Shown here in pieces: positions 1 to 64,000 of a stretch of 64,000 nucleotides of DNA (position 1 is its first letter; the number at the start of each line of letters is the position of its first letter). Where the stretch lies: assembly GCA_964420125.1 (NCBI GenBank), contig CAYQQQ010000019.1:1-64000 (forward strand). Reading direction: 5' to 3'. Made by a program: the position numbers and the translations under genes. The DNA is from an uncultured Microthrixaceae bacterium (GTDB lineage: Bacteria; Actinomycetota; Acidimicrobiia; Acidimicrobiales; Microtrichaceae). The notes under the pieces are model-generated. The model saw only the letters and a list, made by a program, of their open reading frames with translations. It did no database searches and had not been told where the DNA came from.

Positions 1-881
1 GCGTCGCGCGGGCGATGCGAGCGTTCCCCGGCCTCGATGCCGCCATGGCCTGCGGTGATGTCTCCTACGCCAAGGCCCGTGTGCTGGCCGCGCATCTCGA
101 CCACGACAACGCCGCCGCGTTGATCGCCATCGCGCAGCGCACCCCCGCAGGGCGCCTCGGCGCAGCGATCGCCGCGTGGTCCCAACGCCACGACGACCCC
201 GACACCATCCGCGCCCGTCAACACCAGGGCCGGTCCTGCTCCTGGCGCTGTGACCCCGACGGCATGGTCACCCTCACCGCCCGCATGACCCCCCACGTCG
301 CCGCCGCGGTGTGCGCGGTGATCGACACCCACGTCCTGCACACCGATCACGCACCGGCAGCAGTCGCGACCCCGCCGGCTCACGGACCAGATGCTCCCGC
401 GGGAGTCGCCGCAGCCGCCACGCCCGCTCCGGGCACCGCTCCCGCGGGAGCCATCCCGTCTCGGCCGACGCTGGCCCAACAACGCCACGACGCGCTCGCG
501 CACGCCGTCGCCCACGGCGGCCAGATCACCACCGAAGTCCTCGTGCACGTCACCGCCGACGGCAACCACCTCACCGACGGCACCCCGCTCTCGGACCACG
601 CCGTCACCCAACTCCTGCCCGACGCCCACATCGCCCTGCTCCTGCACGACACCCGAGGCCACCCCATCGACGCCTCCCCCCGACGACGCAACCCCACCCG
701 CCGCCAACGCCGCGTCCTCGACGCCCGCCAACACGAATGCGCCCACCCCGGCTGCACCTGCCGAACCTTCCTGCACTACGACCACATCATCCGCTACACC
801 GACGGCGGCACCACCACCCTCGACAACCTGCAGCGCCTCTGCGGCCCCCACAACCGAGCCAAAGAACCCCACCCAAGATGA
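1..881 (+). CDS. HNH endonuclease, DUF222 (13E12-repeat type) family; 5' end cut by window edge
   Basis: Frame open to nt 1; C-terminal HNH signature CAHPGCT...HYDHIIRYTDGGTTTLDNLQRLCGPHN in the ORF 15..881 translation. Confidence 0.7.
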   Translation, partial: VARAMRAFPGLDAAMACGDVSYAKARVLAAHLDHDNAAALIAIAQRTPAGRLGAAIAAWSQRHDDPDTIRARQHQGRSCSWRCDPDGMVTLTARMTPHVAAAVCAVIDTHVLHTDHAPAAVATPPAHGPDAPAGVAAAATPAPGTAPAGAIPSRPTLAQQRHDALAHAVAHGGQITTEVLVHVTADGNHLTDGTPLSDHAVTQLLPDAHIALLLHDTRGHPIDASPRRRNPTRRQRRVLDARQHECAHPGCTCRTFLHYDHIIRYTDGGTTTLDNLQRLCGPHNRAKEPHPR

Positions 882-972
882 TCGCCGCCGTCACCCGCGT
901 TCTTCCGGACATCGCGGCGGCGCTGGGGTCTACGGTGAGGGCGACGGCTGGGGCCAACAGGAGGTCGAGTCG

Positions 973-1788
973 ATGATCCACAGCAGATACCTGCGATGCT
1001 CCGGCGTCGCGTCGCTGCTCGTCCTCACCATGGTGCTCGCCTCCTGCGGCGGTGACGACGAGGGCGACGACTTCACGGCCAAGGAGACCACCACCACGGA
1101 GGCCGAGAGCACCACGAGCGAGTCCGAGGGAACCACGACGACGTCGGACGACGAGGCATCTCGGGATCAGTCCGGGACCGGACCCTGGGCCGCCACCGCC
1201 GCCGACCTCCGCGGCGAGGTCGGCACCACACGGGAGTTCGACTGTCCCGCCGGAGGCGAGCCGGGGAGGGTCTGGGGGGTGAACGTGTACACCGACGACT
1301 CCTCGGTGTGCACCGCCGCGGTGCAGATGGGGCTCATCACCTTCGATGACGGCGGCAGCGTGACCATCGAGATGCTCGACGGCCAGGACAGCTACCAGGG
1401 CGCCGAGGCCAACGGGGTGACGTCGATCCGCTACTCCTCGTGGGGAGGCAGCTTCGAGTTCCCGTCGGCCACCCCGCTGGAGGTCTCGTCCCGGATCGAG
1501 TGGAACGCGTCGGCCCGCGACGTCGCCGGAGCCACGACCGACGGCACCCTCACGGTGGACTGCCCGCCGGACGGCACGGCCGGCAGCTTGTGGGGGACCG
1601 ACACCTACACCGACGACTCGTCGGTGTGCACCGCAGCGGTGCACACCGGTGTCATCACCTTGGCCGACGGGGGCGAGGTCACCTTCTCGATGCTCCCTGG
1701 CGAAGAGAGCTACGAGGGGAGCACGGCCAACGGCGTCACCTCCAACGAGTACGGTGCCTGGAGCGGGAGCTTCCGCGTGGACTCGTGA
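973..1788 (+). CDS. Lipoprotein with two tandem LCCL domains
   Basis: AGGAGG 10 nt before ATG 973; signal peptide with LASCGG lipobox; two copies of the LCCL consensus (FDCPAGGEPGRVWGVNVYTDDSSVCTAAVQMGLI... and DCPPDGTAGSLWGTDTYTDDSSVCTAAVHTGVI...). Confidence 0.8.
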   Translation: MIHSRYLRCSGVASLLVLTMVLASCGGDDEGDDFTAKETTTTEAESTTSESEGTTTTSDDEASRDQSGTGPWAATAADLRGEVGTTREFDCPAGGEPGRVWGVNVYTDDSSVCTAAVQMGLITFDDGGSVTIEMLDGQDSYQGAEANGVTSIRYSSWGGSFEFPSATPLEVSSRIEWNASARDVAGATTDGTLTVDCPPDGTAGSLWGTDTYTDDSSVCTAAVHTGVITLADGGEVTFSMLPGEESYEGSTANGVTSNEYGAWSGSFRVDS

Positions 1789-1813
1789 CGGCGAAGCGGG
1801 CGCGACGCCCGCC

Positions 1814-4180
1814 TCACTGCTTGGCCAGGAACACCGCGAGGAGGTCCTCGTCGGTGTCGTACAGCTCGCCGGAGGTGTCGACCACCACGTCGTGCAGGGT
1901 GCCGGTGAAGGGGAACGGCGCCCGGTAGGTGGCGGGTTCGACAGAGTCGAAGGCGGCGTAGCCGCAGCTCATGCCGAGCACCCCGATCATGATGGGCGTG
2001 GTGAACTCCCACTCGGCCGCGCCGGCCAGCCGGTCGTCGAACCAGAGCCTGGCCAGGCCGCCTGGCCCCCGCCCGTTGAGCAGGTCGATGCCGGTCGTGG
2101 GCTCGAACTCGAAGCGCAGCGCCACCTCGCCGGAGGGCAGCGCGTCGGCGGAGCGGACACCGAAGCGGCGGAGGCCCACGTAGTTGTGCACGAAGCGGAG
2201 GTGACCGTCGTCCACGAAGAAGGCGAACCCGGCGTGACGGCTCCCTTGTGTGAGCAGGATCCCCTCTGCTCCTGCCTCGGGGATCTCGCCCCGGGCGGTG
2301 ATGCTGTAGCTGCGGTTGACGAGCCGGGGTGCAGCGGCGAAGGCCAACGGTGCTCCGCCGGGGTAGAAGGTGGTGCGGTCCCGTCGGCGGGCGACCTTGG
2401 GCCGGGTCGCGGCGAGACGGCTCAGCTCGGCCGCGGCGATGGGCAGCACCCCGTAGGTGCCGGCCTCGGCGTACCAGCGCTGCACCATGTCGCGGAGCCG
2501 GCCTGGCTCCTGGGCTGCCAGGTCGTGGATCTCGGAGGGGTCGGCGCGCAGGTCGTACAGCTCCCATCCGGTGGCATCCAGCTGGTCGAGGACGGCTCCG
2601 GTGAGGGGTTGACCGAACCGGCGACCTTCGGCCTCGCCCTCGGCGAAGCTCGGACCGGGGAAGGGGCAGACCGCCTTCCAGCCGTCGTGGTAGAGCGACC
2701 GGTGGGCGAGCATCTCGGAGTACTGGGTGAGGTGCCGGCTGGGGGCGTCGGGTTCGTCGAAGGTGTGGGCGAAGCTCACCCCCTGGATCGGGGACTGCGT
2801 GACGCCCCGGATGGTCTCGGGGGGCTGGAGCTCGAGTGCGTCGAGGAGGGTGGGGACGAGATCGATGGCGTGGCAGTACTGGTCGCGGACCTCCCCGGCA
2901 GCCGAGATCCCCGCCGGCCAGGAGATCAGGCAGGGGTCGGTGATGCCGCCCCGGTAGGTCTCCCGCTTCCAGCGCCGGAACGGGGTGTCGCCTGCCCAGG
3001 CCCAACCCCAGGCGTAGTGGCAGAAGGTGTCAGGGGAACCCCACTGGTCGTAGTGCTCGAGGTTGTCCTCCAACGTCTCGGCGACCATGTTGAAGAAGAG
3101 CGTCTCGTTGAAGGTGCCGTGCACGCCTCCCTCGGCGCTGGCGCCGTTGTCGGAGATCACCACGACGATGGTGTTGTCGAGCTCGCCGGTGCGCTCGATG
3201 AAGTCGATCACGCGGCCGAAGTGGTGGTCGGTCTGCTCGATGAAGCCGGCGTAGACCTCCATCTGGCGGGCGTACATGCGGCGGGCGTCCTCGGAGAGGG
3301 TGTCCCAGCCGGGCACGTCGGGATCGCGCGGAGGGAGCTCGGCGTCGGGGGCCACGATGCCGAGGGCCTTCTGGCGTTCCAGCACCAGCTCCCGGTAGCG
3401 ATCCCATCCGTCGTCGAAGCGGCCGCGGTACCTCGCGATCCACTCCGGCTCGACGTGGTGGGGGGCGTGACCGGCGCCAGGCGCGTAGTAGAGGAAGAAC
3501 GGCTTGTCGGGGGCGGTGACGTGGGCGTCCTGGAGGAACTCGATGGCCCGGTCGGCGAGGTCGATGTTGAGGTGGTAGCCCTCCTCGGGGGTCCGCGGAG
3601 GTCGGACCGGGTGGTTGTCGTGGACCAGGTCGGGGTACCACTGATCGGTGTCGCCGCCGAGGAACCCGTAGAAGCGCTCGAACCCCCGTCCCAGCGGCCA
3701 GCGGGTGAACGGCCCGGCCATCGTGGTCTCCTCCGGCGGGGTGAGGTGCCACTTGCCCACGGCGAAGGTGTTGTAGCCGGCCTCCAGCAGCGTCTCTGAG
3801 AGGAAGCCGTGCTCGAAGCCCATGATCCCGTTGAGGGCGGGGTAGCCGATGGACAGCTCGGTGATCGCACCGAGACCGAGGGTGTGGTGGTTGCGACCGG
3901 TGAGCACGCAGCCACGCGTGGGGGAGCAGAGCGCGGTGGTCTGGAAGTTGGAGTAGCGGAGCCCTCTCTCGGCCAGCCGGTCGAGGGTGGGGGTCTGACA
4001 GGGCCCGCCGAAGACGGACATCTGCCCGTATCCGACGTCGTCCCACACCATGACCACCACGTTCGGGGCCCCCTCCCGGGCGCGGTTGGGCGCCGGCCAG
4101 GCGGGTTCGGACTCGTCGAGGGTGCGACCGATCACCCCCGGGAACCGGCTACCGGGCGGATACTCCTCGGGCTCGAACAT
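1814..4180 (-). CDS. Arylsulfatase-family type I sulfatase (788 aa), no signal peptide
   Basis: CSPTRG (C-x-P-x-R formylglycine motif), metal-binding DD/GKWHL motifs; full-length sulfatase fold in translation. Confidence 0.85.
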   Translation of the reverse strand: MFEPEEYPPGSRFPGVIGRTLDESEPAWPAPNRAREGAPNVVVMVWDDVGYGQMSVFGGPCQTPTLDRLAERGLRYSNFQTTALCSPTRGCVLTGRNHHTLGLGAITELSIGYPALNGIMGFEHGFLSETLLEAGYNTFAVGKWHLTPPEETTMAGPFTRWPLGRGFERFYGFLGGDTDQWYPDLVHDNHPVRPPRTPEEGYHLNIDLADRAIEFLQDAHVTAPDKPFFLYYAPGAGHAPHHVEPEWIARYRGRFDDGWDRYRELVLERQKALGIVAPDAELPPRDPDVPGWDTLSEDARRMYARQMEVYAGFIEQTDHHFGRVIDFIERTGELDNTIVVVISDNGASAEGGVHGTFNETLFFNMVAETLEDNLEHYDQWGSPDTFCHYAWGWAWAGDTPFRRWKRETYRGGITDPCLISWPAGISAAGEVRDQYCHAIDLVPTLLDALELQPPETIRGVTQSPIQGVSFAHTFDEPDAPSRHLTQYSEMLAHRSLYHDGWKAVCPFPGPSFAEGEAEGRRFGQPLTGAVLDQLDATGWELYDLRADPSEIHDLAAQEPGRLRDMVQRWYAEAGTYGVLPIAAAELSRLAATRPKVARRRDRTTFYPGGAPLAFAAAPRLVNRSYSITARGEIPEAGAEGILLTQGSRHAGFAFFVDDGHLRFVHNYVGLRRFGVRSADALPSGEVALRFEFEPTTGIDLLNGRGPGGLARLWFDDRLAGAAEWEFTTPIMIGVLGMSCGYAAFDSVEPATYRAPFPFTGTLHDVVVDTSGELYDTDEDLLAVFLAKQ

Positions 4181-4287
4181 GCGCGTGCTCCTGGCTTGGA
4201 TCCGACCACTTTAGTCGAGTGGTAACCCTCGAGGTCGGCGGTAACGGAGGGGCGCAACGGCGAGCTGCGGCATCGGAGGACGCCACA

Positions 4288-5016
4288 TCAGCCTGCACCG
4301 TGATGGTCTGCAGAGAGCCAGTCCCGCACCTCCGCGGCCGGACCGTCCTGCACGAGCTCGCCGTCGGAGAGCACCAGACCGCGCTGGAAGCCGTCGATCA
4401 CGGCCGGATCGTGGGTGGCCACGATGAGGGTGGCTCCCTCCTGGTGGGCTTCTGCCAGGAGCTCCAACATGGCGGCGCGGCCGGACGCGTCGAGACCCAC
4501 GAAGGGCTCGTCCACCAGCAGCACCGAGAAGGGCCGGCAGAGGGCTACGGCGATCGCCGTCTTCTGGCGCAGGCCGCGGCTGAACTGGCTGGGGAGCTGG
4601 TCGCGGCGGTCCACGAGCTCCAGTCGGACGAGCAGGTCCTCCAGCAGGTCCTCGTCCTCCGAGCCTCCGTGCAGCCGGGCCACGTAGCGGAGGTGCTCGT
4701 CGACGGTGAGGTCGTCGTAGAGCACGGGTGTGTCGGGGAGCCACGAGCGGTTGGCCCGGGCCCCGAGGGAGCCAGGTCCCTCTCCGTGGATGCGGACCTC
4801 ACCACCGGTGGGCTCCGACGTGCCGGCGAGGAGGTTGAGGAGGGTCGACTTGCCCGACCCGTTGTGGCCGACCAGCACCACGGACTCCCCGGACATCACC
4901 TCGAGGTCCAGCGGGGCGAGGGCGACCACGTCGCCGTAGTCCTTCTCGAGGTCCTCACAGGCCACCGCGGGCACCTCCCGGCGCCTACCCCCGCCGGTCC
5001 CGCTCTTGCGACTCAT
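4288..5016 (-). CDS. ABC transporter ATP-binding protein
   Basis: Walker A GHNGSGKST, signature LSQFSRGLRQK-like, Walker B LLVDEP, H-loop THD; start ATG 5016 overlaps upstream stop (ATGA). Confidence 0.85.
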   Translation of the reverse strand: MSRKSGTGGGRRREVPAVACEDLEKDYGDVVALAPLDLEVMSGESVVLVGHNGSGKSTLLNLLAGTSEPTGGEVRIHGEGPGSLGARANRSWLPDTPVLYDDLTVDEHLRYVARLHGGSEDEDLLEDLLVRLELVDRRDQLPSQFSRGLRQKTAIAVALCRPFSVLLVDEPFVGLDASGRAAMLELLAEAHQEGATLIVATHDPAVIDGFQRGLVLSDGELVQDGPAAEVRDWLSADHHGAG

Positions 5017-6647
5017 GCGGATGCACCTCCACCCATCGACTCGGCCATCGACCGGTGGATGTCGGCGCGGAACCTCACCCAGCCGAAGACCAGGGCCACG
5101 AGGATCCACACCGCGACCCCGACGTTGAGCACGACGAGCTCGGGAGTCGCGGAGGTGGTGCGGCCGGCCACCAGCAGCGGCGCGAACCCGAGCATCGCCA
5201 CCAGCGGAGGCCACGCGGTGCGCAGGACCAGGCGGGGCCCGGCGACCTCCGGGGTCAACAGCGCCCCCGACGTCTCGGGGGTCGACCCGGACAGCACGCT
5301 GATGGCCGCACCGGCGACCGCTGCGGGCCCTGCGATGAGGACCCCGACCACACCCAGGGTCAGCACGTCCGCAGTCGGATCCACGGCCCAGGCCACGCCG
5401 ACGCCGACCGCGCCCGCCAGGACCATCACCAGGCAGGGCGCGACGAGGTGGCGCAGGTGGAGCTGTCCGAGGGGGACCGGGAAGCCGGCGGTGAGGGTGG
5501 GGTGGTCGATCTCCTCGGCCAGCGGCTCGGTGGCGTCCAGCGCCGCCACGAAGGTCGCCACCCCGGCCACGACGACCAGAGGTGTGGTGCCCGACCACAT
5601 CCCGCGCGCGGCCAGCGCGGCCACGGCGCACAGCACGACGACCCGGACCACTCGGATCGCCGGCCAGTGGGCGATGCTCTGGAGGTCGCGTCCGAGCACC
5701 GGCTGCCGGGAGCTGAGGAGGCGTGGCACGGGGAACCACCGGCGGTTCCTCGGGAGCTCCGAGGCGAGCTGGCGGCGCAGCAGCACGACGGAGCGGAGGT
5801 CCTGCACGGTGACCGCGAAGCGGAGCTGGCCGACCAGCTGGGTCCGCCGTCGGGCCGCCTCGATCGACAGGCCGCCGATGGCGAGGGTGCCGGCGGCGGC
5901 CAGGGAGAGGGCCACGAGGACGCCGCCGAGCCCCACGGTGCCCGAACGCAGCGGCCACAGCGCCAGCCGAGCGACCTGGGTGGTCGGGGCGTTCGGCACC
6001 CTGACCGGGGGATCTCGGAGGTAGGTGCTGACCAGCGACGCGGTGGCCCACGCCAGCAGACCCCAGGACACCGCCCAGGCGATGACGCCGGGGACACGCC
6101 GAGAGGAGGTGACCAGGGCGGCACCGAGGCCCATGGTGAGCAGGGTCGCCCCGAAGAGGGCGCCGACCGCCACCCACTCGGTGTTGGAACCCGGGAGGCG
6201 TTGGGCGGCCAGCGAGCCCGCCAGGCCGAACGCCAGAGCTCCACCGAGCGCGCCGTAGCCGAGCACCTCGATGCTGGGCCTGCGCAGCGTGGCACCACGG
6301 CTCACCGGGGCCAGGAGGAGGTGGTGGACGTCCGGCGCTTCGAGCGCCAAGGGTCCGCCGCGACCGCCGGAGCGGACACCGGCGACGAGCACCACCGCCA
6401 CGAGCAGTCCCAGCCACCCGGGAGCCTCGTCCGCCACCTGGGCCGCGGCCTGCGCCGTGAGCTCCTGGTCGCCCACCCAGCCGGCCAGCATCATGGCCAC
6501 CACAAGGCAGAACAGGGCCGTGGTGTAGACGCGGTAGGCGAGGTCCCCCCACTGGGTGTCTCCCAGGCGTCGGCGGCGACGGGTCGCACGCAGCTCGGCC
6601 ACAGCGGCCCACGTGGTCGGTTCGGGAGGGGGTTCGAGGGGGAGCAT
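5013..6647 (-). CDS. Polytopic membrane protein, putative ABC-2-type permease partner
   Basis: Long hydrophobic translation with >10 predicted TM segments; 4-nt overlap with downstream ATPase; start chosen at internal ATG 6647 (MLPLEPP...), the upstream part of the ORF is Arg-rich low complexity. Confidence 0.55.
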   Translation of the reverse strand: MLPLEPPPEPTTWAAVAELRATRRRRRLGDTQWGDLAYRVYTTALFCLVVAMMLAGWVGDQELTAQAAAQVADEAPGWLGLLVAVVLVAGVRSGGRGGPLALEAPDVHHLLLAPVSRGATLRRPSIEVLGYGALGGALAFGLAGSLAAQRLPGSNTEWVAVGALFGATLLTMGLGAALVTSSRRVPGVIAWAVSWGLLAWATASLVSTYLRDPPVRVPNAPTTQVARLALWPLRSGTVGLGGVLVALSLAAAGTLAIGGLSIEAARRRTQLVGQLRFAVTVQDLRSVVLLRRQLASELPRNRRWFPVPRLLSSRQPVLGRDLQSIAHWPAIRVVRVVVLCAVAALAARGMWSGTTPLVVVAGVATFVAALDATEPLAEEIDHPTLTAGFPVPLGQLHLRHLVAPCLVMVLAGAVGVGVAWAVDPTADVLTLGVVGVLIAGPAAVAGAAISVLSGSTPETSGALLTPEVAGPRLVLRTAWPPLVAMLGFAPLLVAGRTTSATPELVVLNVGVAVWILVALVFGWVRFRADIHRSMAESMGGGASA

Positions 6648-6733
6648 CGGCGGTCCCAGGACCGTACTTCGGCCCGGCCCCCGGCTCCACCTCCACCGCG
6701 GAGCGGCGTGAGGGTCCCGGTAGCCTGAGCCCG

Positions 6734-7489
6734 GTGACCGCCGACGAGCTCCCCGACGTGCCGCAGCCGTCGGCCAGGGCGCGGGAGCTGGCCTGCCTGA
6801 TCCAGCAGCACGTCGACCGCTTCGTCGACGACGACGCCGCCGATCCGGACGACCTCGCGGAGTTCCTCGACCGCCTGCCGCGCCAGGAGCGGGCACGGGT
6901 GGTGCGCGCTGCGTTCGAAGCCCTGCCCTCGCAGCGCCAGTGGGAGGTGCTCGAAGCCGTGTTCGGTGACGCGGAGATCGCCGAGTACCTGTGCGCGGAG
7001 CACGAGCGTCGTCGTGCCTGGCTGGCGGGGGAGGCGTCGCTGGTGTCGCTGGTGGAGGACGCCCGCTCCCGTGGCTCGATCGACCTGGCCTCGGTGGTCA
7101 GGGGTACCGAGGTGGTCCTGGGTCTGTTCCGCTCCGGCGACGTGGCCGCCGCGGCCGATCGAGGCCCGCGTTCGGACGTGTGCGCCCGGCGGGTGGTGCT
7201 GAGGGTCGCCGCCGAACACGGGGAGCTGCGCGTGATCGAGGACACGTTCAACCCGCGCGGGGGTCTGTTCGTCACCCCGGAGTACGACGCGCAGGTGTGG
7301 CAGTCCGAGCGCTGGCCCAGCCACACCCTGGTGCGGGTGGGGGCGATCGGGCCGGCAGAGGAGCTGGAGCCTGTGCTCTTCCCCGGGGCCCGACTGGATG
7401 CGGAGTACGACGCCCGGGTGCACCGGGGCCGGCTGCACCTCGGCTTCGCGCTGATCGGGGGCCACGACGTGTTCACTGGGGTGCGATGA
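6734..7489 (+). CDS. Hypothetical protein (acidic, no recognisable domain)
   Basis: Strong GC3 bias, protein-like composition, GTG start 6734, divergent from permease operon. Confidence 0.5.
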   Translation: MTADELPDVPQPSARARELACLIQQHVDRFVDDDAADPDDLAEFLDRLPRQERARVVRAAFEALPSQRQWEVLEAVFGDAEIAEYLCAEHERRRAWLAGEASLVSLVEDARSRGSIDLASVVRGTEVVLGLFRSGDVAAAADRGPRSDVCARRVVLRVAAEHGELRVIEDTFNPRGGLFVTPEYDAQVWQSERWPSHTLVRVGAIGPAEELEPVLFPGARLDAEYDARVHRGRLHLGFALIGGHDVFTGVR

Positions 7490-7573
7490 GGTCGCGACGA
7501 CGGCCCCGAATTCGCACGACCCGGAGGTCGCATGGGCCTACGCTCGGCTCCGGTGCTCTGAGAGGCAGGTGAC

Positions 7574-9628
7574 GTGATGGATGGACTGGCCGTGCTGATC
7601 GCGGTGGGTGTCGTGGGGCTGCTGGTGCTGCTGATGCTGCTGCTGAGCTTCCACTCGATCGGGCCCTCCGAGATCGGTCTGGTGACGAAGCGGATCGGCC
7701 GCAAGCTCGGCGAGGACCAGCTGATCGCCCTGAACGGCGAGGCGGGCTACCAGGCCGACCTGTTGATGCCAGGGCTCCGACTCAAGGTGTGGCCGGTGTT
7801 CAAGGTCGAGCGCTACCCGTGGGTGCAGGTGCCCCCGGACCACATCGGGTTGGTCATCGCCCAGGTGGGCCATGCGCTGCCGACCGGCCACAAGTCGGCG
7901 ATCTACCGCCCCGAGTTCGGCAACTTCGCCGACCTGCGGGCCTTCCTCTCCGGCGGAGGCCAGCGGGGCGTGCAGCGACCGGTGCTGCCGCCGGGCACGA
8001 CGGTGCCGATCCACCCCGTCGGCTTCGTGGTGACCACGAGCAGCCAGATCTTCGGCAAGGTGATCTCCGACACGACGCTCTCGGCGGTCGACCAGGTCGA
8101 TCCTGCCGCGCTGCGGGTCACCAACATCACCCCCCAGGGCGACAAGGACATCGTGGGCGTCGTGACCACCCTCGAAGGTCCACCGTCGGCCGACATCGCC
8201 AGCCGCATCAGCGGGTTCTCCGACGTGACCGCCATGGAGCAGGCGGGCACCGGCACCGCCAGCCAGGTGATCCAGGCGGTGCTGCGATCGAAGAACGACC
8301 TGCACGACAACTACCAGAACTTCCAGGCGTTCCTCGACAACGGCGGGTGCATCGGCCTGCAGCACGACCCGCTGCTCTACGGCTCGTACCTGCTCAACCC
8401 CTTCCTGGTGCGGGTCGAGCTGCGGGAGATGCTGGTGGTGCGCCAAGGCGAGGTGGCCGTCATGAAGGCCTACGTCGGCCTCCCCACCGAGGACACCTCG
8501 GGCGCGGAGTTCAAGTTCGGCTCGATCGTGAAGCCCGGCCACCAGGGGATCTGGTCGGAGCCGCTGCGCACCGGCAAGTACCCGCTCAACCCCCGCATCT
8601 ACGAAGCGGAGATCGTCCCCACGTCGATCCTCACCCTCAACTGGTCGCACGCCACCTCGGAGGCCCACAGCCTGGACGAGCGGCTCGCCCCGATCGACGC
8701 GAAGTCGAAGGAGGCCTTCACGTTCAGCATCGACCTGCAGGTGCAGATCCACGTACCCGACACCCGGGCGCCGAAGGTGATCTCGATGGTGGGCACGATG
8801 CAGAACCTGGTCAACGAGGTGCTGCAGTCGGCGGTGGGCAACTACTTCCGCAACAAGCTCCAGACCCTCGGTGCCACCGAGTTCATCGAGAAGCGCGACG
8901 AGGTGCAGAACGCGGCGGAGGGCTACATCCAGCAGTACCTGTCGCGCTACGAGGTGGAGACCCGCGGGGTGTACATCCAGGACGTCGTGTTCCCCGCCGA
9001 CCTCGTGCAGGTGCTGACCAGCCGCGAGATCGCCGCCCAGGAGCGCGCCACCTTCGGCCAGCAGCGCGAGGCCCAGGAGGCGAGGGTGAGCCTGGAGCAG
9101 CAGCGGGGCGTCGCCGACATGCAGGCCCAGCTCGCCCAGGCGAACGTCTCGATCGACATCGAGCGCTCCCGCGCCGAGGCAGCCCGGGCGCGCGCCGATG
9201 GCGAGGCCTCGGTGATCACCGTCACCGGCTCCGCGGAAGCCACGCGCACGCGCGACATCGGCAACGCCAACGCTGCGGCCGAGGAGGCGTTGGGCCTGGC
9301 ACGGGCCAAGGGCTTCGATGCCCAGCGTCGAGCCATCGGCTCCGAGCAGACGGCGCTGGTGGCCACGCTGCGCGAGGTGGCTGCCGGCCACGTGAAGATC
9401 GTGCCGGACATCCAGGTCGGTGGTGGCGGCGGCGTGATGGACGGGGTCGGCGCCCTCCTGATGCGGGCGCTCGCCGACCACGGGCGTGACGGATCGGGCC
9501 CCGAACAGGGCTCCAACGGCGATCGACCCGAGGCCGACGCGGTGCCCGCGGAGTCGCCGCCAGCGGCGGCCCCGGCATCCTCCGCCTCGCCGACACCCCC
9601 GTCGTCCCCGACAGATCCAGCCGCGTGA
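7574..9628 (+). CDS. SPFH/band-7 flotillin-like protein
   Basis: N-terminal TM helix, SPFH core, long Ala/Glu/Gln-rich coiled-coil (EAQEARVSLEQQRGVADMQAQLAQANVSIDIERSRAEAARARADGEA) typical of flotillin/YqiK. Confidence 0.8.
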   Translation: MMDGLAVLIAVGVVGLLVLLMLLLSFHSIGPSEIGLVTKRIGRKLGEDQLIALNGEAGYQADLLMPGLRLKVWPVFKVERYPWVQVPPDHIGLVIAQVGHALPTGHKSAIYRPEFGNFADLRAFLSGGGQRGVQRPVLPPGTTVPIHPVGFVVTTSSQIFGKVISDTTLSAVDQVDPAALRVTNITPQGDKDIVGVVTTLEGPPSADIASRISGFSDVTAMEQAGTGTASQVIQAVLRSKNDLHDNYQNFQAFLDNGGCIGLQHDPLLYGSYLLNPFLVRVELREMLVVRQGEVAVMKAYVGLPTEDTSGAEFKFGSIVKPGHQGIWSEPLRTGKYPLNPRIYEAEIVPTSILTLNWSHATSEAHSLDERLAPIDAKSKEAFTFSIDLQVQIHVPDTRAPKVISMVGTMQNLVNEVLQSAVGNYFRNKLQTLGATEFIEKRDEVQNAAEGYIQQYLSRYEVETRGVYIQDVVFPADLVQVLTSREIAAQERATFGQQREAQEARVSLEQQRGVADMQAQLAQANVSIDIERSRAEAARARADGEASVITVTGSAEATRTRDIGNANAAAEEALGLARAKGFDAQRRAIGSEQTALVATLREVAAGHVKIVPDIQVGGGGGVMDGVGALLMRALADHGRDGSGPEQGSNGDRPEADAVPAESPPAAAPASSASPTPPSSPTDPAA

Positions 9629-9634
9629 GCTGAC

Positions 9635-11149
9635 TCACCCAGAGGTCGTCGGGATGCCGAGGAGCTCGAGCGCGGCGGCCAGGGTGGCGCCGCGCTCGCC
9701 GGAGGTGTCGAGCGTGAGCGCCTCGGTCCACGGCTCGGCCCGGGCCGCCAGCGCGCGGGCGATCCCGGGGGTGGCGTCGGATGCGCCGGCGGCTGCGGCA
9801 CCCTCGGGTGCGCCGAGGCGTCGAGCGACCCGCTCCGACGCCACTGCGGGGTCCAGCTCGCAGCGCAGCTCGTGCAGCTCCGAGTGGGTGGCGACGGCCA
9901 CCTGGCGGGCCCAGGTGCGGTGCTCGCTGGTGGTCCAGCTGGCGTCGAGCACCACCGATTCGCCGAGGTGCAGCAGGTGCTCGGCCCGGCGCATCAGCTC
10001 GCGGTAGGTGCGCTCCGTCACCTCCGGGGCGTACAGGCCGTGGTCGAGGGAGGCGCCTCGATGATCGGAGCGCGCCACGCCCTCGAGGTCCTTGCGCAGC
10101 TCGTCGGAGGAGAGCGTCGTCGCCCCCAGGGCATCGGCGACGGCGGCGGCCACGGTGGTCTTGCCCGTGCCGGGAGCGCCGCCCACCAGCACGAGGCGCA
10201 CGGTGGCGGCCCGCAGGTGGTCGAGGCACTGGTGGAGTCGGAGGCGGGCCTCGGCTGCAGCCTCGCGGCACTGGTCGTCGTCAACCTGGAGGGAACGCAG
10301 GCCCCGGACCTTGGCCCGAACGAGGGCCCGCTGTGCGACGTAGAAGTGCAGGAGGGAGCGGGGGTGGTGCTCGGCGGTGAGCTCGTCGTAGGTGCGCACG
10401 AGCTCGTCGGCGGCGCCGGACCCGCCGGGGAGCGCCTCCAGGTCCATGGCGAGGAAGGCGAGGTCGGCCAGCACGTCGCCACGTCGCAGGTCGTCGTCGA
10501 AGGCGAGGCAGTCGAGGATGCGGGGCCCGTCCGGGAGGCAGAAGATGTCATCGGCCAGCAGGTCGCCGTGGCCGTCCACCACGTGGCCCTGCGCGATGCG
10601 GGCCTCGAACAGAGGGTCCCGGGCGTCCAGGTAGTCGAGCGCGCGCTGTCGGACCTCGGCGAGCAGACCCGGATCGTGCACCGGCCGCCCGTCGCGGACC
10701 TGTGCGGTCATCTGGTCGAGGTTCTCCGCCGTCCAGAGCTGTCGCAGCCATCCCACCCGGGCGACCCGGGCGGCGCCGGGGTCGGCGGGGAGCGACGCGT
10801 GGAAGCGGGCGAGCACCCGGGCCACCTCACGCACGCGGTCGACGAGCTCGTCGGAGCCGGCCAGCGCGCTGAGCCGCCGCGACGAGGGAAGTCGCCGCAT
10901 GACGATCATGTGGTCGACGACCTCCCCCCGCTCGAGGATGGGGCTCACGCCGAGGTAGACGTCGGGGCTGAGCCGGCAGTTGAGGGCCACCTCCCGGTGG
11001 CAGGCGCGAGCGCGCAGCTCCATCGAGGAGTAGTCGAGGAACTCGGTGCGGATGGGCTTGAGGATCTTGAAGGCCCGATCCGAGGTGAAGAACACCCAGG
11101 AGATGTGGGTCTCCGCCACCGCTGCGGCCGGGGGAGGCGTCGATGCCAT
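9635..11149 (-). CDS. Bifunctional phosphotransferase (APH-like kinase fold) / P-loop ATP-binding protein
   Basis: N-terminal APH-like region with HGDLLADDIF catalytic motif; C-terminal Walker A GGAPGTGKTT. Confidence 0.75.
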   Translation of the reverse strand: MASTPPPAAAVAETHISWVFFTSDRAFKILKPIRTEFLDYSSMELRARACHREVALNCRLSPDVYLGVSPILERGEVVDHMIVMRRLPSSRRLSALAGSDELVDRVREVARVLARFHASLPADPGAARVARVGWLRQLWTAENLDQMTAQVRDGRPVHDPGLLAEVRQRALDYLDARDPLFEARIAQGHVVDGHGDLLADDIFCLPDGPRILDCLAFDDDLRRGDVLADLAFLAMDLEALPGGSGAADELVRTYDELTAEHHPRSLLHFYVAQRALVRAKVRGLRSLQVDDDQCREAAAEARLRLHQCLDHLRAATVRLVLVGGAPGTGKTTVAAAVADALGATTLSSDELRKDLEGVARSDHRGASLDHGLYAPEVTERTYRELMRRAEHLLHLGESVVLDASWTTSEHRTWARQVAVATHSELHELRCELDPAVASERVARRLGAPEGAAAAGASDATPGIARALAARAEPWTEALTLDTSGERGATLAAALELLGIPTTSG

Positions 11150-11158
11150 GATCGGACC

Positions 11159-12409
11159 TTACGGCTGGGCAGGGGCGCCCGGATCGGCGCCCACGGCTTC
11201 GCCTGGAGCGGGTTCCGAGCCGGGCGGGGCCTGCTCGCCGGTGGTCGTCACCGCGCCGAGGAGCCCGAACCCGCTGAGGGGGAACACCAGCACCGAGAGC
11301 ATGCCGGCCGCCAGCAGCGCCGTGGCGTTGTCCGGATGCATCCGATCGGTGGTGAGGCCGATCTCGGTGATCACCACGATGAGGGGCAGGGCGGTGGCCT
11401 GGAGGAACACCAGGGCCCCGCGGTGGCGGAGGTCGAGCACGCCTCGGTAGGCGAGGAGCGCCGGAAGCCCGCGCACGACCAGCAGCAGCGCCAGGAAGCC
11501 CAGAGCGCGCAGGATGAGCGTCGGCTGCTCCACCAGCGCCGCTGCGTCGAACTTCATCCCGCTGACGATGAAGAACACGGGGATCAGGAACCCGAAGCCG
11601 ATCGACTCCAGGCGGGGCATCAGCGCGGCGTCCTCCGTGTGGCGCAGCGCCAGGCGGGCGATCAGGCCGGCGCTGAACGCGCCGAGGAGGGTGTCGAGGC
11701 CCAGGTCGGCGGCGAGCACCACCATGAGGGTCACCATGAGCAGCACGACCCGCACCGGGAGCTGGGCGGAGGTGGTGAGGTGCCGCTGCATCATGGCGAT
11801 CCACCGGGGCGGGTGGGGTCGGCCCGCCACCCAGGCCAGGGCGAGGGCGACGAGCACGAACGCGACCATGAGGAGGGCCTCGTGCAGCGGGCTCTCGGAG
11901 CTCAGCAGGAGAGTCACCGCCAGGATCGGTGCGAACTCGCCGACGGAGCCCGCCGCGGTCAGCAGGGAGCCGAAGGACGTGTGCAGCAGGCCCCGGTCGC
12001 GCAGCATCGGCATCAGCGTGCCCAGGGCGGTGGAGGTGAGGCACAGGCCGACGAGCAGCCCGGAGACGACGGCGCCTTCGACCATGAGCACGCCGCCGAC
12101 CGCCAGCGCCAGCGCCAGGGTGATCGCCCAGGAGATGCCGGCCCGGCGCAGCGGGGTGCCGCGGATCTCGGTGAAGTCGATCTCGTAGCCCGCGAGGAAG
12201 AACAGGAAGGACAGCCCCAGCACCGAGAGGTAGGCGATGAAGTCGCCGACCTCCGCGAGGTCCAGGACGTGGGGGCCGATGAGGATGCCGAGGAGGAGCT
12301 CGAAGAGCACGCTGGGCACCCGCCAACGGCGGAAGAGCTCGGCGACGATGGGGGCGGCCACCGCGGCAGCGGAGATGACCAGCAGGGATCGTGCGGTGTC
12401 GCTGTCCAC
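11159..12409 (-). CDS. Cation:proton antiporter (CPA1/CPA2 Na+/H+ exchanger family)
   Basis: About 12 TM helices, typical N-terminal helix LLVISAAAVAAPIVAELF; start placed at GTG 12409 because upstream ORF part is Arg/Ser/Pro-rich low complexity. Confidence 0.75.
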   Translation of the reverse strand: MDSDTARSLLVISAAAVAAPIVAELFRRWRVPSVLFELLLGILIGPHVLDLAEVGDFIAYLSVLGLSFLFFLAGYEIDFTEIRGTPLRRAGISWAITLALALAVGGVLMVEGAVVSGLLVGLCLTSTALGTLMPMLRDRGLLHTSFGSLLTAAGSVGEFAPILAVTLLLSSESPLHEALLMVAFVLVALALAWVAGRPHPPRWIAMMQRHLTTSAQLPVRVVLLMVTLMVVLAADLGLDTLLGAFSAGLIARLALRHTEDAALMPRLESIGFGFLIPVFFIVSGMKFDAAALVEQPTLILRALGFLALLLVVRGLPALLAYRGVLDLRHRGALVFLQATALPLIVVITEIGLTTDRMHPDNATALLAAGMLSVLVFPLSGFGLLGAVTTTGEQAPPGSEPAPGEAVGADPGAPAQP

Positions 12410-12441
12410 CGTCGACAGCCTACGGGGGTCATGATGGGTAC

Positions 12442-13845
<1,404 letters not shown>

Positions 13846-13930
13846 GCCGTCGGGGGAACTGCGGCGGGGGAGGGCGTGTCGCCCACGGGCGACCTGTAGC
13901 CTGCGCTCGACGACCAGGAGGCTGACCAGG

Positions 13931-14386
13931 ATGAAGGTGCTGATCGGAACCGACGGATCCGACGACGCGGTGGCGGCTGCCGCGGAGGGGGTCCGGTTGC
14001 TCGCGCCGCCCGAGAGGATCGTCGTGGCGTGCGTCGTGGAACCTCCCGGCGAGGTCACCGCAGGGGCCGAGTCGGGGTTCGCCGGAGGGATGGCCAGCCC
14101 CGGCGAGGTGGATCGGGCCTGGAACGAGGCCCGCAAGGAGGCCGAGGCAGCCCTCGCCCACACGACGGCGGTGCTCCCGCAGGGCGCTCCCGTGGAGACC
14201 GCGACCCCGCTGGGCAGCCCCGGTCCTGCCCTGGTCGACTTCGCCGAGGAGATCGGTGCCGACGTCATCGTCGTGGGCTCGCGGGGCCAGGGCGCGCTGA
14301 AGCGCCTGCTGCTGGGGTCGGTGAGCAGCCACGTCCTGCACAACGCGCCCTGTGCGGTGGTGGTGGTGCGCCCCCACGACAGCTGA
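13931..14386 (+). CDS. Universal stress protein (UspA family)
   Basis: AGGAGG-like RBS before ATG 13931; [13 protein letters not shown] ... [36 protein letters not shown]. Confidence 0.8.
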
Positions 14387-14398
14387 GCTCGACCGGCG

Positions 14399-15352
14399 AT
14401 GGGCACCAGGTTCGAGGAGACGGCGGAGCAGCTCCTGGCAGGGGGACCGCAGCTGGGTCGCACCGATGCGGTGGTCGTCAGCCGCCGGGGCGAGGTGGTG
14501 CTGGAGCTCTACGGCGAGGGCGTCGACCTCGACACGCCGCTGCGGAGCTGGTCGATGGCCAAGAGCATGTTGCACGCTGCGGTGGGCATCCTGGTGGGTC
14601 GCGGCCAGCTCGAGCCCTGGGCACCGGCGGCGGTCCCGGAGTGGCAGGCACCGGGTGATCCCCGAGCGGAGATCACCTTGGCGCAGCTGCTGGAGATGCG
14701 GCCGGGTCTCCGCTGGGCGGAGGACTACGTGGACGGCCACAACTCCGACGTGATCGAGATGCTCTTCGGCCGCGAGTGGACCCCGGTCGCCGACACCGGC
14801 GGGTTCGCGGCGTCGATGGAGCTGGTGGCGGTGCCGGGCAGCACGTTCAACTACTCCAGCGGCACCACCAACATCATCTCGCGCCTCGTGCGTGATGTCG
14901 TCGGCGCCGACGACGACTACCGCCGATGGCTGCGGGAGCACCTCTTCGATCCGGTGGGCATGACGTCGGTCGATCCCGTCTTCGACGAGGCCGGCACCTG
15001 GATCGCGTCCTCGTACGCCAACTGCACCGCCCGCGACTTCGAGCGGTTCGGCCGGTTGTACCTCGACGGTGGCCGTGCGGGTGGCGTGCAGGTGGTGCCG
15101 TCGGAGTGGGTGCGCACGGCGACGGAGGCGGTGTCGAGCGACGAGGACGGCAAGCGCTACTCCTGGCACTGGTGGGTGCTCGACACCACGCCGTGGGAGG
15201 TGTTCCACTGCGCGGGCTACCAGGGGCAGTACATCCTCGTCGTCCCCGCCCTGGATGCGGTGGTGGTGCGCACCGGGGAGACCGACGCAGGGCTGCGTCC
15301 CCACCTGGTCGGCGTGCTCGGGGAGCTGATCGGCGCCCTGGCGGACGACTGA
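14399..15352 (+). CDS. Serine hydrolase, beta-lactamase-related family
   Basis: S-x-x-K motif SWSMAKS, YSSG-like second motif; class C beta-lactamase/esterase-like fold. Confidence 0.8.
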   Translation: MGTRFEETAEQLLAGGPQLGRTDAVVVSRRGEVVLELYGEGVDLDTPLRSWSMAKSMLHAAVGILVGRGQLEPWAPAAVPEWQAPGDPRAEITLAQLLEMRPGLRWAEDYVDGHNSDVIEMLFGREWTPVADTGGFAASMELVAVPGSTFNYSSGTTNIISRLVRDVVGADDDYRRWLREHLFDPVGMTSVDPVFDEAGTWIASSYANCTARDFERFGRLYLDGGRAGGVQVVPSEWVRTATEAVSSDEDGKRYSWHWWVLDTTPWEVFHCAGYQGQYILVVPALDAVVVRTGETDAGLRPHLVGVLGELIGALADD

Positions 15353-15368
15353 GGGCGCCCGGGCCCTC
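15351..15368. terminator. Candidate bidirectional terminator hairpin between convergent genes
   Basis: GAGGGC-gcccgg-GCCCTC perfect 6-bp stem lying exactly between stop codons at 15350-15352 and 15372-15374; no U-tract (common in high-GC actinobacteria). Confidence 0.3.
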
Positions 15369-15371
15369 GTC

Positions 15372-17642
15372 TCAGCGGCTCGGCTCGTCCGCCGGAGGCT
15401 CCGCGGACCCCGGCAGCCCGACCGGCGTGACCTCGACCGGCACCGCGGTGAGCACGGCGTTGCCCGAGAGGGGATCCAAGGTGCCCGCGTCGGTGAGGAC
15501 GTTCACGTTCACCCCGGGATGCTGGGAGGCGACCTTCATGCGGGTCCCGGAGGCGTCGTGTCCCCAGCCGTGGGGCAGGCTCACCACCCCCGCGGCCATG
15601 GAGTCGGAGATCTCCACGGGAGCCACCACCTGGCCGACCCGAGAGCGCACCTCAGCTGTCGAGCCGTCGGTGAGCCCGAGCCGCTCGGCGTCCTCGGGGT
15701 GGACCTGGAGCGTGCAGCGCAGCCGGCCCTTCACCAGCACCTCCACGTTGTGCATCCAGGAGTTGTTGGAGCGCAGGTCGCGGCGACCCACCAGGACCAG
15801 CCGAGGCCGCTCGCGAGCGGCGGCCCCCAGGAGCCGGTCCAGGTCGGCGAGGATCGGTTCGGGCGCGAGCTCCACGGCACCGCTCGGGGTGGAGAGGATG
15901 TCGGGCAGCTGCGGCACCAGGGGTCCCAGATCGATGCCGTGGGGGTGCCGGGCGAGGTGCTCGAGGGTGAGGCCGTCGGGCACGGCTCCGAAGCGGTCCC
16001 CGTGCTGGCCGCTCCTCAGCAGGACCTCGAGGGCTCGGTCCGCCGGGTGGGTGGCCCACAGGTGCGCACGCAGGTCGGCGGGGTCGCGCCCCTCCATCTC
16101 CGGGCCGCCCTTGCCGACGGCGTCCCTGAGCAGCGTGTCGAGCACGAGGTCGTAGACGACCGTCGGATCGGCGTCGGCCCCCATCCCCATGGCGATGAGC
16201 GCCAGCCTGGCGAGGATCTCCGTCTCCTCAGGCCCCTGAGGGTCGTACAACGGCGGCGACCAGTTGGCGACGTTGCGGACCGAGAGGGCGTAGAAGGCCA
16301 GGTCGTAGTGGCTTCTGGCCAAGGGTCCGGGAGGGGGCAGGATCACGTGGGCGTGGCGGGTGGTCTCGTTGAGGGCGGGGTCCACGCTGACCATCAGGTC
16401 CAGCGATCCCAGGGCACGCTCGAGCTGCTCGCTCTGGGGCGTGGACCTCGCCGGGTTGCCGCCGACGGTGAACAGCGCCCGCAGCTGTCCGGGTCCGGGT
16501 GCGAGGATCTCCTCGGCCAGGCAGGCGACGGGGAGCTCGCCGTTGGCCTCCGGCCGGGCGCTGACCCTGCTCGCCCACCGACCGGTGAGGTAGCCCCGAC
16601 CTCCCGGGCGGGAACGGGCCTTGAGGTGCGCCGGAGAGGGCCACATCGCCCCGCCCGGGCGGTCGAGGTTGCCCGTCAACACGTTCAGCAGGTCGACGGC
16701 CCAGGCGGCGAGGGTGCCGAACTCGGTGGTGTGGGTGCCGATCCGGCCGTAGACGGCGGCGCTCGGCGCGGCGGCGAGCTCCTGGGCGAGCCGCCGGATG
16801 GTGTCGGGGTCGATCCCGGTGGCGGGGGCGACCACCTCGGGGGTGAAGGGGCGCACAGCACCCAGGGCGGCGTCGAGGCCGCGCAGGTGCACCTCGATGG
16901 ATCCGGGGTCGACGAGGTGCTCGGCGTCGAGGACCTGGGCCATCGCGACCAGCAGGAGGGCGTCGGTGCCGGGACGGATGGCGTGGTGCTCGTCGGCGTG
17001 CGTCGCGGTGGCGGTGCGTCGGGGGTCGATGACCACGACCTTGCCGCCTCGGGCGCGGATGGCGGCGAGGCGCCCGGGGAAGTCGGGGGCGGTGCAGAGG
17101 CTCCCGTTCGACTCGTGCGGGTTGGCGCCGAGCAGGACGAGGTGCTGGGTCCGGTCGAGGTCCGGCACGGGGATGGTGAGCTGGTTGCCGAACATCAGGC
17201 CGCTGGCGACGTGCTTGGGCATCTGGTCGACGGTGGAGGCCGAGAAGACGTTGCGGGTGCCGAGTGCCTTGATCAGGGGCCGGCCGAGCAGCACGTTGTG
17301 GTGGCCGTGGGCGTTCGGGTTGCCGAGGTAGATGCCGAGGGCGTCGCGTCCGTGGGCCTCGGCGATCGGCAGCAGCCGCTCGGCGATCGTGGCGAAGGCC
17401 TCGGGCCAGTCGACCTCGTCGAAGGTCGTCCCCCGGCGAACGAGGGGGAGGCGCAGGCGGTCCGGGTCGTCGTGCACCCGGTGCAGCACTGCGCCCTTGG
17501 GGCAGAGGAAGCCGTGGGACAGCACGTCGTCCCGGTCGCCGCGGATGATCCGGACGCTGCGGTCGTCGTCGAGGTGCACTGCGAGGCCGCAGGTGGCCTC
17601 GCAGAGCGGACAGGTGCGGTGGTGAACGGACGGATCGGCCAC
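15372..17642 (-). CDS. Molybdopterin-dependent oxidoreductase (formate dehydrogenase-like, MopB superfamily)
   Basis: N-terminal 4Fe-4S motif CPLCEATCGL...C, molybdopterin oxidoreductase domains, 756 aa. Confidence 0.85.
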   Translation of the reverse strand: MADPSVHHRTCPLCEATCGLAVHLDDDRSVRIIRGDRDDVLSHGFLCPKGAVLHRVHDDPDRLRLPLVRRGTTFDEVDWPEAFATIAERLLPIAEAHGRDALGIYLGNPNAHGHHNVLLGRPLIKALGTRNVFSASTVDQMPKHVASGLMFGNQLTIPVPDLDRTQHLVLLGANPHESNGSLCTAPDFPGRLAAIRARGGKVVVIDPRRTATATHADEHHAIRPGTDALLLVAMAQVLDAEHLVDPGSIEVHLRGLDAALGAVRPFTPEVVAPATGIDPDTIRRLAQELAAAPSAAVYGRIGTHTTEFGTLAAWAVDLLNVLTGNLDRPGGAMWPSPAHLKARSRPGGRGYLTGRWASRVSARPEANGELPVACLAEEILAPGPGQLRALFTVGGNPARSTPQSEQLERALGSLDLMVSVDPALNETTRHAHVILPPPGPLARSHYDLAFYALSVRNVANWSPPLYDPQGPEETEILARLALIAMGMGADADPTVVYDLVLDTLLRDAVGKGGPEMEGRDPADLRAHLWATHPADRALEVLLRSGQHGDRFGAVPDGLTLEHLARHPHGIDLGPLVPQLPDILSTPSGAVELAPEPILADLDRLLGAAARERPRLVLVGRRDLRSNNSWMHNVEVLVKGRLRCTLQVHPEDAERLGLTDGSTAEVRSRVGQVVAPVEISDSMAAGVVSLPHGWGHDASGTRMKVASQHPGVNVNVLTDAGTLDPLSGNAVLTAVPVEVTPVGLPGSAEPPADEPSR

Positions 17643-17663
17643 GGGGCCTCCGGCGGTCGTCGG

Positions 17664-17987
17664 TCAGCTGGCGGCGATGTTCTCGGCAGCCACGACCATC
17701 CGGGCGGTGCCGATGATGGGGGAGATGGCGGTGAGGACCCCGAGGAGCTCGTCGGCGGTCACCTCTGCGTCCATCAGCTCGGTGTTGACGGCCCAGGCGG
17801 TGGGCCCGGAACCCATGGCGGCCATGGCGGCGGCGCGGACGAGGAAGAAGGTCCGGGCGTCGAGCCCGCTGGCCTCGAAGATCCCCTCGTTGAGGTGGGC
17901 GGCGAGGCCGAGGGCTCCTCCGCGGGACTCCAGCAGGGCCCGCACGTCTTCCAGCTCGGTGCGTGCCGCATCGTCGGCGTCGTTCAT
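17664..17987 (-). CDS. Carboxymuconolactone decarboxylase (CMD/AhpD-like) family protein
   Basis: 107-aa tail of ORF 17664..18956 from ATG 17987; GLDARTFFLVRAAAMAAMGSGPTAWAVNTEL...TADELLGVLTAI matches CMD core; immediately upstream of the Mo-oxidoreductase on the same strand. Confidence 0.7.
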   Translation of the reverse strand: MNDADDAARTELEDVRALLESRGGALGLAAHLNEGIFEASGLDARTFFLVRAAAMAAMGSGPTAWAVNTELMDAEVTADELLGVLTAISPIIGTARMVVAAENIAAS

Positions 17988-18143
17988 GGGGGCTCCCGGT
18001 GTGTCGGCGGGCTGCTGCCGGTTCGTCCGGCGGTGGGAGCGTAGCAAGGCCTGACGCGGTCGATGGCTCGCACCCTGACGTGCCCGTTCGGGTGGTGGCG
18101 ACGATCCGGGGTCGGCCTGGGCTGCTGCGGCTACGGTCAGGCC

Positions 18144-19676
18144 ATGGCCCATGATCCCGTCGTCGCCGAGACCGTCCGCACCCGCGACAGCCTGGAGCCC
18201 CACTTCGTGCTGGAGGACCAGGAGGAGCGCGCCGAGGCGCGGCTCGAGGGGTACCTCTCCGCCGGTCGGCGGCCGAACTTCCTGGTGGTGCTCTTCGACG
18301 ACGTCGGCTGGGGTGACTTCGGCTGCTACGGCGGCGGTGTGGCGGTGGGCGCACCCACGCCGAACATCGACCGCCTCGCCCGCCAGGGGACCCTGCTCAC
18401 CTCCTGCTACTCCGAGCCCTCGTGCACGCCGTCGAGGGCGTCGTTGATGACGGGGCGACTGCCGATGCGCCACGGGCTGCTGCGACCGCCGATGTACGGA
18501 CAGCCAGGCGGCCTCGAGGGTGAGGTCACCCTGGCGCAGCTGCTGTCCGACGCCGGGTACGCCACCCAGGCGGTGGGCAAGTGGCACATGGGCGAGAACG
18601 TGCAGTCCCAGCCCCAGAACGTGGGCTTCGACGACTTCTACGGGTTCCTGTCGGTGAGCGACATGTACACGGAGTGGCGCGATCCCTACTTCTTCCCCGA
18701 GATCGCCTACAGCGAGGAGCGCACCGAGTGGGTGCAGAACCTGCCGTTCAACACGTGCTTCGTGCACGCGGAGAAGGGCGGTGAGACGGAGAACGTGGAA
18801 GAGGTGACGATCCCGGTGCTCTCCGAGCTGGACCAGCGATGGACGGACTACTCGCTGCAGTTCATCCGGAGGATGGCGGAGCCGCCTCCGCCGCAGCGGC
18901 GCCCGTGGTTCCTGTACCACTGCACGCGGGGCGCTCACTTCGACAACTACCCCCACGAGCAGTTCCTCGGCTCCTCACCGGCGAAGCACCCCTACAAGGA
19001 CACGATCGTGGAGCTCGACGACATCGTCGGCCGGCTGGTGGCCGAGCTGGAGGCCACTGGGCAGCTGGAGGACACGTTCATCATCGTCACCTCCGACAAC
19101 GGACCGGAGATGGAGACGTGGCCCGATTCGGCGTACTCCCCGTTCCGCAGCGCGAAGGGCTCCACCTGGGAAGGGGGCCAGCGCGTGCCGGCCGTGGTGA
19201 GCTGGCCGGGCATGATCCCCGAGGACCGCGTCAGCGACGGGATCGTCCACCAGATGGACCTGTTCAACACGCTGCTGCGCTGGGCCGGAGCCGGGGACCG
19301 CGTCCCGGAGGACCGCTACATCGACGGCGTGGACCAGACGTCGTTCCTGCTGGACCACGACGGCCACTCGAATCGGAAGTACCTCTACTACTGGCTGACG
19401 AACGTCTTCTCGGCGCTGCGGGTGGGGGAGTGGAAGTTCATGGTCGCCTCCACCACCGACGACGACCGCGACGTGATGAACATCGGCGGGTTCACCGGGG
19501 TCACGCAGAAGTACAGCCACGGCCGGCTGTACAACCTGTACCTCGATCCGAAGGAGTCGCGCAGCTACCTCATCCGCAAGCTCGCCTACGTGGACAGCTT
19601 CACGGGCGGCATCGCGCAGCACCTGATGAGCTTCGGGCGGTTCCCGCCGAAGCAGCCGATCGCCGCCATGCAGTGA
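18144..19676 (+). CDS. Sulfatase (type I, arylsulfatase family)
   Basis: CTPSRASLMTG formylglycine motif, DDVGWGDFGCYGG metal site, GKWHMG; start at ATG 18144. Confidence 0.85.
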   Translation: MAHDPVVAETVRTRDSLEPHFVLEDQEERAEARLEGYLSAGRRPNFLVVLFDDVGWGDFGCYGGGVAVGAPTPNIDRLARQGTLLTSCYSEPSCTPSRASLMTGRLPMRHGLLRPPMYGQPGGLEGEVTLAQLLSDAGYATQAVGKWHMGENVQSQPQNVGFDDFYGFLSVSDMYTEWRDPYFFPEIAYSEERTEWVQNLPFNTCFVHAEKGGETENVEEVTIPVLSELDQRWTDYSLQFIRRMAEPPPPQRRPWFLYHCTRGAHFDNYPHEQFLGSSPAKHPYKDTIVELDDIVGRLVAELEATGQLEDTFIIVTSDNGPEMETWPDSAYSPFRSAKGSTWEGGQRVPAVVSWPGMIPEDRVSDGIVHQMDLFNTLLRWAGAGDRVPEDRYIDGVDQTSFLLDHDGHSNRKYLYYWLTNVFSALRVGEWKFMVASTTDDDRDVMNIGGFTGVTQKYSHGRLYNLYLDPKESRSYLIRKLAYVDSFTGGIAQHLMSFGRFPPKQPIAAMQ

Positions 19677-19694
19677 TGCCTCAGCGGCCTGTCG

Positions 19695-19982
19695 TCACTC
19701 GACGACCTCGACGTCGAACTTGGCGGTGTCGCCCTCGACGCTGGTGATGGTCATCTTCACCTTGGCGGTCTCTCCGGCCACGGTGACGTCGCAGGTCATC
19801 GTCTTGTCGACCTCGGCGTCGATGTCGCCCGGGCAGGAGACCTCCTCGGGTGCTTCGCCGATCTCCTCCTCGAGCACGGCGGAGATCTGCGTCTCCGCCT
19901 CCTCCTGGCTCATCTTCGAGGCGCAACCGGCGAGCAGCAGCGCAGCGGCGCAGGTGGCGAGGGCGATGGGAACTCGTTTCAT
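19695..19982 (-). CDS. Small secreted lipoprotein
   Basis: MKRVPIALATCAAALLLAGCAS lipobox signal; 95 aa acidic protein. Confidence 0.6.
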   Translation of the reverse strand: MKRVPIALATCAAALLLAGCASKMSQEEAETQISAVLEEEIGEAPEEVSCPGDIDAEVDKTMTCDVTVAGETAKVKMTITSVEGDTAKFDVEVVE

Positions 19983-20050
19983 GGGGGACTCCGGTGTCGG
20001 GACGCTGGGGTCGTGTCACAGGTCGGTGCCACCCTACGGCCTCGGCGAGC

Positions 20051-20869
20051 TCAGTCGGCGCATCCGCCGTGGTCGTGGTCGTCGTCGCCGTGGGAGCCGT
20101 GGCCGTGGTCGTCGATCACCTGCGGACGACCGTGGTCGTCCACCACGTGTGAGCCGAACGCGGTTCGCAGGTTGGCGGCCACGAGCACCTCGGACGGTGA
20201 ACCGTGGGCGACGACCCGACCGGCGAGGAGCACAACCACGTCGCACTGACGCGCCTCGTCGAGGTCGTGGGTGGACAGCACGACGAGGCGGCCGTCGGCA
20301 CGCTCTCCGGCGACGACCTCCATGATGCGTCGCTGGGAGGGGAGGTCGAGTCCGGTGACAGGCTCGTCGAGCAGCAGCACGTGTGCCTGCGATGCCACGG
20401 CGGAGGCGATGAGCACCCTCTGGCGCTGTCCGCCGGAGAGCTCGCTGAAGGTGTGGTCGCGCAGCTCTGCCACCTGGAGGCGGGTGGCTGCGGCCTGCAC
20501 GGCGGCGCGGTCCTCGGAGCGGAACCGACCCAGCAGGCCGAGGTGTCCGTAGCGGGACATGTCCAGGACCTCGCCGGCGGTGAGGGGCATGAAGCGGTGC
20601 TGGTGCTGGTGCTGAGCGACGTAGGCGAAGCGGATCCCTTCGCCGTGGAGGACGGCACCCGAGGCTGGGGACAGCAATCCGGCGATCAGGCGCAGCAGCG
20701 TGGTCTTGCCCGAGCCGTTGGCACCCACGAGGGCGATCGAGGTGCCGCCGTGGAGGTCGAGCGTGGTGGCGGACAGGGCAGTCCGGGAGCCGAAGGCCGC
20801 CGAGGCGTCGCGCAGCTCGACGAAGGGCTCGGAGCGGAAGCGCTCAGGGTCGAGGGGACGTCCCACCAC
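20051..20869 (-). CDS. znuC: Metal (Zn/Mn) ABC transporter ATP-binding protein
   Basis: Walker A GANGSGKTT, LSGGQRQR signature, LLDEP, STHD; C-terminal His/Asp-rich tail (HGHGSHGDDDHDHG); start at GTG 20869 (alternative GTG 20866). Confidence 0.8.
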   Translation of the reverse strand: MVGRPLDPERFRSEPFVELRDASAAFGSRTALSATTLDLHGGTSIALVGANGSGKTTLLRLIAGLLSPASGAVLHGEGIRFAYVAQHQHQHRFMPLTAGEVLDMSRYGHLGLLGRFRSEDRAAVQAAATRLQVAELRDHTFSELSGGQRQRVLIASAVASQAHVLLLDEPVTGLDLPSQRRIMEVVAGERADGRLVVLSTHDLDEARQCDVVVLLAGRVVAHGSPSEVLVAANLRTAFGSHVVDDHGRPQVIDDHGHGSHGDDDHDHGGCAD

Positions 20870-20909
20870 GTGATGGTCCCACAGGTGTGAGCTCCGTCCC
20901 GGCTTGTTC

Positions 20910-20926
20910 TTGAGAATCACTCTCAA
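20910..20926. promoter_or_regulatory. 17-bp inverted repeat TTGAGA-ATCAC-TCTCAA in znuC/znuA divergent promoter (candidate Zur/metalloregulator operator)
   Basis: Only AT-rich patch in the region; 6-bp arms perfectly complementary; about 41 bp from znuC start and about 35 bp from znuA start. Confidence 0.4.
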
Positions 20927-20960
20927 TATCCTATGGTACGACCACGAGGACGAGGCGATC

Positions 20961-21992
20961 ATGGGCACAACGATGGAGCGAGCAGGCACAGTGCGCAGGG
21001 CCCTGCGGGCGGCCACCGCCGTGGCGGGGATGGGCTGCCTGCTGGCGGCATGCGGGGGGGATGGAGGTGAAGGCGACGGCTCCGCCACGCCGCAGATCGT
21101 GGCCACCAACAGCATCTGGGCCGATGTGGCGACCAACGTGGCGTGCGACGGCGCTGCCGAGGTGATCTCGCTGCTGCCACCCGGCACCGACCCCCATGCC
21201 TACGAGCCCTCGATGGCCGACCGGACCCGTCTGCAGGACGCATCGCTGGTGGTGGTGAACGGGCTCGGCCTCGAAGCCGGCCTGCAGGACACGCTCGAGT
21301 CGGTCGAGGCCGACGGCGTGCCCGTGTTCGTCGCCGGTGACCACGTGGAGGTCCGTCCCCTCACCGAGGGCCCGGCGGACGGCGCCGAGGGAGGTTCCTC
21401 CGACGCGGACGAGCACGAGGGCGATGAGGACGCCTCGCACCAACACGACGAGGGGGATCCCCACCTGTGGCAGGATCCGACCCGCACCTCGGAGGTGGTG
21501 ACCGCCCTCGGCGAGTCCCTGGTGGAGGAGGCCGGCCTGGACGCCGACACGGTGCAGCGCTGCGTGGAGCGCTACACATCTGAACTGGCGACCCTCGACA
21601 CGGATGTCGACGCCATGGTGGCGGCGGTGCCGGCCGAGCGGCGGGTGCTCGTGACCAACCACGACGCCCTCGGCTACTTCGCCGACCGCTACGGCTTCGA
21701 GGTCCTGGGCACCGTCATCCCCGGCCCGGGGACCCTGGCGGAGACCAACCCCGCAGAGATCGAGGCGCTGGCCCAGGCCATCGAGGAGGCTGGCGTGCCC
21801 GCCGTGTTCGCAGAGGAGCAGCACTCGGACGCGGATGCCCGCGCCCTGGCGGATCGGGTCGGCGACGTGGAGGTGGTCACCCTCTACACCGACGCGCTCG
21901 GCGAGGGGGGTTCGGGCGCCGAGACCTACGTGGCGATGATCCGCCGCAACGGTGAGCTCATCACCGGCGCGCTCGGCGGAGAGGGGTCGTGA
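20961..21992 (+). CDS. znuA: Metal ABC transporter substrate-binding lipoprotein (ZnuA/TroA family)
   Basis: LLAACGG lipobox; His/Asp/Glu-rich loop SSDADEHEGDEDASHQHDEGDPH typical of Zn-specific ZnuA; TroA-like fold. Confidence 0.85.
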   Translation: MGTTMERAGTVRRALRAATAVAGMGCLLAACGGDGGEGDGSATPQIVATNSIWADVATNVACDGAAEVISLLPPGTDPHAYEPSMADRTRLQDASLVVVNGLGLEAGLQDTLESVEADGVPVFVAGDHVEVRPLTEGPADGAEGGSSDADEHEGDEDASHQHDEGDPHLWQDPTRTSEVVTALGESLVEEAGLDADTVQRCVERYTSELATLDTDVDAMVAAVPAERRVLVTNHDALGYFADRYGFEVLGTVIPGPGTLAETNPAEIEALAQAIEEAGVPAVFAEEQHSDADARALADRVGDVEVVTLYTDALGEGGSGAETYVAMIRRNGELITGALGGEGS

Positions 21993-22052
21993 GGGGGCAT
22001 CGTCCCGCCGTGGTGGCACCTCGACCTGTCGCGCCTGCGCGACGATGACGGC

Positions 22053-22919
22053 GTGGAGGTGCTGACCGATCCCTGGGGCTGGTGGATCGAGCCGTTCACG
22101 GCCAACCCCTTCATGCGCAACGCGCTGTGGGCGGGACTGCTGGTGGCGCTGTGCACCTCCATCGTCGGCACCTGGGTGGTGTTGCGAGGGATGGCGTTCC
22201 TGGGCGACGCGCTCGCCCACGGCGTCCTCCCGGGCATCGCCATCGCCTTCGTGCTCGGCGTGAACACCACCGTGGGCGCGTTCGCCGCCGCAGTGGTGAT
22301 GGTGCTGGGGATCAACTTCGTTCGCTCCCGCTCGTCGCTGCCGGAGGACACCTCGATCGGCGTGCTCTTCGTCGGGTTCCTGGCGCTGGCGGTGGTGGTG
22401 ATGTCCGCCAGCTCCGGGGCCTACAGCGGGGACCTCAACCGCTTCCTGTTCGGGTCGGTGACGGGGGTGGACCTGGGAGACCTGGGACGCCAGGCCGTGG
22501 CCTCCGCGCTCGCCGTCGCCGGTGTGGCGCTGTTCTACCGGGCCTTCCTGGTCATGACCTTCGACGAGACCCAGGCGCAGCTGCTGGGCCTGCGACCGAG
22601 GTTGGCGCAGATCGTGCTGCTCGTGCTGCTGGCGCTCACGATCGTCGCCTCCTTCGAGGTCGTGGGCAACCTGCTGGTGTTCGCCTTCCTCGTCGCCCCG
22701 CCGGCGGCGGCCACGATGCTCGTGCGGCGGGTCCCCTGGATCATGGTCACGGCACTCGCGCTGGGCTCGGTGTCGGTGGTGCTCGGCCTCCTCGTCAGCT
22801 ACCACCGCTCCACCGCCGCGGGCGCCACGATGGCGCTGGCGTCCGTCCTGCTCTTCGTGGTCGTGCTGGCGCTGAGCAGCGTCCGACGCAACCTTCGAGC
22901 CGACTCGAAGGCGGGGTAG
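22053..22919 (+). CDS. znuB: Metal ABC transporter permease (ZnuB family)
   Basis: About 8 TM helices, conserved DALAHGVLPGIA motif of ABC-3 permeases. Confidence 0.85.
   Translation: MEVLTDPWGWWIEPFTANPFMRNALWAGLLVALCTSIVGTWVVLRGMAFLGDALAHGVLPGIAIAFVLGVNTTVGAFAAAVVMVLGINFVRSRSSLPEDTSIGVLFVGFLALAVVVMSASSGAYSGDLNRFLFGSVTGVDLGDLGRQAVASALAVAGVALFYRAFLVMTFDETQAQLLGLRPRLAQIVLLVLLALTIVASFEVVGNLLVFAFLVAPPAAATMLVRRVPWIMVTALALGSVSVVLGLLVSYHRSTAAGATMALASVLLFVVVLALSSVRRNLRADSKAG
22892..22911. promoter_or_regulatory. CueR/MerR-type dyad CCTTCGAG-ccga-CTCGAAGG upstream of merR-copA-copZ
   Basis: Perfect 8-bp inverted repeat (CCTTC...GAAGG arms as in E. coli CueR boxes) lying within the last codons of znuB; TAGCCT -10-like hexamer overlaps znuB stop, 7 nt before the MerR ATG. 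Confidence 0.45.
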
Positions 22920-22929
22920 CCTGGGCCTG

Positions 22930-23328
22930 ATGCGCATCGGAGCTGTCGCCGAGGCCGCCGGGACCACGCCCAGCACCATCCGCTACTACGAGTCCGTCGG
23001 GCTGGTGGCGCCGCCGCCGCGCAGCGCCGCCGGCTATCGGGACTACCCGGACGAGGTGCTGGGGCGGCTGCAGTTCATCCGTGACGCACAGGCCAGCGGA
23101 CTGACTCTCGCAGAGATCCAGTCGGTGCTCGAGCTGAAGGACGCCGGCCGCCGCAGCTGCGAGCACACCGCTGCACTCCTCGAGCGACACCTGGCAGAGC
23201 TGGACGAGCAGATCGAGCGTCTGCAGCTGGCCCGGGTGGAGCTCGCCCGGCTCGCCGGCAGGGCGAGGGCCCTCGACCCGTCGGAGTGCACCGATCCGCA
23301 CCGGTGCCAGGTCATCGAGGGGCCTTGA
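22930..23328 (+). CDS. MerR-family metalloregulator, CueR-like
   Basis: N-terminal [28 protein letters not shown]; C-terminal Cys pair ECTDPHRC (C-x7-C as in Cu(I)-sensing CueR). Confidence 0.85.
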
Positions 23329-23341
23329 CCTTCGAGTCGAC

Positions 23342-25711
23342 TTGAAGGTCTACGATGAGGGCGTGGAGGCCAGGACCACACCTGCTGCGGGCCGGAGCGT
23401 TCCGGGTGAGGACCCCGGGCTCCTGACGGTGCGCACCGACCTGCCCGTCGAGGGCATGACGTGCGCCGCCTGCGCCAACCGGATCCAGCGGCAGCTCGGC
23501 CGTGTCGAGGGGGTGCGGTCGGCCAACGTGAACTTCGCCAGCGGCTCCGCCACCGTGGAGCACGCCCCCGAGGTGGCGGACGAGGTGCTGCGGGCGACCA
23601 TCGAGTCCCTGGGCTACTCGGTGCCGGACGTGGTGGATCACGAGGCCGCCGAGGCCGATCGCGAGCGCGACCTGTGGCGGAGGTTCGTGGTGGCCTGCGC
23701 GCTGAGCCTGCCGGTGGTGGCGGTCTCGATGGTGATGAGCCTGCAGTTCGACGGCTGGGAGTGGGTGGCGTTCGCCCTGAGCACCCCGGTCGTGTGGTGG
23801 TCGGGATGGGGCTTCCACGCAGCGGCGTGGACGAACCTGCGACACGGCGCCACCACCATGGACACGCTGGTGTCCATGGGCACCCTCTCCGCGTGGACGT
23901 GGTCCACCGTCGTGCTGGTGGGGGGAGTCCTCTCCTCGGGATCGGACGCCGTGGACATGGCCGGGATGGACATGGGTGGCGGGGGAGCAGGGCACGTCTA
24001 CTTCGAGAGCGCGGCGGTCATCGTCACGCTGATCCTGCTGGGCAAGTGGTTCGAGGTGCGCTCCACCCGCCGCTCGGGCGACGCCCTGCGAGCCATGGCA
24101 GAGCTCTCCGCCCGCACGGCGCGTCTGCCGGACGGCTCCGAGGTCCCCGTCGACGACCTGGTCGTCGGCGACCGCTTCCTGGTGCGACCGGGGGAGAAGG
24201 TCGCCACCGATGGCGTGGTGGTCGACGGCAACGGGGCGGTCGACGCTTCCATGGTCACCGGTGAGCCGCTGCCCGTGGAGGTCGGCCCCGGCGACCAGGT
24301 CATCGGCGCGACCGTCAACACGAGCGGATCGCTGGTGGTCGAGGCCACCAGGGTGGGCGCCGGCACGACGCTGGCCCAGATCACCCGCATGGTCGCCGAG
24401 GCCCAGGGGTCCCGGGCCGAGGTCCAGCGCCTCGCCGATCGAGTCTCGGCGGTGTTCGTCCCCACGGTGATCGTCGTGGCCGTGCTCACCCTGGTGGGAT
24501 GGTCGGTGAGCGGTCACCCGAGCGACGAGGCCTTCACCTCGGCGGTGGCGGTGCTCATCATCGCCTGTCCGTGCGCCCTCGGCCTGGCGACCCCGCTGGG
24601 GATCATGGTCGGCACCGGCCGGGGGGCCCAGCTCGGCGTGATCATCCGTGGCGGGGAGGTGCTCGAGCAGACCCGCACGGTGGACACCATCGTGCTCGAC
24701 AAGACGGGCACCGTCACCGAAGGTCGCATGGAGGTGGTGGAGGTGGTCGCCGCCGACGGCACGACGCTGACCGGTGGCTCCGCGTCGGCGGTGGAGCTGC
24801 TGGGACTGGCCGGCGCGGTGGAGGACCGCTCCGAGCACCCGATCGCCCGCGCCGTGGCCGAGGCGGCTCGTCGGATCGACCCCGTGGGGCAGCTGGCGGA
24901 GGTGGAGGGCTTCGAGAACCGCGCGGGGCTCGGGGTGCGCGCGTGCGTCGCGGGCACCACGGTGGTGGTCGGCAGGAGCAGCCTGTTCGAGGAAGTTCCC
25001 GATGCCCTCCACTCGGTGGCCGAGGGGCATCAGGCCGCGGGTCGCACCGTGGTGTTCCTCGGGTGCTCGCCGGAGGAGCAGCGGGTGGCGGGCCTCGTGG
25101 TGGTGGCAGATCGCATCAAGGTCGGCGCCGGCGAGGCGATGGCGGACTTCGTCGAGCTCGGGCTGCGCTCGGTGCTGCTGACCGGGGACCAGCGGCGGGC
25201 AGCGGAAGCCGTCGCCGAGGAGGTGGGCATCACGGAGGTGATCGCCGAGGTCCTTCCGGAGGAGAAGCTGGCGGTGGTCCAGGGCCTCCAAGGTGACGGT
25301 CACGTGGTCGCCATGGTCGGCGACGGGATCAACGATGCGCCGGCGCTGGCGGCAGCCGACCTGGGCATCGCCATCGGCACGGGCACCGACGTGGCGCGAG
25401 AGGCATCCGACATCACCGTGGTCACCGGCGATCTGCGGGCCGTGGCGGACGCGATCGCCCTCGCCCGGCGCACGCTGTCGGTGATCAAGGGCAACCTGTT
25501 CTGGGCGTTCGCCTACAACGTGGCGGCCCTGCCGCTGGCCGCCCTCGGGATCCTGAACCCGATGATCGCCGCAGCCGCCATGGGGTTGTCGTCGGTGTTC
25601 GTGGTGACCAACAGCCTGCGCCTGCGCCGGTTCACCGGCTTCCGGACGCTCAACCCCGGGGCGCGGCGCGACGACGCGCGTCCCGTCCCCCCACCCAAGG
25701 AGGAACCATGA
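23342..25711 (+). CDS. copA: Copper-translocating P1B-type ATPase
   Basis: N-terminal HMA domain [14 protein letters not shown] transmembrane motif, DKTGT phosphorylation site, GDGINDAP; TTG start at 23342 (alternative GTG starts in frame). Confidence 0.9.
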
Positions 25712-25917
25712 CCACCCGCGTCTACGACGTGCCGGGAATCAGCTGCGACCACTGCCGAGCTGCCATCGAGGGCGGCGTCGCCCCCCTCGCCGGCGTCGAG
25801 TCGGTGGAGGTCGACCTGGACGCTCGCTCGGTTCGGGTGACCGGCGGCGACGACGACGCCATCCGCGCCGCCATCGACGGGGCCGGCTACGACGTCGCCG
25901 GCGTCGCGGTGCTCTGA
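25708..25917 (+). CDS. Heavy-metal-associated domain protein (CopZ-like chaperone, atypical SCDHC site)
   Basis: 69 aa, ferredoxin-like HMA fold, metal site [12 protein letters not shown] instead of canonical MxCxxC; ATGA overlap with copA stop. Confidence 0.7.
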
Positions 25918-26000
25918 GGCACGCTCGACCCGGTCGGCACGGTCGGGAGCACGCCGGATCGCTCGCCGCCCTCGCCGACGCGGCCGCGCCCGGGCCGCCG

Positions 26001-27338
26001 TCAGCGCCGACTCCAGAACCCTCCCTCGTCGGCATCAGGAGCGAATCGGTCCCATTCCGGATCGGGCTCGGTCCCCGGAGGATCCTCCGCCGCTGTGGCC
26101 TCGTGTCGGGCGTGAGGCCCTGTCGGGCCGGCCGGCACCGCGTCGTGGTCCGGGTGCGGAACTGCGCGGGGAAGGCCCGCACCGCCGTGGTCGTGCCCGT
26201 GGGCGTCGTCGGCGGGGGTGAGGGCGAGCGCCGCCAGCGCCGTGGTGATGGGCACGGAGAGGACCAGGCCGATCGAGCCCACCAGCATCCGCACGACCTC
26301 CACGGCCACGATCTCGCCGGTGAGGATGCGGGCGACCGGAACGGTTCCCTGGGCGAAGAGCAGCACCAGCGGTAGGGCGGCACCGGCATAGGCGAGGACC
26401 AGGGTGTTCACCGTGGAGGCGACGTGATCGCGTCCGACGCGGATCGCCTCCCCGTAGAGGGCCCTGGGCGACAGCTGGGGATCGGCCCGCCGCAGCGCCG
26501 CCACCGTGGAGACCTGCGTCACGGTGACGTCGTCGAGCACGCCGAGCGCGCCGACGACGATCCCCGCCACGAGCAGGCCACGGAGGTCGAGTGCCCCGGC
26601 GGTCACCCTGAGGATCCGCGCCTGTTCGTCGGCGAGCCCGCTCAGGGAGGCGACCGACGCCGCGGCCAGCGCCAGGAAGCAGATCAGCAGCAGGCTCACC
26701 AGGGTGCCCGCGAGCGCCACGGTGGTGGCCATGTTGAGCCCATGGGCGAGGTAGAGGGCCAGCACGGCGATGAGGACGGTGCCTGTCAGGGCCACCGGCA
26801 CCGCTGGCTGGTCGCGCAGCAGGGAGGGGACCACGAAGGCCACCAGGATCAGCACGCTGGCAGCAAGGCCGAGCAGCGCCCGCACGCCCTGCCAGCGTCC
26901 GAAGGCCACGACGACGACCACGAACACGAGCGCGAGCCAGAGCAGCGGGGCGGTGCGCTGGTAGTCCCAGAACACGTAGCGGTAGGGAGGGGGGCTGCTC
27001 GGCACGTCGAGCACCACGACCTCGTCGCCCACCGCCACGTCGGGGCGGCTGAGGTCGTCCTCGGCGGCGACGAACTCACCCTCGGAGCCCACGCCGGCGC
27101 CGGAGGTGATCTCGATCTCCGCGTAGGTGCACTCGGTGCGGGCCACCACCTCCATGCTCTCGCAGGGCTCGGTGCGCAGGCCGGTGACCACCGCGTTGAC
27201 GAACGTGCCCGGTTGCACCATCGACTCCGGAGGCTCCCCCCTCGGCCAGAAGGCGGCCAGGCCGGCCAGGGCGGCCACGCTCAGGGCGACGACCGACCAC
27301 ACCAGACCCTGTCGCAGGGGACGGCGGTGCTCGGACAT
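26001..27338 (-). CDS. YibE/F-family integral membrane protein
   Basis: Start ATG 27338 (MSEHRRP...); N-terminal periplasmic segment followed by about 8 TM helices, YibE/F-like topology; C-terminal His-rich tail. Confidence 0.7.
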   Translation of the reverse strand: MSEHRRPLRQGLVWSVVALSVAALAGLAAFWPRGEPPESMVQPGTFVNAVVTGLRTEPCESMEVVARTECTYAEIEITSGAGVGSEGEFVAAEDDLSRPDVAVGDEVVVLDVPSSPPPYRYVFWDYQRTAPLLWLALVFVVVVVAFGRWQGVRALLGLAASVLILVAFVVPSLLRDQPAVPVALTGTVLIAVLALYLAHGLNMATTVALAGTLVSLLLICFLALAAASVASLSGLADEQARILRVTAGALDLRGLLVAGIVVGALGVLDDVTVTQVSTVAALRRADPQLSPRALYGEAIRVGRDHVASTVNTLVLAYAGAALPLVLLFAQGTVPVARILTGEIVAVEVVRMLVGSIGLVLSVPITTALAALALTPADDAHGHDHGGAGLPRAVPHPDHDAVPAGPTGPHARHEATAAEDPPGTEPDPEWDRFAPDADEGGFWSRR

Positions 27339-27390
27339 GTCGACAGTCTGGTCGAGGTCGCCAGGAGCGGCGATGCGGGGGCGGCTCTGC

Positions 27391-27744
27391 TCAGGCGTCG
27401 AGGTACTTGCGGAACTGCTGGCCGACCACCATGGACTGCCCCATCCGCGCCACCCACTGATGGGCGGCTGCGGTGAACACGACAGGATCGTGGCCCATCT
27501 CTGCAGCGATCTGCGCCATGTCCTCCTCGGTGGTGACCCCACGCGCCTGGGCGGCCTTGGCGACTGCGGCGTACTCGGGCAGGCCGATGCCGTCGATCGG
27601 CTGGAGCAGGGGATCGTCGGCGTCCAGGGGCTGCGTGGAGGGGCCGCCGAGGAAGGAGGGGTCCACGGGCATCCCCTTGACGCCGATCTGGCCCTCGCCG
27701 GCGGCTTGCGTGCGCATCTTCTTGAAGAACCCCATCGTGGGCAC
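27391..27744 (-). CDS. Hypothetical protein (117 aa)
   Basis: GGAGGTG RBS 6 nt upstream; strong GC3 bias; MPTMGFFKKMRTQAAGEGQIG... Confidence 0.5.
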   Translation of the reverse strand: MPTMGFFKKMRTQAAGEGQIGVKGMPVDPSFLGGPSTQPLDADDPLLQPIDGIGLPEYAAVAKAAQARGVTTEEDMAQIAAEMGHDPVVFTAAAHQWVARMGQSMVVGQQFRKYLDA

Positions 27745-27789
27745 CTCCGCGGTGTGGTTTCGGGGGGACCCCCACCCTAGGTGGCGGGC

Positions 27790-28641
27790 TCAGCTGGGTC
27801 GCGGCAGGAGTGCCAGCTGGCGCGACTGTCCCACGAGCGTGCCAGCGCTGTCCCAGATCAGGCCGTCCTCCTCCAGGAACCCTCCCGTCACGAACCGCGT
27901 GGTGAACTCGGCGGAGAGGAGGCCGGGCGCGGGACGGCCCCGGAGGTGGGCGGTGAGCTCGAGGGTCGGCACCCATCCCAGGGGCAGGTTGGCGTTGAAA
28001 GCGGTGGGCGGGAAGGCATCCAGGGCGCACAGGAGCGCGATCGTGTCGACGGGCTCGCCGTCGGGCAGCCCGAACCACCCCCGGACCCGTGCCTCGCCGC
28101 TCGGTGAACCGTGACCGAAGCCCGCGTCGTCAGGGTGCAGGCGAAGGTCGACGCGGTGCATGAACGAAGGGAGCTGCCCTTCCGCCAGGGGAGGGACGCC
28201 CTGGCAGCCATCCGGTGGCGGGAGCTCCGGCGGGGAGCCCTCGACCAGCATCGGCGCTCCGGCGTCGGAGAGGTCTCCGAAGGTGCCGAGCGTGGTGAGC
28301 ACCGGCTTCCCCTGCGCGCGGAGCTCCGCTCGGGCGGTGGAGAACCTCCCCCCGACCCGCACGGTCGTCACCTCCACCACGAGTGGGCCCTCCTGGCCGG
28401 GTGACAGGAAGTGGCCGGTGACGCTGACAGGATCCGGCCGTCCGAGCTGCTCCGCCATGGCGCGCGCGGCGATGGACAGCAGGTACCCGCCGTTGGCGTT
28501 CCCGCCGATGTCCCATCCCTCGGACACCGCCGCGCTCCAGCGTCGGGTCGGCCCGCCGGAATCGAGGGCGGCGACCATGGTGGCACGTCGGAAGGCACCG
28601 TCGGGCTCGTCGGCGAGCGGAGCAGGTGGGTCGGGGGCCAT
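27790..28641 (-). CDS. Acyl-CoA thioesterase (TesB-like hotdog-fold family)
   Basis: 283-aa tail of ORF 27790..29841 from ATG 28641; GGYLLSIAARAM motif and double hotdog organisation; the upstream ORF part is His/Arg low complexity read out of frame against the neighbouring gene. Confidence 0.7.
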   Translation of the reverse strand: MAPDPPAPLADEPDGAFRRATMVAALDSGGPTRRWSAAVSEGWDIGGNANGGYLLSIAARAMAEQLGRPDPVSVTGHFLSPGQEGPLVVEVTTVRVGGRFSTARAELRAQGKPVLTTLGTFGDLSDAGAPMLVEGSPPELPPPDGCQGVPPLAEGQLPSFMHRVDLRLHPDDAGFGHGSPSGEARVRGWFGLPDGEPVDTIALLCALDAFPPTAFNANLPLGWVPTLELTAHLRGRPAPGLLSAEFTTRFVTGGFLEEDGLIWDSAGTLVGQSRQLALLPRPS

Positions 28642-28724
28642 CGGGGAGACACTAGGGGGATCCGTGGGGCCCCTCTGACTCGCGACGGGCCTGACACCGG
28701 CGGTCGCGACCGCACCCGGCCGGG

Positions 28725-31406
28725 CTACCGCCGTTGCGGGCGAGGGCGGAAGGGGTTGCCCAGGAGCAGCAGGCTGCCGAGCAGGACGGCGCAGCCACCG
28801 ATCAGCAGCAGCACCGAGGTGCTGCCACCCGTGAACGCGAGGCCGCTGTCCGCAGAGGGGGCTTCGGTCGTCGTGGTGGTCGAGGAGCTCTGCGTGCCGG
28901 CGACCGTCGCAGGGGGTGCGCTGCTCGAGGAGCTCGAGGTCCCTGCCGGATCCGTGGTGGTGGTCGTGGACGTGCTGGAGGGGTTCGTGGCGCTCGGCGC
29001 CGCCACGGTCGTCGTCGTGGTGGACTCGGCCGTCGGGACACTCGTCGCCGGCTCGATGGCGGTCGACGTGGTGGCGGTCGACGTGGTGGTGGTGGTGGTC
29101 GTTGCCTCGGTCGTCGTCGTGGTCGTTGCCTCGGTCGTGGTGGTGGTGGGTTCGGTCGTGGTGGTCGTCGTGGTGGGTTCGGTGGTCGTGGTGGTGGTGG
29201 ACCCTGTCGGGCAGTCGGGTACCGCGCCCACGAGGTCCAGGTGGGCCATCGCCGAGGAGCTGTCGTGTCCGTCGGGGTCGGTGGCTTCCACCACCGCCAG
29301 GTTCACGATGTGCGAGGGGACGGGGCAGTCGAGCTCCACCGCCGTGCGCAGGCAGAGCTGTGGATCGGGTCCGCTGAAGGACACCTCCACCGTGGGCACA
29401 CCGGCGTCCCAGGAGCCGGTCCCGGTGGCGTTGACGGTGGCGACGAAGGTGTAGGCGGCCGTCGGCGACAGCTTCGAGAGGTCGATCTCGTCGCCGGCGG
29501 TGCTCACGTCCTCGAAGCCGGGCACCGGGTCGCCGTCCTGGAGGACGGTGAGGTGGAAGTCGTCGAGCTCGGATGCGTCGACGCCCCGGAGGCGGGCCCG
29601 CTGCCAGGCGAGCACCGGTTCTGAGGCGCAGTAGTACTGCAGCGGAACGGGGACCTCGATGGTGGAGGCCACCCGGAGGCACGGCGTGGATCCCGTCACG
29701 GGATCCAGCGTGAACAGCCAGCCCTGGTCGCCGAGGCCCCAGATGCAGCCCGCATCGTCGCGTTCGAAGCCGTACAGGGAGAGTCCTCCGGAGTGGACCT
29801 GCGGGAAGGAGCTGAGACCACCGGCGCCGAAGTCGGTGCACGGGCCGTCGGTGGCAGGGTCGTAGCAGAGGGCCCAGGAGTTGACCTTGTTGGCGTTCTG
29901 GCCCCGGGGCGAACCGACCGAGACGGGCAGGAGCAGGGTGCCCGTCGCGGTGCGCACCTCCTCAGCGGAGATGTAGACCGGTTGCTCGTAGCTGAACCCG
30001 GGGGAGACCTTCGTGGGAGCTGCAGCGATCATGGCCGCCAGGCCGGGCGGGATCAGCCCAGGAGCCAGCCCACCCGTGCTGTCGAAGCAGTGCACGGACC
30101 GGCTCTTCAGCTGCGGCACCGAGGCTGGTCCGCTGTCGCTGGAGATGATGAACGCCGGGTCCACCACCGCGAGGTTGATGCACGGGCTGCCGGGAGCGTC
30201 GGGGTTCTCCATGAGCGCGGAGACGAAGCGCAGCAGCTCCGACCCGTCGGTCCCCGGTACGGCGGGCACCGTCCACCCGGCACACGGGGTCCCGTCCGCC
30301 TCGACGCAGAAGATCCGGGTGCCGACGGCATCGAAGGGCAGCAGCGTCTCGGTCGAGCCGTAGTCCACGGTGAAGTAGGACCGGGTGCCGGCGGTCTGGG
30401 TGTGGACCCAGGCGGCTCGCCCCTCCGAGACCACTGCGTAGTCCCATGCCGGGAGTCCGACGGAGTTGAGGTCGTGCACGCCGCAGGAGCTCATCGACGC
30501 AAGGTCGAAGCAGAGGGACTGCACCGCGGAGGTTCCCGCCGTCGAGCGCGCCGCCAGCATCAGCAGGTGGTCGCCGACGCGGGAGACGCCCCCGACGGGC
30601 GCCCGGCTGATCTTGGCGGGGCCGGCCCCCGCCCTGACGGTGCCGAGGGAGTACCACCGGGATCCACATGGGGCGTCGCTGGGGAGGTCGAAGCAGAAGA
30701 GGCCCGCCTCGTCGTTGGTGGTGGCCGGCCGGTCGACCGTCGCCGGTATCCACAGGCGCTGCTGCTCGTCCACCAGCGCCCGCAGCGATCCGGGGGTGTA
30801 CAGATCCCCCGCCGCATACACCGAGAGGTCCTTGGGGTAGCCGGGACATCTCGACCCGTCCGACCGCAGGCTGCAGGTGAGATCCGCCTCCCCGATGCCG
30901 CTGTGGTGGTACACGTTGAACACTCGGTCCGCGGTGATGATCGGTATCCACCCATCGCCACCTGTCTGGGCGGTGGTGGCGTTGCGCGACGGCTCGGGCA
31001 GCTCGCTGGCCCCGCCCCGGCCGCCGGGCGGGGTGAGCGGGGAGGTGGCCCGCACGGCGGCGGTGGACGCGCCGCCCGCCCCGTCCCAGGGCCCGTCGGT
31101 GCCGGCGTCGGAGTACTCGACCTCCCAGCCCGGCGGTCCCTCCACGCTCCCGGACACGAGTTGCTGGCCGGCGCCGAGGGTGTCGGTCACCCGGAGGGTG
31201 GCCGGCAGGTCGCCGTCGTTGCCGAGGTCGACCACCCAGGAGACGGAGTCGCCGTCGGCCACCTCGGTCGGGGAGCCTGTGCGGTCGGCTGCGCCCTGCT
31301 TGGACGCGCTGGGCGCCGGCTGCGCGGCGCTGAGGGAGGACAGCGCCACCCCCAGTGCAACGGCCAGCCAGATCGCCCCCGCTCTGTGCCATCGCCCCGG
31401 CACCAT
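28725..31406 (-). CDS. Sortase-anchored cell-surface protein (LAFTG sorting signal, Thr-rich stalk)
   Basis: N-terminal signal peptide; large Cys-paired extracellular region; about 120-aa Thr/Ser-rich linker; C-terminal LAFTGG + hydrophobic segment + RPRPQRR tail (LAxTG class E sortase substrate). Confidence 0.8.
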   Translation of the reverse strand: MVPGRWHRAGAIWLAVALGVALSSLSAAQPAPSASKQGAADRTGSPTEVADGDSVSWVVDLGNDGDLPATLRVTDTLGAGQQLVSGSVEGPPGWEVEYSDAGTDGPWDGAGGASTAAVRATSPLTPPGGRGGASELPEPSRNATTAQTGGDGWIPIITADRVFNVYHHSGIGEADLTCSLRSDGSRCPGYPKDLSVYAAGDLYTPGSLRALVDEQQRLWIPATVDRPATTNDEAGLFCFDLPSDAPCGSRWYSLGTVRAGAGPAKISRAPVGGVSRVGDHLLMLAARSTAGTSAVQSLCFDLASMSSCGVHDLNSVGLPAWDYAVVSEGRAAWVHTQTAGTRSYFTVDYGSTETLLPFDAVGTRIFCVEADGTPCAGWTVPAVPGTDGSELLRFVSALMENPDAPGSPCINLAVVDPAFIISSDSGPASVPQLKSRSVHCFDSTGGLAPGLIPPGLAAMIAAAPTKVSPGFSYEQPVYISAEEVRTATGTLLLPVSVGSPRGQNANKVNSWALCYDPATDGPCTDFGAGGLSSFPQVHSGGLSLYGFERDDAGCIWGLGDQGWLFTLDPVTGSTPCLRVASTIEVPVPLQYYCASEPVLAWQRARLRGVDASELDDFHLTVLQDGDPVPGFEDVSTAGDEIDLSKLSPTAAYTFVATVNATGTGSWDAGVPTVEVSFSGPDPQLCLRTAVELDCPVPSHIVNLAVVEATDPDGHDSSSAMAHLDLVGAVPDCPTGSTTTTTTEPTTTTTTTEPTTTTTEATTTTTTEATTTTTTTSTATTSTAIEPATSVPTAESTTTTTVAAPSATNPSSTSTTTTTDPAGTSSSSSSAPPATVAGTQSSSTTTTTEAPSADSGLAFTGGSTSVLLLIGGCAVLLGSLLLLGNPFRPRPQRR
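29079..29204 (-). repeat. Degenerate tandem codon repeat encoding TTTTTTEP/TTTTTEA units
   Basis: Repeated ggtcgttgcctcggtcgt / ggtggtggtgggttcggt units on the + strand within the surface protein gene. Confidence 0.5.
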
Positions 31407-31464
31407 GGCCGCACAGCTTGCCCGTTGATGAACTCCGGGTCAATCGATGGCATCTCGAGGTGCG

Positions 31465-31869
31465 TCAGGCACCCTCGAGCGACGTCGGCGGAGGGTCGTC
31501 CGCGCCGGCCGCGTGCACGTCGCCGGAGGACGCCTCGGACATCCTCTGATGGACCCAGGCCACGCTGCCGGGATCGCCCTGCGATTCCGACCACCCGGAG
31601 AACGCACCCTCGACGCGGTCCAGGCCGTGGATGACGCCCAGCACCTCGACGGTCACCTCGTCGGCAGGGAGGTCGGGCACGAGCGTGTCGCCCAGGGGGT
31701 CCATGACCAACGGCTCGCCGGCCTCCCGCATCAGGTAGACCTCGCCGGTGTCCTCCACCCAGTTGAGCTCCCAGCGCACTCCACCGGGATCGGTCCAGTC
31801 GCTGCCGAAGGAGTACTCCTTGGATGCTCGGCGGGCCGGGTTGGCGTCGTAGAAGTGCTCGATGTCCAC
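31465..31869 (-). CDS. Hypothetical protein (134 aa, acidic)
   Basis: Protein-like composition, GC3 bias; MDIEHFYDANPARRASKEYSFGSDWTDPGG... Confidence 0.5.
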   Translation of the reverse strand: MDIEHFYDANPARRASKEYSFGSDWTDPGGVRWELNWVEDTGEVYLMREAGEPLVMDPLGDTLVPDLPADEVTVEVLGVIHGLDRVEGAFSGWSESQGDPGSVAWVHQRMSEASSGDVHAAGADDPPPTSLEGA

Positions 31870-31941
31870 CCCGACATCCTGCCATCCCCCGAGGCGCCGC
31901 CGGTGCAGGCGGTCGTCGTGCGCCGTCGGAGGGCCCGACCG

Positions 31942-34350
31942 TCACACGAGCTCGGGTTCCCGCTCCTCGCCGCGCTCGTCGCCCCGGTGCGGATCCAGCT
32001 CCTGGGCCAGGATCTCGTCGACCTCGGCCGTCGTGCCCTCGACGTTGACGTGGGGCAGGATCCGCTCCAGCCACCGGGGCAGCCACCAGTTCCGCGCACC
32101 GAGCAGCTCCATGGTCGCCGGCACGAGCAGGAGCCGCACGATGGTGGCATCGATGAGCACGGCGGCGGCCAGGCCGAAGCCGAAGATCTTCACCGCACGG
32201 TCGGTCTCCAGCATGAAGCTGCCGAACACGAAGACCATGATCGCCGCTGCGGCGCTGATCACCTTGGCGGTGGCGGCAAGACCGTCGGCCACCGACGTGT
32301 TGGCGTCACCGGTTCGCAGCCACTCTTCCCGGATCCGGGAGAGCAGGAAGACCTCGTAGTCCATGGAGAGGCCGAACACGATGGCGAAGAGCATCATCGG
32401 CAGGAAGGGCTCCACCGGAGCAGCGGAGATCCCGAACGCGGGGATCACGCTTCCCCAGCCCCATTGGAACACGGCGACGGTGAGCCCGTAGGCGGCACCG
32501 ATCGACAGCAGGTTCATGATGACCGCCTTCACCGGGACCAAGAGGGACCGGAACACGACCATCAGGAGCAGGAACGACAACCCGAGCACGGCGACGAAGA
32601 ACAACGGGAGCCGTGTGGCCAGGTAGTCCGAGATGTCCACGGTGACGGCGACGAACCCGGTCAACAGGACGTCGAGCCCGGAGTCGTCGGTGGCGGCGGG
32701 AAGCACGTCGTCGCGGAGGTGGTGGACGAGCTCGGTGGTGGCCTCGTCCTGGGGCGAGGTCGTGGGGATCACGCGCCACATCACCGCGGTGGCCTCGGCC
32801 GGTGGGTCGGAGTTGACCAGCTCCAGGGTGTTGGGGATGGCCGGGGTGACCTCGGCCACGCCGGGAGTGGCCGCCAGGGCGTCGCTGACGGGCTGCGCGA
32901 CGGCGGGGTCTGCGCCCTCGGGGAGCGTGGCGATCAGCAGGAGCGGACCGTTGTGGCCGGGGCCGAAGGCGGCGGCCAAGAGGTCGTAGGCTTGGCGGCT
33001 GGTGGAGTCCTCGGGCAGGTTGCCGTCGTCACCGAAGCCGAATCGCAGGCTGAACATGGGGATCGCCAGACCGAGCAGGACGACGGAGCTGATGATCGTC
33101 ACGGTCCACGGACGGGCCTGGACCAGGCGGCTCCAGCGATAGGCGAAGGTCTCGCGCAGCGGCTTGTCCTTCGTCGTGGGAACGGTCTTCGAGAGGGGCG
33201 TGGAGAACTTGAACAGCGCCGAGAAGACCGACACGACCACCACGAGCGCGGCCACGACCAGCGCCACCATGGACACCGCCGGCAGGGCGAGGCCGATGCC
33301 GATCAGCGCCACGGCGACGCCGCCGGCGAGCAGCAGGCCTCTCCAACGCGTGACCTCGATGTGGCGGCCTGCGAAGCCGAGCAGCGCCGGAAGGAGCGTG
33401 AGCGAGGCCACCATGGTGGCGGCCACCGTGACGGCCGAACCCACGGCCAGTCCGTTCACGAAGCCGATCCGCATGATCAGCATGCCGAGCAACGAGATCA
33501 CCACGGTGAGGCCGGCGAAGAGCACGGCTCTCCCCGAGGTGTCGATGGCGATCCCCACGGCCTCCTCGACGGGGTGCCCGGCGCGCAGCTGCTCCCGATA
33601 CCGGGTCACGATGAACAGGGCGTAGTCGATGCCCACACCCAGGCCGATCATGATGCCGAGGGTGCTGGTCGACTCGGGCATCGTCATGAGGTTCGAGGCC
33701 AGGAGGACGATGGTGGTTCCGGCGCCGATCCCACCGAGCGCGACGAGCACGGGCAATCCCATGGCCATGACGGAGCCGAAGGCGAGGATCAGGATGAAGA
33801 TGGCGAAGGCCAGGCCGAGCATCTCGGAGTCCGGCTGCTCGAAGGTGCTGAAGAGCTCACCTCCGTAGTCGATGTCCGTTCCCTCGATCGTGGGGGCGAA
33901 GCCCTTCACCTCGGTGCCGAAGCCCTCCATGGAGTCGCGGTTGGGTTCTCCGGCGAGCTCGATGTCGGCATAGGCGACGTGTCCGGCGTAGCGGCCCCTG
34001 GAGGAGATCTGGGTGGCGCCGGTCGGAGCGAAGGGGGAGCGGACGGTCGAGCCGTCGATGCTGTCGACCTCCGCCAGGAACTCCTCGAGCTCCGCCACCA
34101 GCGCAGCGTTGGAGATGGGCCCATCGGAGCGGAAGACGATCGTGCCCCGGGCACCGGTGCCGACGCCGTCGAAGTTGGCATCGAAGATGTCCCCGCCCCT
34201 CGTGCTCTCGAGCTCGGGGAGATCGAAGGAGCTGCGGATGTCGCTGCCGGCGGTCTGCGCCGCCACTCCCAGCCCGATCAGCACGGCGAGCCAGATCGCC
34301 ACCACGACCCAACGACGCGTGGCGCACCAGGTTCCCATTCGAGCGAACAT
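31942..34350 (-). CDS. MMPL-family RND transporter
   Basis: Two 6-TM bundles with large extracytoplasmic loops, MMPL topology; GGGAG RBS before ATG 34350. Confidence 0.85.
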   Translation of the reverse strand: MFARMGTWCATRRWVVVAIWLAVLIGLGVAAQTAGSDIRSSFDLPELESTRGGDIFDANFDGVGTGARGTIVFRSDGPISNAALVAELEEFLAEVDSIDGSTVRSPFAPTGATQISSRGRYAGHVAYADIELAGEPNRDSMEGFGTEVKGFAPTIEGTDIDYGGELFSTFEQPDSEMLGLAFAIFILILAFGSVMAMGLPVLVALGGIGAGTTIVLLASNLMTMPESTSTLGIMIGLGVGIDYALFIVTRYREQLRAGHPVEEAVGIAIDTSGRAVLFAGLTVVISLLGMLIMRIGFVNGLAVGSAVTVAATMVASLTLLPALLGFAGRHIEVTRWRGLLLAGGVAVALIGIGLALPAVSMVALVVAALVVVVSVFSALFKFSTPLSKTVPTTKDKPLRETFAYRWSRLVQARPWTVTIISSVVLLGLAIPMFSLRFGFGDDGNLPEDSTSRQAYDLLAAAFGPGHNGPLLLIATLPEGADPAVAQPVSDALAATPGVAEVTPAIPNTLELVNSDPPAEATAVMWRVIPTTSPQDEATTELVHHLRDDVLPAATDDSGLDVLLTGFVAVTVDISDYLATRLPLFFVAVLGLSFLLLMVVFRSLLVPVKAVIMNLLSIGAAYGLTVAVFQWGWGSVIPAFGISAAPVEPFLPMMLFAIVFGLSMDYEVFLLSRIREEWLRTGDANTSVADGLAATAKVISAAAAIMVFVFGSFMLETDRAVKIFGFGLAAAVLIDATIVRLLLVPATMELLGARNWWLPRWLERILPHVNVEGTTAEVDEILAQELDPHRGDERGEEREPELV

Positions 34351-34520
34351 GCAGCTCCCGTCAGCGGACGTCGGCGGGCCGCGGGCAGCTCTCCACCCGC
34401 CGGCGCGCCACCGGTCAGTCTGGTGAACCGCGGCGCATCGTCGCAACGAGAGCGCGCAGTGACATCTGGCTCACCGCCGACGACCGTGCTCCTCCGGCCG
34501 CTCACCAGAGGGTGCGCTGC

Positions 34521-35891
34521 TCACACCGGGTGGGCGATTGGCAGCGAGATCTCGACGCGTAGACCGCCTCCCGGGTTGTCCAGCAGCTCGAGATCACCAC
34601 CGGACGCGGCCACGAGCTCGTCGACGATCGCCAGGCCCAGTCCGCTGCCATGGCTGTCGGACCCGCGCCAGAAGCGCTCGAGGGCGGCGGCCTTGGCGCC
34701 GTCGTCGAGGCCGGGGCCGTGATCGGCCACGGTGAGCACCACGCGGTGCTCGTGGTGGTCAAGCCCGATGTCCACGACGGATCCGCGGGGCGCGACGCGG
34801 ATGGCGTTGTCGAGGAGGTTGTCGAGGATCTGCTCGAGGCCGGAGGGGACGACGAGGGCCCACGTGGGGCCTCCGGGGAGCCGGGCACGCAGCTCGATGC
34901 CGTGCTCCTCGGCCACGGCCGACCAGATGTCGGCGCGGTGGGTGACGACCTCGCTCAGCTCGGTCGGTGCGGCGGCGGGCGGCCCCTCCGCCCGGGCGAG
35001 CCGGAGCAGGTCCTCCACGAGCATGCCCAGACGCTCGCTCTCGGCCGTCGCGGCGTCGAGGTCGACGGGGTCGACGCCCTCCGGCGTCCGCGCGGCCTGC
35101 TCCAGGTTCTCGAGCCGGAGTCGCAGCGCCGTGAGCGGTGTGCGCAGCTGGTGCGAGGCGTCGGCGACGAAGCTGCGCTGCTCTGCCATCATGTGCTCGA
35201 GTCGGGCGGCCATGTCGTTGAGGGTGTGCCAGAGCACGTCGATCTCGACAGGGGCGTCGGGGTCGACGGGGCCGACCCGGAGGTCGCCGGCGGCGAACCG
35301 ACTCGCGGTGGCCTCCATCCGGCGCAGCGGTCGGGTGATCCATCGAGCGATGGTCCAACCGATCCCGGTCACCGCTGCCAGCACGGCGATCGCCACGAGG
35401 ACCAGGCCGGCCCAGAACCGCCGGACTCGCTCGGTCACCTCGTGGCGGTCGAAGGTGACCCGCACCGCGCCCAGCACGCTGGAACCGGAGCCGACAGGTA
35501 CCGCGACGTACAGGAGGTCGGTCTCGAGGGTGTCGCTGCGACGCGTGCCGCTGGAGCGACTGCCCCGGAGCGCTTCGGCGACCTCCGGCCGCGTGGAGAG
35601 GTCCCGGGGCACCGACCCGTCGGTGTCCACCAACGACGTGCCCGCAGCATCGGTCACCACCACCCTGGCGCCGGTGCGCTCCGCGTAGCGTCGAGCTGCC
35701 GCAGGATCCGGCGCGGCGCCCTGCTCCAGGGCATCCTCGTAGACCATCGCCAGCACCGACGCGTCACCGGTGAGGGCGTTCGTGAGCCGCTCGTCCTCGC
35801 GCTGCGCGTAGAAGATCCCGAGGGGCACCTCGAGGACCACCAGCACCAGGGAGGTCAAGGTGAGGAAGCTGAGGAGGATGCGGCGGGTCAC
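34521..35891 (-). CDS. Sensor histidine kinase
   Basis: Two TM helices, HAMP, HisKA H-box ADASHQLRTPLTAL, HATPase N/G boxes; GTGA overlap with response-regulator stop. Confidence 0.8.
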   Translation of the reverse strand: MTRRILLSFLTLTSLVLVVLEVPLGIFYAQREDERLTNALTGDASVLAMVYEDALEQGAAPDPAAARRYAERTGARVVVTDAAGTSLVDTDGSVPRDLSTRPEVAEALRGSRSSGTRRSDTLETDLLYVAVPVGSGSSVLGAVRVTFDRHEVTERVRRFWAGLVLVAIAVLAAVTGIGWTIARWITRPLRRMEATASRFAAGDLRVGPVDPDAPVEIDVLWHTLNDMAARLEHMMAEQRSFVADASHQLRTPLTALRLRLENLEQAARTPEGVDPVDLDAATAESERLGMLVEDLLRLARAEGPPAAAPTELSEVVTHRADIWSAVAEEHGIELRARLPGGPTWALVVPSGLEQILDNLLDNAIRVAPRGSVVDIGLDHHEHRVVLTVADHGPGLDDGAKAAALERFWRGSDSHGSGLGLAIVDELVAASGGDLELLDNPGGGLRVEISLPIAHPV

Positions 35892-36541
35892 GAGGCCAGC
35901 CGGTAGCCGACGCCGCGGACCGTCTCGATCAGCTCCGGGGACAGCTTGCGTCGCAGCGAGGCGATGTGGACGTCCAGGGTCTTGGTGGAGCCCCACCAGT
36001 CGTGGTCCCACACGTCGCGCAGCAGCTCCTCACGGGTGACGACGGCCCCGGGGTCGGTGGCCAGGGCGACCAGCAGGTCGTACTCCTTGGGGGTGAGGGC
36101 CACCTGGCGGTCGTCCAGCTCCACAGTGCGGGTGCGGGTGTCGATGCGCAGGGGAGGGTGCTCGATGACCTCGGCGCGGCCGTGTGCGGGCGTGGAGCTG
36201 CGACGCAGCACCGCCCGCACCCGCGCCACCAGCTCCCTGAAGCCGAACGGCTTGACGATGTAGTCGTCGGCGCCGCTCTCCAGCAGTCGGACCCGATCCG
36301 TCTCGTCGCCGCGGGCGGTCACCACGATGATCGGGACGTCCGCCTCGGATCGCAGCACGCGGCAGACCGAGTGTCCGTCGATGTCGGGCAGTCCGAGATC
36401 CAACAGGACGAGGTCGTAGTCGCTCGCAGCCAGCGCATCGGCACCGGTTGCCACGGCCAGCACCTCGAAGCCCTCCCGGCGCAGGCCGGTCACCAGCGGT
36501 GCGGAGATCGACGGGTCGTCTTCGACGACGAGCAGTCGCAT
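35888..36541 (-). CDS. OmpR-family response regulator
   Basis: MRLLVVEDD receiver domain, DLGLPDIDG, winged-helix C-terminus GVGYRL. Confidence 0.9.
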   Translation of the reverse strand: MRLLVVEDDPSISAPLVTGLRREGFEVLAVATGADALAASDYDLVLLDLGLPDIDGHSVCRVLRSEADVPIIVVTARGDETDRVRLLESGADDYIVKPFGFRELVARVRAVLRRSSTPAHGRAEVIEHPPLRIDTRTRTVELDDRQVALTPKEYDLLVALATDPGAVVTREELLRDVWDHDWWGSTKTLDVHIASLRRKLSPELIETVRGVGYRLAS

Positions 36542-36580
36542 GGAAAGAGGATCCCACGCCGTCGTGACGTCGAGGCAGAT

Positions 36581-36599
36581 CCTTTGCCAAGCCTTTACC
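36581..36599. promoter_or_regulatory. Direct repeat CCTTTGCC-n3-CCTTTACC (11-bp phasing) in the divergent promoter between the RR-HK operon and the ApbE operon
   Basis: Two 8-bp repeats one helical turn apart, the geometry used by OmpR/PhoB-type regulators; 40-58 bp upstream of the RR start codon. Confidence 0.3.
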
Positions 36600-36606
36600 C
36601 CGCTCT

Positions 36607-36635
36607 GGGGTACCCCTCACGCGGGGCCCCGTACC
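36607..36635. promoter_or_regulatory. Perfect palindrome GGGGTACCCC followed by GGGGCCCCGTACC
   Basis: Two GC-rich self-complementary motifs sharing GTACC, in the same divergent intergenic region. Confidence 0.25.
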
Positions 36636-36697
36636 TTCGAGGAGCAGAGCCGGAGAACCTCCCGAGATCCACCACCAACCGGTTCGGAAAGGACGTC

Positions 36698-37270
36698 ATG
36701 ATCTCCAGAACCGCACTCGTGACGGCCGCTGCGGCCACCGCGGTGGTCCTGGCCGGGTCGTTCGCCATGGGGGCCAACCTCGGGGTGTTCGACTCCCCGA
36801 ACGACGCCGCCGCGGTCGGACAGCTCGACCTCGCAGACGCCCAGGCCGCACCCACCGCCACCGGACCCGGCGACGCCGGCTCCGGTGAGATCGCCTCCTG
36901 GAGCACCCAGGACTACGACGTGGACGGCGCCGGCATCGTCTCGCTGCGGTGGCAGGACGGGGCGATCGAGGTCGCCCGTGCCCAGCCGGCCGACGGCTGG
37001 AGCGCAACGGTGCAGCCGTCGGGCAGCGCCGAGGCCGCGACGGTGGACTTCACCGACGCGGACGGCACGGTGCACCGCTTCGGCGCCCAGCTGCACGCCG
37101 ACGGCTCGGTGCAGGCCGCGGTGGTGACGCTCCCACCCGCTGCCGCCGCTGGCGGCGGCTCGTCCGAGGGCGGAGAGCGCGAAGGCGACGAGCACGAAGG
37201 CGACGAGCACGAGTCCAGGGAGCACGAGGCCGAGGAGCACGAGTACGAAGGTGGTGAGGACGATGACTGA
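36698..37270 (+). CDS. Secreted protein with acidic His/Glu-rich C-terminal tail
   Basis: RBS GGAAAGGA, signal peptide MISRTALVTAAAATAVVLAGSFAMGAN; C-terminus EGDEHEGDEHESREHEAEEHEYEGGEDDD encoded by a short tandem repeat. Confidence 0.6.
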   Translation: MISRTALVTAAAATAVVLAGSFAMGANLGVFDSPNDAAAVGQLDLADAQAAPTATGPGDAGSGEIASWSTQDYDVDGAGIVSLRWQDGAIEVARAQPADGWSATVQPSGSAEAATVDFTDADGTVHRFGAQLHADGSVQAAVVTLPPAAAAGGGSSEGGEREGDEHEGDEHESREHEAEEHEYEGGEDDD

Positions 37271-37604
37271 GGCAGCCCGCACTGCCGCCCGGAACCCCGG
37301 TGGTCGCCGAGCCCCGCACCCGGCACAGGGGGCGCGCATCGCCGCGGCGGGCTTCGGCACCGCCGCCACCTTGGTGCTCGTCGGGGCGATGTCGATGGAC
37401 GAGTCGGCCCGGAGCGGCCTCCCGACGCCGGATGCCACCTCGAGTGTGATCATCCTGCCTCCCCGAGGTGCCGCGTCGACCACTGGCGGGAGCACCCCGC
37501 CGGTGGTCCTTCGCAGCGAACCCTCCACGAGGGTGGTCTCCGGCGGTCCCACGGCCGCCCCGCAGCCGCTGCGTGTCGACGCCACCACGTCGGGGAGCCG
37601 TTGA
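37251..37604 (+). CDS. Small hypothetical membrane-anchored protein
   Basis: One predicted TM helix (IAAAGFGTAATLVLVGAM); overlaps previous gene by 20 nt and next gene by 4 nt; moderate GC3 bias. Confidence 0.35.
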   Translation: MVRTMTEAARTAARNPGGRRAPHPAQGARIAAAGFGTAATLVLVGAMSMDESARSGLPTPDATSSVIILPPRGAASTTGGSTPPVVLRSEPSTRVVSGGPTAAPQPLRVDATTSGSR

Positions 37605-38479
37605 TGGACGAGGCGGTGCGCCGGCTCCGTGGCCGGGCGATGGCCAGCTCTGTGGAGGTCGTGGTGGTGGACGGCCCCCACCAGGCCGAGCGGTGGGCCG
37701 CAGCGCGCATCGACCAGCTGGAGCAGCGATGGAGCCGCTTCCTGCCGCACAGCGAGATCACCCGACTCAACGCCGCAGCCGGCGCGACGGTCTCGGTGCA
37801 CCCCGACACGAGTTGCCTCCTCTCGGCGATGTTGCAGGGATGGCACCTCGGCGGAGCCCGGTTCGATCCCCGCGAAGCCGGCGATGGCACCGGGGCACCG
37901 TCGGCCATCCGGCCGCTCGATGACGACCTGACGCTCGACCAGCTCGAGGGGACCGCCTGTCTGGCGCCAGGGGTCACCCTCGATCCGGGAGCGATCGGCA
38001 AGGGCTTGGCAGCAGACCTCGTCGTGCAGGAGCTGCGGCGCATGGGGTGCCGGGGTGCGCTGGTGGGCATCGGCGGCGACCTCAGCGCGTCAGGAGCGCC
38101 ACCGGAGGGGGAGCGCTGGCGCGTCGAGGTGGAACCCGTCCTCGGTGACGTCGACGAGCCGCCGCTCCGGTTGGACATCGAGGGTGGGGGAGTCGCCACC
38201 TCCAGCGTCCTGCACCGCCACGGCGAGCTGGCCGGCCTGCCGCGGCAGGACCACCGTGCTCCCCGCGCAAGGGTGCCGGTCGGGCCCGCGGACCTGCTCA
38301 GCGCGACCGTGGTGGCTCGATCGGGATGGCTGGCGGAGGTGCACGCCACGGCCGCCCTGCTCGCCGGGGAGTCCGGCGCCGTCCGGCACCTGAGAGCTCA
38401 CGGCCTCACCGGTGTGCTCCAGACGTCGGAACAGGTCCGAGTGGTCGAGCTCGACTCCAGCGGGTCACGGTCGTGTTGA
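37601..38479 (+). CDS. apbE: FAD:protein FMN transferase (ApbE family)
   Basis: ApbE core LDPGAIGKGLAADL, GALVGIGGDL; TTG/ATG start 37601/37604. Confidence 0.8.
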   Translation: MMDEAVRRLRGRAMASSVEVVVVDGPHQAERWAAARIDQLEQRWSRFLPHSEITRLNAAAGATVSVHPDTSCLLSAMLQGWHLGGARFDPREAGDGTGAPSAIRPLDDDLTLDQLEGTACLAPGVTLDPGAIGKGLAADLVVQELRRMGCRGALVGIGGDLSASGAPPEGERWRVEVEPVLGDVDEPPLRLDIEGGGVATSSVLHRHGELAGLPRQDHRAPRARVPVGPADLLSATVVARSGWLAEVHATAALLAGESGAVRHLRAHGLTGVLQTSEQVRVVELDSSGSRSC

Positions 38480-39060
38480 GCTCTCAGCTCTGGTGGTTCC
38501 TCGGTCGTGCCTCGGGGATCGTGGGATGGTGGATGCTCACCGCCTCGGTGCTGATCGGGATCGTCGTCGCGAGCGACCTGTTCTGGCAGCGGCGCCGCCC
38601 GAAGTGGCTGCTGGACCTGCACCGCGGCCTGGCGGGGCTCACGCTGGCCTTCGTGGGGCTGCACCTGCTGGCGCTCCTCGGCGACAGCTACCTGGAGCTC
38701 GACCTCGCGGACCTCCTGGTGCCGTTCGCCGCGTCGTGGCGCCGAGGGGCGGTTGGGCTGGGTGTCCTCGGCTTCTGGGGTCTGGTGGCCATCCAGACGA
38801 CATCGGCGATGATGCACCGCCTGCCTCGTCGCTGGTGGCGGGCCGTGCACCTCGGCAGCTACCCGGTGTTCGCCATGGTGGCCCTGCACGGAACCCTGGC
38901 GGGCACCGACGCCGCCCGTGGTTGGTACGTCGCCGGCACGACGCTGGCGCTGGCCGCGGTGATGGCGGGTGGGATCTACCGGATCCTGCAGCGTCGCTCC
39001 CGCCAAGCGGCTCTGGCGGATCGGGGGCGGCTCGGTCGAACGGCGGGCACCGGGAGGTGA
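38473..39060 (+). CDS. Ferric-reductase-like transmembrane heme-binding protein (MsrQ/YedZ-like)
   Basis: 6 TM helices with paired His residues (LDLHRGLAGLTLAFVGLHLL; MMHRLPRRWWRAVHLGSYPVFAMVALHG) characteristic of the FRD bis-heme domain; GTG start overlaps ApbE stop. Confidence 0.65.
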   Translation: MLSSQLWWFLGRASGIVGWWMLTASVLIGIVVASDLFWQRRRPKWLLDLHRGLAGLTLAFVGLHLLALLGDSYLELDLADLLVPFAASWRRGAVGLGVLGFWGLVAIQTTSAMMHRLPRRWWRAVHLGSYPVFAMVALHGTLAGTDAARGWYVAGTTLALAAVMAGGIYRILQRRSRQAALADRGRLGRTAGTGR

Positions 39061-39138
39061 CCGGGTGAGTTCGACCCGGGAGGGGCCCCGGCGTGGTCGG
39101 GTTGCAGCATCGGGGGACGTCGTCGATGGGCGGCGCGC

Positions 39139-40221
39139 TCAGGTGGGCTCGGTGCCGAGGTAGATGCCCACCGCCCGAGCCGTGTGCACGAGGGGGTCGT
39201 CCGGGCGAACCCCGACCGCCCCGGCTGCCACCACTTCGGACAACGGCACCGCCTGCACGGAGGTGCCCTGCTGGGCGACCATGGTGTCGAAGCGGGCCTC
39301 GGCCACCAGATCGACGGCGTAGGTCCCGAAGGCAGTGGCCAGGATGGCGTCGTAGGGGCTGGGTTCGCCGCCCCGTTGCAGGTGGCCGAGCACCGTGGAG
39401 CGAGCTTCCACTCGGCCGTCGGTCGCCGCCTCCAGCGCGTTGGCCACGGCCTCTCCGACCCCCCCGTAGTGGTGGCGCCCGCCGCGATCGACGGTGCCCA
39501 CCGTGCCGCCCTCGGGGGCTGCGGCCCCCTCGGCGACGACCACCAGGGCGAAGACGTGGCCACGCTCCCGGCGGGTCGCCTCGACGGTGTGGAGCAGGTC
39601 CTCGAGGTCCCAGCGCAGCTCTGGGATGAGGATCGCATCGGCTCCACCGGCGATCCCGGCCGACAGGGCGAGATGACCCGCGCCCCTGCCCATCGTCTCG
39701 AGGACCATGACGCGGTCGTGGCTCACCCCGGTGGTGCGCAGCTGGGCGCACGCCCGGGTGACGGTTCGCACGGCGGTGTCGAAGCCGATGCTGCGATCGG
39801 TGAGGGCGACGTCGTTGTCGATCGTCTTGGGGATCCCGACCAGGCACCAGCCTGCGCCGCGTGCGTGCTCCTGGAGGATCGCCAAGCTGCCGTCACCACC
39901 GATGGCGATCAGGGCATCCAGACCGAGCTCGGCGTAGCCCGCCTCGACCTCTCCGGCGACGGCGTCGATGGGCTTGTTGATCGAGCCGAGGATGGTGCCA
40001 CCCGTGCTGAGCATGGGGTCGAACCCGTTCAGGTCGAGCACGGCGGGCGTGAGCGGTCGCGCCCGCCGCGTCGCCAGGCCGGCGACCGCGTCCTCGATGC
40101 CCACCACCTCGTAGCCGTAGCCGCGCACCGCTCGTCGGGTGATCGCCCGGATGGCCGGATTGAGCCCCGGGCAGTCGCCGCCGCTGGTCATGACCCCGAC
40201 TCGTCGGATGGATCGCGCCAT
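39139..40221 (-). CDS. pfkA: 6-phosphofructokinase
   Basis: MTSGGDCPGLN, IGGDGSL, MGR motif region; 360 aa. Confidence 0.9.
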   Translation of the reverse strand: MARSIRRVGVMTSGGDCPGLNPAIRAITRRAVRGYGYEVVGIEDAVAGLATRRARPLTPAVLDLNGFDPMLSTGGTILGSINKPIDAVAGEVEAGYAELGLDALIAIGGDGSLAILQEHARGAGWCLVGIPKTIDNDVALTDRSIGFDTAVRTVTRACAQLRTTGVSHDRVMVLETMGRGAGHLALSAGIAGGADAILIPELRWDLEDLLHTVEATRRERGHVFALVVVAEGAAAPEGGTVGTVDRGGRHHYGGVGEAVANALEAATDGRVEARSTVLGHLQRGGEPSPYDAILATAFGTYAVDLVAEARFDTMVAQQGTSVQAVPLSEVVAAGAVGVRPDDPLVHTARAVGIYLGTEPT

Positions 40222-40299
40222 GGGCCCAGTCTGGCCGCTGCGCTGCGCGGGGTGGGGCAGGACCGCTCGAAGTCCCCCGGGAGGGGCGCTCCGTGTCGC

Positions 40300-41514
40300 T
40301 CATGCTCCATCGAGGCCGTCGGGAGGAGGGTCCCCGATCCCGGTGAGCGCGTGCAAGGCGACGACCGGAAGGCTCACGGCTGCGCCGAGCATCAGCGCCG
40401 CACCGGTCCCGACGGCGGCGAAGACCGCGGCGAAGAGCAGGGGTCCGCTGGCCTGGCCGAGACGCACCGCGGACACCCAGACGGCGAGGACGGTGCCTCT
40501 CTGCGCCGCTGGAGCCCGCGCCGCGGTGGTCTCCTGGAGGGACGGCACGGTGAAGCCCTCGGCGATGCCGTAGAGGAGCAGACCCCCGAGTGCGCCGGGG
40601 ACGACCCGCGCCCATCCCGTGATCAGCAGCGCCACGCCGAACAGCACGCCTCCGGCGACCAGCAGGGTTCGGAGCCCGAGGTGCTCCCGCAGGCGTGCCA
40701 GGTTGAGCGACACGAAGGTCGCAGAGAGCGCCGGCACCGCCAACAGGAGGCCACGGGCCCCTGCGCCCAGGCCGAACTCCCGCTCGAGGTGCACCGGGAG
40801 CACCGTGAGGAAGAGGCCGAAGATCATCACGAAGATGAGGAAGCCCGAGAGGATCGTGGCCGCCATCACCGGCGAGCGCAGCGTGACGGCGGCGTCGCGC
40901 AGCTGGCTGCCCAAGGTGCTCTCTGCGTGCGGCGGTCGCAGGTCGTCGAGCTCCCTCCACGCGACCCAGGCCGTGAGCAGCGCCAGCACCGATGGTGCCT
41001 GGGACAGCCGCCAGGAGCCGAGCACGGCCAGCATCCCGGCCAGGGGAGGCAGCACGGCGAGCCCGCCGGTGAGCACTGCAGCGTTGCGGCCCACCTGCCG
41101 CACCCGCTCCTGACCGCTCCAGTGGTCACCGATGAGCACCACCGCCAGGTTGATCAGCCCAGCCGAGCCGAACCCCATGAGGAGACGGGCGGCCACCAGC
41201 ACCCAGTAGCTGGAGGCGGCCACGGCCAGCGCGCTGGCCAGGCCGAAGATCGCGAGGCACGGGACCACGACCCTTCGGCGGCCGAGCCGGTCGGCGAGGA
41301 TGCCGATCACCGGGGCAGCGACCACCCCGGGCAGGGAGGCGGCGGCCACCACCAGACCGGCGGCGGCGTCGGGTCGGCGGAAGTCGTCGATGATGTCGGG
41401 CAGCACGGGGGAGATCAGGGTGTTGGCCGTGATGCCGGAGAGGGTGATGGCCCAGATCAGCGCCGGCCGGGGGCACCTGCCCGGCCACTCGGCGGTGGTC
41501 GCAGAGGCCTCCAT
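40300..41514 (-). CDS. MFS transporter
   Basis: 12 TM helices, MFS motif GILADRLGRRR between TM2 and TM3. Confidence 0.8.
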   Translation of the reverse strand: MEASATTAEWPGRCPRPALIWAITLSGITANTLISPVLPDIIDDFRRPDAAAGLVVAAASLPGVVAAPVIGILADRLGRRRVVVPCLAIFGLASALAVAASSYWVLVAARLLMGFGSAGLINLAVVLIGDHWSGQERVRQVGRNAAVLTGGLAVLPPLAGMLAVLGSWRLSQAPSVLALLTAWVAWRELDDLRPPHAESTLGSQLRDAAVTLRSPVMAATILSGFLIFVMIFGLFLTVLPVHLEREFGLGAGARGLLLAVPALSATFVSLNLARLREHLGLRTLLVAGGVLFGVALLITGWARVVPGALGGLLLYGIAEGFTVPSLQETTAARAPAAQRGTVLAVWVSAVRLGQASGPLLFAAVFAAVGTGAALMLGAAVSLPVVALHALTGIGDPPPDGLDGA

Positions 41515-41623
41515 GGGGCCCCTACGGTATCCCCGACTCCCGGGTCACCTCGACGGTGGAGCCGTTAACCTGGAGTTCACCGGACGGATACCCTGCGATC
41601 CGTCCGGATCGACAGCGGGGGGT

Positions 41624-42811
41624 GTGCTCGTGGAACCGACGGCGGGAACCGACGGCGTGCGTTCGAGAGGTGTGTCGCGACGGGACCTCCTGCGCGCGGG
41701 CGGTGTGGCGGCGCTCGGCGCAGGGGTCGTCGCCGGCTGCGCGCCGCCGTGGAACGGACCAGGACTGGTCCTGCCCGGAGCCGCAGGCGCGCTCGACCTG
41801 CTCCCGGGCTTCACCGCGAGGGTCATCGCCCTCGGCGGCCACGCCATGGTCGGCGGCTACCAGTACCCGGTCTTCCCCGACGGGGCGGCCACCTTCCCCG
41901 ACCCTGCGGTCCCGGGAGGCTGGTACCACGTCGTCAACAGCGAGGTCCCGGGAGCCGGCGGGGTCTCCTCGATCCGATTCGCCCCCGACGGGACGATCCT
42001 GGGCGGCCGGAGCATCCTGCGCTACACCAGCATGAACTGCGCCGGGGGCCCGACGCCGTGGGGGACCTGGCTCAGCTGCGAGGAGCAGGAGGGCGGTCGC
42101 GTGTGGGAGTGCGATCCGACCGGTGCCGCCGCCGCCGTGCCCCGCCCAGCGCTGGGCGCGTTCGTGCACGAGGCCGTCGCCCTGGCACAGGACCACCGCG
42201 CCTACCTCACCGAGGACCGGCCCGACGGGGGGTTCTACCGGTTCACGCCGGACACCCCGGGCGACCTGGGCAGCGGGGTCCTCGAGATCGCCACCGGGAC
42301 CGCTCCCGGCCCCGTCACCTGGGTGCAGGTGCCTCGCCCGTCGGCGTGGGACGGCCCGACCCGCAAGCAGGTTCCCGGCACCATGCGCTTCAACGGTGGA
42401 GAGGGCGTCGACACCGACGGCGTGCGGGTGTGGTTCAGCACAAAGGGCGACAACCGGATCTGGGAGTACTCCACCGCGTCCCATGAGGTGGCGCTGCGCT
42501 ACCAGGCCGGCCGTCCGTCACTGCTGGCGGGCGTGGACAACCTCCACTACGACCCGTCGTCCGGGGTGCTCCTCATCGCCGAGGACGGCGACGACATGCA
42601 GCTGGTGGCGCTGTTCCCCGACAGCTCGCTGACCGTGGTCGTGCGGGTCCTGGGCCACGATGGTTCCGAGGTCACCGGCCCCCGATTCAGCCCGGACGGC
42701 TCCCGGCTGTACTTCAGCTCCCAGCGTGGTGGCGCCGGACCGACCGGCGCCCACTTCGGCGTCACCTACGAGGTGAGCGGCCCCTGGGACGACCTGCTCG
42801 GCCGCGTCTGA
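41624..42811 (+). CDS. PhoX-family (DUF839) phosphatase with Tat signal
   Basis: Twin-arginine motif SRRDLLRAGGVAALGAG; PhoX hallmark NCAGGPTPWGTWLSCEE; start GTG 41624 chosen (in-frame ATG 41513 would overlap the MFS start). Confidence 0.7.
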   Translation: MLVEPTAGTDGVRSRGVSRRDLLRAGGVAALGAGVVAGCAPPWNGPGLVLPGAAGALDLLPGFTARVIALGGHAMVGGYQYPVFPDGAATFPDPAVPGGWYHVVNSEVPGAGGVSSIRFAPDGTILGGRSILRYTSMNCAGGPTPWGTWLSCEEQEGGRVWECDPTGAAAAVPRPALGAFVHEAVALAQDHRAYLTEDRPDGGFYRFTPDTPGDLGSGVLEIATGTAPGPVTWVQVPRPSAWDGPTRKQVPGTMRFNGGEGVDTDGVRVWFSTKGDNRIWEYSTASHEVALRYQAGRPSLLAGVDNLHYDPSSGVLLIAEDGDDMQLVALFPDSSLTVVVRVLGHDGSEVTGPRFSPDGSRLYFSSQRGGAGPTGAHFGVTYEVSGPWDDLLGRV

Positions 42812-42830
42812 GCGCGCGCCGCTCGCTCAG
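42808..42830. terminator. Candidate bidirectional terminator hairpin
   Basis: CTGAGCG-cgcgccgct-CGCTCAG 7-bp stem spanning both convergent stop codons. Confidence 0.3.
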
Positions 42831-44107
42831 CGCAGGTCGGCGACGTAGCCCTTCGGCGTCGGCTCCCCGTATCCCCGGTAGCCGTCCGGCACCAGCAGCA
42901 CGAGCCGACCGTCTCGCCAGCTGGCCTGCACCCGCGCTGCGGCAGAGCTGCACAGGAAGCCGGTGCACCGCTCGGCCGCAGATCCCTGCAGCCGTTCGAC
43001 GAGCACCGTGCGCTCGGCCGGTTCCACCGACCAGGGCTCGCGCTCGCCCCGGGAGACGGCGAGGAGGTCGTCGGGTCGGTAGATCCAGGCCGAGAGCCGG
43101 TACCCGGCGGCGTGGTAGCCCTTGGCGCCCGAGTACACCGAGACGATCCCACCGGGGCCCTCGTCGGGCTCGCCGTACCAGGTGGGGCCCACGCCCTCCA
43201 CCACGAGGGCCAGCACGCCCTCGACGGTGGCCGTGCGGATCCACTGCATGGAGCTCACCTTGTCGCCCACCCACCAGCCGGGTGCCGGATGGTCGGCGCG
43301 GTGGTAGAGGAGGGGGAGGGCTCGAACGTCCACCCTGGGGTCGAGCAGGCTCGGTTGGTCGAGCGCCCAGAGGTTCGGCCCCCACCGACCCGTCGCTGCT
43401 CCCGAGGTCCCCTGTTGACCTGCCAGGTAGTCGATCCCCTCGGCCCGCAGCGACGGGGGAGCGTAGGAGAGGTAGCCGCCGATGCGCTGGGAGACGGCGT
43501 CGGGGTGGTCGACGTTCCACAGGCCGTGGTGGGCCGGCGCCGCGTCCGCCTGCCACCATCCGAGGGAGTCCCAGTCGGTGGCGGTGGCGTTGTACCACTG
43601 GTGCTCGGTGAAGTGGACGCGCTCGTCGACCTGCAGCAGACCCCCCAACTCGAAGCTCTCGCCGCCCACCCAGCCCCGGGGCAGCATCCCGCCGGTGACG
43701 TCGGCGAAGGCCCCGACCTGGGTGCCGGCCCGGCCGTCCAGCGTCGGCGGGAGCCGGACCTCGCCGACGCGATCGGCGTAGTCGTGCCCGTCGACGAGGA
43801 GGTTGCCGTCCTCGAGTTGGGCATGGATGCCGCTGGAGTAGCCGAAGCGGTCGTGGGGGCCGGTGCCGGAGCCGGCGGGCACCAGGAACGTGCCCCGGAA
43901 CCCCGCCTCGACGTCCGCCCAGCTCAGCAGGCGAGGTGGCGACGTGGGAGGTGAGGTGGGGCTCGGCGGGGGGACGGAGGTGGTCGGTGCTCCCACCGGG
44001 GCACAGGCGGCGCCGAGCATGCCGAGGCAGAGCACTGCCGCCAACCCGACGCGTCGACCCACCCTGAGGTGATCGGCGTGACGGGTCCCCGAGCTGAAGC
44101 GTGACAT
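42827..44107 (-). CDS. Secreted hypothetical protein (signal peptide, Pro/Ser linker)
   Basis: Start ATG 44107 (MSRFSSG...), signal peptide GLAAVLCLGMLGAACAP, PPPSPTSPPTSPP linker; no recognisable catalytic motif. Confidence 0.55.
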   Translation of the reverse strand: MSRFSSGTRHADHLRVGRRVGLAAVLCLGMLGAACAPVGAPTTSVPPPSPTSPPTSPPRLLSWADVEAGFRGTFLVPAGSGTGPHDRFGYSSGIHAQLEDGNLLVDGHDYADRVGEVRLPPTLDGRAGTQVGAFADVTGGMLPRGWVGGESFELGGLLQVDERVHFTEHQWYNATATDWDSLGWWQADAAPAHHGLWNVDHPDAVSQRIGGYLSYAPPSLRAEGIDYLAGQQGTSGAATGRWGPNLWALDQPSLLDPRVDVRALPLLYHRADHPAPGWWVGDKVSSMQWIRTATVEGVLALVVEGVGPTWYGEPDEGPGGIVSVYSGAKGYHAAGYRLSAWIYRPDDLLAVSRGEREPWSVEPAERTVLVERLQGSAAERCTGFLCSSAAARVQASWRDGRLVLLVPDGYRGYGEPTPKGYVADLR

Positions 44108-44217
44108 CGGCGAGGTCCGGGCGTGGTCGGTGCGCATTCGGCGGTGCCCCCAGCACTTGTTAGGCATCCCTTAGACCAGTACGGTTAGCTGACGAGTCAA
44201 CAACCGAAGGAAGTGCC

Positions 44218-45264
44218 GTGACCACACTACGACGACGACTCCTCCCGGCGACGCTGATGGTCCTCCTGTCCGTGGCGAGCGCCTGCGGCACCGAGGAGGG
44301 CTCGGACGCCGACCGGGATCCCGCTGGGAACGAGGACGCGTTGGTGCTCTACAGCGGTCGCAGCGGCGACCTCGTGGGCCCGCTGATCGAGCAGTTCAGC
44401 GACGACACCGGCATCGAGGTGGAGGTGCGTGACGGCAGCTCGGCGGAGCTGGCAGCCCAGCTGCTCACCGAGGGCGATGCCTCGCCCGCCGACGTCTACT
44501 TCTCCCAGGACGCCGGGGCGCTGGGTGCGGTGGGCAAGGCGGGCCTCCTCGCGCCGCTGGACGAGGAGCTGCTCGCCCGGGTCCCCGAGGCGTATCGGGC
44601 ATCGGATGGCTCGTGGGTGGGCACCAGCGGTCGCGTCCGGGTCCTGGTGGTCAACCCCGAGCTGGTGTCCGAGCCGCCCGACACCATCGACGAGCTCCTG
44701 GAACCCGAGTGGAAGGGACGGATCGGCTTCGCCCCGTCCAACGCCTCGTTCCAGGCGTTCGTCACAGGCTTGCGGGTGGCGCGTGGCGAGGACGGGGCCC
44801 GTGAGTGGCTCGAGGCGTTCTCGGCCCAGGAGCCGGTGGCCTTCGAGAACAACGTGGCGATCCGCGACGCCGTGGATGCGGGGGAGATACCACTCGGTCT
44901 GGTGAACCACTACTACCTGCTGGAGAAGGTGGCGGAGGAAGGCGAGGAGAACGTGACGGCTCGCAACCGCTTCATGGCCGCCGGTGACGTCGGCGGCCTG
45001 GTGAACGTGGCCGGGGTCGGGGTGCTGGCCTCCTCCGAGCAGACCGAAGCGGCGCAGGAGCTGGTGGCCTACCTCCTGGGCCGGGAGGGGCAGGCGTACT
45101 TCGCCCAGGAGACCTTCGAGTACCCGCTCGTCGCCGGGATCGAGCCGGCCGAGAGCCTGCCGCCGCTGGAGACGCTGGAGCCTCCGCAGATCGACCTCTC
45201 CGACCTCGACTCGTTGGAGCAGACCCAGCAGCTCCTGGCCGAGGTGGGGCTGCTGACGAGGTGA
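44218..45264 (+). CDS. fbpA: Iron(III) ABC transporter substrate-binding lipoprotein (FbpA/AfuA family)
   Basis: Lipobox LSVASACG; SBP family 1 fold with FbpA-like conserved Tyr/Glu region; GTG start. Confidence 0.8.
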   Translation: MTTLRRRLLPATLMVLLSVASACGTEEGSDADRDPAGNEDALVLYSGRSGDLVGPLIEQFSDDTGIEVEVRDGSSAELAAQLLTEGDASPADVYFSQDAGALGAVGKAGLLAPLDEELLARVPEAYRASDGSWVGTSGRVRVLVVNPELVSEPPDTIDELLEPEWKGRIGFAPSNASFQAFVTGLRVARGEDGAREWLEAFSAQEPVAFENNVAIRDAVDAGEIPLGLVNHYYLLEKVAEEGEENVTARNRFMAAGDVGGLVNVAGVGVLASSEQTEAAQELVAYLLGREGQAYFAQETFEYPLVAGIEPAESLPPLETLEPPQIDLSDLDSLEQTQQLLAEVGLLTR

Positions 45265-46835
45265 GCCCACGGTCCGCGACCCTGCCGCAGCCGGTGTCGG
45301 AGCCGATCCGTCGCCGGCGTCGCGGCGGACCGCCGCTCATGCTCCTGGCGCCGGCGGCAGTGGCCGCAGCCGTCGCGTTGGTGCCCCTGTGGTACCTCGT
45401 CGATCGGGCCGTGGAGCAGGGCTGGTCGACGGTGGCGGACGAGGTGGTCACCTCCCGGACGCTCTGGCTGCTGGTGCGCAGCCTCGCGCTGACCGGGGTG
45501 GTGACCGGCGCCTGCCTCCTGGTGGGGGTGACCGCCGCCGTGCTGGTGGTTCGCACCGATGTGCCGGCGCGGCGAGCCTGGCAAGTGGTGCTGGCGCTCC
45601 CGCTGGCCGTCCCGTCGTTCGTCGCCGCCCTGGCATGGGTGTCGTGGTGGCCCTCGATGGGTGGGTTCTGGGCAGCTGCGCTGGTCCTCACGCTCGTGGC
45701 CTACCCGTTCGTGTTCCTCCCGGTGGCCGCCGGACTCCGCCGCACCGACCCCGCCCAGGAAGAGGTGGCTCGCTGCCTCGGACGCTCTCCGGCGGCGGCC
45801 ACCTTCGATGTGGCCCTCCGGCAGGTGCGCCCGGCGGCGGCAGCGGGTGCGCTGCTGGTGGCCCTCTACGCCCTGTCGGACTTCGGGGCGGTGGGGACGA
45901 TGCGCTACGAGGCCTTCACCTGGGTGATCTACGGCGCCTTCAGGGCAGGCTTCAACCCGTCCAGGGCGGCCATCCTGGCCTGCCTGCTGGTGGTCGTCGC
46001 CCTGGGGGTGGTCTGGGCCGAGTCGGCGGTGCGGGGGAAGCCGTCCTTCGCCCGGGTCGGCTCCGGAGCGCCGAGACCGCAGCACGTCCTGCAGCTCGGG
46101 CCGTGGCGTTGGCCGGCGCTGGGGTTCCTGGTCGCGGTTGCCGGCCTGGCAGTCGGCTTCCCGGCGCTGAGCCTGGTGGTGTGGTTCCGTCGCGGCCTCT
46201 CCGCCGGCATCGACTGGGGAGAGCTGTCGAGCGCACTGGGGGCCACGCTGCAGGTCGCCGGCCTCGGAGCGCTGGCGACGATGCTGCTGGCCGTGCCGCT
46301 GGGGATCCTCTCCGCGCGACATCGCTCGGCCGGAGTCGGCCTGCTCGACCGGTCGGTCTACGTGGCCCATGCCCTCCCGGGGATCGTGGTGGCGATGAGC
46401 CTGGTCTTCGTGGGCGTCACCGTCCTGCAGCCCCTCTACCAGCGCACGCCGATGCTGGCGCTCGCCTACGCCGTGCTGTTCCTCCCGCTCGGTGTGGGCT
46501 CGGTGAGGGCCTCGGTCGAGCAGTCGCCGGTGGCGCTGGAAGAGGTCGCGCACGCCCTCGGTCGGGGGAGATGGGGGGTGCTGCTGCGCGTCACCCTTCC
46601 GCTGGCTGCACCGGGGATCGCCTCGGGCACCGCGTTGGTGCTGCTTGCCGCGATGAAGGAGCTGCCGGCCACGCTGCTGCTGCACCCGACCGGGATGGAG
46701 ACCCTGGCCATGGACCTGTGGTCGAAGTCCTCCGTGGGTCGCTACGCGGCGGCGGCGCCGGCAGCGCTCGCTCTCCTCGTGGTGGCATCGGTGCCGACCT
46801 GGATCCTGACCCGAGCGTCGAGGGAGATCGGGTGA
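45261..46835 (+). CDS. fbpB: Iron ABC transporter permease (FbpB-type, duplicated TM domain)
   Basis: About 12 TM helices, two EAA-like loops; GTGA overlap with fbpA stop. Confidence 0.85.
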   Translation: MSPRSATLPQPVSEPIRRRRRGGPPLMLLAPAAVAAAVALVPLWYLVDRAVEQGWSTVADEVVTSRTLWLLVRSLALTGVVTGACLLVGVTAAVLVVRTDVPARRAWQVVLALPLAVPSFVAALAWVSWWPSMGGFWAAALVLTLVAYPFVFLPVAAGLRRTDPAQEEVARCLGRSPAAATFDVALRQVRPAAAAGALLVALYALSDFGAVGTMRYEAFTWVIYGAFRAGFNPSRAAILACLLVVVALGVVWAESAVRGKPSFARVGSGAPRPQHVLQLGPWRWPALGFLVAVAGLAVGFPALSLVVWFRRGLSAGIDWGELSSALGATLQVAGLGALATMLLAVPLGILSARHRSAGVGLLDRSVYVAHALPGIVVAMSLVFVGVTVLQPLYQRTPMLALAYAVLFLPLGVGSVRASVEQSPVALEEVAHALGRGRWGVLLRVTLPLAAPGIASGTALVLLAAMKELPATLLLHPTGMETLAMDLWSKSSVGRYAAAAPAALALLVVASVPTWILTRASREIG

Positions 46836-47986
46836 GCACCGTCGCTGCCCCCGGGGCGCAGGGCGATGCCTGCGACGTCCGGGACGTCCCCGCCCTCGAC
46901 ATGGCAGGCATCCGCTTCGCCTTCCACCCGCCGGACGCCGTCCTGGACGGGGTGGGCCTGGAGGTCCGTGCCGGGGAGCTCGTGGCGCTGCTGGGCCCCT
47001 CGGGGTGCGGCAAGACCACGTTGCTGAGGTTGGTCGCCGGCCTGCTGCGACCGGATTCGGGCACCATCGCCCTGAACGGGCGGGTGGTGGCGGGCCCCGG
47101 GATCTGGGTGCCCACCGAGGGACGCGGCATCGGGCTGGTGCCACAGGAAGGCGCGTTGTTCCCTCACCTCGACGTCGGTCGGAACGTGGGGTTCGGGCTC
47201 CGGGGGATGCCGAGGACGCAGCGCGATGCCTGCGTCGCGGAGTGCCTCGATCTCGTGGGCCTCGGCGGCAGCGCCCGTCGTCGGCCGTCGGAGCTCTCTG
47301 GGGGCCAGCAGCAACGGGTCGCTCTCGCTCGGGCACTGGCACCGGGGCCGGCGGTGATCCTCCTCGACGAGCCCTTCTCCGCGCTCGACGCGGGCCTCCG
47401 CGCACAGCTGCGGGACGAGGTGCGCGAGGTGCTGCAGGCTGCCGATGCGGCGGCGCTCCTGGTCACCCATGACCAGGAGGAGGCGCTGAGCTTCGCCGAT
47501 CGCGTGGCGGTGCTGCGGGAGGGCAGGCTCGCACAGGTCGCCGACCCGGTCACGCTGTACGAGCGCCCCTCCGACCTGGAGGTGGCCGAGTTCGTGGGGG
47601 AGTCCGTGGTGATCCCGGCGGTGCTCGACCCCACCGGGAACGGCTCGGCCCGGAGCATCCTGGGAGACCTCGTCGTATCCGACACGGGCACCGAACCCTC
47701 CAGCGGGGCGGTCTGGGCGGTCATCCGTCCCGAGCAGCTCGAGCTGCACGAACCCGGGGTGGCGTCGGGTGCTCCCGCAGCGGTGGTGTCGTGGACCTAC
47801 TTCGGCCACGACGCGCTCGTGCGGCTTCGCCTCGACGCACCGGAGGCGAGCGGTGCCGAGGTGCTGGCCAGGATCCAGCACCACCGGCGGGTGGAGCGCG
47901 GCATGCGGGTCACGGTGACGGTGACGGGCTCCGTGCCGGTTTTCGCCGACGGGAGGATCCCGCCGGAAGATGACGCGAGCCGGTAG
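46832..47986 (+). CDS. fbpC: Iron ABC transporter ATP-binding protein (FbpC type with C-terminal TOBE domain)
   Basis: Walker A GPSGCGKTT, LSGGQQQRVALARAL, ILLDEP, THDQ; GTGA overlap with permease stop. Confidence 0.85.
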   Translation: MSTVAAPGAQGDACDVRDVPALDMAGIRFAFHPPDAVLDGVGLEVRAGELVALLGPSGCGKTTLLRLVAGLLRPDSGTIALNGRVVAGPGIWVPTEGRGIGLVPQEGALFPHLDVGRNVGFGLRGMPRTQRDACVAECLDLVGLGGSARRRPSELSGGQQQRVALARALAPGPAVILLDEPFSALDAGLRAQLRDEVREVLQAADAAALLVTHDQEEALSFADRVAVLREGRLAQVADPVTLYERPSDLEVAEFVGESVVIPAVLDPTGNGSARSILGDLVVSDTGTEPSSGAVWAVIRPEQLELHEPGVASGAPAAVVSWTYFGHDALVRLRLDAPEASGAEVLARIQHHRRVERGMRVTVTVTGSVPVFADGRIPPEDDASR

Positions 47987-47995
47987 CGTGAGCGC

Positions 47996-48301
47996 ATGGG
48001 TTGCGGCTGCCTCATCGCGTTGTTCGCAGTGCTCTCGCCCCGCCTCGCCATCTTCCTGACCTGGCTGTTCACCGATCGCCTCTCCGACGCGCTGGACTCG
48101 TTCTGGTGGGGCCTTGCGGGGTTCCTCTTCCTCCCGTGGACCACCCTCGTGTACGCCTGGGCCTACCAACCGGTGGTCGGTGTCAGCGGCTTCGGCTGGT
48201 TCCTCGTGGTCTTCGCGTTCGTGGTGGACATCTCGTCCCACCTCAGCGCCTTCCGTGCCCGAGACCAGGAGCGCCTCCGCCGCAGCGGCACCGGCGGGTG
48301 A
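47996..48301 (+). CDS. Small membrane protein (3 TM, 101 aa)
   Basis: GC3-biased ORF; three hydrophobic helices with Trp-rich turns. Confidence 0.45.
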   Translation: MGCGCLIALFAVLSPRLAIFLTWLFTDRLSDALDSFWWGLAGFLFLPWTTLVYAWAYQPVVGVSGFGWFLVVFAFVVDISSHLSAFRARDQERLRRSGTGG

Positions 48302-48320
48302 TCGCTCGCGGCGCCGCCCT

Positions 48321-51300
48321 TCAGCGCAGCCGCAGGGTGACCAGCTCGAAGGGGACCAGCATCAGGGAGAGCCCTCCGTGCTCGACGGCGATCGCCGCCG
48401 AGCCCTCCTCGGGCTCCTCCAGGAGGTTGCATCGTCGAGCCTCCCGTCGGTGACCGTCCACCTCGATCGTCGTGTCCACGTGGCTGCCGGTGGCCTCCCA
48501 CAGGCGCACCACCAGATCTCCGGAGCCGTCGTCGGCGAGCTTCACCGCGGCGACCTGCACGCGCGGGTCCCCGACGCGCACCAGCGGTGCCGGCGGATCG
48601 CCGGCACCGCAGCCGGGGACGACGAGCAGAGGGGTGTTCAGCGCCTCGGCCTCTGCCAGCACGTCGTGCAGCCCGGATCCGTGCGGCAGCAGGGAGATCG
48701 TCACCTGGTGGAGACCGTGGTCCGCTTCGGGATCGGGGAACCTCGGCGCCCGCAGGAGGCTCACCCGCACCCGGGTGGATCCGGGTGGGGTGTCGGGCCC
48801 GGGATGCAGGCTGTGGCCGTAGCGTCCGTCGTTGAGCACGGCCACGCCGGCGTCGCCTTCGGAGAGGTCGACGTAGCGGTGGGCGCAGACCTCGAACTTG
48901 GCGTCGTCCCAGGAGGTGTTCGTGTGGGTGGGGCGCCGCTGCAGGCCGAACTGGATCTCGCACGCCGCCGTCTCGGCGTGCACGGCGAGCGGGAGGTCCA
49001 GCGCCAGGTAGCGCTCGGACTCCCGCCACTCGACCGACACCCGGACGTCGACCCGGGGGCTTCCCGCCCGCAGCACGACGTCGCGGGTGAGGATGCTGCC
49101 ACGGCCGAACTGCCACGCCGTGCGAACCCCGCCCACCAGCGGGCCGGTGTCCACCAGTCCGATGGTGTCGGCGAGCGGCATGGGCGCAGCCAGGCGCCCC
49201 GTCCACTGCTCGAGGTCCCAGGCGTCGAACTCCACCGGGTGGTCGGCGGCCAGCACCAGCTGGGCTCCTGCGCACCCTTGCGGGATGAGCTCCCGGTTCC
49301 GCACGCAGTCCCGCAGCGACACCATCTCTCCACGGTGGTCGAAGTGGATCTCGACCAGGCCGTTGGAGAGGTGGCCCATGGAGGCCGTGACCGGCTCGGG
49401 CACCTCCAGCGGCTCGAGTCGGGCCACGCCCAGGCCCGGCACCCGCACTCGCATCGCGACCTCCGAGCTGGCGAGCATCTGGGTGCCAACCTGGACGGAG
49501 CCTCCGGACGGCAGCCCGGCGGCCTCGAGGAGGTCGGGATCGACCGCGATGATCTCGTCGCGGTCCTGCGTGGCGGCGTTGGCCACCAGCAGGCCGTCGC
49601 CCAGACCGCCCACGGCGGACATGGCGAGGTCGTCGGCCTCCGTGAGGACTCGCCGGAGGTCGGCTTGTGCGTCCTCGTAGACCCAACCGATGGAGGAGCC
49701 GGGCAGCACGTCGTGGAACTGATGGAGCAGCAGGGTCTTCCACAGCTCGTCGAGCTCGGCAGCGTGGGTGTCGTCCTCCGCCGTCGCCAACCAGAGCTCG
49801 GCAGCCCGCAGCGCGCCTTCGCATCGGCGGTTGGCGACCTTGGTGCGGGCCTGGGAGGTGAGCGTGCCGCGGTGGGTCTCGAAGTAGAGCTCGCCACGCC
49901 ACACGGGCACGGGGGAGGTGGCCGCCTCCGCCTCGACGTGCTCGAAGAACTCCGAGGGGGACTCGATCACGACCCGGGGCATCTCCGCCAGGTCACCGAG
50001 GCGGTCGACGCGATCGAGCATCTCCCTGGTCGGCCCTCCTCCGCCGTTGCCGTAGCCGAAGGGCATGAGGGAGTGGTCCGACCAGTAGTGGTCGCGGAAG
50101 CTCCTCACCGCGTGCGCCAGCTCGTTGGGGGCGATCTCGGCGTTGTAGGTGTCGACCGGGGGGAAGTGCGCCATCACCCGCGACCCGTCGATGCCTTCCC
50201 ACCAGAAGCTGTGGTGGGGCAGCTGGTTCTGCTTGTTCCAGCTCAGCTTCTGGGTGACGAACCGCCGGCAGCCGGCTCCGAGGTAGATCTGGGGGAGGGA
50301 GCCCGGATAGCCGAACACGTCGGGGATCCACACCTCCTCGCAGCGCCGACCGAAGCGCTGCTCGAAGAACCGCTGGCCGTGGACGAGCTGGCGAACGAGC
50401 GACTCGCCGGAGGGCAGGTTCATGTCCGCCTCCACCCACATGCCGCCGACCGGGACCCACTGTCCGTCGGCGACGGCTCGCCGGACCCGCTCGAAGAGCT
50501 CGGGGTGGTCGGCTTCGATCCACGAGTACTGCACCGCCTGTGAGCAGGCGAAGCGGTAGTCGGGACGCTCGGACATGAGGTCCACGGCGTTGGCGAACGT
50601 GCGGGCGGCCTTGCGGCGGGTCTCCCGGAGCGGCCAGAGCCAGGCCGTGTCGAGGTGGGCATGGCCGATGGCGCTGATCCGATGGGTGCCGGGAGCCGAA
50701 CCGAGCGCGAGTCCGGGCGCCAGCTCGGCGCGGGCTGCAGCGGCGGTGGCGCCCACGTGGTCCAGGTCCAGCCGGTCGTAGGCGCGCTGGAAGAGGTGCT
50801 GGAGGCGCTTGCGGCGAGGGTGCTCGACGGGGAGCGTGCGCATCACGCCGTCGAGGGCCCGGATGTCGAGCACCAGGTCGTGCACCTCGTCGTCGAGCAC
50901 CACCAGGTAGGCGCCGCCGAACACGTACTGGGGGGTGTCACCGGCGGTGGAGCGCGAGCCCATCGGGCTCGGAGAGAAGCCGGCGGTGAAGTCAGGGTTG
51001 GCCGCAGCCTCGACATCGGCCCGGATGCGGCCCTCGCGGGTGACGAGATCGAGGGAGACGCCCCGCCGGCGCGGGTGCAGTCCCGCCACCACCACGCCGT
51101 CCACCCAGAGCGTCCCCTCGGCGGAGAAGCCGGGCATCGCGCCGTAGCCGAGCTCCACGAGCAGCTCGGCACGGCCCGGGGGCAGCTCCTCGGGGAGCTC
51201 GGCGTCGATCCGGAACCAGGTGGTGCCCCATGGAGGGCCCCACGGCGTGCCTGACGCGATCGGTTCGTGGACCGCTGCTGCCGCCTCGGTCAGGCTCACG

Positions 51301-51425
51301 GGCTCGCCGGGCGCATGCCATGCGGTCACCGGGAGCTCCATCCGCAGACGGGTCTCTGCTGGGAGGATCCGCTCGTTCAGCTCCCGGATGATCCGGTTCT
51401 CGAGGATGGCGCGGTTGTCGTGCAC
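48321..51425 (-). CDS. Alpha-mannosidase, glycoside hydrolase family 38
   Basis: GH38 N-terminal catalytic signature AIGHAHLDTAWLWP, 1034 aa, no signal peptide. Confidence 0.85.
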   Translation of the reverse strand: MHDNRAILENRIIRELNERILPAETRLRMELPVTAWHAPGEPVSLTEAAAAVHEPIASGTPWGPPWGTTWFRIDAELPEELPPGRAELLVELGYGAMPGFSAEGTLWVDGVVVAGLHPRRRGVSLDLVTREGRIRADVEAAANPDFTAGFSPSPMGSRSTAGDTPQYVFGGAYLVVLDDEVHDLVLDIRALDGVMRTLPVEHPRRKRLQHLFQRAYDRLDLDHVGATAAAARAELAPGLALGSAPGTHRISAIGHAHLDTAWLWPLRETRRKAARTFANAVDLMSERPDYRFACSQAVQYSWIEADHPELFERVRRAVADGQWVPVGGMWVEADMNLPSGESLVRQLVHGQRFFEQRFGRRCEEVWIPDVFGYPGSLPQIYLGAGCRRFVTQKLSWNKQNQLPHHSFWWEGIDGSRVMAHFPPVDTYNAEIAPNELAHAVRSFRDHYWSDHSLMPFGYGNGGGGPTREMLDRVDRLGDLAEMPRVVIESPSEFFEHVEAEAATSPVPVWRGELYFETHRGTLTSQARTKVANRRCEGALRAAELWLATAEDDTHAAELDELWKTLLLHQFHDVLPGSSIGWVYEDAQADLRRVLTEADDLAMSAVGGLGDGLLVANAATQDRDEIIAVDPDLLEAAGLPSGGSVQVGTQMLASSEVAMRVRVPGLGVARLEPLEVPEPVTASMGHLSNGLVEIHFDHRGEMVSLRDCVRNRELIPQGCAGAQLVLAADHPVEFDAWDLEQWTGRLAAPMPLADTIGLVDTGPLVGGVRTAWQFGRGSILTRDVVLRAGSPRVDVRVSVEWRESERYLALDLPLAVHAETAACEIQFGLQRRPTHTNTSWDDAKFEVCAHRYVDLSEGDAGVAVLNDGRYGHSLHPGPDTPPGSTRVRVSLLRAPRFPDPEADHGLHQVTISLLPHGSGLHDVLAEAEALNTPLLVVPGCGAGDPPAPLVRVGDPRVQVAAVKLADDGSGDLVVRLWEATGSHVDTTIEVDGHRREARRCNLLEEPEEGSAAIAVEHGGLSLMLVPFELVTLRLR

Positions 51426-51471
51426 CGCCAGAAGCTAGACGGTGGGTGGCACGCCCATGGCGGCGGCGCAC

Positions 51472-51780
51472 CTACCAGAGGGCGCTCAGGACCCACACCG
51501 ACACCATCCCCGCAAGGAGGGTCCAGCCGGCCGAGCGGGTCCGGAGGGCGACGACGGCAGCCATCGCCGCAGCGACATACCACGGCCCGAAGGGTCGAAG
51601 CTCGCCGTGGTCGAACACGAGCGCGTTGGCGACGAGCGCGGACAGCACGGCTGCGGGGATCAGGCGCAGCGTGGACTCCACCCGTGGGGGCATCGTGGTG
51701 CGAGACGCGGCCAGGATCACCGACGCCCGCAGCACGTAGGTCCCGGCGGCCACGGCGATCAGCTCCCAGAGGAAGGTCAC
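51472..51780 (-). CDS. azlD: Branched-chain amino acid exporter small subunit (AzlD family)
   Basis: 102 aa, 3-4 TM; GTGA overlap with azlC stop. Confidence 0.6.
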   Translation of the reverse strand: MTFLWELIAVAAGTYVLRASVILAASRTTMPPRVESTLRLIPAAVLSALVANALVFDHGELRPFGPWYVAAAMAAVVALRTRSAGWTLLAGMVSVWVLSALW

Positions 51781-52514
51781 GGCGACGTCGCCCTCGGGGT
51801 CCGCTCGTCGCCCGGCGTGGCGGGCGGTGGTTCGGCGAACGCTCCTGCCAGGATCCCGGCGAGGGCTCCGAGGAGGATGTTGGTGCCCGGTGGGAGACCG
51901 GCGAGCACCAGGGTGACGGTGACCGAGACCGTTGCGGCGACCCAGGCGGGTCGCCGGTTGAGCGCCGGAACCACCAGCGCGGTGAACATCAGGGGGATGA
52001 TGAACCCCAGCTGCAGCGAGTCGGGGATCTCGGTTCCGGCGAGGATGCCGAGCACGGTGCCGATCTGCCAGAGCACGAAGAGCACGGCCGCGGCCCCGAG
52101 GTAGAACCAGCGGCGCGTCAGGGGGTCGTGGTCCTGGTCGAACTCCAGCAGGGACAGGGTGGCGGCCTGGTCCGTCATGAGGTGGGGCAACGTCCAGCGC
52201 CAGGGCCGGGGGAACTCGGCGAAGGAAGGTGCGAGGGCGGCCGAGTAGAGCACGAAGCGGGCGTTGATGATCAGCGCGGTGCCGACCACCACCACGAACG
52301 CGGCATCGCTCTGGTGGAGCTCGAGCAGCGAGAGCTGGGAGGCGCCGGCGAACAGGAAGATGCTGGCGCCGCCACCGACCCACGCGTTCACGTCGCTCTG
52401 GGACACGGCCACCCCGTAGACGACCCCGAAGGGGAAGATCCCCAGGGCGAGGGCGAGCGCGCGGCGCACCCCTGCCCGGAACGCGCCCCCGGCGCGGGTG
52501 GACCTGACGCTCAC
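51777..52514 (-). CDS. azlC: AzlC-family branched-chain amino acid transport permease
   Basis: AzlC topology and motif FPFGVVYGVA...ASQLSL. Confidence 0.75.
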   Translation of the reverse strand: MSVRSTRAGGAFRAGVRRALALALGIFPFGVVYGVAVSQSDVNAWVGGGASIFLFAGASQLSLLELHQSDAAFVVVVGTALIINARFVLYSAALAPSFAEFPRPWRWTLPHLMTDQAATLSLLEFDQDHDPLTRRWFYLGAAAVLFVLWQIGTVLGILAGTEIPDSLQLGFIIPLMFTALVVPALNRRPAWVAATVSVTVTLVLAGLPPGTNILLGALAGILAGAFAEPPPATPGDERTPRATSP

Positions 52515-52586
52515 GAGCCGCGCCTCGGGACGGACATGGCGGTCAGTCTCACACGTCAGGCCCCGGCGACGGGTGCCGCCGGGGCG

Positions 52587-52994
52587 TCACTCGGCGTGTC
52601 GCCAGACGGTCTCGGTGAGCTCGGCCCGCCGGCGGTTGACCAGCGTGTTCAGCCAGAGCTGGAAGGCTTCGCTGACCTGCACGTAGACCACGCCGTAGTA
52701 GGCCCAGGCCGGATCGGAGCTGGCGAGCACCCGGCGGATCCGTGCCTGGAACCACCGGTCGCGGTCGAGGTGGACCTCGACCGTCGAGCCGGCGCCCAAC
52801 GCCGGGTTGGCGGCAGCCAGGACCGCTGCACCGCTCATGGAGACGTTGCGCACGTAGCCTCTGTCCCGCACCGCGGGGTCGAGCGCCTTGCGCTGCGCAC
52901 GCGTCAGCTTGAGCGGTCGGGGGCTCCGCCAGGTGACGGGGATGTCGCCGACGTCGAAGCGCTCCCCGATGCGCCGCTCGAAGGGCATGGTCAT
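52587..52994 (-). CDS. PilZ-domain protein (stand-alone)
   Basis: RxxxR (RRIGER) and N-x-S-x-x-G (NVSMSG) c-di-GMP binding motifs; 135 aa from ATG 52994. Confidence 0.65.
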   Translation of the reverse strand: MTMPFERRIGERFDVGDIPVTWRSPRPLKLTRAQRKALDPAVRDRGYVRNVSMSGAAVLAAANPALGAGSTVEVHLDRDRWFQARIRRVLASSDPAWAYYGVVYVQVSEAFQLWLNTLVNRRRAELTETVWRHAE

Positions 52995-53088
52995 CCATCG
53001 GCGGAGATGCCCCGAAAGTGAGCCAGACGCGCTGGGCGTGGAGAGGTGGACGGCGCAGAGCTCCCACGGATGCGGCGCGGAGCCCCGC

Positions 53089-53967
53089 TCAGAGCCCGAG
53101 CTCGGTCCCCAGCCGGTCGAGCGCCATGCGGGCCAAGGGGAGCTGCACCCCGAGCTCGGTGCCGAGCTCGAGGGCCAGGGCGAGGTCCTTGGTGCCGAGG
53201 GAGCGGACGTGGTCGAGGGTGGCGTGCCAGTCGTCGGTGGGCGCCATCGGGGCCGTGGTGTCCCGCAGCATGATCGCCCCGGGGCCCCCGGTGACCGCAT
53301 CGCTGTGGCGTACGACGCGCGCGAGCTCGGCGAGCGGGATGCCGGCGGCCTCGGCGAGGCGCTGGGCCTCGCCCGCGGCGGTGAAGGCCACGAAGTGCAG
53401 CAGGTTGCGGGCCAGCTTGGTGGTGGTCCCGGACCCCAGGGGGCCCGTGTGCACGAGCAGGGAAGCCCATCGAGCGAACGGCTCGCGCACCAGCTCCACC
53501 GCCCGGGGGCTGCCCCCGACCATGACGGCGAGGGAGCCCTCGTGCGCGCCGAGGAACCCTCCGCTCACGGGGGCGTCGATCAGGTGCACGCCCACCTGCG
53601 CCGCACGTTCGCCCACGGCGTGGACGGTCTCCGGGCGGATGGTGGAGTGGATGGCCACGACGCTGCCCGGCCGTGCACCGCGCAAGACCTCGTCGGCGAC
53701 GCGGCGGACCTGCGCGTCGTCGAGGACCATGACAGAGACGATGCCGCAGGAGGCGGCGAGCTCGGTGTTGTCGGAGGCGACGACGGCGCCATCGGAGGCG
53801 AACGGGGCGGTGGCCGCCTCGCGGATGTCGGCGACCACCAGTCCGGCCGGCCAGCCGAGGAGGTGGCGCGCCATCGGTGCACCGATGCTGCCGAGACCGA
53901 TGAAGCCGATCGGGCGCCGGAGGACCTCGTCGGCGGGTGGGTTCTGGTCGCCGGGCGGGTGGCTCAT
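53089..53967 (-). CDS. NAD(P)-dependent oxidoreductase, 3-hydroxyisobutyrate dehydrogenase family
   Basis: Rossmann GFIGLGSIGAPMA, HIBADH-like C-terminal domain. Confidence 0.8.
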   Translation of the reverse strand: MSHPPGDQNPPADEVLRRPIGFIGLGSIGAPMARHLLGWPAGLVVADIREAATAPFASDGAVVASDNTELAASCGIVSVMVLDDAQVRRVADEVLRGARPGSVVAIHSTIRPETVHAVGERAAQVGVHLIDAPVSGGFLGAHEGSLAVMVGGSPRAVELVREPFARWASLLVHTGPLGSGTTTKLARNLLHFVAFTAAGEAQRLAEAAGIPLAELARVVRHSDAVTGGPGAIMLRDTTAPMAPTDDWHATLDHVRSLGTKDLALALELGTELGVQLPLARMALDRLGTELGL

Positions 53968-55433
53968 GCCGGCTCGGCCACGGTCTTGGTCTGCAGGTAC
54001 TCCTCGAATCCGGCGACGCCCATCTCGCGGCCGAGCCCGGAGTGCTTGTAGCCCCCGAAGGGGACGTCACCTCCGTACCAGATCCCACCGTTGATGCTCA
54101 TCGTCCCCGTGCGCACACGGCGGGCGAAGGCCCAGGCGCGCTCGGGGTCTGCGCTCATCACCGCTCCCGACAACCCGTAGGGGGAGTCGTTGGCGATGCG
54201 CAGCGCGTCCTCGTCGCCGTCGTGGGGGATCACCACCAGCACGGGTCCGAACACCTCCTCGCGAGCGACGCGCGCGTGGTTGTCGAGCCCCGTGACGAGG
54301 GTGGGTTCGATCCAGAACCCCACGTCGCGGTCGGCCGGGCGGCCACCGCCGGTGGCGAACGTGCCGCCATCCTCCTCGGCGAGGCGGAGGTAGCCCTCGA
54401 TCCGCTCGCGCTGCCTTGCCGAGATCACGGGGCCGCAGACGGTCGCCTCGTCCGTGGGATCCCCGCAACCCACTCCGGACATGAGGGCGGCCATCTGCTC
54501 GACGAGGTCGTCGTGGAGGTGGCGGGGGACGAGGATGCGGGTGGTCAGCGCACATCCCTGGCCGGCATGGGTGCACCCGGCGAGCCCGGCGAGCATCGCG
54601 GACGTGCCGATGTCGGCGTCGTCGAGCACCACGAAGGCGGACTTGCCGCCGAGCTCGAGGAAGACCTTGGTCAACGTCGGTGCGCCGTCGGCCATCACCT
54701 TGCGCCCGGTGGCGGTGGAGCCGGTGAAGCTGACCATGTCGACCCTCGGATCCCGGCTGAGCATCTCCCCGAGCACCGGATCGGAGGAGGTCACGACGTT
54801 CAGCACGCCGGGTGGCAGATCGGTCTCCTCGGCCGCGATGCGGGCGAGCGCGGTGGCGCAGGCCGGGGTGTCGGGCGCGGGCTTGAGCACGACCGTGCAT
54901 CCGGCTGCGAGCGCCGGCGCGACCTTCGAGAGGTTGATCTGCCATGGGTAGTTCCACGGGGTGATCGCTCCGACGACCCCGAAGGGCTCCTTGAGGACGA
55001 TCCTCCGCGAGTCCACGCCGAACGCCCGGCGTGTGCCCAGGTCCTCCTCCCACGCGTAGCGCTCGGCCAGCTCTGCGCAGAACTCGATGTCGCCAACCGG
55101 TCCCGTGAACTGGGGGCCGTCGACCAGGAACCGGGGTGCGCCGACCTCGGCGATCGTGAGCTCGCGCAGCTCCTCGGCGTGGGACTCCAGGGCGGACTGG
55201 AGCTGGCGCAGGCAGCGCACCCGGAGGCCCACGTCGTCGGTCCAGCCGCCGGCGTCGAACGCCTGTCGGGCCGAAGCGATGGCGCCGTCCATGTCGGCGG
55301 GACCGCCGTCGGCGACGTGGCCGAGGACCTCCTCGGTGGCGGGGTTGGCCGTCGGGTAGGTGGCGCCGGAGCCGGCCGGCAGCAACTTGCCGTCGATCAG
55401 CAGCTCGGCGGGGATGGACGTGGGGCTGCTCAT
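53964..55433 (-). CDS. Aldehyde dehydrogenase family protein
   Basis: ALDH motifs FTGSTATGRKV, ELGGKSA, catalytic Cys region GQGCALTTR; start at ATG 55433 preceded by GGGAGG. Confidence 0.9.
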   Translation of the reverse strand: MSSPTSIPAELLIDGKLLPAGSGATYPTANPATEEVLGHVADGGPADMDGAIASARQAFDAGGWTDDVGLRVRCLRQLQSALESHAEELRELTIAEVGAPRFLVDGPQFTGPVGDIEFCAELAERYAWEEDLGTRRAFGVDSRRIVLKEPFGVVGAITPWNYPWQINLSKVAPALAAGCTVVLKPAPDTPACATALARIAAEETDLPPGVLNVVTSSDPVLGEMLSRDPRVDMVSFTGSTATGRKVMADGAPTLTKVFLELGGKSAFVVLDDADIGTSAMLAGLAGCTHAGQGCALTTRILVPRHLHDDLVEQMAALMSGVGCGDPTDEATVCGPVISARQRERIEGYLRLAEEDGGTFATGGGRPADRDVGFWIEPTLVTGLDNHARVAREEVFGPVLVVIPHDGDEDALRIANDSPYGLSGAVMSADPERAWAFARRVRTGTMSINGGIWYGGDVPFGGYKHSGLGREMGVAGFEEYLQTKTVAEPA

Positions 55434-55503
55434 GGATGGACCTCCCATGCGGGGCGGGACGGCGTGGTGCGCGCTGTCGGTGAGAGGGTGCGGGTGGGTC
55501 GGC

Positions 55504-56280
55504 TCACGACTCGATCCTCAGGGGTGCCTCGGGCTCGAGCTCGATCAGGGTGAGGTGCGTGCCACGCGGTGCGCCCACCGCGGCCGCCACTGCCCCGGCG
55601 ACCCCGTCGGGGTCGAGGAACCCGTCGTGGCGGAGCAGCCCGTGGTCGGCCCACTCCCGCATGATGACGGGCATCTGCTCGGGAGGGAAGCCCCTGCCCA
55701 TCTCGGTGAGCGTCGGGCCGGGGCGGACGATGGAGCAACGCACTCCTGTGCCCTCCAGCTCCAACTGCATCGCCCGCCCGAGGCCTTCGAGCCCCCACTT
55801 GGAGCTCACGTAGCTGGACATGGACGGGCGGGGGATCCGGACCACGTCCGAGCTCACCAGCACGACGTCACCACGCGTCCTCGACACCATCCCTGGCACC
55901 ACTGCGGCGACGAGCTGCTGCACTCCGAGCAGGTTCACCTGCACCTGGCGGGCGAAGTCCTCGGTTGCGGTGAGGTGGGCCTTCGAGGGGAGCACGTCAC
56001 CGGCGACCGACACCAGGACCTCGATCGCTCCCAGCGCCGCTGCCGCTGATCGCTCGGCCGAGTGCACCGAGGTGGGGTCACCGAGATCGAGCGGGACGAC
56101 CGCCACCGCTGCACCTTCGGCACGGAGCTCCTCTGCGAGCGACTCCAGCCGCTCCACCCGGCGCGCGGCGATCGCGACCGGATGGCCCTCCTCTGCGAGG
56201 CGGCGCGCGACGGCTTCGCCGATCCCGCTGGAGGCACCGGTGACGAGTGCCGGTCGACGGGCAGGGTGCACGAGGGTCAT
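55504..56280 (-). CDS. Short-chain dehydrogenase/reductase (SDR)
   Basis: TGASSGIG cofactor motif, catalytic Y-x3-K (YVSSKWG); start ATG 56280 overlapping P450 stop. Confidence 0.85.
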   Translation of the reverse strand: MTLVHPARRPALVTGASSGIGEAVARRLAEEGHPVAIAARRVERLESLAEELRAEGAAVAVVPLDLGDPTSVHSAERSAAAALGAIEVLVSVAGDVLPSKAHLTATEDFARQVQVNLLGVQQLVAAVVPGMVSRTRGDVVLVSSDVVRIPRPSMSSYVSSKWGLEGLGRAMQLELEGTGVRCSIVRPGPTLTEMGRGFPPEQMPVIMREWADHGLLRHDGFLDPDGVAGAVAAAVGAPRGTHLTLIELEPEAPLRIES

Positions 56281-57491
56281 GCCCTGCGGAGCTCCACGGT
56301 GGAGGGGAGGGCGGCGAACCCCCGGACGTTGACCGAGTGCACCCGCTCGACCCCCTCGGCGTCGATCTCCCAGTCCGAGATCCTCGACAGCAGCTCCTCG
56401 AGGCAGATGCGAGCCTCCAGGCGGGCCAGGGACGCGCCCATGCAGAAGTGGCGGCCGACGCCGAAGCTCAGGAGATCGGTCGTGTCGCGTCCCACGAGGT
56501 AGCGGTCGGGTTCGGGGAAGACCTCGGGATCGCGGTTGGCGGAGCCCACGAGCAGCAGCACGCGGGCCCCTTCGGGGATCACCCGACGGTGCAGCTCGAC
56601 CTCGGTGGTGGTGATGCGGGCCAGCATCTGCGAGGAGGTGTCGAAGCGCAGCGTCTCCTCCACCCACGCGGGGATGGAGGTGGGGTCGGTGAGGACCTTC
56701 GCCTTCTGGTCGGGGTTGCGCCAGGCCCAGTACCAGGCGTTGCCCAGCAGCTTGGTGGTGGTCTCGTTGCCGGCCACCACCATCAGGAAGAGGAACCCGA
56801 CGATCTCGTCGTCGCTCAGGCGGTCCCCGTCGACCTCGGCCTCCAGCAGCGCCGTGGTGAGGTCGTCGGTCGGCGTCGCCCGACGCTCGGCGATCATGTC
56901 CGCGTAGTACCCGACGAGCGTGAGCGCTGCCTCCACTCCGCTCGGCGGGACGTCCTCGACGCCCTCCTCCCGGTGCACGACGAGGTCGGCGAGCCGGCGG
57001 AGCTCGGCCCGGTCGTCCACCGGTACACCGATCAGCTCGGAGATGACGTCCATGGGGAGGCGGCCGGCCAGATCGCCGATCAGGTCCAGGCGGGGTGCGT
57101 CGAGGGCGGTTCGCAGGTGCTCCCTCGCGATGGCGCGGATGTGGTCCTCCATCTCGGCCACCCGCCGGGGCGTGAACCCTCGGCTCACCAGCGCGCGCAT
57201 CCGGGTGTGGCGGGGTGGATCCATGGCGAGGAAGGACATCGTGCGGTGCGCATGGGGGCCGCAGGCTGCGGGATCCAGGGTGACGCCATGGCTCGAGGAG
57301 TAGGTGGCGGAGTCTCGGAAGGCGGCCGCCACGTCGGCGTGGCGCGACAGCGCCCAGAAGTCGTTCTCCTCGTTGCGGTACACGGGAGCTTCCGAGCGGA
57401 GCCTGGCGTAGGTGGGGTAGGGATCCTCGTGGATGGCGTAGTGGTACGGGTTGTAGGCGACGTCGTCCCGGTCGCGATCGAGCAGGGTCAT
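56277..57491 (-). CDS. Cytochrome P450
   Basis: Heme-binding FGVGRHFCMGASLARLE, ETLR, AGNETT I-helix motif. Confidence 0.9.
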   Translation of the reverse strand: MTLLDRDRDDVAYNPYHYAIHEDPYPTYARLRSEAPVYRNEENDFWALSRHADVAAAFRDSATYSSSHGVTLDPAACGPHAHRTMSFLAMDPPRHTRMRALVSRGFTPRRVAEMEDHIRAIAREHLRTALDAPRLDLIGDLAGRLPMDVISELIGVPVDDRAELRRLADLVVHREEGVEDVPPSGVEAALTLVGYYADMIAERRATPTDDLTTALLEAEVDGDRLSDDEIVGFLFLMVVAGNETTTKLLGNAWYWAWRNPDQKAKVLTDPTSIPAWVEETLRFDTSSQMLARITTTEVELHRRVIPEGARVLLLVGSANRDPEVFPEPDRYLVGRDTTDLLSFGVGRHFCMGASLARLEARICLEELLSRISDWEIDAEGVERVHSVNVRGFAALPSTVELRRA

Positions 57492-57492
57492 G

Positions 57493-58128
57493 TCAGGCTC
57501 CTCCCGACTCCGGGATGGGTCGTGATGGTGGCGGCGCGATGATCAGCGCGGCCGCTTCGCGCAGGCGAGCGGGGACCTGGTCGTAGTCGAGCACGCCGAT
57601 GCCGGCTTGGAGGAGCACGCCGGAGAAGACCGCTCCCAGGGTGCGCAGCGTCGCAGCCGAGCCGTCGGGGCCCAGCGCGGCGCGCAGCAGCACCGTGGTG
57701 TGGGCGGCGATGGCGTCGCGGAGCCTGCGCACCTCGGGGTCGTCGGCCAGCACGGCCACGGTGCACGCAGCGGAGAGCTCCGGTTCGTCCGCCACGAGCA
57801 GACCCACCCGGGTGAGGACCTCGGCTGCTCGCTCTGCGGAGCCCTGCAGGTCTTCCTCGGATGGTGCCTCGAGACGCTGGAGGCGTTGCCAGTAGACCTC
57901 GGTCACGAGGTGGTCCTTGGAGGCGAAGTACGTGTAGGCGGTCGCCGGTGCCACCCCGGCGCGCCGGGCCACGTTGCGCACCGTCAGCCCGGCGTAGCCG
58001 ACCGCTCGCAGCTCCTCGACCGTGGCGTGGGCGAGTCGGGCGACCGTGTCGGCCTGGCGGGGGCTCAGGTGTCGCCGTGGCGACACCGACCGAGGTGTCT
58101 GAGGGAGCGCCGCGCCGGAGCTGGACAT
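57493..58128 (-). CDS. TetR-family transcriptional regulator
   Basis: TetR HTH region LTVRNVARRAGVAPATAYTYFASKDHLV; 211 aa from ATG 58128. Confidence 0.75.
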   Translation of the reverse strand: MSSSGAALPQTPRSVSPRRHLSPRQADTVARLAHATVEELRAVGYAGLTVRNVARRAGVAPATAYTYFASKDHLVTEVYWQRLQRLEAPSEEDLQGSAERAAEVLTRVGLLVADEPELSAACTVAVLADDPEVRRLRDAIAAHTTVLLRAALGPDGSAATLRTLGAVFSGVLLQAGIGVLDYDQVPARLREAAALIIAPPPSRPIPESGGA

Positions 58129-58135
58129 GTGTCCA
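58122..58135. promoter_or_regulatory. Perfect palindrome TGGACA-TG-TGTCCA centred on the TetR start codon (candidate TetR operator)
   Basis: 14-bp perfect inverted repeat; flanked by outer GTGTCTG...CAGACAC repeat. Confidence 0.4.
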
Positions 58136-58214
58136 GACACTAGTCCGGCAGGCGTCGACCGGGGGAGTCGCCGCACGCAGCTCTTCGGGGCGGACCGGAG
58201 GGTCGCCCTGGGTG

Positions 58215-58577
58215 TCAGCCGGCCGTGGCGCTGAGCTGTGCGCGCACCTCGTCCATGTCGAGCTCCTGTGCCTGGCGGATCAGGTCCTCCAGCCCGGCCT
58301 CCGGCAGCGCGCCCGCCTGGTTGTAGAGCAGGACGCCGTCGCGGAACACCATCAGCGTGGGGATGGACATCACGCCCAGGGAGCCCGCGAGCGCCTGCTC
58401 GGCCTCGGTGTCGACCTTGGCGAAGACGATGTCGGGATGGGCCTCCGAGGACTTCTCGAAGATGGGTCCGAACATGCGGCAGGGGCCGCACCAGGATGCC
58501 CAGAGGTCGACCAGCACCGTCCCGTCGGCGGCGACGGTCTGCTCGAAGTTGTCGGCGGTCAGCTCGATCGTGGCCAT
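58215..58577 (-). CDS. trxA: Thioredoxin
   Basis: WCGPC active site, 120 aa, thioredoxin fold. Confidence 0.9.
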   Translation of the reverse strand: MATIELTADNFEQTVAADGTVLVDLWASWCGPCRMFGPIFEKSSEAHPDIVFAKVDTEAEQALAGSLGVMSIPTLMVFRDGVLLYNQAGALPEAGLEDLIRQAQELDMDEVRAQLSATAG

Positions 58578-58644
58578 GTGTCGTTCTTCCTGTCGTCGGT
58601 GGTCGCGGTGTCCGTTGCACCGGATCCTCCAGGATGAACCACCG

Positions 58645-58658
58645 TACCCCATGGGGTA
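58645..58658. promoter_or_regulatory. Perfect 14-bp palindrome TACCCCATGGGGTA in the trxA / monooxygenase divergent promoter (CsoR-family-operator-like)
   Basis: GC-rich TACCC...GGGTA pseudo-palindrome architecture resembling CsoR/CstR operators and the motif upstream of the CsoR-family gene at 63323. Confidence 0.4.
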
Positions 58659-58729
58659 TTCCCGCAGCCGCGCACGGACCTGTCGGGCTGACGGCTATCC
58701 TCCCGCCGGTCCCGAACCAGGAGCTGCCC

Positions 58730-60259
58730 GTGAGCTTGGACCACCTCCCAGCCGAGCCTGAGGCCGGCACCGAGGGAGTCGAGCGCGTGAGGTCGGTCGA
58801 CGTGGCGATCGTCGGTGCCGGCGCCGGGGGGTTGTGCATGGCGGCCCGCCTCCGTGAGCAGGGCATCGAGGACCTGGTGATCCTCGAGAAGTCCGACGGG
58901 GTCGGAGGCACCTGGCGCGACAACACCTATCCGGACGCCGCCTGCGACGTCCCCTCCCATCTCTACAGCTTCTCCTTCGCCACCAAGGCAGACTGGAGTC
59001 GCAAGTGGGCCAAGCAGCCGGAGATCCTCGGCTACTTCGAGCACGTCGTCCAGCGCTACGACCTGGAACGCCACCTCGAGCTGCGCACCGAGGTCGCGGA
59101 GTGCCGGTGGCTCGACGCGGCGCAGTGCTGGGAGCTGCGCACCGCAGCCGGTCCTCGGTTGCGCGCCCGGGTGGTGATCTGCGCCCTCGGCCAGCTCAAC
59201 GTGCCGTACATCCCCGAGCTGCCGGGCCTCGGGGACTTCGACGGCACGGTGTTCCACTCGGCGCGCTGGGACCACGAGCACGATCTGCGTGGCGAACGGG
59301 TGGGTGTCGTCGGCGTCGGGGCCTCGGCCATCCAGTTCGTGCCGCCGGTGGCCGACGTCGCCGCGTCGGTCACGCTCTTCCAACGCAGCCCCAACTACGT
59401 GGGGCCGAAGCGGGACAGGGAGTTCCGTCGTTGGGAGCGGTGGGCCTTCGCCCGCGTTCCGGGCGTGGCGCGCCTCTACCGAGGGTCCATCTACTGGCGA
59501 CACGAGGCTCGCTTCGCCCTCATGCGCCGCAACTCGCTCCTCGGCCGGCTCCTGCAGGAGGCCTTCCGGCGTCGCGTCCGGGAGCTGGCCGACGACCGTC
59601 TCCCGATGGAGGCCCTGATGCCGGCGTACGCGCCCGGGTGCAAGCGCGTGCTGATCGCGGATCGTTGGTACCCGACGCTACGGCGCGAGAGCGTCGAGGT
59701 CGTCACCTCGCCGGTGCGACGAGTCGTCCCGACGGGGATCGAGTGCGACGACGGTCGTCGATTCCCGCTGGACACGCTCGTGTTCGGCACGGGCTTCCGC
59801 ACCACGGACTTCCTCACCCCGATCCGGGTGACCGGGCGCGACGGTGCAGATCTCGACGCGCTGTGGGCGTCGGGTGCGGCGGCCTACCTCGGCATGGGCA
59901 TGCCGAGGTTCCCGAACCTCTTCCTGCTGTACGGGCCGAACACCAACCTCGGGCACAACTCCATCCTGTTCATGATCGAGCAGCAGGTGGGCTACGTGCT
60001 CGCCGCCCTGGAGCAGCTGCGCCAACGGGGGGCGACCTCCATGGAGGTCACGGACGGGGCGATGGCGCGCTGGGAGCGCGAGGTGCGTCGCCGAGCGGAG
60101 GAGACGGTGTGGGCCGAGGGGTGCGGCAGCTGGTACACGACCGACGACGGTCGACTCACCAACAACTGGGTGGGTCGCACGACGGAGTACCGGCGCCGAC
60201 TGCGCCGCCCGCGCTGGACGGACTGGTCGTTCCACGTCGGCAAGCCGAACCTCAGCTGA
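58730..60259 (+). CDS. Type I Baeyer-Villiger / flavin-containing monooxygenase
   Basis: FAD GxGxxG AIVGAGAGG, BVMO fingerprint FDGTVFHSARWD, second Rossmann VGVVGVGASA; CCAGGAG RBS before GTG 58730. Confidence 0.8.
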   Translation: MSLDHLPAEPEAGTEGVERVRSVDVAIVGAGAGGLCMAARLREQGIEDLVILEKSDGVGGTWRDNTYPDAACDVPSHLYSFSFATKADWSRKWAKQPEILGYFEHVVQRYDLERHLELRTEVAECRWLDAAQCWELRTAAGPRLRARVVICALGQLNVPYIPELPGLGDFDGTVFHSARWDHEHDLRGERVGVVGVGASAIQFVPPVADVAASVTLFQRSPNYVGPKRDREFRRWERWAFARVPGVARLYRGSIYWRHEARFALMRRNSLLGRLLQEAFRRRVRELADDRLPMEALMPAYAPGCKRVLIADRWYPTLRRESVEVVTSPVRRVVPTGIECDDGRRFPLDTLVFGTGFRTTDFLTPIRVTGRDGADLDALWASGAAAYLGMGMPRFPNLFLLYGPNTNLGHNSILFMIEQQVGYVLAALEQLRQRGATSMEVTDGAMARWEREVRRRAEETVWAEGCGSWYTTDDGRLTNNWVGRTTEYRRRLRRPRWTDWSFHVGKPNLS

Positions 60260-61808
60260 GCGGCGCCACCATCGCCTCCACCACCGACGGGCCCTCCACG
60301 GCGAACGCCGCCTCGAGCTGCTCGGTGAACTCCTCGGCGGTGGTGGCGCGGGACGCGTGCGCGACGCCGCAGCCCTCGGCCAGCGCCACGAAGTCGAGAT
60401 CGGGTCGGTCGATCCGCAACATGGCGTTGGCCCGCTCGCCGTCGCCGGTGGCACCGACCCGATCGAGCTCCATCTTCAGCACGGCGTAGGCGCTGTTGTT
60501 CAGGATCACGGTGGTGACGTCGAGTCCCTCGCGGACCTGTGTCCACCAGGACTGCAGCGTGTACATGGCGCTGCCGTCGGCCTGCAGGCTGAAGACCTTG
60601 CGGTCCGGGCAGGCGATCGCCGCGCCGGTGGCCACCGGCATGCCGTAGCCGATCGCTCCGCCGGTCAGGGTCATCCAGTCGTGGGGCGGGGCGCCGGCGG
60701 TCATCCCGGCGACGAACAGCCCGGTGGTGTTGCCCTCGTCGGCGACGATCGCATCCTCGGGCAGCAGTGCCCCCACGGCGGCCGCCATGGTCTGCGCTGT
60801 GAGGGCGCCTGTCGGCCGCTCGGGTCGGGATGCGGGAGCCGCAGGTGCCTCCGCATCGCCAGCGAGGAGGTCGGCCAGCTCGGCCAGGGCGGTAGCCGAA
60901 TCGTCACCGGGGAGGCTGAGGTGGTGCACCGTGCAACCGGCGGGAACCAGCTCCGAGGGCTTCTCCGGATAGGCGAAGAACGACACCGGGGCGCTGGCTT
61001 CCACGAGGATCAGGTGCTTGAGGCCGTCGAGCTGCATCTGCGCGAACTCCGCGAGGTAGCCCAGGCGTTCCGCAGGGACGCGGCCTGCTCCGCGCTCGTA
61101 GCGCGCGGGGAAGGTCTCCGCGAGGAGCTTGGCTCCGGTGGCGGCGGCGACGCGGCCGGCGTCGGCCAACGGGCCTGCCAGGCAGGCGGTGCCGCCGACG
61201 AAGAGGCCGCACGGCTCGCCGCTGCGCAGGATCTTGGCCACCTCTTCCAGCCGCCCCGACTCCACGGGGTTCGCCCGGGGGACGGGGAGGGGGGCGGCCG
61301 GCCCACCGGAGGGGAGCCAGCTGGCATCCGCCGGCAGGATCAGGGTGGAGATCTGCCCCGGAGGACCGTGGGCGGCGGCGACCGCCTCCGCAGCGTCTCG
61401 AGCGACGTCCTCGGGGGAGTTGCTGCGGCGGACCCATCCCTCGAGGCTGGCGGCGATGGAGGCGATGTCCGACTGCAGCGGCGCGTCGTAGCGGGCGTGG
61501 TAGGTGGCGTGGTCGCCGACGACGTTCACGACGGGAGTGCGGGCGCGGCGTGCGTTGTGGAGGTTGGCCAGGCCGTTGCCGAGCCCGGGACCGAGGTGCA
61601 GCAGCACGGCCGCGGGTCGTCCGGCCATGCGTCCGTAGCCGTCCGCCGCGCCGGTGGCCACCCCTTCGAAGAGGGCGAGCACCCCACGCATCTCGGGCAC
61701 GTCGTCGAGGGCGGCCACGAAGTGCATCTCCGAGGTGCCGGGGTTCATGAAGCAGGTGTCGACTCCGGAGTCGATCAGCGTGCGGATGAGTGCGTTGGCG
61801 CCGTTCAT
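60252..61808 (-). CDS. Thiamine-diphosphate-dependent enzyme (benzoylformate decarboxylase / acetolactate synthase-like)
   Basis: Three-domain ThDP enzyme architecture; ThDP-binding GDG-type motif (LQADGSAMYT...NN). Confidence 0.85.
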   Translation of the reverse strand: MNGANALIRTLIDSGVDTCFMNPGTSEMHFVAALDDVPEMRGVLALFEGVATGAADGYGRMAGRPAAVLLHLGPGLGNGLANLHNARRARTPVVNVVGDHATYHARYDAPLQSDIASIAASLEGWVRRSNSPEDVARDAAEAVAAAHGPPGQISTLILPADASWLPSGGPAAPLPVPRANPVESGRLEEVAKILRSGEPCGLFVGGTACLAGPLADAGRVAAATGAKLLAETFPARYERGAGRVPAERLGYLAEFAQMQLDGLKHLILVEASAPVSFFAYPEKPSELVPAGCTVHHLSLPGDDSATALAELADLLAGDAEAPAAPASRPERPTGALTAQTMAAAVGALLPEDAIVADEGNTTGLFVAGMTAGAPPHDWMTLTGGAIGYGMPVATGAAIACPDRKVFSLQADGSAMYTLQSWWTQVREGLDVTTVILNNSAYAVLKMELDRVGATGDGERANAMLRIDRPDLDFVALAEGCGVAHASRATTAEEFTEQLEAAFAVEGPSVVEAMVAPLS

Positions 61809-61835
61809 GTTGGGTGTGCTCCGCTGCGGTGGGGG

Positions 61836-63209
61836 TCAGAAGATGGTGTCGGGGTTCATGATGCCCTTCGGGTCGAAGGCGGCCTTGATCCGGCGCATGA
61901 GCGCCAGCTTGGCGGGGTCCTCGAGGGCCAGGAGGTGGTCCCGCTTGGCGTGGCCGATGCCGTGCTCGGCGGAGATGGCGCCCCCGAGGGCGATGCCGGC
62001 TTGGAGGAGGTCGTGCATCACGCCCTCGCGCACCTCGGCATCGCCGTTGCAGAACACCCCGAGGTGCACGTTGCCGTCGCCGGCGTGGCCGCAGCCCGCG
62101 ATCCAGGCTCCGTAGCGAGCGCCGATCTCCGACACGCTCGCCATGTACTCGGGGATCCTGGCCCGGGGGACGACGACGTCCACGACCTCGTCGGCGTTGT
62201 TGGCCTTGGAGATCCAGAAGGCCTTCTCGCGGGCGTCGATGAGCTGCTCTGCGGAGTGGGGCGGCAGGACGTACACGTCGAGGGCGCCGAGCTCCCCGAG
62301 CTGGAGTGCCAGGCTCTCGGTGTCCTGCTCCAGGCGGTCCTCGTGGGAGCTCTCCAGCATGACCACGAGGTAGGCCAGCGCGGCTTCGCGGACCTCCTCG
62401 GGGATGCCGAGGTCGAGGCCGACGAAGGCCGTGGCTGCCGCCATCGTCATCATGTCGATGTACTCGAGGATGAGCGGGCCGATCCCGGAGTCGACGATCC
62501 GCGGCACGGCAGCGGTCACCTCCTCCAACGTGGAGAACGGTGCCAGCACGGTTGCCTGGTGGGGGAGCCGGGGCTGCAGCTTGAGGGTGATCTCGGTCAC
62601 CAGGGCCAGGGTGCCCTCGCTGCCCACCACGAGCTGGGTGAGGTCGTAGCCCGAGGTGGCCTTCACGAAGCGCCCGCCGCTGCGAAGGACCTCCCCGCCG
62701 GGGAGCACGAGCTCCAAGCCGAGCACGTGGTGGCGGGTGACGCCGTACTTGACGGCCCGCATCCCACCGGCGTTGGTGTTCACGTTGCCGCCGAGGCTGG
62801 CGGAGTACTCCCCGGGGTAGACCGGGTACACGAAGCCGTGCCGGGCGAGCTCCTCATCCAGCTCGTTGAGGCGTACCCCGGGCTGCACCACCACGACGTG
62901 GTTGTCGGCGTCGACCTCCAGGATGCGGTTCATCCGCTCGAAGCTCACCAGGATGCCGTCGGAACGGGCGATGGCCGCGCCCGAGAGCCCGGTGCCGGCA
63001 CCCCGCCCGGTCACGGGGATCCCGTGCTCGTCGGCCACCCGCAGCACCGCGGCCACCTCCGCGGTGCTCTCCGGGGTCACCACTGCGGCGGGCCGGCACG
63101 CGCTGATGGTGAGGGCCTCGTCGTGGGTGTAGTCCTCGCCGATGTCGTCGCCCATCAGCACGCGGCCCTCGGGGAGGGACGCGGCGAGCAGGCGTTGGAC
63201 GTCGGTCAT
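61836..63209 (-). CDS. FAD-linked oxidase (GlcD / D-lactate dehydrogenase family)
   Basis: FAD_binding_4 motifs GRGAGTGLSGAAI, C-terminal FAD-oxidase domain GISAEHGIGHAKRDHL; AGGAGGA RBS before ATG 63209. Confidence 0.85.
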   Translation of the reverse strand: MTDVQRLLAASLPEGRVLMGDDIGEDYTHDEALTISACRPAAVVTPESTAEVAAVLRVADEHGIPVTGRGAGTGLSGAAIARSDGILVSFERMNRILEVDADNHVVVVQPGVRLNELDEELARHGFVYPVYPGEYSASLGGNVNTNAGGMRAVKYGVTRHHVLGLELVLPGGEVLRSGGRFVKATSGYDLTQLVVGSEGTLALVTEITLKLQPRLPHQATVLAPFSTLEEVTAAVPRIVDSGIGPLILEYIDMMTMAAATAFVGLDLGIPEEVREAALAYLVVMLESSHEDRLEQDTESLALQLGELGALDVYVLPPHSAEQLIDAREKAFWISKANNADEVVDVVVPRARIPEYMASVSEIGARYGAWIAGCGHAGDGNVHLGVFCNGDAEVREGVMHDLLQAGIALGGAISAEHGIGHAKRDHLLALEDPAKLALMRRIKAAFDPKGIMNPDTIF

Positions 63210-63322
63210 CGTGTCCTCCTGGGCGGCGGTCGGAGGGCCAGTCTGCCCCACGCGGCGTGGAGGTTCCCAGCACGGCGGCGAACGCGCCCGGGTCGGTGGG
63301 CACTGGCACGACCCTGCGACTG

Positions 63323-63338
63323 ATACCGTGGGGGGTAC
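63323..63338. promoter_or_regulatory. CsoR-operator-like pseudo-palindrome ATACCGTGGGGGGTAC
   Basis: TACC-N-GGGGGTA architecture matching the recalled CsoR operator form (e.g. B. subtilis copZA operator TACCCTACGGGGGTAT); about 50 bp upstream of the CsoR-family gene. Confidence 0.4.
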
Positions 63339-63388
63339 AAGAGCGGTGGTGTGGGTCGACGTCCCGCACCTGAGGACGAGGAGCGCCG

Positions 63389-63658
63389 ATGGAGATCCCC
63401 GAGGAGGTGCGGGCCGAGCTGCTGAAGCGGTTGCGGCGGGCGGAGGGCCAGGTCCGCGCCGTGCAGCGGATGTTGGACGAGGGCGCGGAGTGCCGGGATC
63501 TCATCACCCAGATCTCCGCAGCCTCGAAGGCCATCGATCAGGTGGGGTTCCGCTTGCTCGCCACCGGAATGGCCCAGTGCGCCGAGGACCCTCGCCGGGC
63601 GGAGGCGGAGGGATACCCCCTCGCGGAGATCGAGCGCCTGTTCACGAAGCTCGCCTGA
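63389..63658 (+). CDS. CsoR/RcnR-family (DUF156) repressor lacking all histidines (two-Cys, CstR-like)
   Basis: DUF156 signature AECRDLITQISAASKAID; Cys35 and Cys64 present but position 60 is Gly and the protein has no His at all. Confidence 0.8.
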   Translation: MEIPEEVRAELLKRLRRAEGQVRAVQRMLDEGAECRDLITQISAASKAIDQVGFRLLATGMAQCAEDPRRAEAEGYPLAEIERLFTKLA

Positions 63659-63659
63659 G

Positions 63660-64000
63660 ATGGCCGAGGGGATCCCGAGCGTCGCACCGGAGTGCGTCCT
63701 CGACCACGTGGAGCCCGGCACCGACCTGGTCGTGCCCCTGGCCAACGGTGAACCGGTGAGCCTGCTGGATGCCGTCGAGTCGGCGGCCGATCGGCTGGAC
63801 GGCGTGCGAGTGCACCAGATGCACGTGCTCCACGAACGCCCCTACCTGGACGGTCGCCACGGCGACCGACTCCGCCACGTGTCGTACTTCCTCTCGCACG
63901 TGACGCGCCCGCACCTCCACCACGGAGGACTCGACTTCGTCCCCACGCACTTCTCGGAGGTCCCCCTCCTGCTCGAGCACACGACGCGGCGCCCGCTGAT
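63660..64000 (+). CDS. Acetyl-CoA hydrolase/transferase-family protein, N-terminal part (runs off window)
   Basis: Open frame from ATG 63660 to window end; N-terminal pattern (DHVEPGTDLVVPLANGEP...YFLSHVTRP) consistent with the AcetylCoA_hydro N-domain. Confidence 0.45.
   Translation, partial: MAEGIPSVAPECVLDHVEPGTDLVVPLANGEPVSLLDAVESAADRLDGVRVHQMHVLHERPYLDGRHGDRLRHVSYFLSHVTRPHLHHGGLDFVPTHFSEVPLLLEHTTRRPL

Follow-up and report, generated by a model that had tools for sequence, protein, structure and literature searches.

Sortase-anchored surface proteins are the contact that monoderm bacteria make with their surroundings, and most of what is known about them comes from Firmicutes pathogens and from a few proteins of Streptomyces, Corynebacterium and Bifidobacterium. 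SrtE1 and class E sortases in general recognise LAXTG, and cleave LPETG too; SrtE substrates with LAXTG are the long chaplins ChpA-C of Streptomyces coelicolor (PMC5148588). A layout of head, stalk and wall anchor has been described for the sortase-anchored fibrillar adhesins of Actinobacteria (PMC8286594; also PMC9210967), Periscope proteins are built from tandemly repeated domains that can fold and are highly identical to one another (PMC9704523), and Thr/Pro-rich linkers in actinobacteria are heavily O-mannosylated (PMC12757957). The 893-residue protein analysed here is of this familiar overall type, and its head is uncharacterised.

The gene lies in a 64-kb window (the whole stretch of DNA that was analysed, 64,000 nucleotides). 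As read from its sequence, the protein has the layout of a Sec signal peptide followed by an ectodomain of ~700 residues, a Thr-rich stalk and a C-terminal sorting signal. The features are as follows, the signal peptide, membrane-spanning segment and charged tail being direct readings of the translation:

28725..31406, minus strand: whole coding sequence, 893 residues plus stop codon, ATG start, from the ORF list
31323..31406, minus strand: predicted Sec-type signal peptide, residues 1-28, MVPGRWHRAG-AIWLAVALGVALSSL-SAA/QP
30987..31310, minus strand: predicted N-terminal Ig-like beta-sandwich, residues ~33-140, with a DUF11-like pattern (all-beta in the model, pLDDT 91-97)
29631..30971, minus strand: predicted seven-bladed beta-propeller, residues ~146-592, with seven conserved Cys pairs
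30903..30962, minus strand: family signature GGDGW-x8-VFNVYHH, residues 149-168, from alignments and conservation over 128 modules
29208..29630, minus strand: two predicted C-terminal Ig-like beta-sandwich domains, residues ~593-733, with Cys 593, 685/694 and 732 (AF2 model)
28842..29207, minus strand: low-complexity stalk rich in Thr, Ser, Pro and Ala, residues 734-855, in degenerate (E/A)(P/S/A)TTTTT(T) units
29057..29200, no strand assigned: degenerate tandem DNA repeats in the N-terminal part of the stalk (Tandem Repeats Finder)
28827..28841, minus strand: LAFTG sortase recognition pentapeptide, residues 856-860, conserved in relatives
28758..28823, minus strand: predicted hydrophobic transmembrane stretch within the sorting signal, residues 862-883
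28728..28757, minus strand: positively charged tail NPFRPRPQRR, residues 884-893

The open reading frame is a real gene, intact and under purifying selection, since its GC3 is 0.91 and its dN/dS against two orthologues is 0.18-0.20. Both the ORF list and the identity of the product to the NCBI-derived protein P0001 agree with the original prediction, which had placed an 893-residue protein at 28725-31406. The source DNA is that of a 72% GC actinobacterium, and a scan of the locus for promoters and terminators returned none, as expected for such a genome. The predicted signal peptide consists of a basic n-region, a hydrophobic core and SAA before Q; it is retained in the orthologues in our alignment, and residues 8-21 are helical in the AF2 model. 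Neither a lipobox Cys nor a twin-Arg motif can be read in it, and cleavage would fall between SAA and QP.

The structure prediction that had been proposed for the ectodomain gave a confident model. Built by AF2 from a 55-sequence alignment, this model (m5fd554a819bd) has a pLDDT of 87.6 and a pTM of 0.86; a 5-sequence alignment had given a pLDDT of 51 only. The model shows a head made of an Ig-like domain, a 7-bladed beta-propeller and two further Ig-like domains, with seven four-stranded antiparallel blades arranged round a central axis in the predicted propeller, and with the strands of the two C-terminal domains (residues 600-725) mostly at pLDDT >90. The top Foldseek match is the integrin alpha ectodomain, in which both the propeller and the Ig-like legs align. 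The TM-score of this integrin-type match is ~0.3 and the identity is <=12%, a similarity at the level of the fold only, and no specific family of solved structures stands out as similar to the modelled propeller.

Sequence searches agree with the earlier view of the N-terminal region as an unknown domain, in that no characterised family was matched. With the whole protein as query, no match reached E <= 1 among Pfam, NCBIfam and PDB sequences and none reached E <= 10 in Pfam, while a profile of the 55 sequences reached a Kelch propeller in the PDB at E = 0.14 only. Pfam and NCBIfam models, those of recognised adhesive domains included, match the head neither in the 893-residue protein nor in the 55 relatives. 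For the N-terminal Ig-like domain (residues ~33-140), in which P91 is 99% conserved over 128 modules, there was no significant HMM match. FG-GAP and VCBS models likewise do not match the head, and Ca-binding DxDxDGxxD loops are absent from it. A BamB-type assignment is disfavoured by the lack of any PQQ_2 (PF13360) match in the protein at E <= 10; on the relative P0167 the same model gives E = 0.03 and 14.4 bits (cutoff 27.6).

On sequence comparison, the head is a member of a large and widespread family that has no name and no Pfam or NCBIfam model. An exhaustive HMMER scan revealed this family, with 822 cluster representatives that are mostly from Actinomycetota; a word-indexed homology search, even with a profile, had found only 4 full-length relatives. 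Of 128 family members, 121 have the head module at the N-terminus, and in relatives this module is followed by stalk domains (SdrD_B, DUF11, DUF7617, CshA_repeat or SpaA) and then by a wall anchor, with either a sortase signal or an OmpA-like anchor being present. DUF7617 (PF24593) was considered as a Pfam model of the head and rejected: its position is that of a DUF11-like stalk domain downstream of the head, and it has no match in the 893-residue protein at E <= 10.

The cysteine-rich character noted earlier for the N-terminal ~700 residues stands, with 18 Cys in the ectodomain (178, 187, 238, 247, 299, 308, 367, 375, 409, 440, 514, 523, 554, 576, 593, 685, 694 and 732) and one more within the membrane helix. 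Those of the propeller fall into the conserved pairs 178/187, 238/247, 299/308, 367/375, 409/440, 514/523 and 554/576; the alignments show a C-x-D-x(4-6)-C hairpin motif in the blades, and each blade would hold one disulfide. Across the family, all 18 Cys and a polar signature, GDG...HH / D516 / Y545, are 93-100% conserved, and the signature itself (G150, D151, G152, H167, H168, D516 and Y545) reaches 95-98% over 128 modules. The earlier statement that the region has no obvious catalytic motif overlooks this signature.

Between PDCP (ending at 733) and LAFTG (starting at 856), the stalk measures 122 residues, of which 48% are Thr and 16% Ser, close to the linker of about 120 Thr/Ser-rich residues encoded by degenerate tandem repeats that the original prediction had described. 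Tandem Repeats Finder reports periods of 3, 12, 15, 21, 24 and 27 at 29057-29200, with 71-95% matches, and the longest perfect tracts in the stalk DNA are 2 x 15 nt and 5 x ACC. To call this DNA slippage-prone was thus too strong: the repeats in the window are degenerate and weakly slippage-prone, the longest perfect tandem tract being 30 nt. The expected variation in length is seen among relatives, with stalks of 79, 122, 140, 149 and 159 residues; these lengths come from metagenomes assembled from short reads, in which repeats may have been collapsed. Genes with stalks of 79, 122 and 159 residues are 95-98% DNA-identical over the aligned part upstream of the stalk, and for those with stalks of 140 and 149 residues the gene DNA is 80-84% identical. 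Stalk lengths differ by whole 7-residue (21-nt) units, and recombination therefore fits better than slippage. A metagenome scan for further stalk alleles yielded no confirmed relative. By analogy with other actinobacterial linkers, the stalk is probably O-mannosylated.

What, then, might such a protein do? The explanation that we favour, and consider moderately likely as a whole, is that of a wall-anchored surface protein in which a disulfide-stapled binding head is borne on a Thr-rich, length-variable, O-mannosylated stalk. The mature protein would comprise two parts, a rigid head and an extended stalk of ~120 residues that would carry the head through the wall and past it, and stalk length would shift between strains via gain or loss of the 7-residue units. 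The head would most likely serve to bind a ligand outside the cell, as an adhesin, a lectin or a receptor-like module, and we infer that it binds rather than catalyses. Counting against a binding module is the conserved Asp/His-His/Asp/Tyr signature, with which a catalytic or metal site would be compatible as well. It is conceivable, if somewhat unlikely, that GDG...HH / Asp / Tyr constitutes a new catalytic or metal/ligand-binding centre, in which case the family would consist of unrecognised class E-sortase-linked surface enzymes or receptors and not of passive adhesins. More specifically, the head might be an enzyme anchored to the wall, for instance a lyase, a hydrolase or another catalyst with a propeller fold, whose substrate would be a polymer outside the cell. 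The same residues would then form a catalytic or metal-binding site, with anchoring and stalk unchanged; this we judge unlikely. A surface receptor that captures a nutrient or cofactor and passes its cargo to a membrane transporter would recall the YncE and BtuG propellers, surface proteins that bind vitamin B12. This is very unlikely: the structural match is generic (8-9% identity), no transporter is conserved as a neighbour, the relative at 49% identity and the distant homologue P0007 being in unrelated contexts, and a long stalk would hold the head far from the membrane, ill-suited to hand-off.

Wall anchoring of the binding head, as favoured above, depends on the C-terminus, which reads LAFTGG, then GSTSVLLLIGGCAVLLGSLLLLG, then NPFRPRPQRR, with a hydrophobic stretch of 22-23 residues. 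In a six-frame search of the window this is the single occurrence of an L[PA]xTG motif with a following hydrophobic segment at a C-terminus. The motif is LALTG in P0002, P0005 and P0006, LAFTG in P0003 and LPNTG in P0004, and relatives down to 49% identity retain the pentapeptide together with the helix and the basic tail. Among 154 family representatives, 46 have sortase signals, with Ala at position 3 in 23 and Pro in 18. The class E-type (LAxTG) sorting signal of the original prediction is therefore present in all three parts, unique in the window and conserved in relatives.

A sortase to act on this signal is to be sought elsewhere in the genome: as had been stated, the window holds no sortase gene, whether judged by the TLxTC catalytic signature in any plausible ORF or by Pfam scans of 30 window ORFs. 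Outside the window, a class E sortase gene directly adjoins a family member in 6 of 27 related loci (L007, L011, L013, L017, L019 and L022), the full-length sortase of L007 scoring 237.8 bits on NF033747 class_E_sortase (cutoff 160), and Acidimicrobiales MAGs encode class E sortases directly next to paralogues of the 893-residue gene. Sortase-mediated attachment of the protein to the cell wall is probable, and in the source organism it would be wall-anchored. Should the sorting signal instead be unused, the matching sortase being absent and the protein held in the cytoplasmic membrane by its C-terminal helix, both the lack of a sortase within the 64 kb and the failure of the NCBIfam and Pfam LPXTG-anchor models to score the tail would be accommodated. 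We nevertheless hold this to be highly improbable, given the conservation of the whole tripartite signal, the sortases beside paralogues, and the fact that housekeeping sortases are mostly unlinked to their substrate genes.

The genes flanking the locus are, by Pfam, a 4HBT_3 thioesterase, an MMPL protein and a YibE_F protein, just as had been named, and gene order is the same in four related contigs. With these contigs 80-99% identical, recent common descent accounts for the shared order. The relative at 49% identity has as its neighbours LeuA and a 102-residue gene unrelated to the 134-residue gene upstream of ours, with neither small gene matching any family; P0007 and the sortase-linked paralogues sit in other contexts again. 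The flanks of the proposed cell-envelope locus, and their order in close relatives, hold, but the inference drawn from them is weak, the neighbourhood being different at 49% identity. The full order is two-component system, MMPL, 134-residue gene, 893-residue gene, thioesterase, 114-residue gene and YibE/F. That the protein is a working part of an MmpL-centred lipid-export operon of the cell envelope is extremely improbable: the genes all run in one direction, are separated by short gaps with no terminator predicted, and keep their order in the four contigs, but the linkage to MMPL and thioesterase is gone in the 49% relative and absent from the other contexts, so a conserved operon was rejected as the functional unit.

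A stalked, wall-anchored binding protein of this kind would be a well-defined sortase-anchored example from the poorly studied Acidimicrobiia, here a Microtrichaceae-like organism, and it brings to light a large family of head domains for which a link to class E sortases recurs and whose stalks and anchors are interchangeable. With this family defined, hundreds of actinobacterial surface proteins now called 'hypothetical' would be better annotated, and the ligand or activity of the head could account for aspects of cohesion, of the formation of flocs or filaments, or of substrate capture among environmental actinobacteria.

How does the protein compare with the systems described to date? Like the chaplins ChpA-C, it starts with a signal peptide and ends in an LAxTG motif with hydrophobic helix and basic tail, and the link of SrtE substrates to class E sortases is mirrored in the genomic neighbourhoods of family members. 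Unlike the chaplins, with their small hydrophobic domains, it bears a predicted Ig-like/propeller/Ig-like head of ~700 residues; its host is Acidimicrobiia/Microtrichaceae-like, and its anchoring is predicted. The order of N-terminal head, stalk and C-terminal sortase anchor, with the anchor opposite the head, is that of the fibrillar adhesins, and relatives use the stalk domains SdrD_B, DUF11, CshA_repeat and SpaA as these adhesins do. In contrast to fibrillar adhesins, the head lies outside the catalogued adhesive domains, having no Pfam model, and the stalk of the 893-residue protein is low-complexity and Thr-rich, not a series of repeated folded domains. As in Periscope proteins, stalk length differs between close relatives by repeat number (in short-read assemblies), but the units are low-complexity stretches of 7 residues and their DNA repeats in the window are degenerate. 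A long, unstructured Thr/Pro/Ser-rich segment and Sec export are shared with the O-mannosylated Cellulomonas fimi protein Celf_3184 (PMC12757957), whereas glycosylation of the present stalk is putative, with no Pmt (GT39) gene among the window ORFs scanned.

A 7-bladed propeller is joined to Ig-like domains in the ectodomain of integrin alpha chains and in some bacterial or archaeal surface proteins, examples being integrin alpha IIb (8gcd_A), Lp49 (3bws) and PorZ (5m11). Unlike integrin alpha, the head modelled here has no FG-GAP or Ca-binding DxDxDG loops and has one conserved Cys pair per blade, and the resemblance is one of architecture, an analogy. Closer at the level of sequence are the DUF7617 proteins of Streptomyces, Kitasatospora and Micromonosporales, which carry the same head module at 29% identity over residues 36-698 of the window protein, likewise have LAxTG anchors, and in one case adjoin a class E sortase. 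In these proteins DUF7617 itself is a DUF11-like stalk domain of 128 residues C-terminal to the head; in the 893-residue protein, a Thr-rich stalk stands in its place.

The 893-aa reading frame at 28725..31406 (-) is present exactly as the original prediction had it, beginning with ATG and encoding a product identical to P0001, a protein predicted from an 86-kb NCBI assembly contig. Its GC content by codon position (0.63, 0.61 and 0.91 for positions 1, 2 and 3) and its dN/dS across the 733-aa ectodomain (0.18 and 0.20 in comparison with two full-length orthologues) identify it as a genuine coding gene; the long open reading frames overlapping it in other frames are the usual by-product of 72% GC DNA. 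The protein is built as follows:

Residues 1-28: Sec-type signal peptide with basic n-region, hydrophobic core and a junction between SAA and QP
Residues ~29-733: ectodomain with 18 cysteines
Residues 734-855: stalk of 122 aa, 48% Thr and 16% Ser
Residues 856-893: sorting signal, comprising LAFTG, a hydrophobic segment of 22-23 residues and NPFRPRPQRR

By inspection, the signal peptide has neither a lipobox Cys nor a twin-arginine motif.

The ectodomain preceding the stalk, hereafter the head, is part of a large, unmodelled actinobacterial family in which a predicted 7-bladed propeller, probably disulfide-stapled, is flanked by Ig-like domains and which is recurrently linked to class E sortases. 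The N-terminal region had been described as uncharacterised, and this is borne out by the absence of any match to the protein in Pfam, NCBIfam and PDB sequence searches, Pfam staying blank even at E <= 10. A word-indexed search gave full-length relatives at 85%, 80% and 49% identity, two fragments 98-99% identical and a single remote protein with an OmpA anchor. The 85% relative comes from a 'Microtrichaceae' MAG, which assigns the organism of the window to Acidimicrobiia. Far more members emerged when an ectodomain profile was run exhaustively with HMMER: 822 cluster representatives reach E <= 1e-3, of which 600 reach E <= 1e-10 and 182 reach E <= 1e-30. Nearly the whole 730-position profile is spanned by 128 of the 156 family sequences examined, and in 121 of these 128 the module is N-terminal. 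Members were found in Acidimicrobiales, Ilumatobacteraceae, Streptomyces, Kitasatospora, Kineosporia, Micromonosporales, Nanopelagicales and Bifidobacterium. The sole member seen outside Actinomycetota, P0023 (MDQ5886392.1; 780 aa, full-length), is assigned to a Patescibacteria (CPR) MAG, a placement that could stem from horizontal transfer or mis-binning.

Public names of members are either 'hypothetical protein' or taken from accessory domains, and a Pfam/NCBIfam census of 55 members detected nothing beyond accessory domains of stalks and anchors (SdrD_B, CarboxypepD_reg, DUF7507, DUF11, CshA_repeat, SpaA, OmpA and Gram_pos_anchor), the head being without a match. The Streptomyces/Kitasatospora branch is annotated 'DUF7617 domain-containing', and we considered whether DUF7617 might be the Pfam model of the head. 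This 128-aa DUF11-like domain lies C-terminal of the head in up to six copies and is thus another stalk domain. Together with the census, its position indicates that the head has no curated model.

Structure prediction and a fold search, as originally proposed, point to an Ig-like/7-bladed propeller/Ig-like head with only generic PDB matches. AlphaFold2 was not usable on a 5-sequence alignment (pLDDT 51); an alignment of 55 sequences yielded a confident prediction (mean pLDDT 87.6, pTM 0.86) with these elements:

N-terminus: signal-peptide helix
Residues ~33-140: Ig-like beta-sandwich
Residues ~146-592: large all-beta domain
Residues ~593-733: two more beta-sandwiches

Compared with the PDB by Foldseek, the model best matches integrin alpha ectodomains (over both the propeller and the Ig-like legs; E = 7e-8, TM ~0.3), PorZ, and GH43 and polysaccharide-lyase propellers; on this basis the core of the head is a predicted 7-bladed beta-propeller without a specific solved relative. 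Conservation was measured over 128 modules, at ~22-28% identity to the window protein. Each ectodomain cysteine measured is 83-100% conserved, most at >=93%, and P91, G150-D151-G152, H167-H168, D516, Y545, D550 and G572 are 88-99% conserved. Seven cysteine pairs lie in a C-x-D-x(4-6)-C hairpin context (178/187, 238/247, 299/308, 367/375, 409/440, 514/523 and 554/576), and from their spacing and the predicted hairpins we infer one disulfide per blade. The same reasoning points to a further disulfide in the C-terminal domains at 685/694, and probably to another there at 593/732.

The predicted LAFTG, helix and basic tail are likewise confirmed: a scan of all six reading frames found this tripartite C-terminus nowhere else in the window, and every relative retains the motif as LAFTG or LALTG, or as LPNTG at 49% identity. 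Recognisable sortase signals occur in 46 of 154 family representatives (Ala at position 3 in 23, Pro in 18), and another 15 of the 154 end in OmpA-like peptidoglycan-binding domains. Such fusions in Actinomycetota (P0007/L020, L014, L025, L027 and L030) would provide the same head with an alternative, non-covalent wall anchor. Members at six loci (L012, L016, L021, L024, L029 and L031) end in AIPQSG (or AIPLAG; AIPKSG in L031), a hydrophobic helix and RRRR, apparently a sorting-like motif that is neither LPXTG nor LAXTG; sortases are absent from the flanks examined at these loci. Twelve of the 154 (P0036, P0042, P0052, P0059, P0068, P0070, P0077, P0093, P0096, P0114, P0146 and P0148) have P(V/F)TG at the extreme C-terminus with no hydrophobic helix or basic tail beyond, which could be an unusual terminal motif or systematic gene-call truncation.

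In Actinobacteria of soil and freshwater, class E sortases recognise LAXTG; SrtE1 cuts LPETG as well as LAETG, preferring Ala two-fold (PMC5148588). At 6 of 27 member-encoding genome loci a sortase reading frame with the TLTTC active-site motif directly adjoins the family member, upstream and co-directional at L011, L013, L017, L019 and L022 and convergent at L007 (Streptomyces); all six substrates end in LANTG, LARTG or LPNTG. NCBIfam class E is by far the best match for the adjoining sortases tested, at 237.8 bits for the full-length L007 sortase (cut-off 160) and at 139 and 120 bits for two partial-length queries. Since four of these loci are evidently orthologous, the independent associations number about three, still well in excess of chance. 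The upstream sortases at L011:1876-3276(+), L013:8337-9794(+), L017:7377-9794(+) and L019:3-1157(+) have a long C-terminal extension with additional hydrophobic segments, and themselves terminate in HLDILLPTG, an LPxTG-like motif. As originally noted, the 64-kb window holds no sortase, by an active-site motif scan of its plausible reading frames and by Pfam scans of 30 of its reading frames.

The sortase is the only recurrent genomic partner of the family, so that the 'cell-envelope locus' proposed from the flanking genes is weakly grounded: the flanking thioesterase, MmpL and YibE/F genes are indeed there, but the neighbours differ at 49% identity. In the window the genes run response regulator, histidine kinase, MMPL, 134-aa gene, the surface protein, 4HBT_3 thioesterase, 117-aa gene, YibE/F and metal-homeostasis genes. 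This order is identical in four related contigs, those of the 80-99% identical relatives; the 49% relative is flanked by LeuA and an unrelated small gene, and the distant homologue P0007 lies among housekeeping genes. Other features of the window are:

31465-31869 (-) and 27391-27744 (-): small conserved reading frames of 134 aa and 117 aa around the surface protein and thioesterase genes, syntenic in all close relatives, matching no Pfam or NCBIfam family
~20000-25700: metal-homeostasis cluster just downstream of YibE/F (ZnuA/ABC-3/ABC ATPase, MerR, HMA-domain P-type ATPase, HMA chaperone), assigned by synteny with the related contigs L001/L002
1814-4180 (-), 18063-19676 (+) and 41300-42811 (+): two putative sulfatase-family genes, one by Pfam match and the other by a CxPSR-type motif and L001 synteny only, and a PhoX-like alkaline phosphatase with a PD40 repeat
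48321-51425 (-): alpha-mannosidase of 1034 aa in which all four GH38 domains are present, listed only in view of the possible O-mannosylation of the stalk

The sulfatase-family and phosphatase genes suggest scavenging of sulfated and phosphorylated organics. Outside the immediate neighbourhood the window is ordinary chromosome, with fumarase, a molybdopterin oxidoreductase, PFK, ABC and MFS transporters and a P450 in addition to the putative sulfatases, PhoX and GH38 mannosidase just listed.

In the stalk, degenerate (E/A)(P/S/A)TTTTT(T) units give way to a less regular T/S/A/P segment; in the DNA, Tandem Repeats Finder detects degenerate repeats over 29057-29200 (periods 3 to 27, 71-95% matches).

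Stalk lengths of the window protein and its relatives; percentages are DNA identities to the window
L006: 79 aa; 98% (aligned portion of the gene preceding the stalk)
Window: 122 aa; reference
L001: 140 aa; 84%
L002: 149 aa; 80%
L005: 159 aa; 96% (aligned portion of the gene preceding the stalk)

The predicted length variability therefore holds (79-159 aa), but 'slippage-prone' goes too far for the window copy, whose longest perfect tracts are 2 x 15 nt and 5 x ACC; in the relatives, perfect tandem repeats with units of 21, 24 or 42 nt extend over 63-84 nt. The polymorphism appears real, with the proviso that short-read assemblies can collapse repeats. Since the alignment shows whole 7-aa units gained and lost, length change is best explained by recombination between 21-nt units. 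GT39 Pmt heavily O-mannosylates Thr/Pro-rich linkers of secreted actinobacterial proteins (PMC12757957), and by analogy O-mannosylation of this stalk is plausible.

Most likely, the precursor would be secreted through Sec, its 18 ectodomain cysteines becoming oxidised. It would stay tethered to the membrane by its C-terminal helix and basic tail until LAFTG is cut between Thr and Gly by a class E sortase, which would join the protein to peptidoglycan precursors. The ~120-residue, probably glycosylated stalk would then act as an extended, protease-resistant spacer carrying the rigid Ig-like/propeller/Ig-like head out past the wall. That the same N-terminal head occurs in hundreds of proteins on interchangeable stalks and anchors, in a head/stalk/sortase-anchor layout described for actinobacterial fibrillar adhesins (PMC8286594), argues that it is the functional, outward-facing binding unit. 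The head might instead be a wall-displayed enzyme or metal-dependent receptor, as its nearly invariant Asp/His-His/Asp/Tyr signature would also allow; we consider this rather unlikely. The gene would gain in interest if the conserved polar site proved to be a new catalytic or ligand-binding centre.

The protein can be set against known systems. The likeness to integrin alpha is architectural only, the head having no FG-GAP or Ca-loop motifs. The protein does not show the repeats that define periscope proteins, and it differs from FA-like proteins in having neither a recognised adhesive domain nor, in the window copy, a folded-repeat stalk. In mechanism it would resemble both fibrillar adhesins and class E sortase substrates, and it carries the sorting signal of the latter. 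A sortase-anchored surface protein is thus of a general kind already known; what is new, modestly but truly, is the large unmodelled head family and its recurrent link to class E sortases.

Follow-up and report, generated by a model that had tools for sequence, protein, structure and literature searches.

An actinobacterial operon coupling a signal-less ApbE and a heme protein with a candidate tag-like flavinylation substrate

ApbE-dependent flavinylation is a major route by which electrons leave bacterial cells. An operon of an uncultured Microthrixaceae bacterium, carried by a stretch of 64,000 nucleotides (hereafter the window; GCA_964420125.1, CAYQQQ010000019.1:1-64000), encodes an ApbE homologue and raises the question of which protein this enzyme modifies. 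The initial annotation named no substrate and supposed that it might be encoded elsewhere in the genome. Such cases are recurrent: in a 2021 survey, 4% of the apbE-encoding genomes (670) had no identified substrate, and these orphan apbE genes imply undiscovered ones; that survey left out clusters for which no signal peptide was predicted (PMC8238504).

The apbE gene belongs to a group of four translationally coupled genes, g1, g2, apbE and a gene for a ferric-reductase-domain (FRD) protein (Table 1). The 7-nt overlap first reported between apbE and the FRD gene stands, but the two others depend on the choice of start codons. The 20-nt overlap of g1 and g2 requires a GTG at 37251, whereas the ATG at 37263, which leaves 8 nt, is better supported; similarly, the 4-nt overlap of g2 and apbE requires a TTG at 37601, whereas the ATG at 37604 leaves 1 nt. 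The operon is, as had been described, divergent from an OmpR-type response regulator (RR) and sensor histidine kinase (HK), both identified with Pfam. The arrangement is strongly conserved, being repeated at 86 non-redundant loci that belong to Acidimicrobiia, Thermoleophilia and Actinomycetes. The gene order is identical in metagenome relatives, and 80 genomes of these three classes share it, including that of the cultured Iamia sp. SCSIO 61187. The g2-apbE-FRD core by itself, with neither g1 nor an adjacent RR, is found in approximately 30 loci. In Amycolatopsis, the FRD protein is fused to a NAD/FAD/Fer2 (2Fe-2S) donor module, and one VIT1 neighbour was found in Iamia.

Table 1 Features of the operon and of the divergent two-component genes, in window coordinates
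Feature	Position	Strand	Basis or remarks
Sensor histidine kinase (HK)	34521..35891	-	Pfam HAMP, HisKA, HATPase_c
OmpR/PhoB-family response regulator (RR)	35888..36541	-	Pfam Response_reg and Trans_reg_C
Direct repeat TTTGCC-N5-CTTTACC	36583..36599	+	11-bp period; overlaps the putative promoter -35 region
TACCTT, -10-like hexamer (TAnnnT)	36632..36637	+	within the conserved block CGTACCTTCG
g1	36698-37270	+	ORF call
g2	37263-37604	+	ATG 37263; homologue alignment and independent gene call
Motif D-A-T-T-S-G-S-R of g2	37578..37601	+	family-conserved C-terminus, just before the stop
Codon of g2 Ser112	37596-37598	+	
apbE	37604-38479	+	PF02424; FAD:protein FMN transferase family
FRD gene (MsrQ/YedZ-like)	38473-39060	+	GTG start; PF01794

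The identification of ApbE holds: the protein matches PF02424 (E = 8e-33; 114.5 bits, cut-off 25.6), and its profile retrieves solved ApbE structures from the PDB (5mgy, with E = 1e-29, besides 12 further ApbE entries), so that it is a predicted FAD:protein FMN transferase. When compared with the ApbE motifs GKG-x-A-x-D, GGD, ATSG, H-x-x-D-P-x-T-G and A-D-x-x-x-T, the segments GKGLAAD, GGD, ATSS and AEVHAT are conserved, with Glu replacing Asp. The window protein has DHRAPRAR where most relatives have HH-x-I-D-P-x-T; the Asp is missing from a few relatives as well. The word extracytosolic, previously applied to this transferase, is not secure, as no signal peptide was found in ApbE at any locus; the window protein has no lipobox either. 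Its N-terminus lies approximately 11 residues ahead of the first strand of the fold, as in all the aligned relatives, and the in-frame sequence upstream of apbE is not hydrophobic and contains no start codon.

The FRD protein matches PF01794 marginally (E = 6.5e-7; 29.9 bits, cut-off 28), and this domain is present in all the FRD homologues listed except P0109. Two pairs of histidines separated by 13-14 residues (H50/H64 and H126/H139) are invariant in the alignments of 5 and of 38 sequences; the AF2 model (pLDDT 91) places them on helices 44-70 and 119-143. The earlier description of a six-helix, ferric-reductase-like bis-heme protein is supported as regards the ferric-reductase (bis-heme) domain, but the model shows five long transmembrane helices and a short one at 78-82. 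Its best Foldseek matches are STEAP1/2, the transmembrane domain of NOX5 and cytochrome b561. Like the NOX, STEAP and FRE ferric reductases, the protein has two pairs of His suited to hold two stacked hemes; unlike them, it has one helix fewer, no cytosolic dehydrogenase domain (a NOX-like FAD/NAD module is present in the Amycolatopsis relative) and a tie to covalent flavinylation machinery. It is predicted to be a bis-heme b transmembrane electron conduit. JGI annotations call its relatives YedZ/MsrQ heme-binding subunits.

Pfam and NCBIfam searches of the operon recovered ApbE and Ferric_reduct and confirmed that neither small protein, g1 or g2, has an FMN_bind domain. The product of g2 is a single-pass protein of 113 residues made up of a basic N-tail (RRAPHPAQGAR), a conserved transmembrane helix (IAAAGFGTAATLVLVG) and a Pro/Ala/Ser/Thr-rich tether. 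Together with four divergent relatives, it has no Pfam or NCBIfam match even at E ≤ 10, and no FMN_bind, DUF2271, DUF3570, NqrB/RnfD, Flavodoxin_4 or FMN_red domain, nor any other folded flavin-binding domain, was detected in it. Among protein representatives it has only 5 close relatives, and 16 at the profile level. The segment preceding the helix is more basic than the one that follows it (median charge of +5 versus 0 across the family, N > C in 68 of 69 members), and the positive-inside rule thus predicts an N-in, C-out topology. A twin-arginine pair is found in 55 of the 69 family members. In the window protein it lies within G-G-R-R-A-P-H-P, to be compared with the Tat consensus [ST]-R-R-x-F-L-K; a good Tat-like sequence, S-R-R-A-V-T-I-G, occurs only in L072 and L083, the other g2 proteins being devoid of the rest of the consensus.

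The g2 family has a C-terminal consensus, [ST]-x-[GA]-S, with 0-3 further residues before the stop codon; it is present in 66 of the 69 automatically detected g2 ORFs versus 3.8% of background ORFs, and a motif-bearing g2-like ORF adjoins apbE or the FRD gene in 78 of the 86 loci. D106, A107, T109, G111, S112 and R113 are invariant in the g2 alignment (A1). With respect to the canonical flavinylation motif D-x-x-[ST]-G-A-[ST], the window protein matches at positions -6 (Asp), -3 and 0 and departs at -2/-1, where it has Ser-Gly instead of Gly-Ala. All 79 motif-bearing ORFs have [ST] at -3 and Ser or Thr at 0. Canonical endings do occur, namely DTSSGAS-stop in L072 and L083 and ATSGAS-stop in L086. 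No conserved [ST]GA[ST] was found in the FRD protein or in g1, the C-terminal tails of the FRD protein and of ApbE are not conserved, and the strict motif is absent from all the six-frame ORFs of the window. The former statement that no protein of the operon shows the motif is therefore correct for its strict form, but overlooks a near-match that becomes canonical in some relatives. Judging from this family-conserved C-terminus, the substrate probably lies in the operon rather than elsewhere in the genome: g2 is probably the missing substrate of ApbE, with Ser112 as the predicted site of FMN attachment. This attribution also draws on gene position, since g2 occupies the slot next to apbE where an FMN_bind gene normally lies. 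Moreover, the Amycolatopsis FRD protein has its own donor module and would still need an outer acceptor, for which only the g2-like gene is available.

Several observations run against the flavinylation of g2. Position -1 is Gly in 72 of the 79 sequences (about 90% of loci) and the canonical Ala in only 7, position -2 varies where the canonical motif has Gly, and Asp at -6 is found in a minority only. The window ApbE carries the HRAPRAR variant mentioned above, g2 is without a folded flavin-binding domain, and ApbE lacks an export signal whereas the predicted topology puts the g2 tail outside, the Tat pair being frequent but not universal. Alternatively, g2 could be a structural or assembly subunit that is not flavinylated, either providing a sixth helix to the FRD protein or serving as a docking partner for ApbE; in that case, its motif would mostly be a by-product of the start codon and ribosome-binding site of apbE, and the true substrate would be encoded elsewhere or be the FRD protein. 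We consider this explanation possible but doubtful. It would account for the five helices of the FRD model versus six in STEAP and NOX, for the departure from Gly-Ala, for the opposite sides on which ApbE and the g2 tail are placed, and for the fact that the best conserved parts of g2 are its juxtamembrane segment and transmembrane helix, not its tail. In addition, 43 loci have the apbE start codon ([AG]TG, +1 frame) within the motif, which imposes N[AG]T at -2 and G as the first base of -1, so that the conservation of the motif is partly at the nucleotide level; position -4 may likewise fall within the Shine-Dalgarno sequence. Nevertheless, [ST] at -3 and Ser at 0 are outside the start codon and are retained with several codons, and the motif is kept at the 31 loci whose junctions differ, as well as in 5 ORFs that lie after the FRD gene and have nothing overlapping the motif. 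The codons at -2 are unconstrained where g2 follows the FRD gene or apbE starts elsewhere. The serine codons at position 0 belong to the AGY class in 74 of 76 cases, a retention that is expected for a residue barred from passing through a non-Ser intermediate. The canonical forms in relatives, the unconserved tails of the FRD protein and ApbE, the lack of a conserved motif in the FRD protein and g1 and that of the strict motif in the window also argue against a purely structural g2.

The second small protein, g1, has a conserved N-terminal hydrophobic segment, a beta domain of seven strands (residues 68-146) and an acidic tail, rich in His, Glu and Asp, whose last residues are HEYEGGEDDD, and it belongs to no Pfam or NCBIfam family. 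The tail had been correctly noticed at first, but the hydrophobic segment, then taken for a signal peptide, may be either a signal peptide or a signal anchor. In the related loci, g1 is found in 53 of 86 and a divergent RR accompanies it in every one, out of a total of 56 loci with a divergent RR and 57 with a divergent HK. The two-component genes correspond to the OmpR/PhoB type by their receiver plus winged-helix RR, their HisKA/HATPase_c HK and a direct repeat with a period of approximately 11 bp. No specific NCBIfam equivalog was reached at cut-off by either protein, the HK matches being generic and below each equivalog cut-off; in the sizeable extracytoplasmic loop of the HK, Pfam gave a weak sCache-like match. 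The OmpR-style direct repeat with 11-bp phase proposed in the initial annotation is indeed present and unlikely by chance, as TTTGCCAAGCCTTTACC has 1 match in the window versus 0.01 expected. It is kept across five aligned loci, an exact copy is found in the distant locus L088, and, when up to 3 mismatches are allowed, it is present in 35 of the 53 RR-g1 spacers versus approximately 1.2% of control segments. From this conservation, the direct repeat is a probable RR operator and the operon is probably under two-component control.

The association of g1 with the regulatory genes could also suggest that the operon is mainly a sensory accessory, in which g1, g2 and the heme protein report the redox or metal state of the membrane to the kinase instead of acting as a bulk reductase. 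The 53/53 co-occurrence of g1 with the divergent RR/HK, the extracytoplasmic loop of the HK and the N-terminal segment of g1, unusually conserved for a cleaved signal peptide, would be in line with this role, as would an extra conserved P-x-x-L-x-A-x-P-x-V in the g2 tails of g1-bearing loci, missing from the g1-less ones (Fisher p ~3e-4, although the pattern is imperfect). Yet, the occurrence of the core without g1 or an adjacent RR shows that it has its own function, the Amycolatopsis form contains a complete NAD(P)H dehydrogenase module, which is typical of a catalytic reductase, and a conserved operator upstream of g1 fits the ordinary regulation of an operon by its RR. A mainly sensory role thus seems unlikely. 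Finally, the FRD protein could be an ordinary MsrQ serving an MsrP encoded elsewhere, as the JGI names and the absence of a dehydrogenase domain, also lacking in the small heme b FRD-family protein of E. coli MsrPQ (YedYZ), might suggest, but a coincidental adjacency to apbE is very improbable given that the FRD gene comes directly after apbE at 78 of the 86 loci, which span three classes, overlaps it here, and has neither a molybdopterin oxidoreductase (MsrP-type) gene within 10 kb on either side nor another recurrent partner family in the flanks of the loci. The FRD protein also differs from E. coli MsrQ in its five model helices instead of six.

Returning to g2 as the FMN-carrying substrate, the region can be read, with moderate confidence, as a two-component-regulated variant of the MsrQ-like ApbE-associated electron-transfer systems. 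These were defined by Meheust et al. (2021, eLife; PMC8238504), are found mostly in Actinobacteria and were proposed to lead electrons by way of hemes from the cytosol or membrane to an acceptor that is flavinylated. The module is accordingly not wholly unknown but a variant of this published class. As in that class, a gene for a PF01794 bis-heme protein lies by apbE (the published rule being within five genes of apbE or of an FMN_bind gene, whereas the genes overlap here), and some members have fused NAD-binding domains, as in Amycolatopsis, or VIT1 neighbours, as in Iamia. In contrast, a family-less single-pass protein with a C-terminal tag replaces the FMN_bind, DUF2271 or DUF3570 protein, for which no gene is present, ApbE has no signal peptide or lipobox and fails the filter of the published set, and an acidic His-rich g1 and a dedicated two-component system are added. 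An operon variant pairing a signal-less ApbE, an FRD protein and a tag-like g2 has not been described before. Precedents exist for its parts. A seven-residue motif is enough for flavinylation and works best at a terminus (PMC12052999), and in FMN_red proteins the flavinylation site sits on an unstructured extension of the C-terminus (Huang et al. 2024, PMC11334425). The g2 motif is similarly short and terminal, but these sites are either artificial or accompanied by a folded flavin-binding domain and have a canonical [ST]GA[ST], whereas g2 has mostly [ST]-x-G-S and no detectable folded domain. The ApbE of Klebsiella pneumoniae, as cited in PMC12052999, also lacks a secretion signal and acts in the cytoplasm, where it flavinylates fumarate reductase; as presented in that citation, the substrate is a soluble cytoplasmic FMN_bind enzyme, whereas g2 is a membrane protein whose candidate modified end is predicted to face outward.

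In the scenario that we favor, g2 would take the place of the usual FMN_bind protein, anchored N-in by its conserved helix, which probably packs against the heme protein, and its disordered Pro/Ala/Thr/Ser tether of 30-130 residues would bear [ST]-x-[GA]-Ser as a C-terminal tag, to the serine of which (Ser112 in the window) the co-encoded ApbE would join FMN through a phosphoester bond. Since ApbE appears to be cytosolic, with direct access to FAD, this modification would take place in the cytosol ahead of the translocation of the tail, some relatives having a Tat-like signal. Electrons would then come from quinol or a cytosolic reductant, or from the fused FAD/NAD/2Fe-2S module in Amycolatopsis, and reach the tethered flavin by way of the two hemes. 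More speculatively, the flavin could reduce a metal, most likely Fe(III), or another acceptor on the acidic His-rich tail of g1, while the kinase would detect a matching signal and the RR would activate the operon via the direct repeat. This metal-reductase role is suggested by the composition of the g1 tail, the single Iamia VIT1 neighbour and the analogy with published MsrQ-like/VIT1 clusters. On a bolder reading, less probable than this scenario as a whole, g2 would define a new class of ApbE substrate, a domain-less natural flavin-tag, loaded by a cytosolic ApbE and later exported, that acts as a swinging-arm one-electron shuttle between the outer heme and g1, as a metal-binding partner, in the actinomycetotal envelope.

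If g2 is modified, ApbE substrates would gain a domain-less, tag-like type with a relaxed C-terminal motif ([ST]-x-G-S), and covalent flavoproteins might be formed in the cytoplasm before export, which would need no FAD exporter. It would also provide a cheap experimental handle consisting of two small genes and a UV-fluorescent gel band. The locus also offers a lead at the level of function for two unnamed protein families and for one orphan two-component system with its operator, which are widespread in Acidimicrobiia and Thermoleophilia, environmental and mostly uncultured lineages.

Two GC palindromes pointed out in the initial annotation are present in the window but are not conserved, even among close relatives. 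A sigma-70 consensus scan gave no match; the block around TACCTT is invariant in the alignment (A5), and this hexamer is a candidate -10 element. In L008, the ATG of g1 starts 6 nt after the -10-like hexamer, a spacing that fits a leaderless transcript.

The region is a variant, probably under two-component control, of the known MsrQ-like/ApbE electron-transfer systems, and three of its features are new relative to them: a domain-less, tag-like candidate substrate (g2), an ApbE without a signal peptide and an acidic His-rich partner (g1). The four open reading frames proposed by the initial annotation were all found in the sequence, where G+C content is about 72%. Among the overlaps that it had given (20, 4 and 7 nt), the last, between apbE and the gene of the ferric-reductase-domain (FRD) protein, stands; 8 nt is favored over 20 nt between g1 and g2, and the apbE ATG has one base in common with g2, with a TTG at 37601. 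HMM searches confirmed the identities of ApbE (Pfam, E=8e-33) and, marginally, of Ferric_reduct in the FRD protein (29.9 bits for a cut-off of 28). Neither g1 nor g2 matched any family in Pfam or NCBIfam, which agrees with the claimed absence of an FMN_bind domain from both. The operon is divergent from genes for an OmpR-type response regulator (RR) and a HAMP/HisKA histidine kinase (HK), both recognized by Pfam, which are similar to many such systems and reach the equivalog cut-off of none.

Genes of the operon in the window
Gene	Coordinates	Strand	Start and overlap
g1	36698-37270	+	
g2	37263-37604	+	ATG 37263 (overlapping g1) preferred over GTG 37251 from homologue alignment and an independent gene call
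apbE	37604-38479	+	ATG; shared base belongs to the g2 stop codon
FRD gene	38473-39060	+	overlaps apbE

The order HK-RR facing g1-g2-apbE-FRD recurs on metagenome contigs, where exact-protein look-ups retrieved it down to a g1 identity of 34%, and the operon is also carried by a cultured isolate, Iamia sp. SCSIO 61187. Scanning species-representative genomes with an ApbE alignment returned 274 relatives. The best 80 are each at most 45% identical; most come from metagenome-assembled genomes (MAGs) of Acidimicrobiia, Thermoleophilia and 'Actinomycetes', and Amycolatopsis acididurans is also among them. When HMMs made from our own alignments were run over 86 non-redundant loci, the FRD gene directly followed apbE in 78, g1 was upstream in 53 and a divergent RR was present in 56, all g1 loci included; the four-gene arrangement beside the RR/HK pair is thus conserved. 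All-against-all clustering of the flanking ORFs, noisy because of alternative-frame ORFs, detected no recurrent family beyond RR, HK, g1, g2, ApbE and FRD. The MMPL transporter gene that adjoins the window kinase was rejected as a member of the system, as it is adjacent in just 7 of the 86 loci. In the window it lies next to genes for 916-aa and 134-aa proteins without Pfam or NCBIfam match (28656-31869, minus strand); this trio is also found in two other loci (L004 and L009), and in remoter loci it has no link to the apbE module.

The published MsrQ-like class contains 1797 clusters, mainly actinobacterial, which typically combine apbE with an FMN_bind gene (PMC8238504), whereas here the family-less g2 occupies the FMN_bind gene position. 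Since that 2021 survey retained only clusters with a predicted signal peptide on ApbE or a known substrate domain (PMC8238504), the present one would have dropped out of it; the same study pointed to orphan apbE genes as implying substrates not yet known (PMC8238504). Protein databases contain few relatives of g2 (5 are close, and a profile search of 1.8 billion representatives gave 16), but at the DNA level a g2-like ORF almost always adjoins apbE. The members of this family have a strongly basic N-tail, often R-R-x-H-P-A-x-x-x-R, a single conserved hydrophobic helix and a Pro/Ala/Ser/Thr-rich tail of 32-136 residues which terminates in [ST]-x-[GA]-S plus 0-3 further residues. This ending is present in 66 of the 69 automatically detected g2 ORFs, against a background of 3.8% when every ORF of 50 residues or more in these loci is counted, and in 78 of the 86 loci once ORFs found by inspection are added. 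The initial annotation had concluded that no co-operonic protein carries the flavinylation motif D-x-x-[ST]-G-A-[ST]. The strict motif is indeed absent from the window g2, but a near-match at its end, D-A-T-T-S-G-S-R, had been overlooked: counting back from the candidate FMN-attachment Ser (position 0), it agrees at -6, -3 and 0 and departs at -2 and -1. Canonical endings occur in related loci, as A-T-S-G-A-S-stop (L086) and G-G-A-D-T-S-S-G-A-S-stop (L072 and L083).

There is precedent for such a site, as a seven-residue motif suffices for flavinylation and works best at a terminus (PMC12052999), and in FMN_red proteins the flavinylated site is on an unstructured C-terminal extension (PMC11334425). 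Given this precedent and the conservation of the motif, g2 seems the most likely substrate of ApbE, a candidacy to which we give an even chance. The main rival is that g2 is a structural subunit only.

The overlap with apbE accounts for part of the motif conservation. The most frequent arrangement, with 43 loci, places the start codon of apbE within the motif, shifted to the +1 frame; ACC-AGT-GGC-AGT-CGC-TGA, for instance, becomes ..A-GTG-GCA-GTC.. when read as apbE. Because of this embedding, the -2 codon is always N[AG]T in these loci (Ser, His, Arg, Asn or Gly) and the -1 codon begins with G, and part of the conservation is therefore at the nucleotide level. The overlap leaves unexplained the [ST] at -3, for which several codons are used, and the invariant Ser at 0, encoded by the AGY class in 74 of 76 cases. 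Nor does it explain why the motif is retained in 31 loci whose junctions are of other kinds and whose -2 codons are free, or in five g2-like ORFs that come after the FRD gene and are clear of any overlap. A purely Shine-Dalgarno origin of the motif was rejected, as the g2 stop codon is 17 nt before the conserved Met in the most frequent arrangement and the motif is also kept at g2-like ORFs with no gene behind them. A recoding event, by programmed frameshift or readthrough, that would join g2 to ApbE as its membrane anchor is disfavored, since the frame offset differs among loci (+1, +2 or 0) and a conserved slippery site is absent. As an alternative substrate, g1 has no conserved [ST]GA[ST]-like site, its PSGSAEA stretch being variable. 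The [ST]-x-G-[ST] matches at the ends of ApbE (DSSGSRSC) and FRD (RTAGTGR) are attributable to chance, because neither tail is kept in relatives.

In one Ilumatobacteraceae locus (L054) there are two g2-like genes, one at 4999 before apbE (STHGS-stop) and one at 6624-7046 after the FRD gene (TKTKGS-stop), which suggests that loci can differ in how many tethered partners they have.

The ApbE family aligns to solved ApbE structures from about 11 residues ahead of a conserved Met-Ala-Ser. As a hydrophobic N-terminal extension was seen in none of the aligned relatives, and the in-frame sequence upstream of the window apbE contains no start codon and no hydrophobic segment, this ApbE is predicted to be cytosolic. 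The extracytosolic location that had been proposed for the flavin module is not secure for its ApbE part. Most ligand motifs are kept. In the window copy, D-H-R-A-P-R-A-R (38249-38272) stands in the place of the HH-x-[IL]-D-P-x-T(-G) found in most relatives, a difference due to several substitutions and not to a frameshift; the motif Asp is also missing in a few distant relatives (Ala in L081; Asn in L019, L048 and L087).

The charges flanking the g2 helix (median +5 on the N side and 0 on the C side, with N higher than C in 68 of 69 sequences) predict a tail facing outward, which conflicts with the predicted cytosolic location of ApbE. The simplest reconciliation would be that modification of the g2 C-terminus takes place in the cytoplasm, with FAD at hand, and that the tail is translocated afterwards. 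A literature search found descriptions of neither this variant nor cytosolic flavinylation followed by export. In two MAGs of Microthrixaceae/Acidimicrobiales (L072 1058-2293 and L083 6460-6864), the small partner gene is placed after the FRD gene and encodes a good Tat-type signal, V-S-R-R-A-V-T-I-G-A-A-A-L-A (VSRRAVTIGAAALAAAGG), making a Tat export route plausible for these proteins. Across the family, a twin-arginine pair is present in 55 of 69 members, but outside these two loci the rest of the Tat consensus is missing and the route is not established.

The heme protein had been described as having six transmembrane helices, but its confident AlphaFold model (pLDDT 91) contains five, with the His pairs H50/H64 and H126/H139, invariant in 38 FRD sequences, on helices 2 and 4. 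Structurally it comes closest to STEAP1/2, the NOX5 membrane domain and cytochrome b561. On these grounds the modeled protein is a minimal FRD-fold protein with two predicted hemes and no dehydrogenase domain; its charge distribution suggests an N-out, C-in orientation. The Amycolatopsis homologue is fused to FAD_binding_6, NAD_binding_1 and Fer2 (2Fe-2S ferredoxin) domains, the NOX-like arrangement that many published MsrQ-like clusters are described as having. In that locus (L071 4442-7390, Amycolatopsis acididurans NZ_JAAXLS010000002.1), a kinase, a g2-like gene (TTSRAS-stop), apbE and the fused FRD gene follow on the same strand, and an FMN_bind gene is absent.

The g1 protein combines an unusually conserved N-terminal hydrophobic segment, a confidently predicted seven-strand beta domain (residues 68-146), for which a relative in the PDB was not found, and an acidic, His-rich C-terminal region of 40-150 residues. 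The Iamia g1 is reduced to its signal segment and acidic tail, which makes the tail the constant feature. The terminal HEYEGGEDDD-stop (37241-37270) is kept in homologues down to 23% identity, with EYEGGEDDD invariant. Since its codons GGTGGTGAGGACGATGACTGA also hold the Shine-Dalgarno sequence and ATG of g2, the 8-nt overlap and translational coupling are conserved too. At g1-containing loci the g2 tails bear an extra P-x-x-L-x-A-x-P-x-V motif, mostly missing from g1-less loci, a distribution that hints at a contact between the two proteins. From the composition of the g1 tail, the single VIT1 neighbor in Iamia and the VIT1 association published for MsrQ-like clusters (PMC8238504), we infer that the tail would bind metal and hence that this would be a metal-reductase system. 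The VIT1-family (ferrous iron transporter) gene of Iamia sp. SCSIO 61187 (L092 8546-9277, CP050948.1) is convergent with the FRD gene and absent from the other 86 loci; a general VIT1 link was rejected, as it is seen in Iamia alone.

The direct repeat proposed as an RR operator (TTTGCCAAGCCTTTACC, 36583-36599) proved real, with 0.01 chance matches expected. Close relatives keep it along with a CGTACCTTCG block that includes a -10-like TACCTT. Allowing up to three mismatches, the repeat is present in 35 of the 53 spacers between RR and g1, while the rate in control segments is about 1.2%. The two GC palindromes that had also been taken as control elements are not conserved. In a related locus (L008 2560-2590) the g1 ATG is just 6 nt past the conserved TACCTT block, which suggests a leaderless g1 mRNA there; in the window, g1 is preceded by a leader of about 60 nt that includes a GGAAAGGA ribosome-binding site. 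A search against Rfam, covering riboswitches and other RNAs, found no family anywhere in the window. Very long antisense ORFs, such as that of 1091 aa at 31447-34722 (plus strand), which lies opposite the MMPL gene, are a common artefact at 72% G+C and should not be taken for genes. In the 78-nt gap between the convergent FRD and phosphofructokinase genes, an imperfect GC-rich palindrome (CGACCCGGGAGGGGCCCCGGCGTGGTCG, 39072-39099) lacks a T-run and may be a bidirectional terminator.

What the first reader, a model, noticed from the sequence alone, without database searches (positions are those of the whole stretch)
58578..58729. Perfect 14-bp palindrome TACCCCATGGGGTA between thioredoxin and a Baeyer-Villiger monooxygenase: possible second operator of the His-less CsoR-family regulator
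The trxA/BVMO divergent promoter contains a perfect GC-rich palindrome whose architecture (TACCCC-N-GGGGTA) mirrors the motif upstream of the CsoR-family gene 4.7 kb away (TACC-GTGG-GGGGTAC). CsoR/CstR-family repressors bind this kind of site as tetramers. A thiol- or persulfide-sensing repressor controlling thioredoxin would be biologically coherent, and it could also gate the adjacent oxidative catabolic genes. This would define a small regulon not predictable from annotation alone.
Basis: inference. Interest (0 to 1): 0.6.

Follow-up and report, generated by a model that had tools for sequence, protein, structure and literature searches.

The report
Persulfide-type repressor site controlling thioredoxin
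The 14-bp palindrome in front of the thioredoxin gene is very probably a real, evolutionarily conserved binding site for a CstR-like (copper-blind, cysteine-based) CsoR-family repressor, which adds a dedicated thioredoxin to a known kind of sulfur-stress regulon. It is not a new kind of system.

Summary
TACCCCATGGGGTA occurs once, at 58645-58658, between divergent trxA (start 58577, minus strand) and a flavin monooxygenase.

The regulator at 63389-63658 is a PF02583 protein with Cys35/Cys64 and Gly at the copper-binding His position.
- 27 of 31 homologous regulators in other genomes carry a 14-bp TACC-N6-GGTA site just upstream of their own gene. Three use the identical 14-mer.
- A weight matrix built only from those foreign sites ranks the trxA palindrome first in the 64-kb window (24.4 bits) and the regulator's own site second (14.3 bits).
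- All 8 closest trxA orthologs examined, plus two metagenome loci, keep a strong site 45-110 bp upstream of trxA. This holds even where the monooxygenase or the regulator cluster is absent. It is the only invariant block in that region.
- Relatives of the regulator sit beside persulfide dioxygenase-rhodanese, rhodanese and SulP genes.
- The 14-bp spacing matches the experimentally defined Streptomyces coelicolor CstR-like site (ATACC-N6-GGTAT), not the 15-bp copper-CsoR site.

Control of the monooxygenase is not supported, because the site travels with trxA. Binding and the inducing signal remain untested. This is a new member of a known kind, of moderate interest.

The parts
58645..58658 (.). 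Operator: perfect 14-bp palindrome TACCCCATGGGGTA (16-bp extended site 58644-58659, GTACCCCATGGGGTAT). Its near edge is 68 nt upstream of the trxA ATG and 72 nt upstream of the monooxygenase GTG 58730.
   Evidence: Unique in the window. Top weight-matrix score in the window, 24.4 bits, against a shuffle maximum of 17.9. The orthologous site is conserved upstream of trxA in L115-L122, L036 and L040. The identical 14-mer is the autoregulatory site in L012, L016 and L017.
58215..58577 (-). trxA: 120-aa thioredoxin with a WCGPC active site. It is the proposed regulated gene and is not adjacent to trxB.
   Evidence: PF00085 at 88.5 bits. TIGR01068 at 103.5 bits, above the 96.8 cut-off. Orthologs at 76-91% identity all carry the upstream site.
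58730..60259 (+). Flavin-containing / Baeyer-Villiger-type monooxygenase, divergent from trxA. The start is uncertain (GTG 58730 with an AGGAG Shine-Dalgarno sequence, or GTG 58787). Co-regulation is possible but not supported by conservation.
   Evidence: Matches Pyr_redox_3 and FMO-like. Gene callers disagree on the start: 58634 in L032 and L126, 58838 in L123. The operator stays with trxA when this gene is absent or distant.
63324..63337 (.). Autoregulatory operator TACCGTGGGGGGTA (16-bp site 63323-63338) in the divergent promoter region between the GlcD-like oxidase and the regulator. It is degenerate, with 2 mismatches in the left arm.
   Evidence: Second-best weight-matrix hit in the window, 14.3 bits. 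It aligns with the stronger orthologous sites CTGATACCCTnnGGGGTA in L115-L118, L001 and L003.
63389..63658 (+). CsoR-family (PF02583) regulator, 89 aa, with an x-C-G-C motif (Cys35, Gly60, Cys64). It is CstR-like.
   Evidence: PF02583 at 79.9 bits. Alignment to 4adz CsoR puts Gly at the Cu-ligand His position. The clade alignment shows conserved Cys and Gly/Ser/Ala at that position. It is the only PF02583 gene in the window.
61836..63209 (-). GlcD-like FAD-linked oxidase, divergent from the regulator. It probably shares the autoregulatory operator.
   Evidence: FAD_binding_4 plus FAD-oxidase_C. Synteny with the regulator in L001, L003 and L115-L119.
60252..61808 (-). Thiamine-diphosphate enzyme of the acetolactate-synthase-like PRK07586 type, downstream of the GlcD-like gene.
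   Evidence: TPP_enzyme_N and TPP_enzyme_C. NF005760 at 768 bits.
63660..64000 (+). Start of an acetyl-CoA hydrolase/transferase-family gene. It begins 2 nt after the regulator's stop codon, so it is probably co-transcribed, and it is cut by the window end.
   Evidence: The sequence shows TGA 63656-63658 and ATG 63660. The Logan contig L032, identical to the window over the 400 bases aligned, shows AcetylCoA_hydro/AcetylCoA_hyd_C genes after the regulator.

Best explanation
The palindrome is a type-2 CsoR-family operator (a TAC-N8-GTA dyad around an interrupted G/C tract).

In the reduced state, a CstR-like repressor binds it, as family members do (reported as two tetramers per site), and represses a dedicated secondary thioredoxin gene, trxA. 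The most likely binder is the x-C-G-C protein encoded 4.7 kb away at 63389-63658.

When Cys35 and Cys64' are modified, the repressor leaves DNA. The most likely modification is bridging by di-, tri- or tetrasulfides after reaction with persulfides or polysulfides. trxA is then expressed and can reduce protein and low-molecular-weight persulfides and disulfides. The regulator's own operon and the divergent GlcD-like/TPP operon would be de-repressed at the same time.

Shown here: the site, its statistical rarity, its conservation with trxA, the shared motif at homologous regulators, the absence of the copper-ligand His, and the sulfur-detoxification neighbourhood of relatives.

Inferred: actual binding, repression, the identity of the binder and the inducing signal.
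For: 1. The site is unique, with 0.04 expected.
2. 27 of 31 loci with homologous regulators carry TACC-N6-GGTA within 160 bp upstream of the regulator gene. That accounts for 32 of all 48 such 14-mers in 464 kb. L012, L016 and L017 use exactly TACCCCATGGGGTA.
3. A weight matrix built without window data scores the trxA site at 24.4 bits, rank 1 of 64 kb, against a shuffle maximum of 17.9. The regulator's own site scores 14.3 bits, rank 2.
4. The 8 closest TrxA orthologs looked up (76-91% identity, L115-L122) all have a 21.7-28.0-bit site 45-110 bp upstream of trxA, in three different gene contexts. L036 and L040 have one too.
5. In the 11-sequence alignment the only invariant block besides the ATG is TACC...GGGTA, with mean column identity 43%.
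6. The arrangement regulator / GlcD-like / TPP / (monooxygenase) / trxA, with exactly two strong sites, recurs in L115-L119.
7. In L018 the regulator is followed directly by a thioredoxin-like gene with a WCHPC motif.
8. Homologs neighbour PDO-rhodanese fusions, rhodanese, SulP/STAS and DUF302, with second operators next to those genes.
9. The regulator has Gly at the Cu-ligand His position and a Cys35/Cys64 pair 29 residues apart.
10. Literature: S. coelicolor ScCsoR (Cys37/Cys66) binds ATACC-N6-GGTAT and is released by polysulfide (PMC7533328). The x-C-x-C clusters, including an actinomycete cluster, are candidate persulfide sensors (PMC8643695).
11. Streptomyces Cu-CsoR sites are one bp longer, TAC-N9-GTA (PMC3902906).
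Against: - No experiment shows binding or regulation.
- The window holds no persulfide dioxygenase, rhodanese or SulP gene. The regulator's immediate neighbours (GlcD-like oxidase, TPP enzyme, CoA-transferase) have no evident sulfur role, so the signal could differ from persulfide.
- L120 and L122 keep the trxA site with no regulator within 10 kb. L121 keeps it although no regulator gene is found in the cluster. Proximity is therefore not required, and another family member could be the binder.
- 19 more distant trxA/monooxygenase loci (TrxA 59-70% identical) lack any site.
- The promoter is not mapped. A TANNNT hexamer overlapping the trxA-proximal end of the site is present in only 5 of 11 orthologs.
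- The regulator's own site in this genome is weak (14.3 bits).
Confidence: 0.7

Rival explanations
1. The site is a genuine CsoR-family operator, but a paralog encoded elsewhere in the genome binds it rather than the regulator 4.7 kb away. The paralog could be a PDO-linked CstR or a Cu(I)-sensing CsoR.
For: L120 and L122 have the trxA site without any PF02583 gene within 10 kb. L121 has the gene cluster but no detectable regulator gene. CsoR and CstR operators are known to be very similar, and the two proteins can coexist in one cell (PMC8643695). Only 64 kb of the genome was available.
Against: The regulator is the only PF02583 gene in the window. Its orthologs' own sites have the same 14-bp motif. 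Regulator-trxA synteny recurs in at least 6 genomes. No genome appeared twice among the 31 regulator loci. The 14-bp spacing differs from the 15-bp Streptomyces Cu-CsoR sites (PMC3902906), and for TTHA1953 a 1-bp spacing change costs 10-15-fold in affinity (PMC10318464).
Confidence: 0.15
2. The neighbouring regulator binds the site, but in this GlcD-context subclade it senses something other than persulfide. Candidates are a reactive aldehyde or electrophile produced by the adjacent oxidase/TPP/CoA-transferase pathway, or general disulfide/oxidative stress. On this reading trxA is a general thiol-repair output.
For: The window has no sulfide-detoxification genes. The GlcD-context regulators form a derived subclade nested among the PDO/rhodanese/SulP-context ones. 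Family precedent comes from my own knowledge: FrmR senses formaldehyde through a cysteine. TTHA1953 loses DNA binding with H2O2 or Cu(II) in vitro (PMC10318464).
Against: The regulator has no Pro2, the FrmR determinant (it starts M-E-I-P). Both cysteines of the CstR dithiol pair are retained. It is 57-63% identical to relatives that sit beside PDO-rhodanese genes. The operator motif is unchanged.
Confidence: 0.2
3. The palindrome has no regulatory function. It could be a chance GC-rich inverted repeat, an RNA hairpin in a 5' leader, or part of the monooxygenase coding sequence (ATG 58634 as called on Logan contigs).
For: Prodigal-type calls on L032 and L126 start the monooxygenase at 58634, which would place the site in codons 4-9. 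Short palindromes can arise in 71% GC DNA.
Against: Expected chance frequency is 0.04. The site is conserved in 10 other loci while its flanks diverge. The site lies outside the called monooxygenase ORF in L115 and L116 and exists where there is no monooxygenase at all (L117, L120, L122). ATG 58634 has a poor ribosome-binding context. The RNA fold z-score is -0.92, and the minimum-energy fold does not pair the two palindrome arms with each other. There is no Rfam match.
Confidence: 0.03

Closest known systems
Streptomyces coelicolor ScCsoR (SCO0620), the characterised member of the actinomycete CstR-like group (SSN cluster 3 of Fakhoury et al. 2021, which also holds M. tuberculosis Rv1766)
   Same: PF02583 fold. 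Two cysteines 29 residues apart (Cys37/Cys66 there, Cys35/Cys64 here). No copper-ligand His. Operator ATACC-N6-GGTAT, i.e. the same 14-bp TACC-N6-GGTA core. Autoregulation from a divergent promoter. Relatives of the window regulator neighbour PDO, rhodanese and a sulfite/sulfate-type transporter, as ScCsoR does (PMC7533328, PMC8643695).
   Different: The window regulator sits beside a GlcD-like oxidase, a TPP enzyme and a CoA-transferase rather than PDO/rhodanese. The second target is a thioredoxin, which is not among the four genes reported as ScCsoR-repressed (PMC7533328). The host is an Acidimicrobiia-type organism rather than Streptomyces.
Staphylococcus aureus / Enterococcus faecalis / Streptococcus CstR (SSN clusters 4 and 10)
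   Same: An x-C-x-C dithiol sensor that is copper-blind because the Y-position His is missing. It represses from a TAC...GTA G/C-tract pseudopalindrome, fitted with a two-tetramer binding model (PMC8643695). PDB CstR 7mq1 aligns with E = 8.5e-9.
   Different: Asn occupies the Y position in the 7mq1 CstR sequence, where this protein has Gly. The S. mitis cst operator core is 15 bp (TACCCTTATGGGGTA) against 14 bp here. Their regulons are cstAB-sqr or rhodanese/CoA-persulfide reductase genes, not thioredoxin. The window protein is more similar in sequence to actinomycete CsoR (4adz, E = 1e-13).
Cu(I)-sensing CsoR (M. tuberculosis, S. lividans, B. subtilis) and RicR
   Same: Same fold, same two cysteines, and the same kind of operator with TAC/GTA dyads flanking G tracts. 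S. lividans CsoR is the best PDB sequence match.
   Different: The defining Cu-ligand His is replaced by Gly. Streptomyces CsoR operators are TAC-N9-GTA, one bp longer (PMC3902906). No copZ/copA was seen next to the regulator or the sites.
Thermus thermophilus TTHA1953 (a CsoR-family regulator of the Sox pathway)
   Same: A two-cysteine CsoR-family repressor. Its validated targets include a thioredoxin gene (TTHA1422, SoxW), de-repressed 113-fold in the mutant (PMC10318464). This is a precedent for thioredoxin under CsoR-family control.
   Different: A different operator (the 20-bp TACNNTACNNNNGTANNGTA with no long G tract). That thioredoxin belongs to the sox gene cluster and is listed as SoxW, whereas this one is a stand-alone 120-aa WCGPC thioredoxin.
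OxyR (E. coli) and AdpA (S. coelicolor) control of thioredoxin/glutaredoxin for sulfane-sulfur removal
   Same: The physiological logic: a sulfane-sulfur-responsive regulator switches on thioredoxin to reduce persulfides and polysulfides (PMC6831875, PMC9952706).
   Different: Unrelated regulator families that act as activators, not CsoR-family repressors.

Membership tests
CsoR/RcnR superfamily (PF02583, DUF156) | Significant match to the PF02583 profile over the whole ~90-aa protein | tested here: met
   79.9 bits against a 22.8 cut-off, residues 9-84. PDB hits to CsoR, CstR, InrS and FrmR.
CstR-type persulfide sensors (x-C-x-C) | Cys at the X and Z positions, with no His at the Y position | tested here: met
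   Cys35, Gly60 and Cys64. Gly aligns with the Cu-ligand His of S. lividans CsoR. The Y position is His-free in all 31 homologs. X-position Cys is in all 31, but L016, L017, L019 and L031 lack Z-position Cys.
CstR-type persulfide sensors (x-C-x-C) | Genomic neighbourhood encoding sulfide/persulfide detoxification (PDO, rhodanese, SQR, sulfite exporter) | tested here: inconclusive
   Not met in the window: no PDO, rhodanese, SulP or DUF302 homolog in 64 kb. Met for clade relatives: PDO-rhodanese, rhodanese, SulP/STAS and DUF302 sit beside regulators that are 46-63% identical, with operators next to them.
CstR-type persulfide sensors (x-C-x-C) | Operator of the actinomycete CstR-like type, ATACC-N6-GGTAT | tested here: met
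   The trxA site GTACCCCATGGGGTAT and the regulator's own site ATACCGTGGGGGGTAC both have the 14-bp core. The reference motif is from PMC7533328.
CstR-type persulfide sensors (x-C-x-C) | DNA binding lost on reaction with persulfide/polysulfide through Cys-Cys' polysulfide bridges, with no response to Cu(I) | not testable with these tools
   Requires purified protein, EMSA or anisotropy, and mass spectrometry.
Cu(I)-sensing CsoR / RicR | x-C-H-C copper-ligand set | tested here: not met
   Gly60 replaces the His.
Cu(I)-sensing CsoR / RicR | Adjacent copZ/copA copper-efflux genes | not tested
   Genes flanking the regulator and the sites were annotated and none is CopA or CopZ. The whole window was not scanned for them.
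FrmR (formaldehyde sensor) | N-terminal Pro2 together with Cys35 (P-C-H-x) | tested here: not met
   The protein starts M-E-I-P and there is no alternative upstream in-frame start. NF008464 scores 34.7 bits against a 133 cut-off.
RcnR / InrS (Ni/Co sensors) | H-C-H-H or H-C-H-C ligand set | tested here: not met
   No His at position 3, at the Y position or at the Z position. NF011613 scores 26.7 bits against a 138 cut-off.

The most novel reading that the evidence does not exclude
In this Acidimicrobiia subclade a CstR-like repressor may have been rewired away from the classical persulfide dioxygenase/rhodanese module. Its new regulon would consist of a dedicated thioredoxin plus a GlcD-like oxidase / TPP enzyme / CoA-transferase cluster. 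That cluster lies next to CoxD/E/F-like and XdhC-like molybdenum-cofactor sulfuration and maturation genes. The sensor could then report a different thiol-reactive species: an aldehyde or electrophile from that pathway, or the persulfide load linked to cofactor sulfuration. That would make it a CsoR-family sensor with a new effector logic.
Probability: 0.2. Interest if true: 0.55.

Novelty: new member of a known kind. Interest (0 to 1): 0.38.

Why it matters
If confirmed, a stand-alone thioredoxin would be a conserved, directly repressed target of a CstR-type sensor across several Acidimicrobiia lineages. That would link the persulfide-sensing branch of the CsoR family to thioredoxin-dependent depersulfidation. 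In the literature read here that link runs through OxyR and AdpA, with only a sox-cluster thioredoxin (SoxW) under the CsoR-family repressor TTHA1953.

It would also give a clean, testable operator set of two sites in 5 kb for a largely uncharacterised actinomycete-type group of CsoR-family proteins. The data further suggest that 14-bp versus 15-bp dyad spacing may separate CstR-like from copper-CsoR operators. The gain is incremental: it refines a regulon and does not reveal a new mechanism.

Tried and rejected
1. Sigma-70 consensus scan of 58400-58900: no promoter-like or terminator-like site. The promoter position therefore stays inferred. A TANNNT hexamer overlapping the trxA-proximal end of the site (TACGGT in the window) occurs in only 5 of 11 orthologs, so I do not rely on it.
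2. RNA explanations: fold z-score -0.92 and no Rfam hit. Rejected.
3. The third-ranked weight-matrix hit, 62805-62820 (10.7 bits), lies inside the GlcD-like gene. The same sequence recurs at the same coding position in L038, L039, L042 and L045, where no regulator gene was detected. It is a coding constraint, not an operator.
4. The third pattern match, 36596-36612 (TACCCC-N5-GGGGTA), is a 17-bp dyad. That spacing occurs at none of the 32 regulator-linked sites, so it is not assigned to this regulator.
5. Site conservation across all trxA/monooxygenase pairs: 19 of 21 metagenome loci lack the site. I first read this as sporadic. It resolved into a clade effect once the closest orthologs were examined.
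6. Whether presence of the site tracks presence of the regulator: L045 has neither, but L120, L121 and L122 have the site without a nearby regulator. Only partly informative.
7. Automated clustering of neighbouring ORFs in high-GC loci was swamped by shadow ORFs. I replaced it with targeted Pfam scans.
8. Organism identity: the exact proteins occur only on unnamed JGI and Logan metagenome contigs. Placement in Acidimicrobiia rests on the nearest MAG relatives.

Full report
**Observation**

The 14-mer TACCCCATGGGGTA is at window 58645-58658. It is the only match in 64 kb even when two mismatches are allowed, against 0.04 expected from dinucleotide-preserving shuffles.

It lies between two divergent genes:
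- A 120-aa thioredoxin on the minus strand. Its ATG is at 58577 and it has a WCGPC active site. It passes PF00085 at 88.5 bits and TIGR01068 at 103.5 bits, above the cut-off.
- An FMO/Baeyer-Villiger-type flavoprotein on the plus strand.

The monooxygenase start is uncertain.
- I favour GTG 58730, which has AGGAG 7 nt upstream, or GTG 58787.
- Gene calls on public contigs of the same sequence put the start at ATG 58634 (L032, L126) or ATG 58838 (L123). The 58838 start would delete the GxGxxG FAD motif.
- Only the 58634 call would place the palindrome inside an ORF. That extension is not conserved in relatives.

It sits 52-65 nt upstream of an 89-aa PF02583 (CsoR-family) gene at 63389-63658 and 4.67 kb from the palindrome.

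All three matches are intergenic.

**The regulator**

Aligned to S. lividans CsoR (PDB 4adz, E = 1e-13), the protein keeps both cysteines (Cys35 and Cys64, 29 residues apart). It has Gly60 where the Cu(I)-ligand His sits.

It starts M-E-I-P with no upstream in-frame start, so it lacks the FrmR Pro2. It also lacks the His ligands of RcnR and InrS. It is therefore an x-C-x-C protein, the signature of the persulfide-sensing CstR branch (PMC8643695).

A profile built from its clade finds no second family member in the window. There are also no persulfide dioxygenase, rhodanese, SulP or DUF302 homologs in the 64 kb.

Its neighbours are:
- A divergent GlcD-like FAD oxidase (63209-61836) followed by a TPP enzyme (61808-60252).
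- Starting 2 nt after its stop codon, an acetyl-CoA hydrolase/transferase-family gene.

**Evidence from homologous regulators**

A scan of one genome per species returned 31 loci with relatives at 35-75% identity. Most are Acidimicrobiia MAGs, with Egibacter, Eremiobacterota/Vulcanimicrobiota and Dormibacterota further out.

None of the 31 has His at the copper-ligand position. The N-terminal Cys is invariant, and four lack the second Cys.

In 27 of 31 loci a 14-bp TACC-N6-GGTA site lies within 160 bp upstream of the regulator gene. Those short windows hold 32 of the 48 such 14-mers in 464 kb. L012, L016 and L017 use exactly TACCCCATGGGGTA as that site.

Most of the remaining 14-mers lie beside neighbouring genes. 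Targeted Pfam scans show these to be metallo-beta-lactamase-rhodanese fusions (persulfide dioxygenase type), single rhodaneses, SulP/STAS permeases and DUF302. In L018 the regulator is followed directly by a thioredoxin-like gene with a WCHPC motif.

In a neighbour-joining tree, the regulators with the GlcD-like neighbour (window, L001, L003, L115-L118) form a derived subclade. It is nested among the PDO/rhodanese/SulP-associated ones.

**Scoring the window with an independent motif**

I built a 16-bp weight matrix from the 29 distinct foreign autoregulatory sites, with consensus ATACCCC-NN-GGGGTAT. It gives:
- 24.4 bits for the trxA palindrome, rank 1 in the window.
- 14.3 bits for the regulator's own site, rank 2.
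- 10.7 bits for 62805-62820, rank 3.

The best score in 200 Markov shuffles was 17.9.

The rank-3 hit lies inside the GlcD-like gene. It recurs at the same coding position in orthologs where no regulator gene was detected, so it reflects protein coding.

**Is the site conserved with trxA?**

A metagenome scan with the monooxygenase found the divergent trxA/monooxygenase pair in 21 loci, but only L036 and L040 have a site.

In L036 the monooxygenase is 3.3 kb away. The site remains 83 nt upstream of trxA, next to the 3' end of a co-directional gene.

I then looked up the closest TrxA orthologs, at 76-91% identity. All eight have a 21.7-28.0-bit site 45-110 bp upstream of trxA. They fall into four situations:
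- L115, L116, L118 and L119 have the full arrangement: regulator / GlcD-like / TPP / monooxygenase / trxA. Each has exactly two strong sites, one at the regulator and one at trxA.
- L117 lacks the monooxygenase and keeps the trxA site.
- L121 has the cluster but no detectable regulator gene and keeps the trxA site.
- L120 and L122 have trxA in an unrelated context, with no PF02583 gene within 10 kb, and still keep the site.

In an 11-sequence alignment of the ~140 bp upstream of trxA, mean column identity is 43%. The only invariant block besides the start codon is TACC...GGGTA, within GGAATACCCC-NN-GGGGTA.

The partial syntenic locus L001 has the site upstream of the monooxygenase with the same TTCCCG flank.

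The site is therefore under selection and belongs to trxA. The 19 site-less loci carry more distant TrxA proteins (59-70% identity). In L045, the one case where the sequence continues past the start of the GlcD-like gene (about 700 bp), there is no regulator either.

**Mechanism**

The best-supported reading is a type-2 CsoR-family operator bound by the reduced CstR-like repressor. Binding would be relieved when the Cys35/Cys64' pair is modified. The output is a secondary thioredoxin that can reduce persulfides.

The literature supports each element by analogy:
- S. coelicolor ScCsoR (Cys37/Cys66) binds ATACC-N6-GGTAT at -48 and -9 of its target promoter and is released by polysulfide (PMC7533328).
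- The x-C-x-C clusters, including a large actinomycete cluster, are candidate persulfide sensors (PMC8643695).
- Thioredoxin reduces sulfane sulfur (PMC6831875, PMC9952706).
- A CsoR-family repressor controls a thioredoxin (SoxW) in Thermus (PMC10318464).

The 14-bp dyad (TAC-N8-GTA) equals the ScCsoR spacing. It is one bp shorter than the copper-CsoR sites of Streptomyces (TAC-N9-GTA; PMC3902906). In TTHA1953 a 1-bp spacer change costs 10-15-fold in affinity (PMC10318464). This argues, by analogy only, against a copper CsoR as the binder.

Not shown: binding, repression, promoter position and signal. A consensus promoter scan found nothing. A -10-like TACGGT overlaps the trxA-proximal end of the site, but that feature is present in only 5 of 11 orthologs.

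**Rivals**

- A paralog encoded elsewhere could be the binder, since the site persists without a nearby regulator in L120-L122. I put this at about 0.15.
- The signal could be another thiol-reactive species. This subclade sits with carbon-oxidising genes and the window has no sulfide-detoxification genes. I put this at about 0.2. It is compatible with the operator assignment.
- Chance, an RNA hairpin or a coding-sequence explanation are rejected by conservation, by the fold z-score of -0.92 and by the absence of any Rfam match.

**Verdict**

The central interpretation is supported by strong comparative evidence. The extension to the monooxygenase and other catabolic genes is not supported.

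This is a new member of a known kind: a CstR-type operator at a thioredoxin gene. Its regulon differs somewhat from the classical one. Interest is moderate.

Noticed in passing
window 36596-36612: A perfect 6+6 inverted repeat, TACCCC-GCTCT-GGGGTA (17 bp, TAC-N11-GTA). It lies in the divergent region between an OmpR/MtrA-type response regulator (36541-35888, with a histidine kinase behind it) and a secreted protein with a His/Asp/Glu-rich tail (36698-37270). ApbE (37601-38479) and a ferric-reductase-like membrane protein (38326-39060) follow. The arms match the CsoR-family motif, but the spacing occurs at none of the 32 regulator-linked sites. The binder is unknown.
   Followed up: partly
window 62805-62820: GTACTCCCCGGGGTAG scores 10.7 bits with the operator matrix but lies inside the GlcD-like gene. 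The same sequence is kept at the same coding position in orthologous genes of L038, L039, L042 and L045, where no regulator gene was detected. It is a coding constraint mimicking an operator.
   Followed up: yes
window 58634-58840: Public gene calls for the monooxygenase start disagree: ATG 58634 on Logan contigs (541 aa, would cover the operator) and ATG 58838 on JGI contigs (473 aa, removes the GxGxxG FAD motif). GTG 58730 (AGGAG 7 nt upstream) or GTG 58787 fit better.
   Followed up: partly
L032 5259-10228 (same organism, continues past window end 64000): Downstream of the regulator, the acetyl-CoA hydrolase/transferase gene is split into two overlapping ORFs (245 + 121 aa), which may be a frameshift. 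Next come an Rrf2 regulator, a MoxR-type AAA protein, a VWA CoxE-like protein and two XdhC/CoxI-like proteins. From my own knowledge, these families act in sulfuration and copper insertion of molybdenum-cofactor enzymes. The same Rrf2 and XdhC genes flank the regulator in L116-L119.
   Followed up: no
L001 about 5050-5460 and L003 about 9600-9960 (also part of L118): In these relatives a conserved small ORF sits between the GlcD-like gene and the regulator. It contains a Cys-x-x-Cys motif (KHCALCDITH in L001). The operator lies between it and the regulator. The window lacks this ORF.
   Followed up: no
L018 5160-5770: In this Acidimicrobiales MAG the regulator is followed 70 nt later, on the same strand, by a thioredoxin-like gene with a WCHPC active site. 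This is an independent regulator-thioredoxin link.
   Followed up: partly
L022-L030: The most distant homologs (Eremiobacterota/Vulcanimicrobiota, Dormibacterota, Limnocylindria) carry the same 14-bp sites. They sit beside HlyD-type and AcrB-type RND efflux genes and have a Cys-His pair (DCHA) at the first sensing position, so their effector may differ.
   Followed up: no
window 63323-63338 versus L115-L119: The regulator's own operator in this genome is weaker (14.3 bits, a C-to-G change in the left arm) than the orthologous sites of close relatives (21.7-25.4 bits) and weaker than its own trxA site (24.4 bits). Autoregulation may be leakier than trxA repression.
   Followed up: partly
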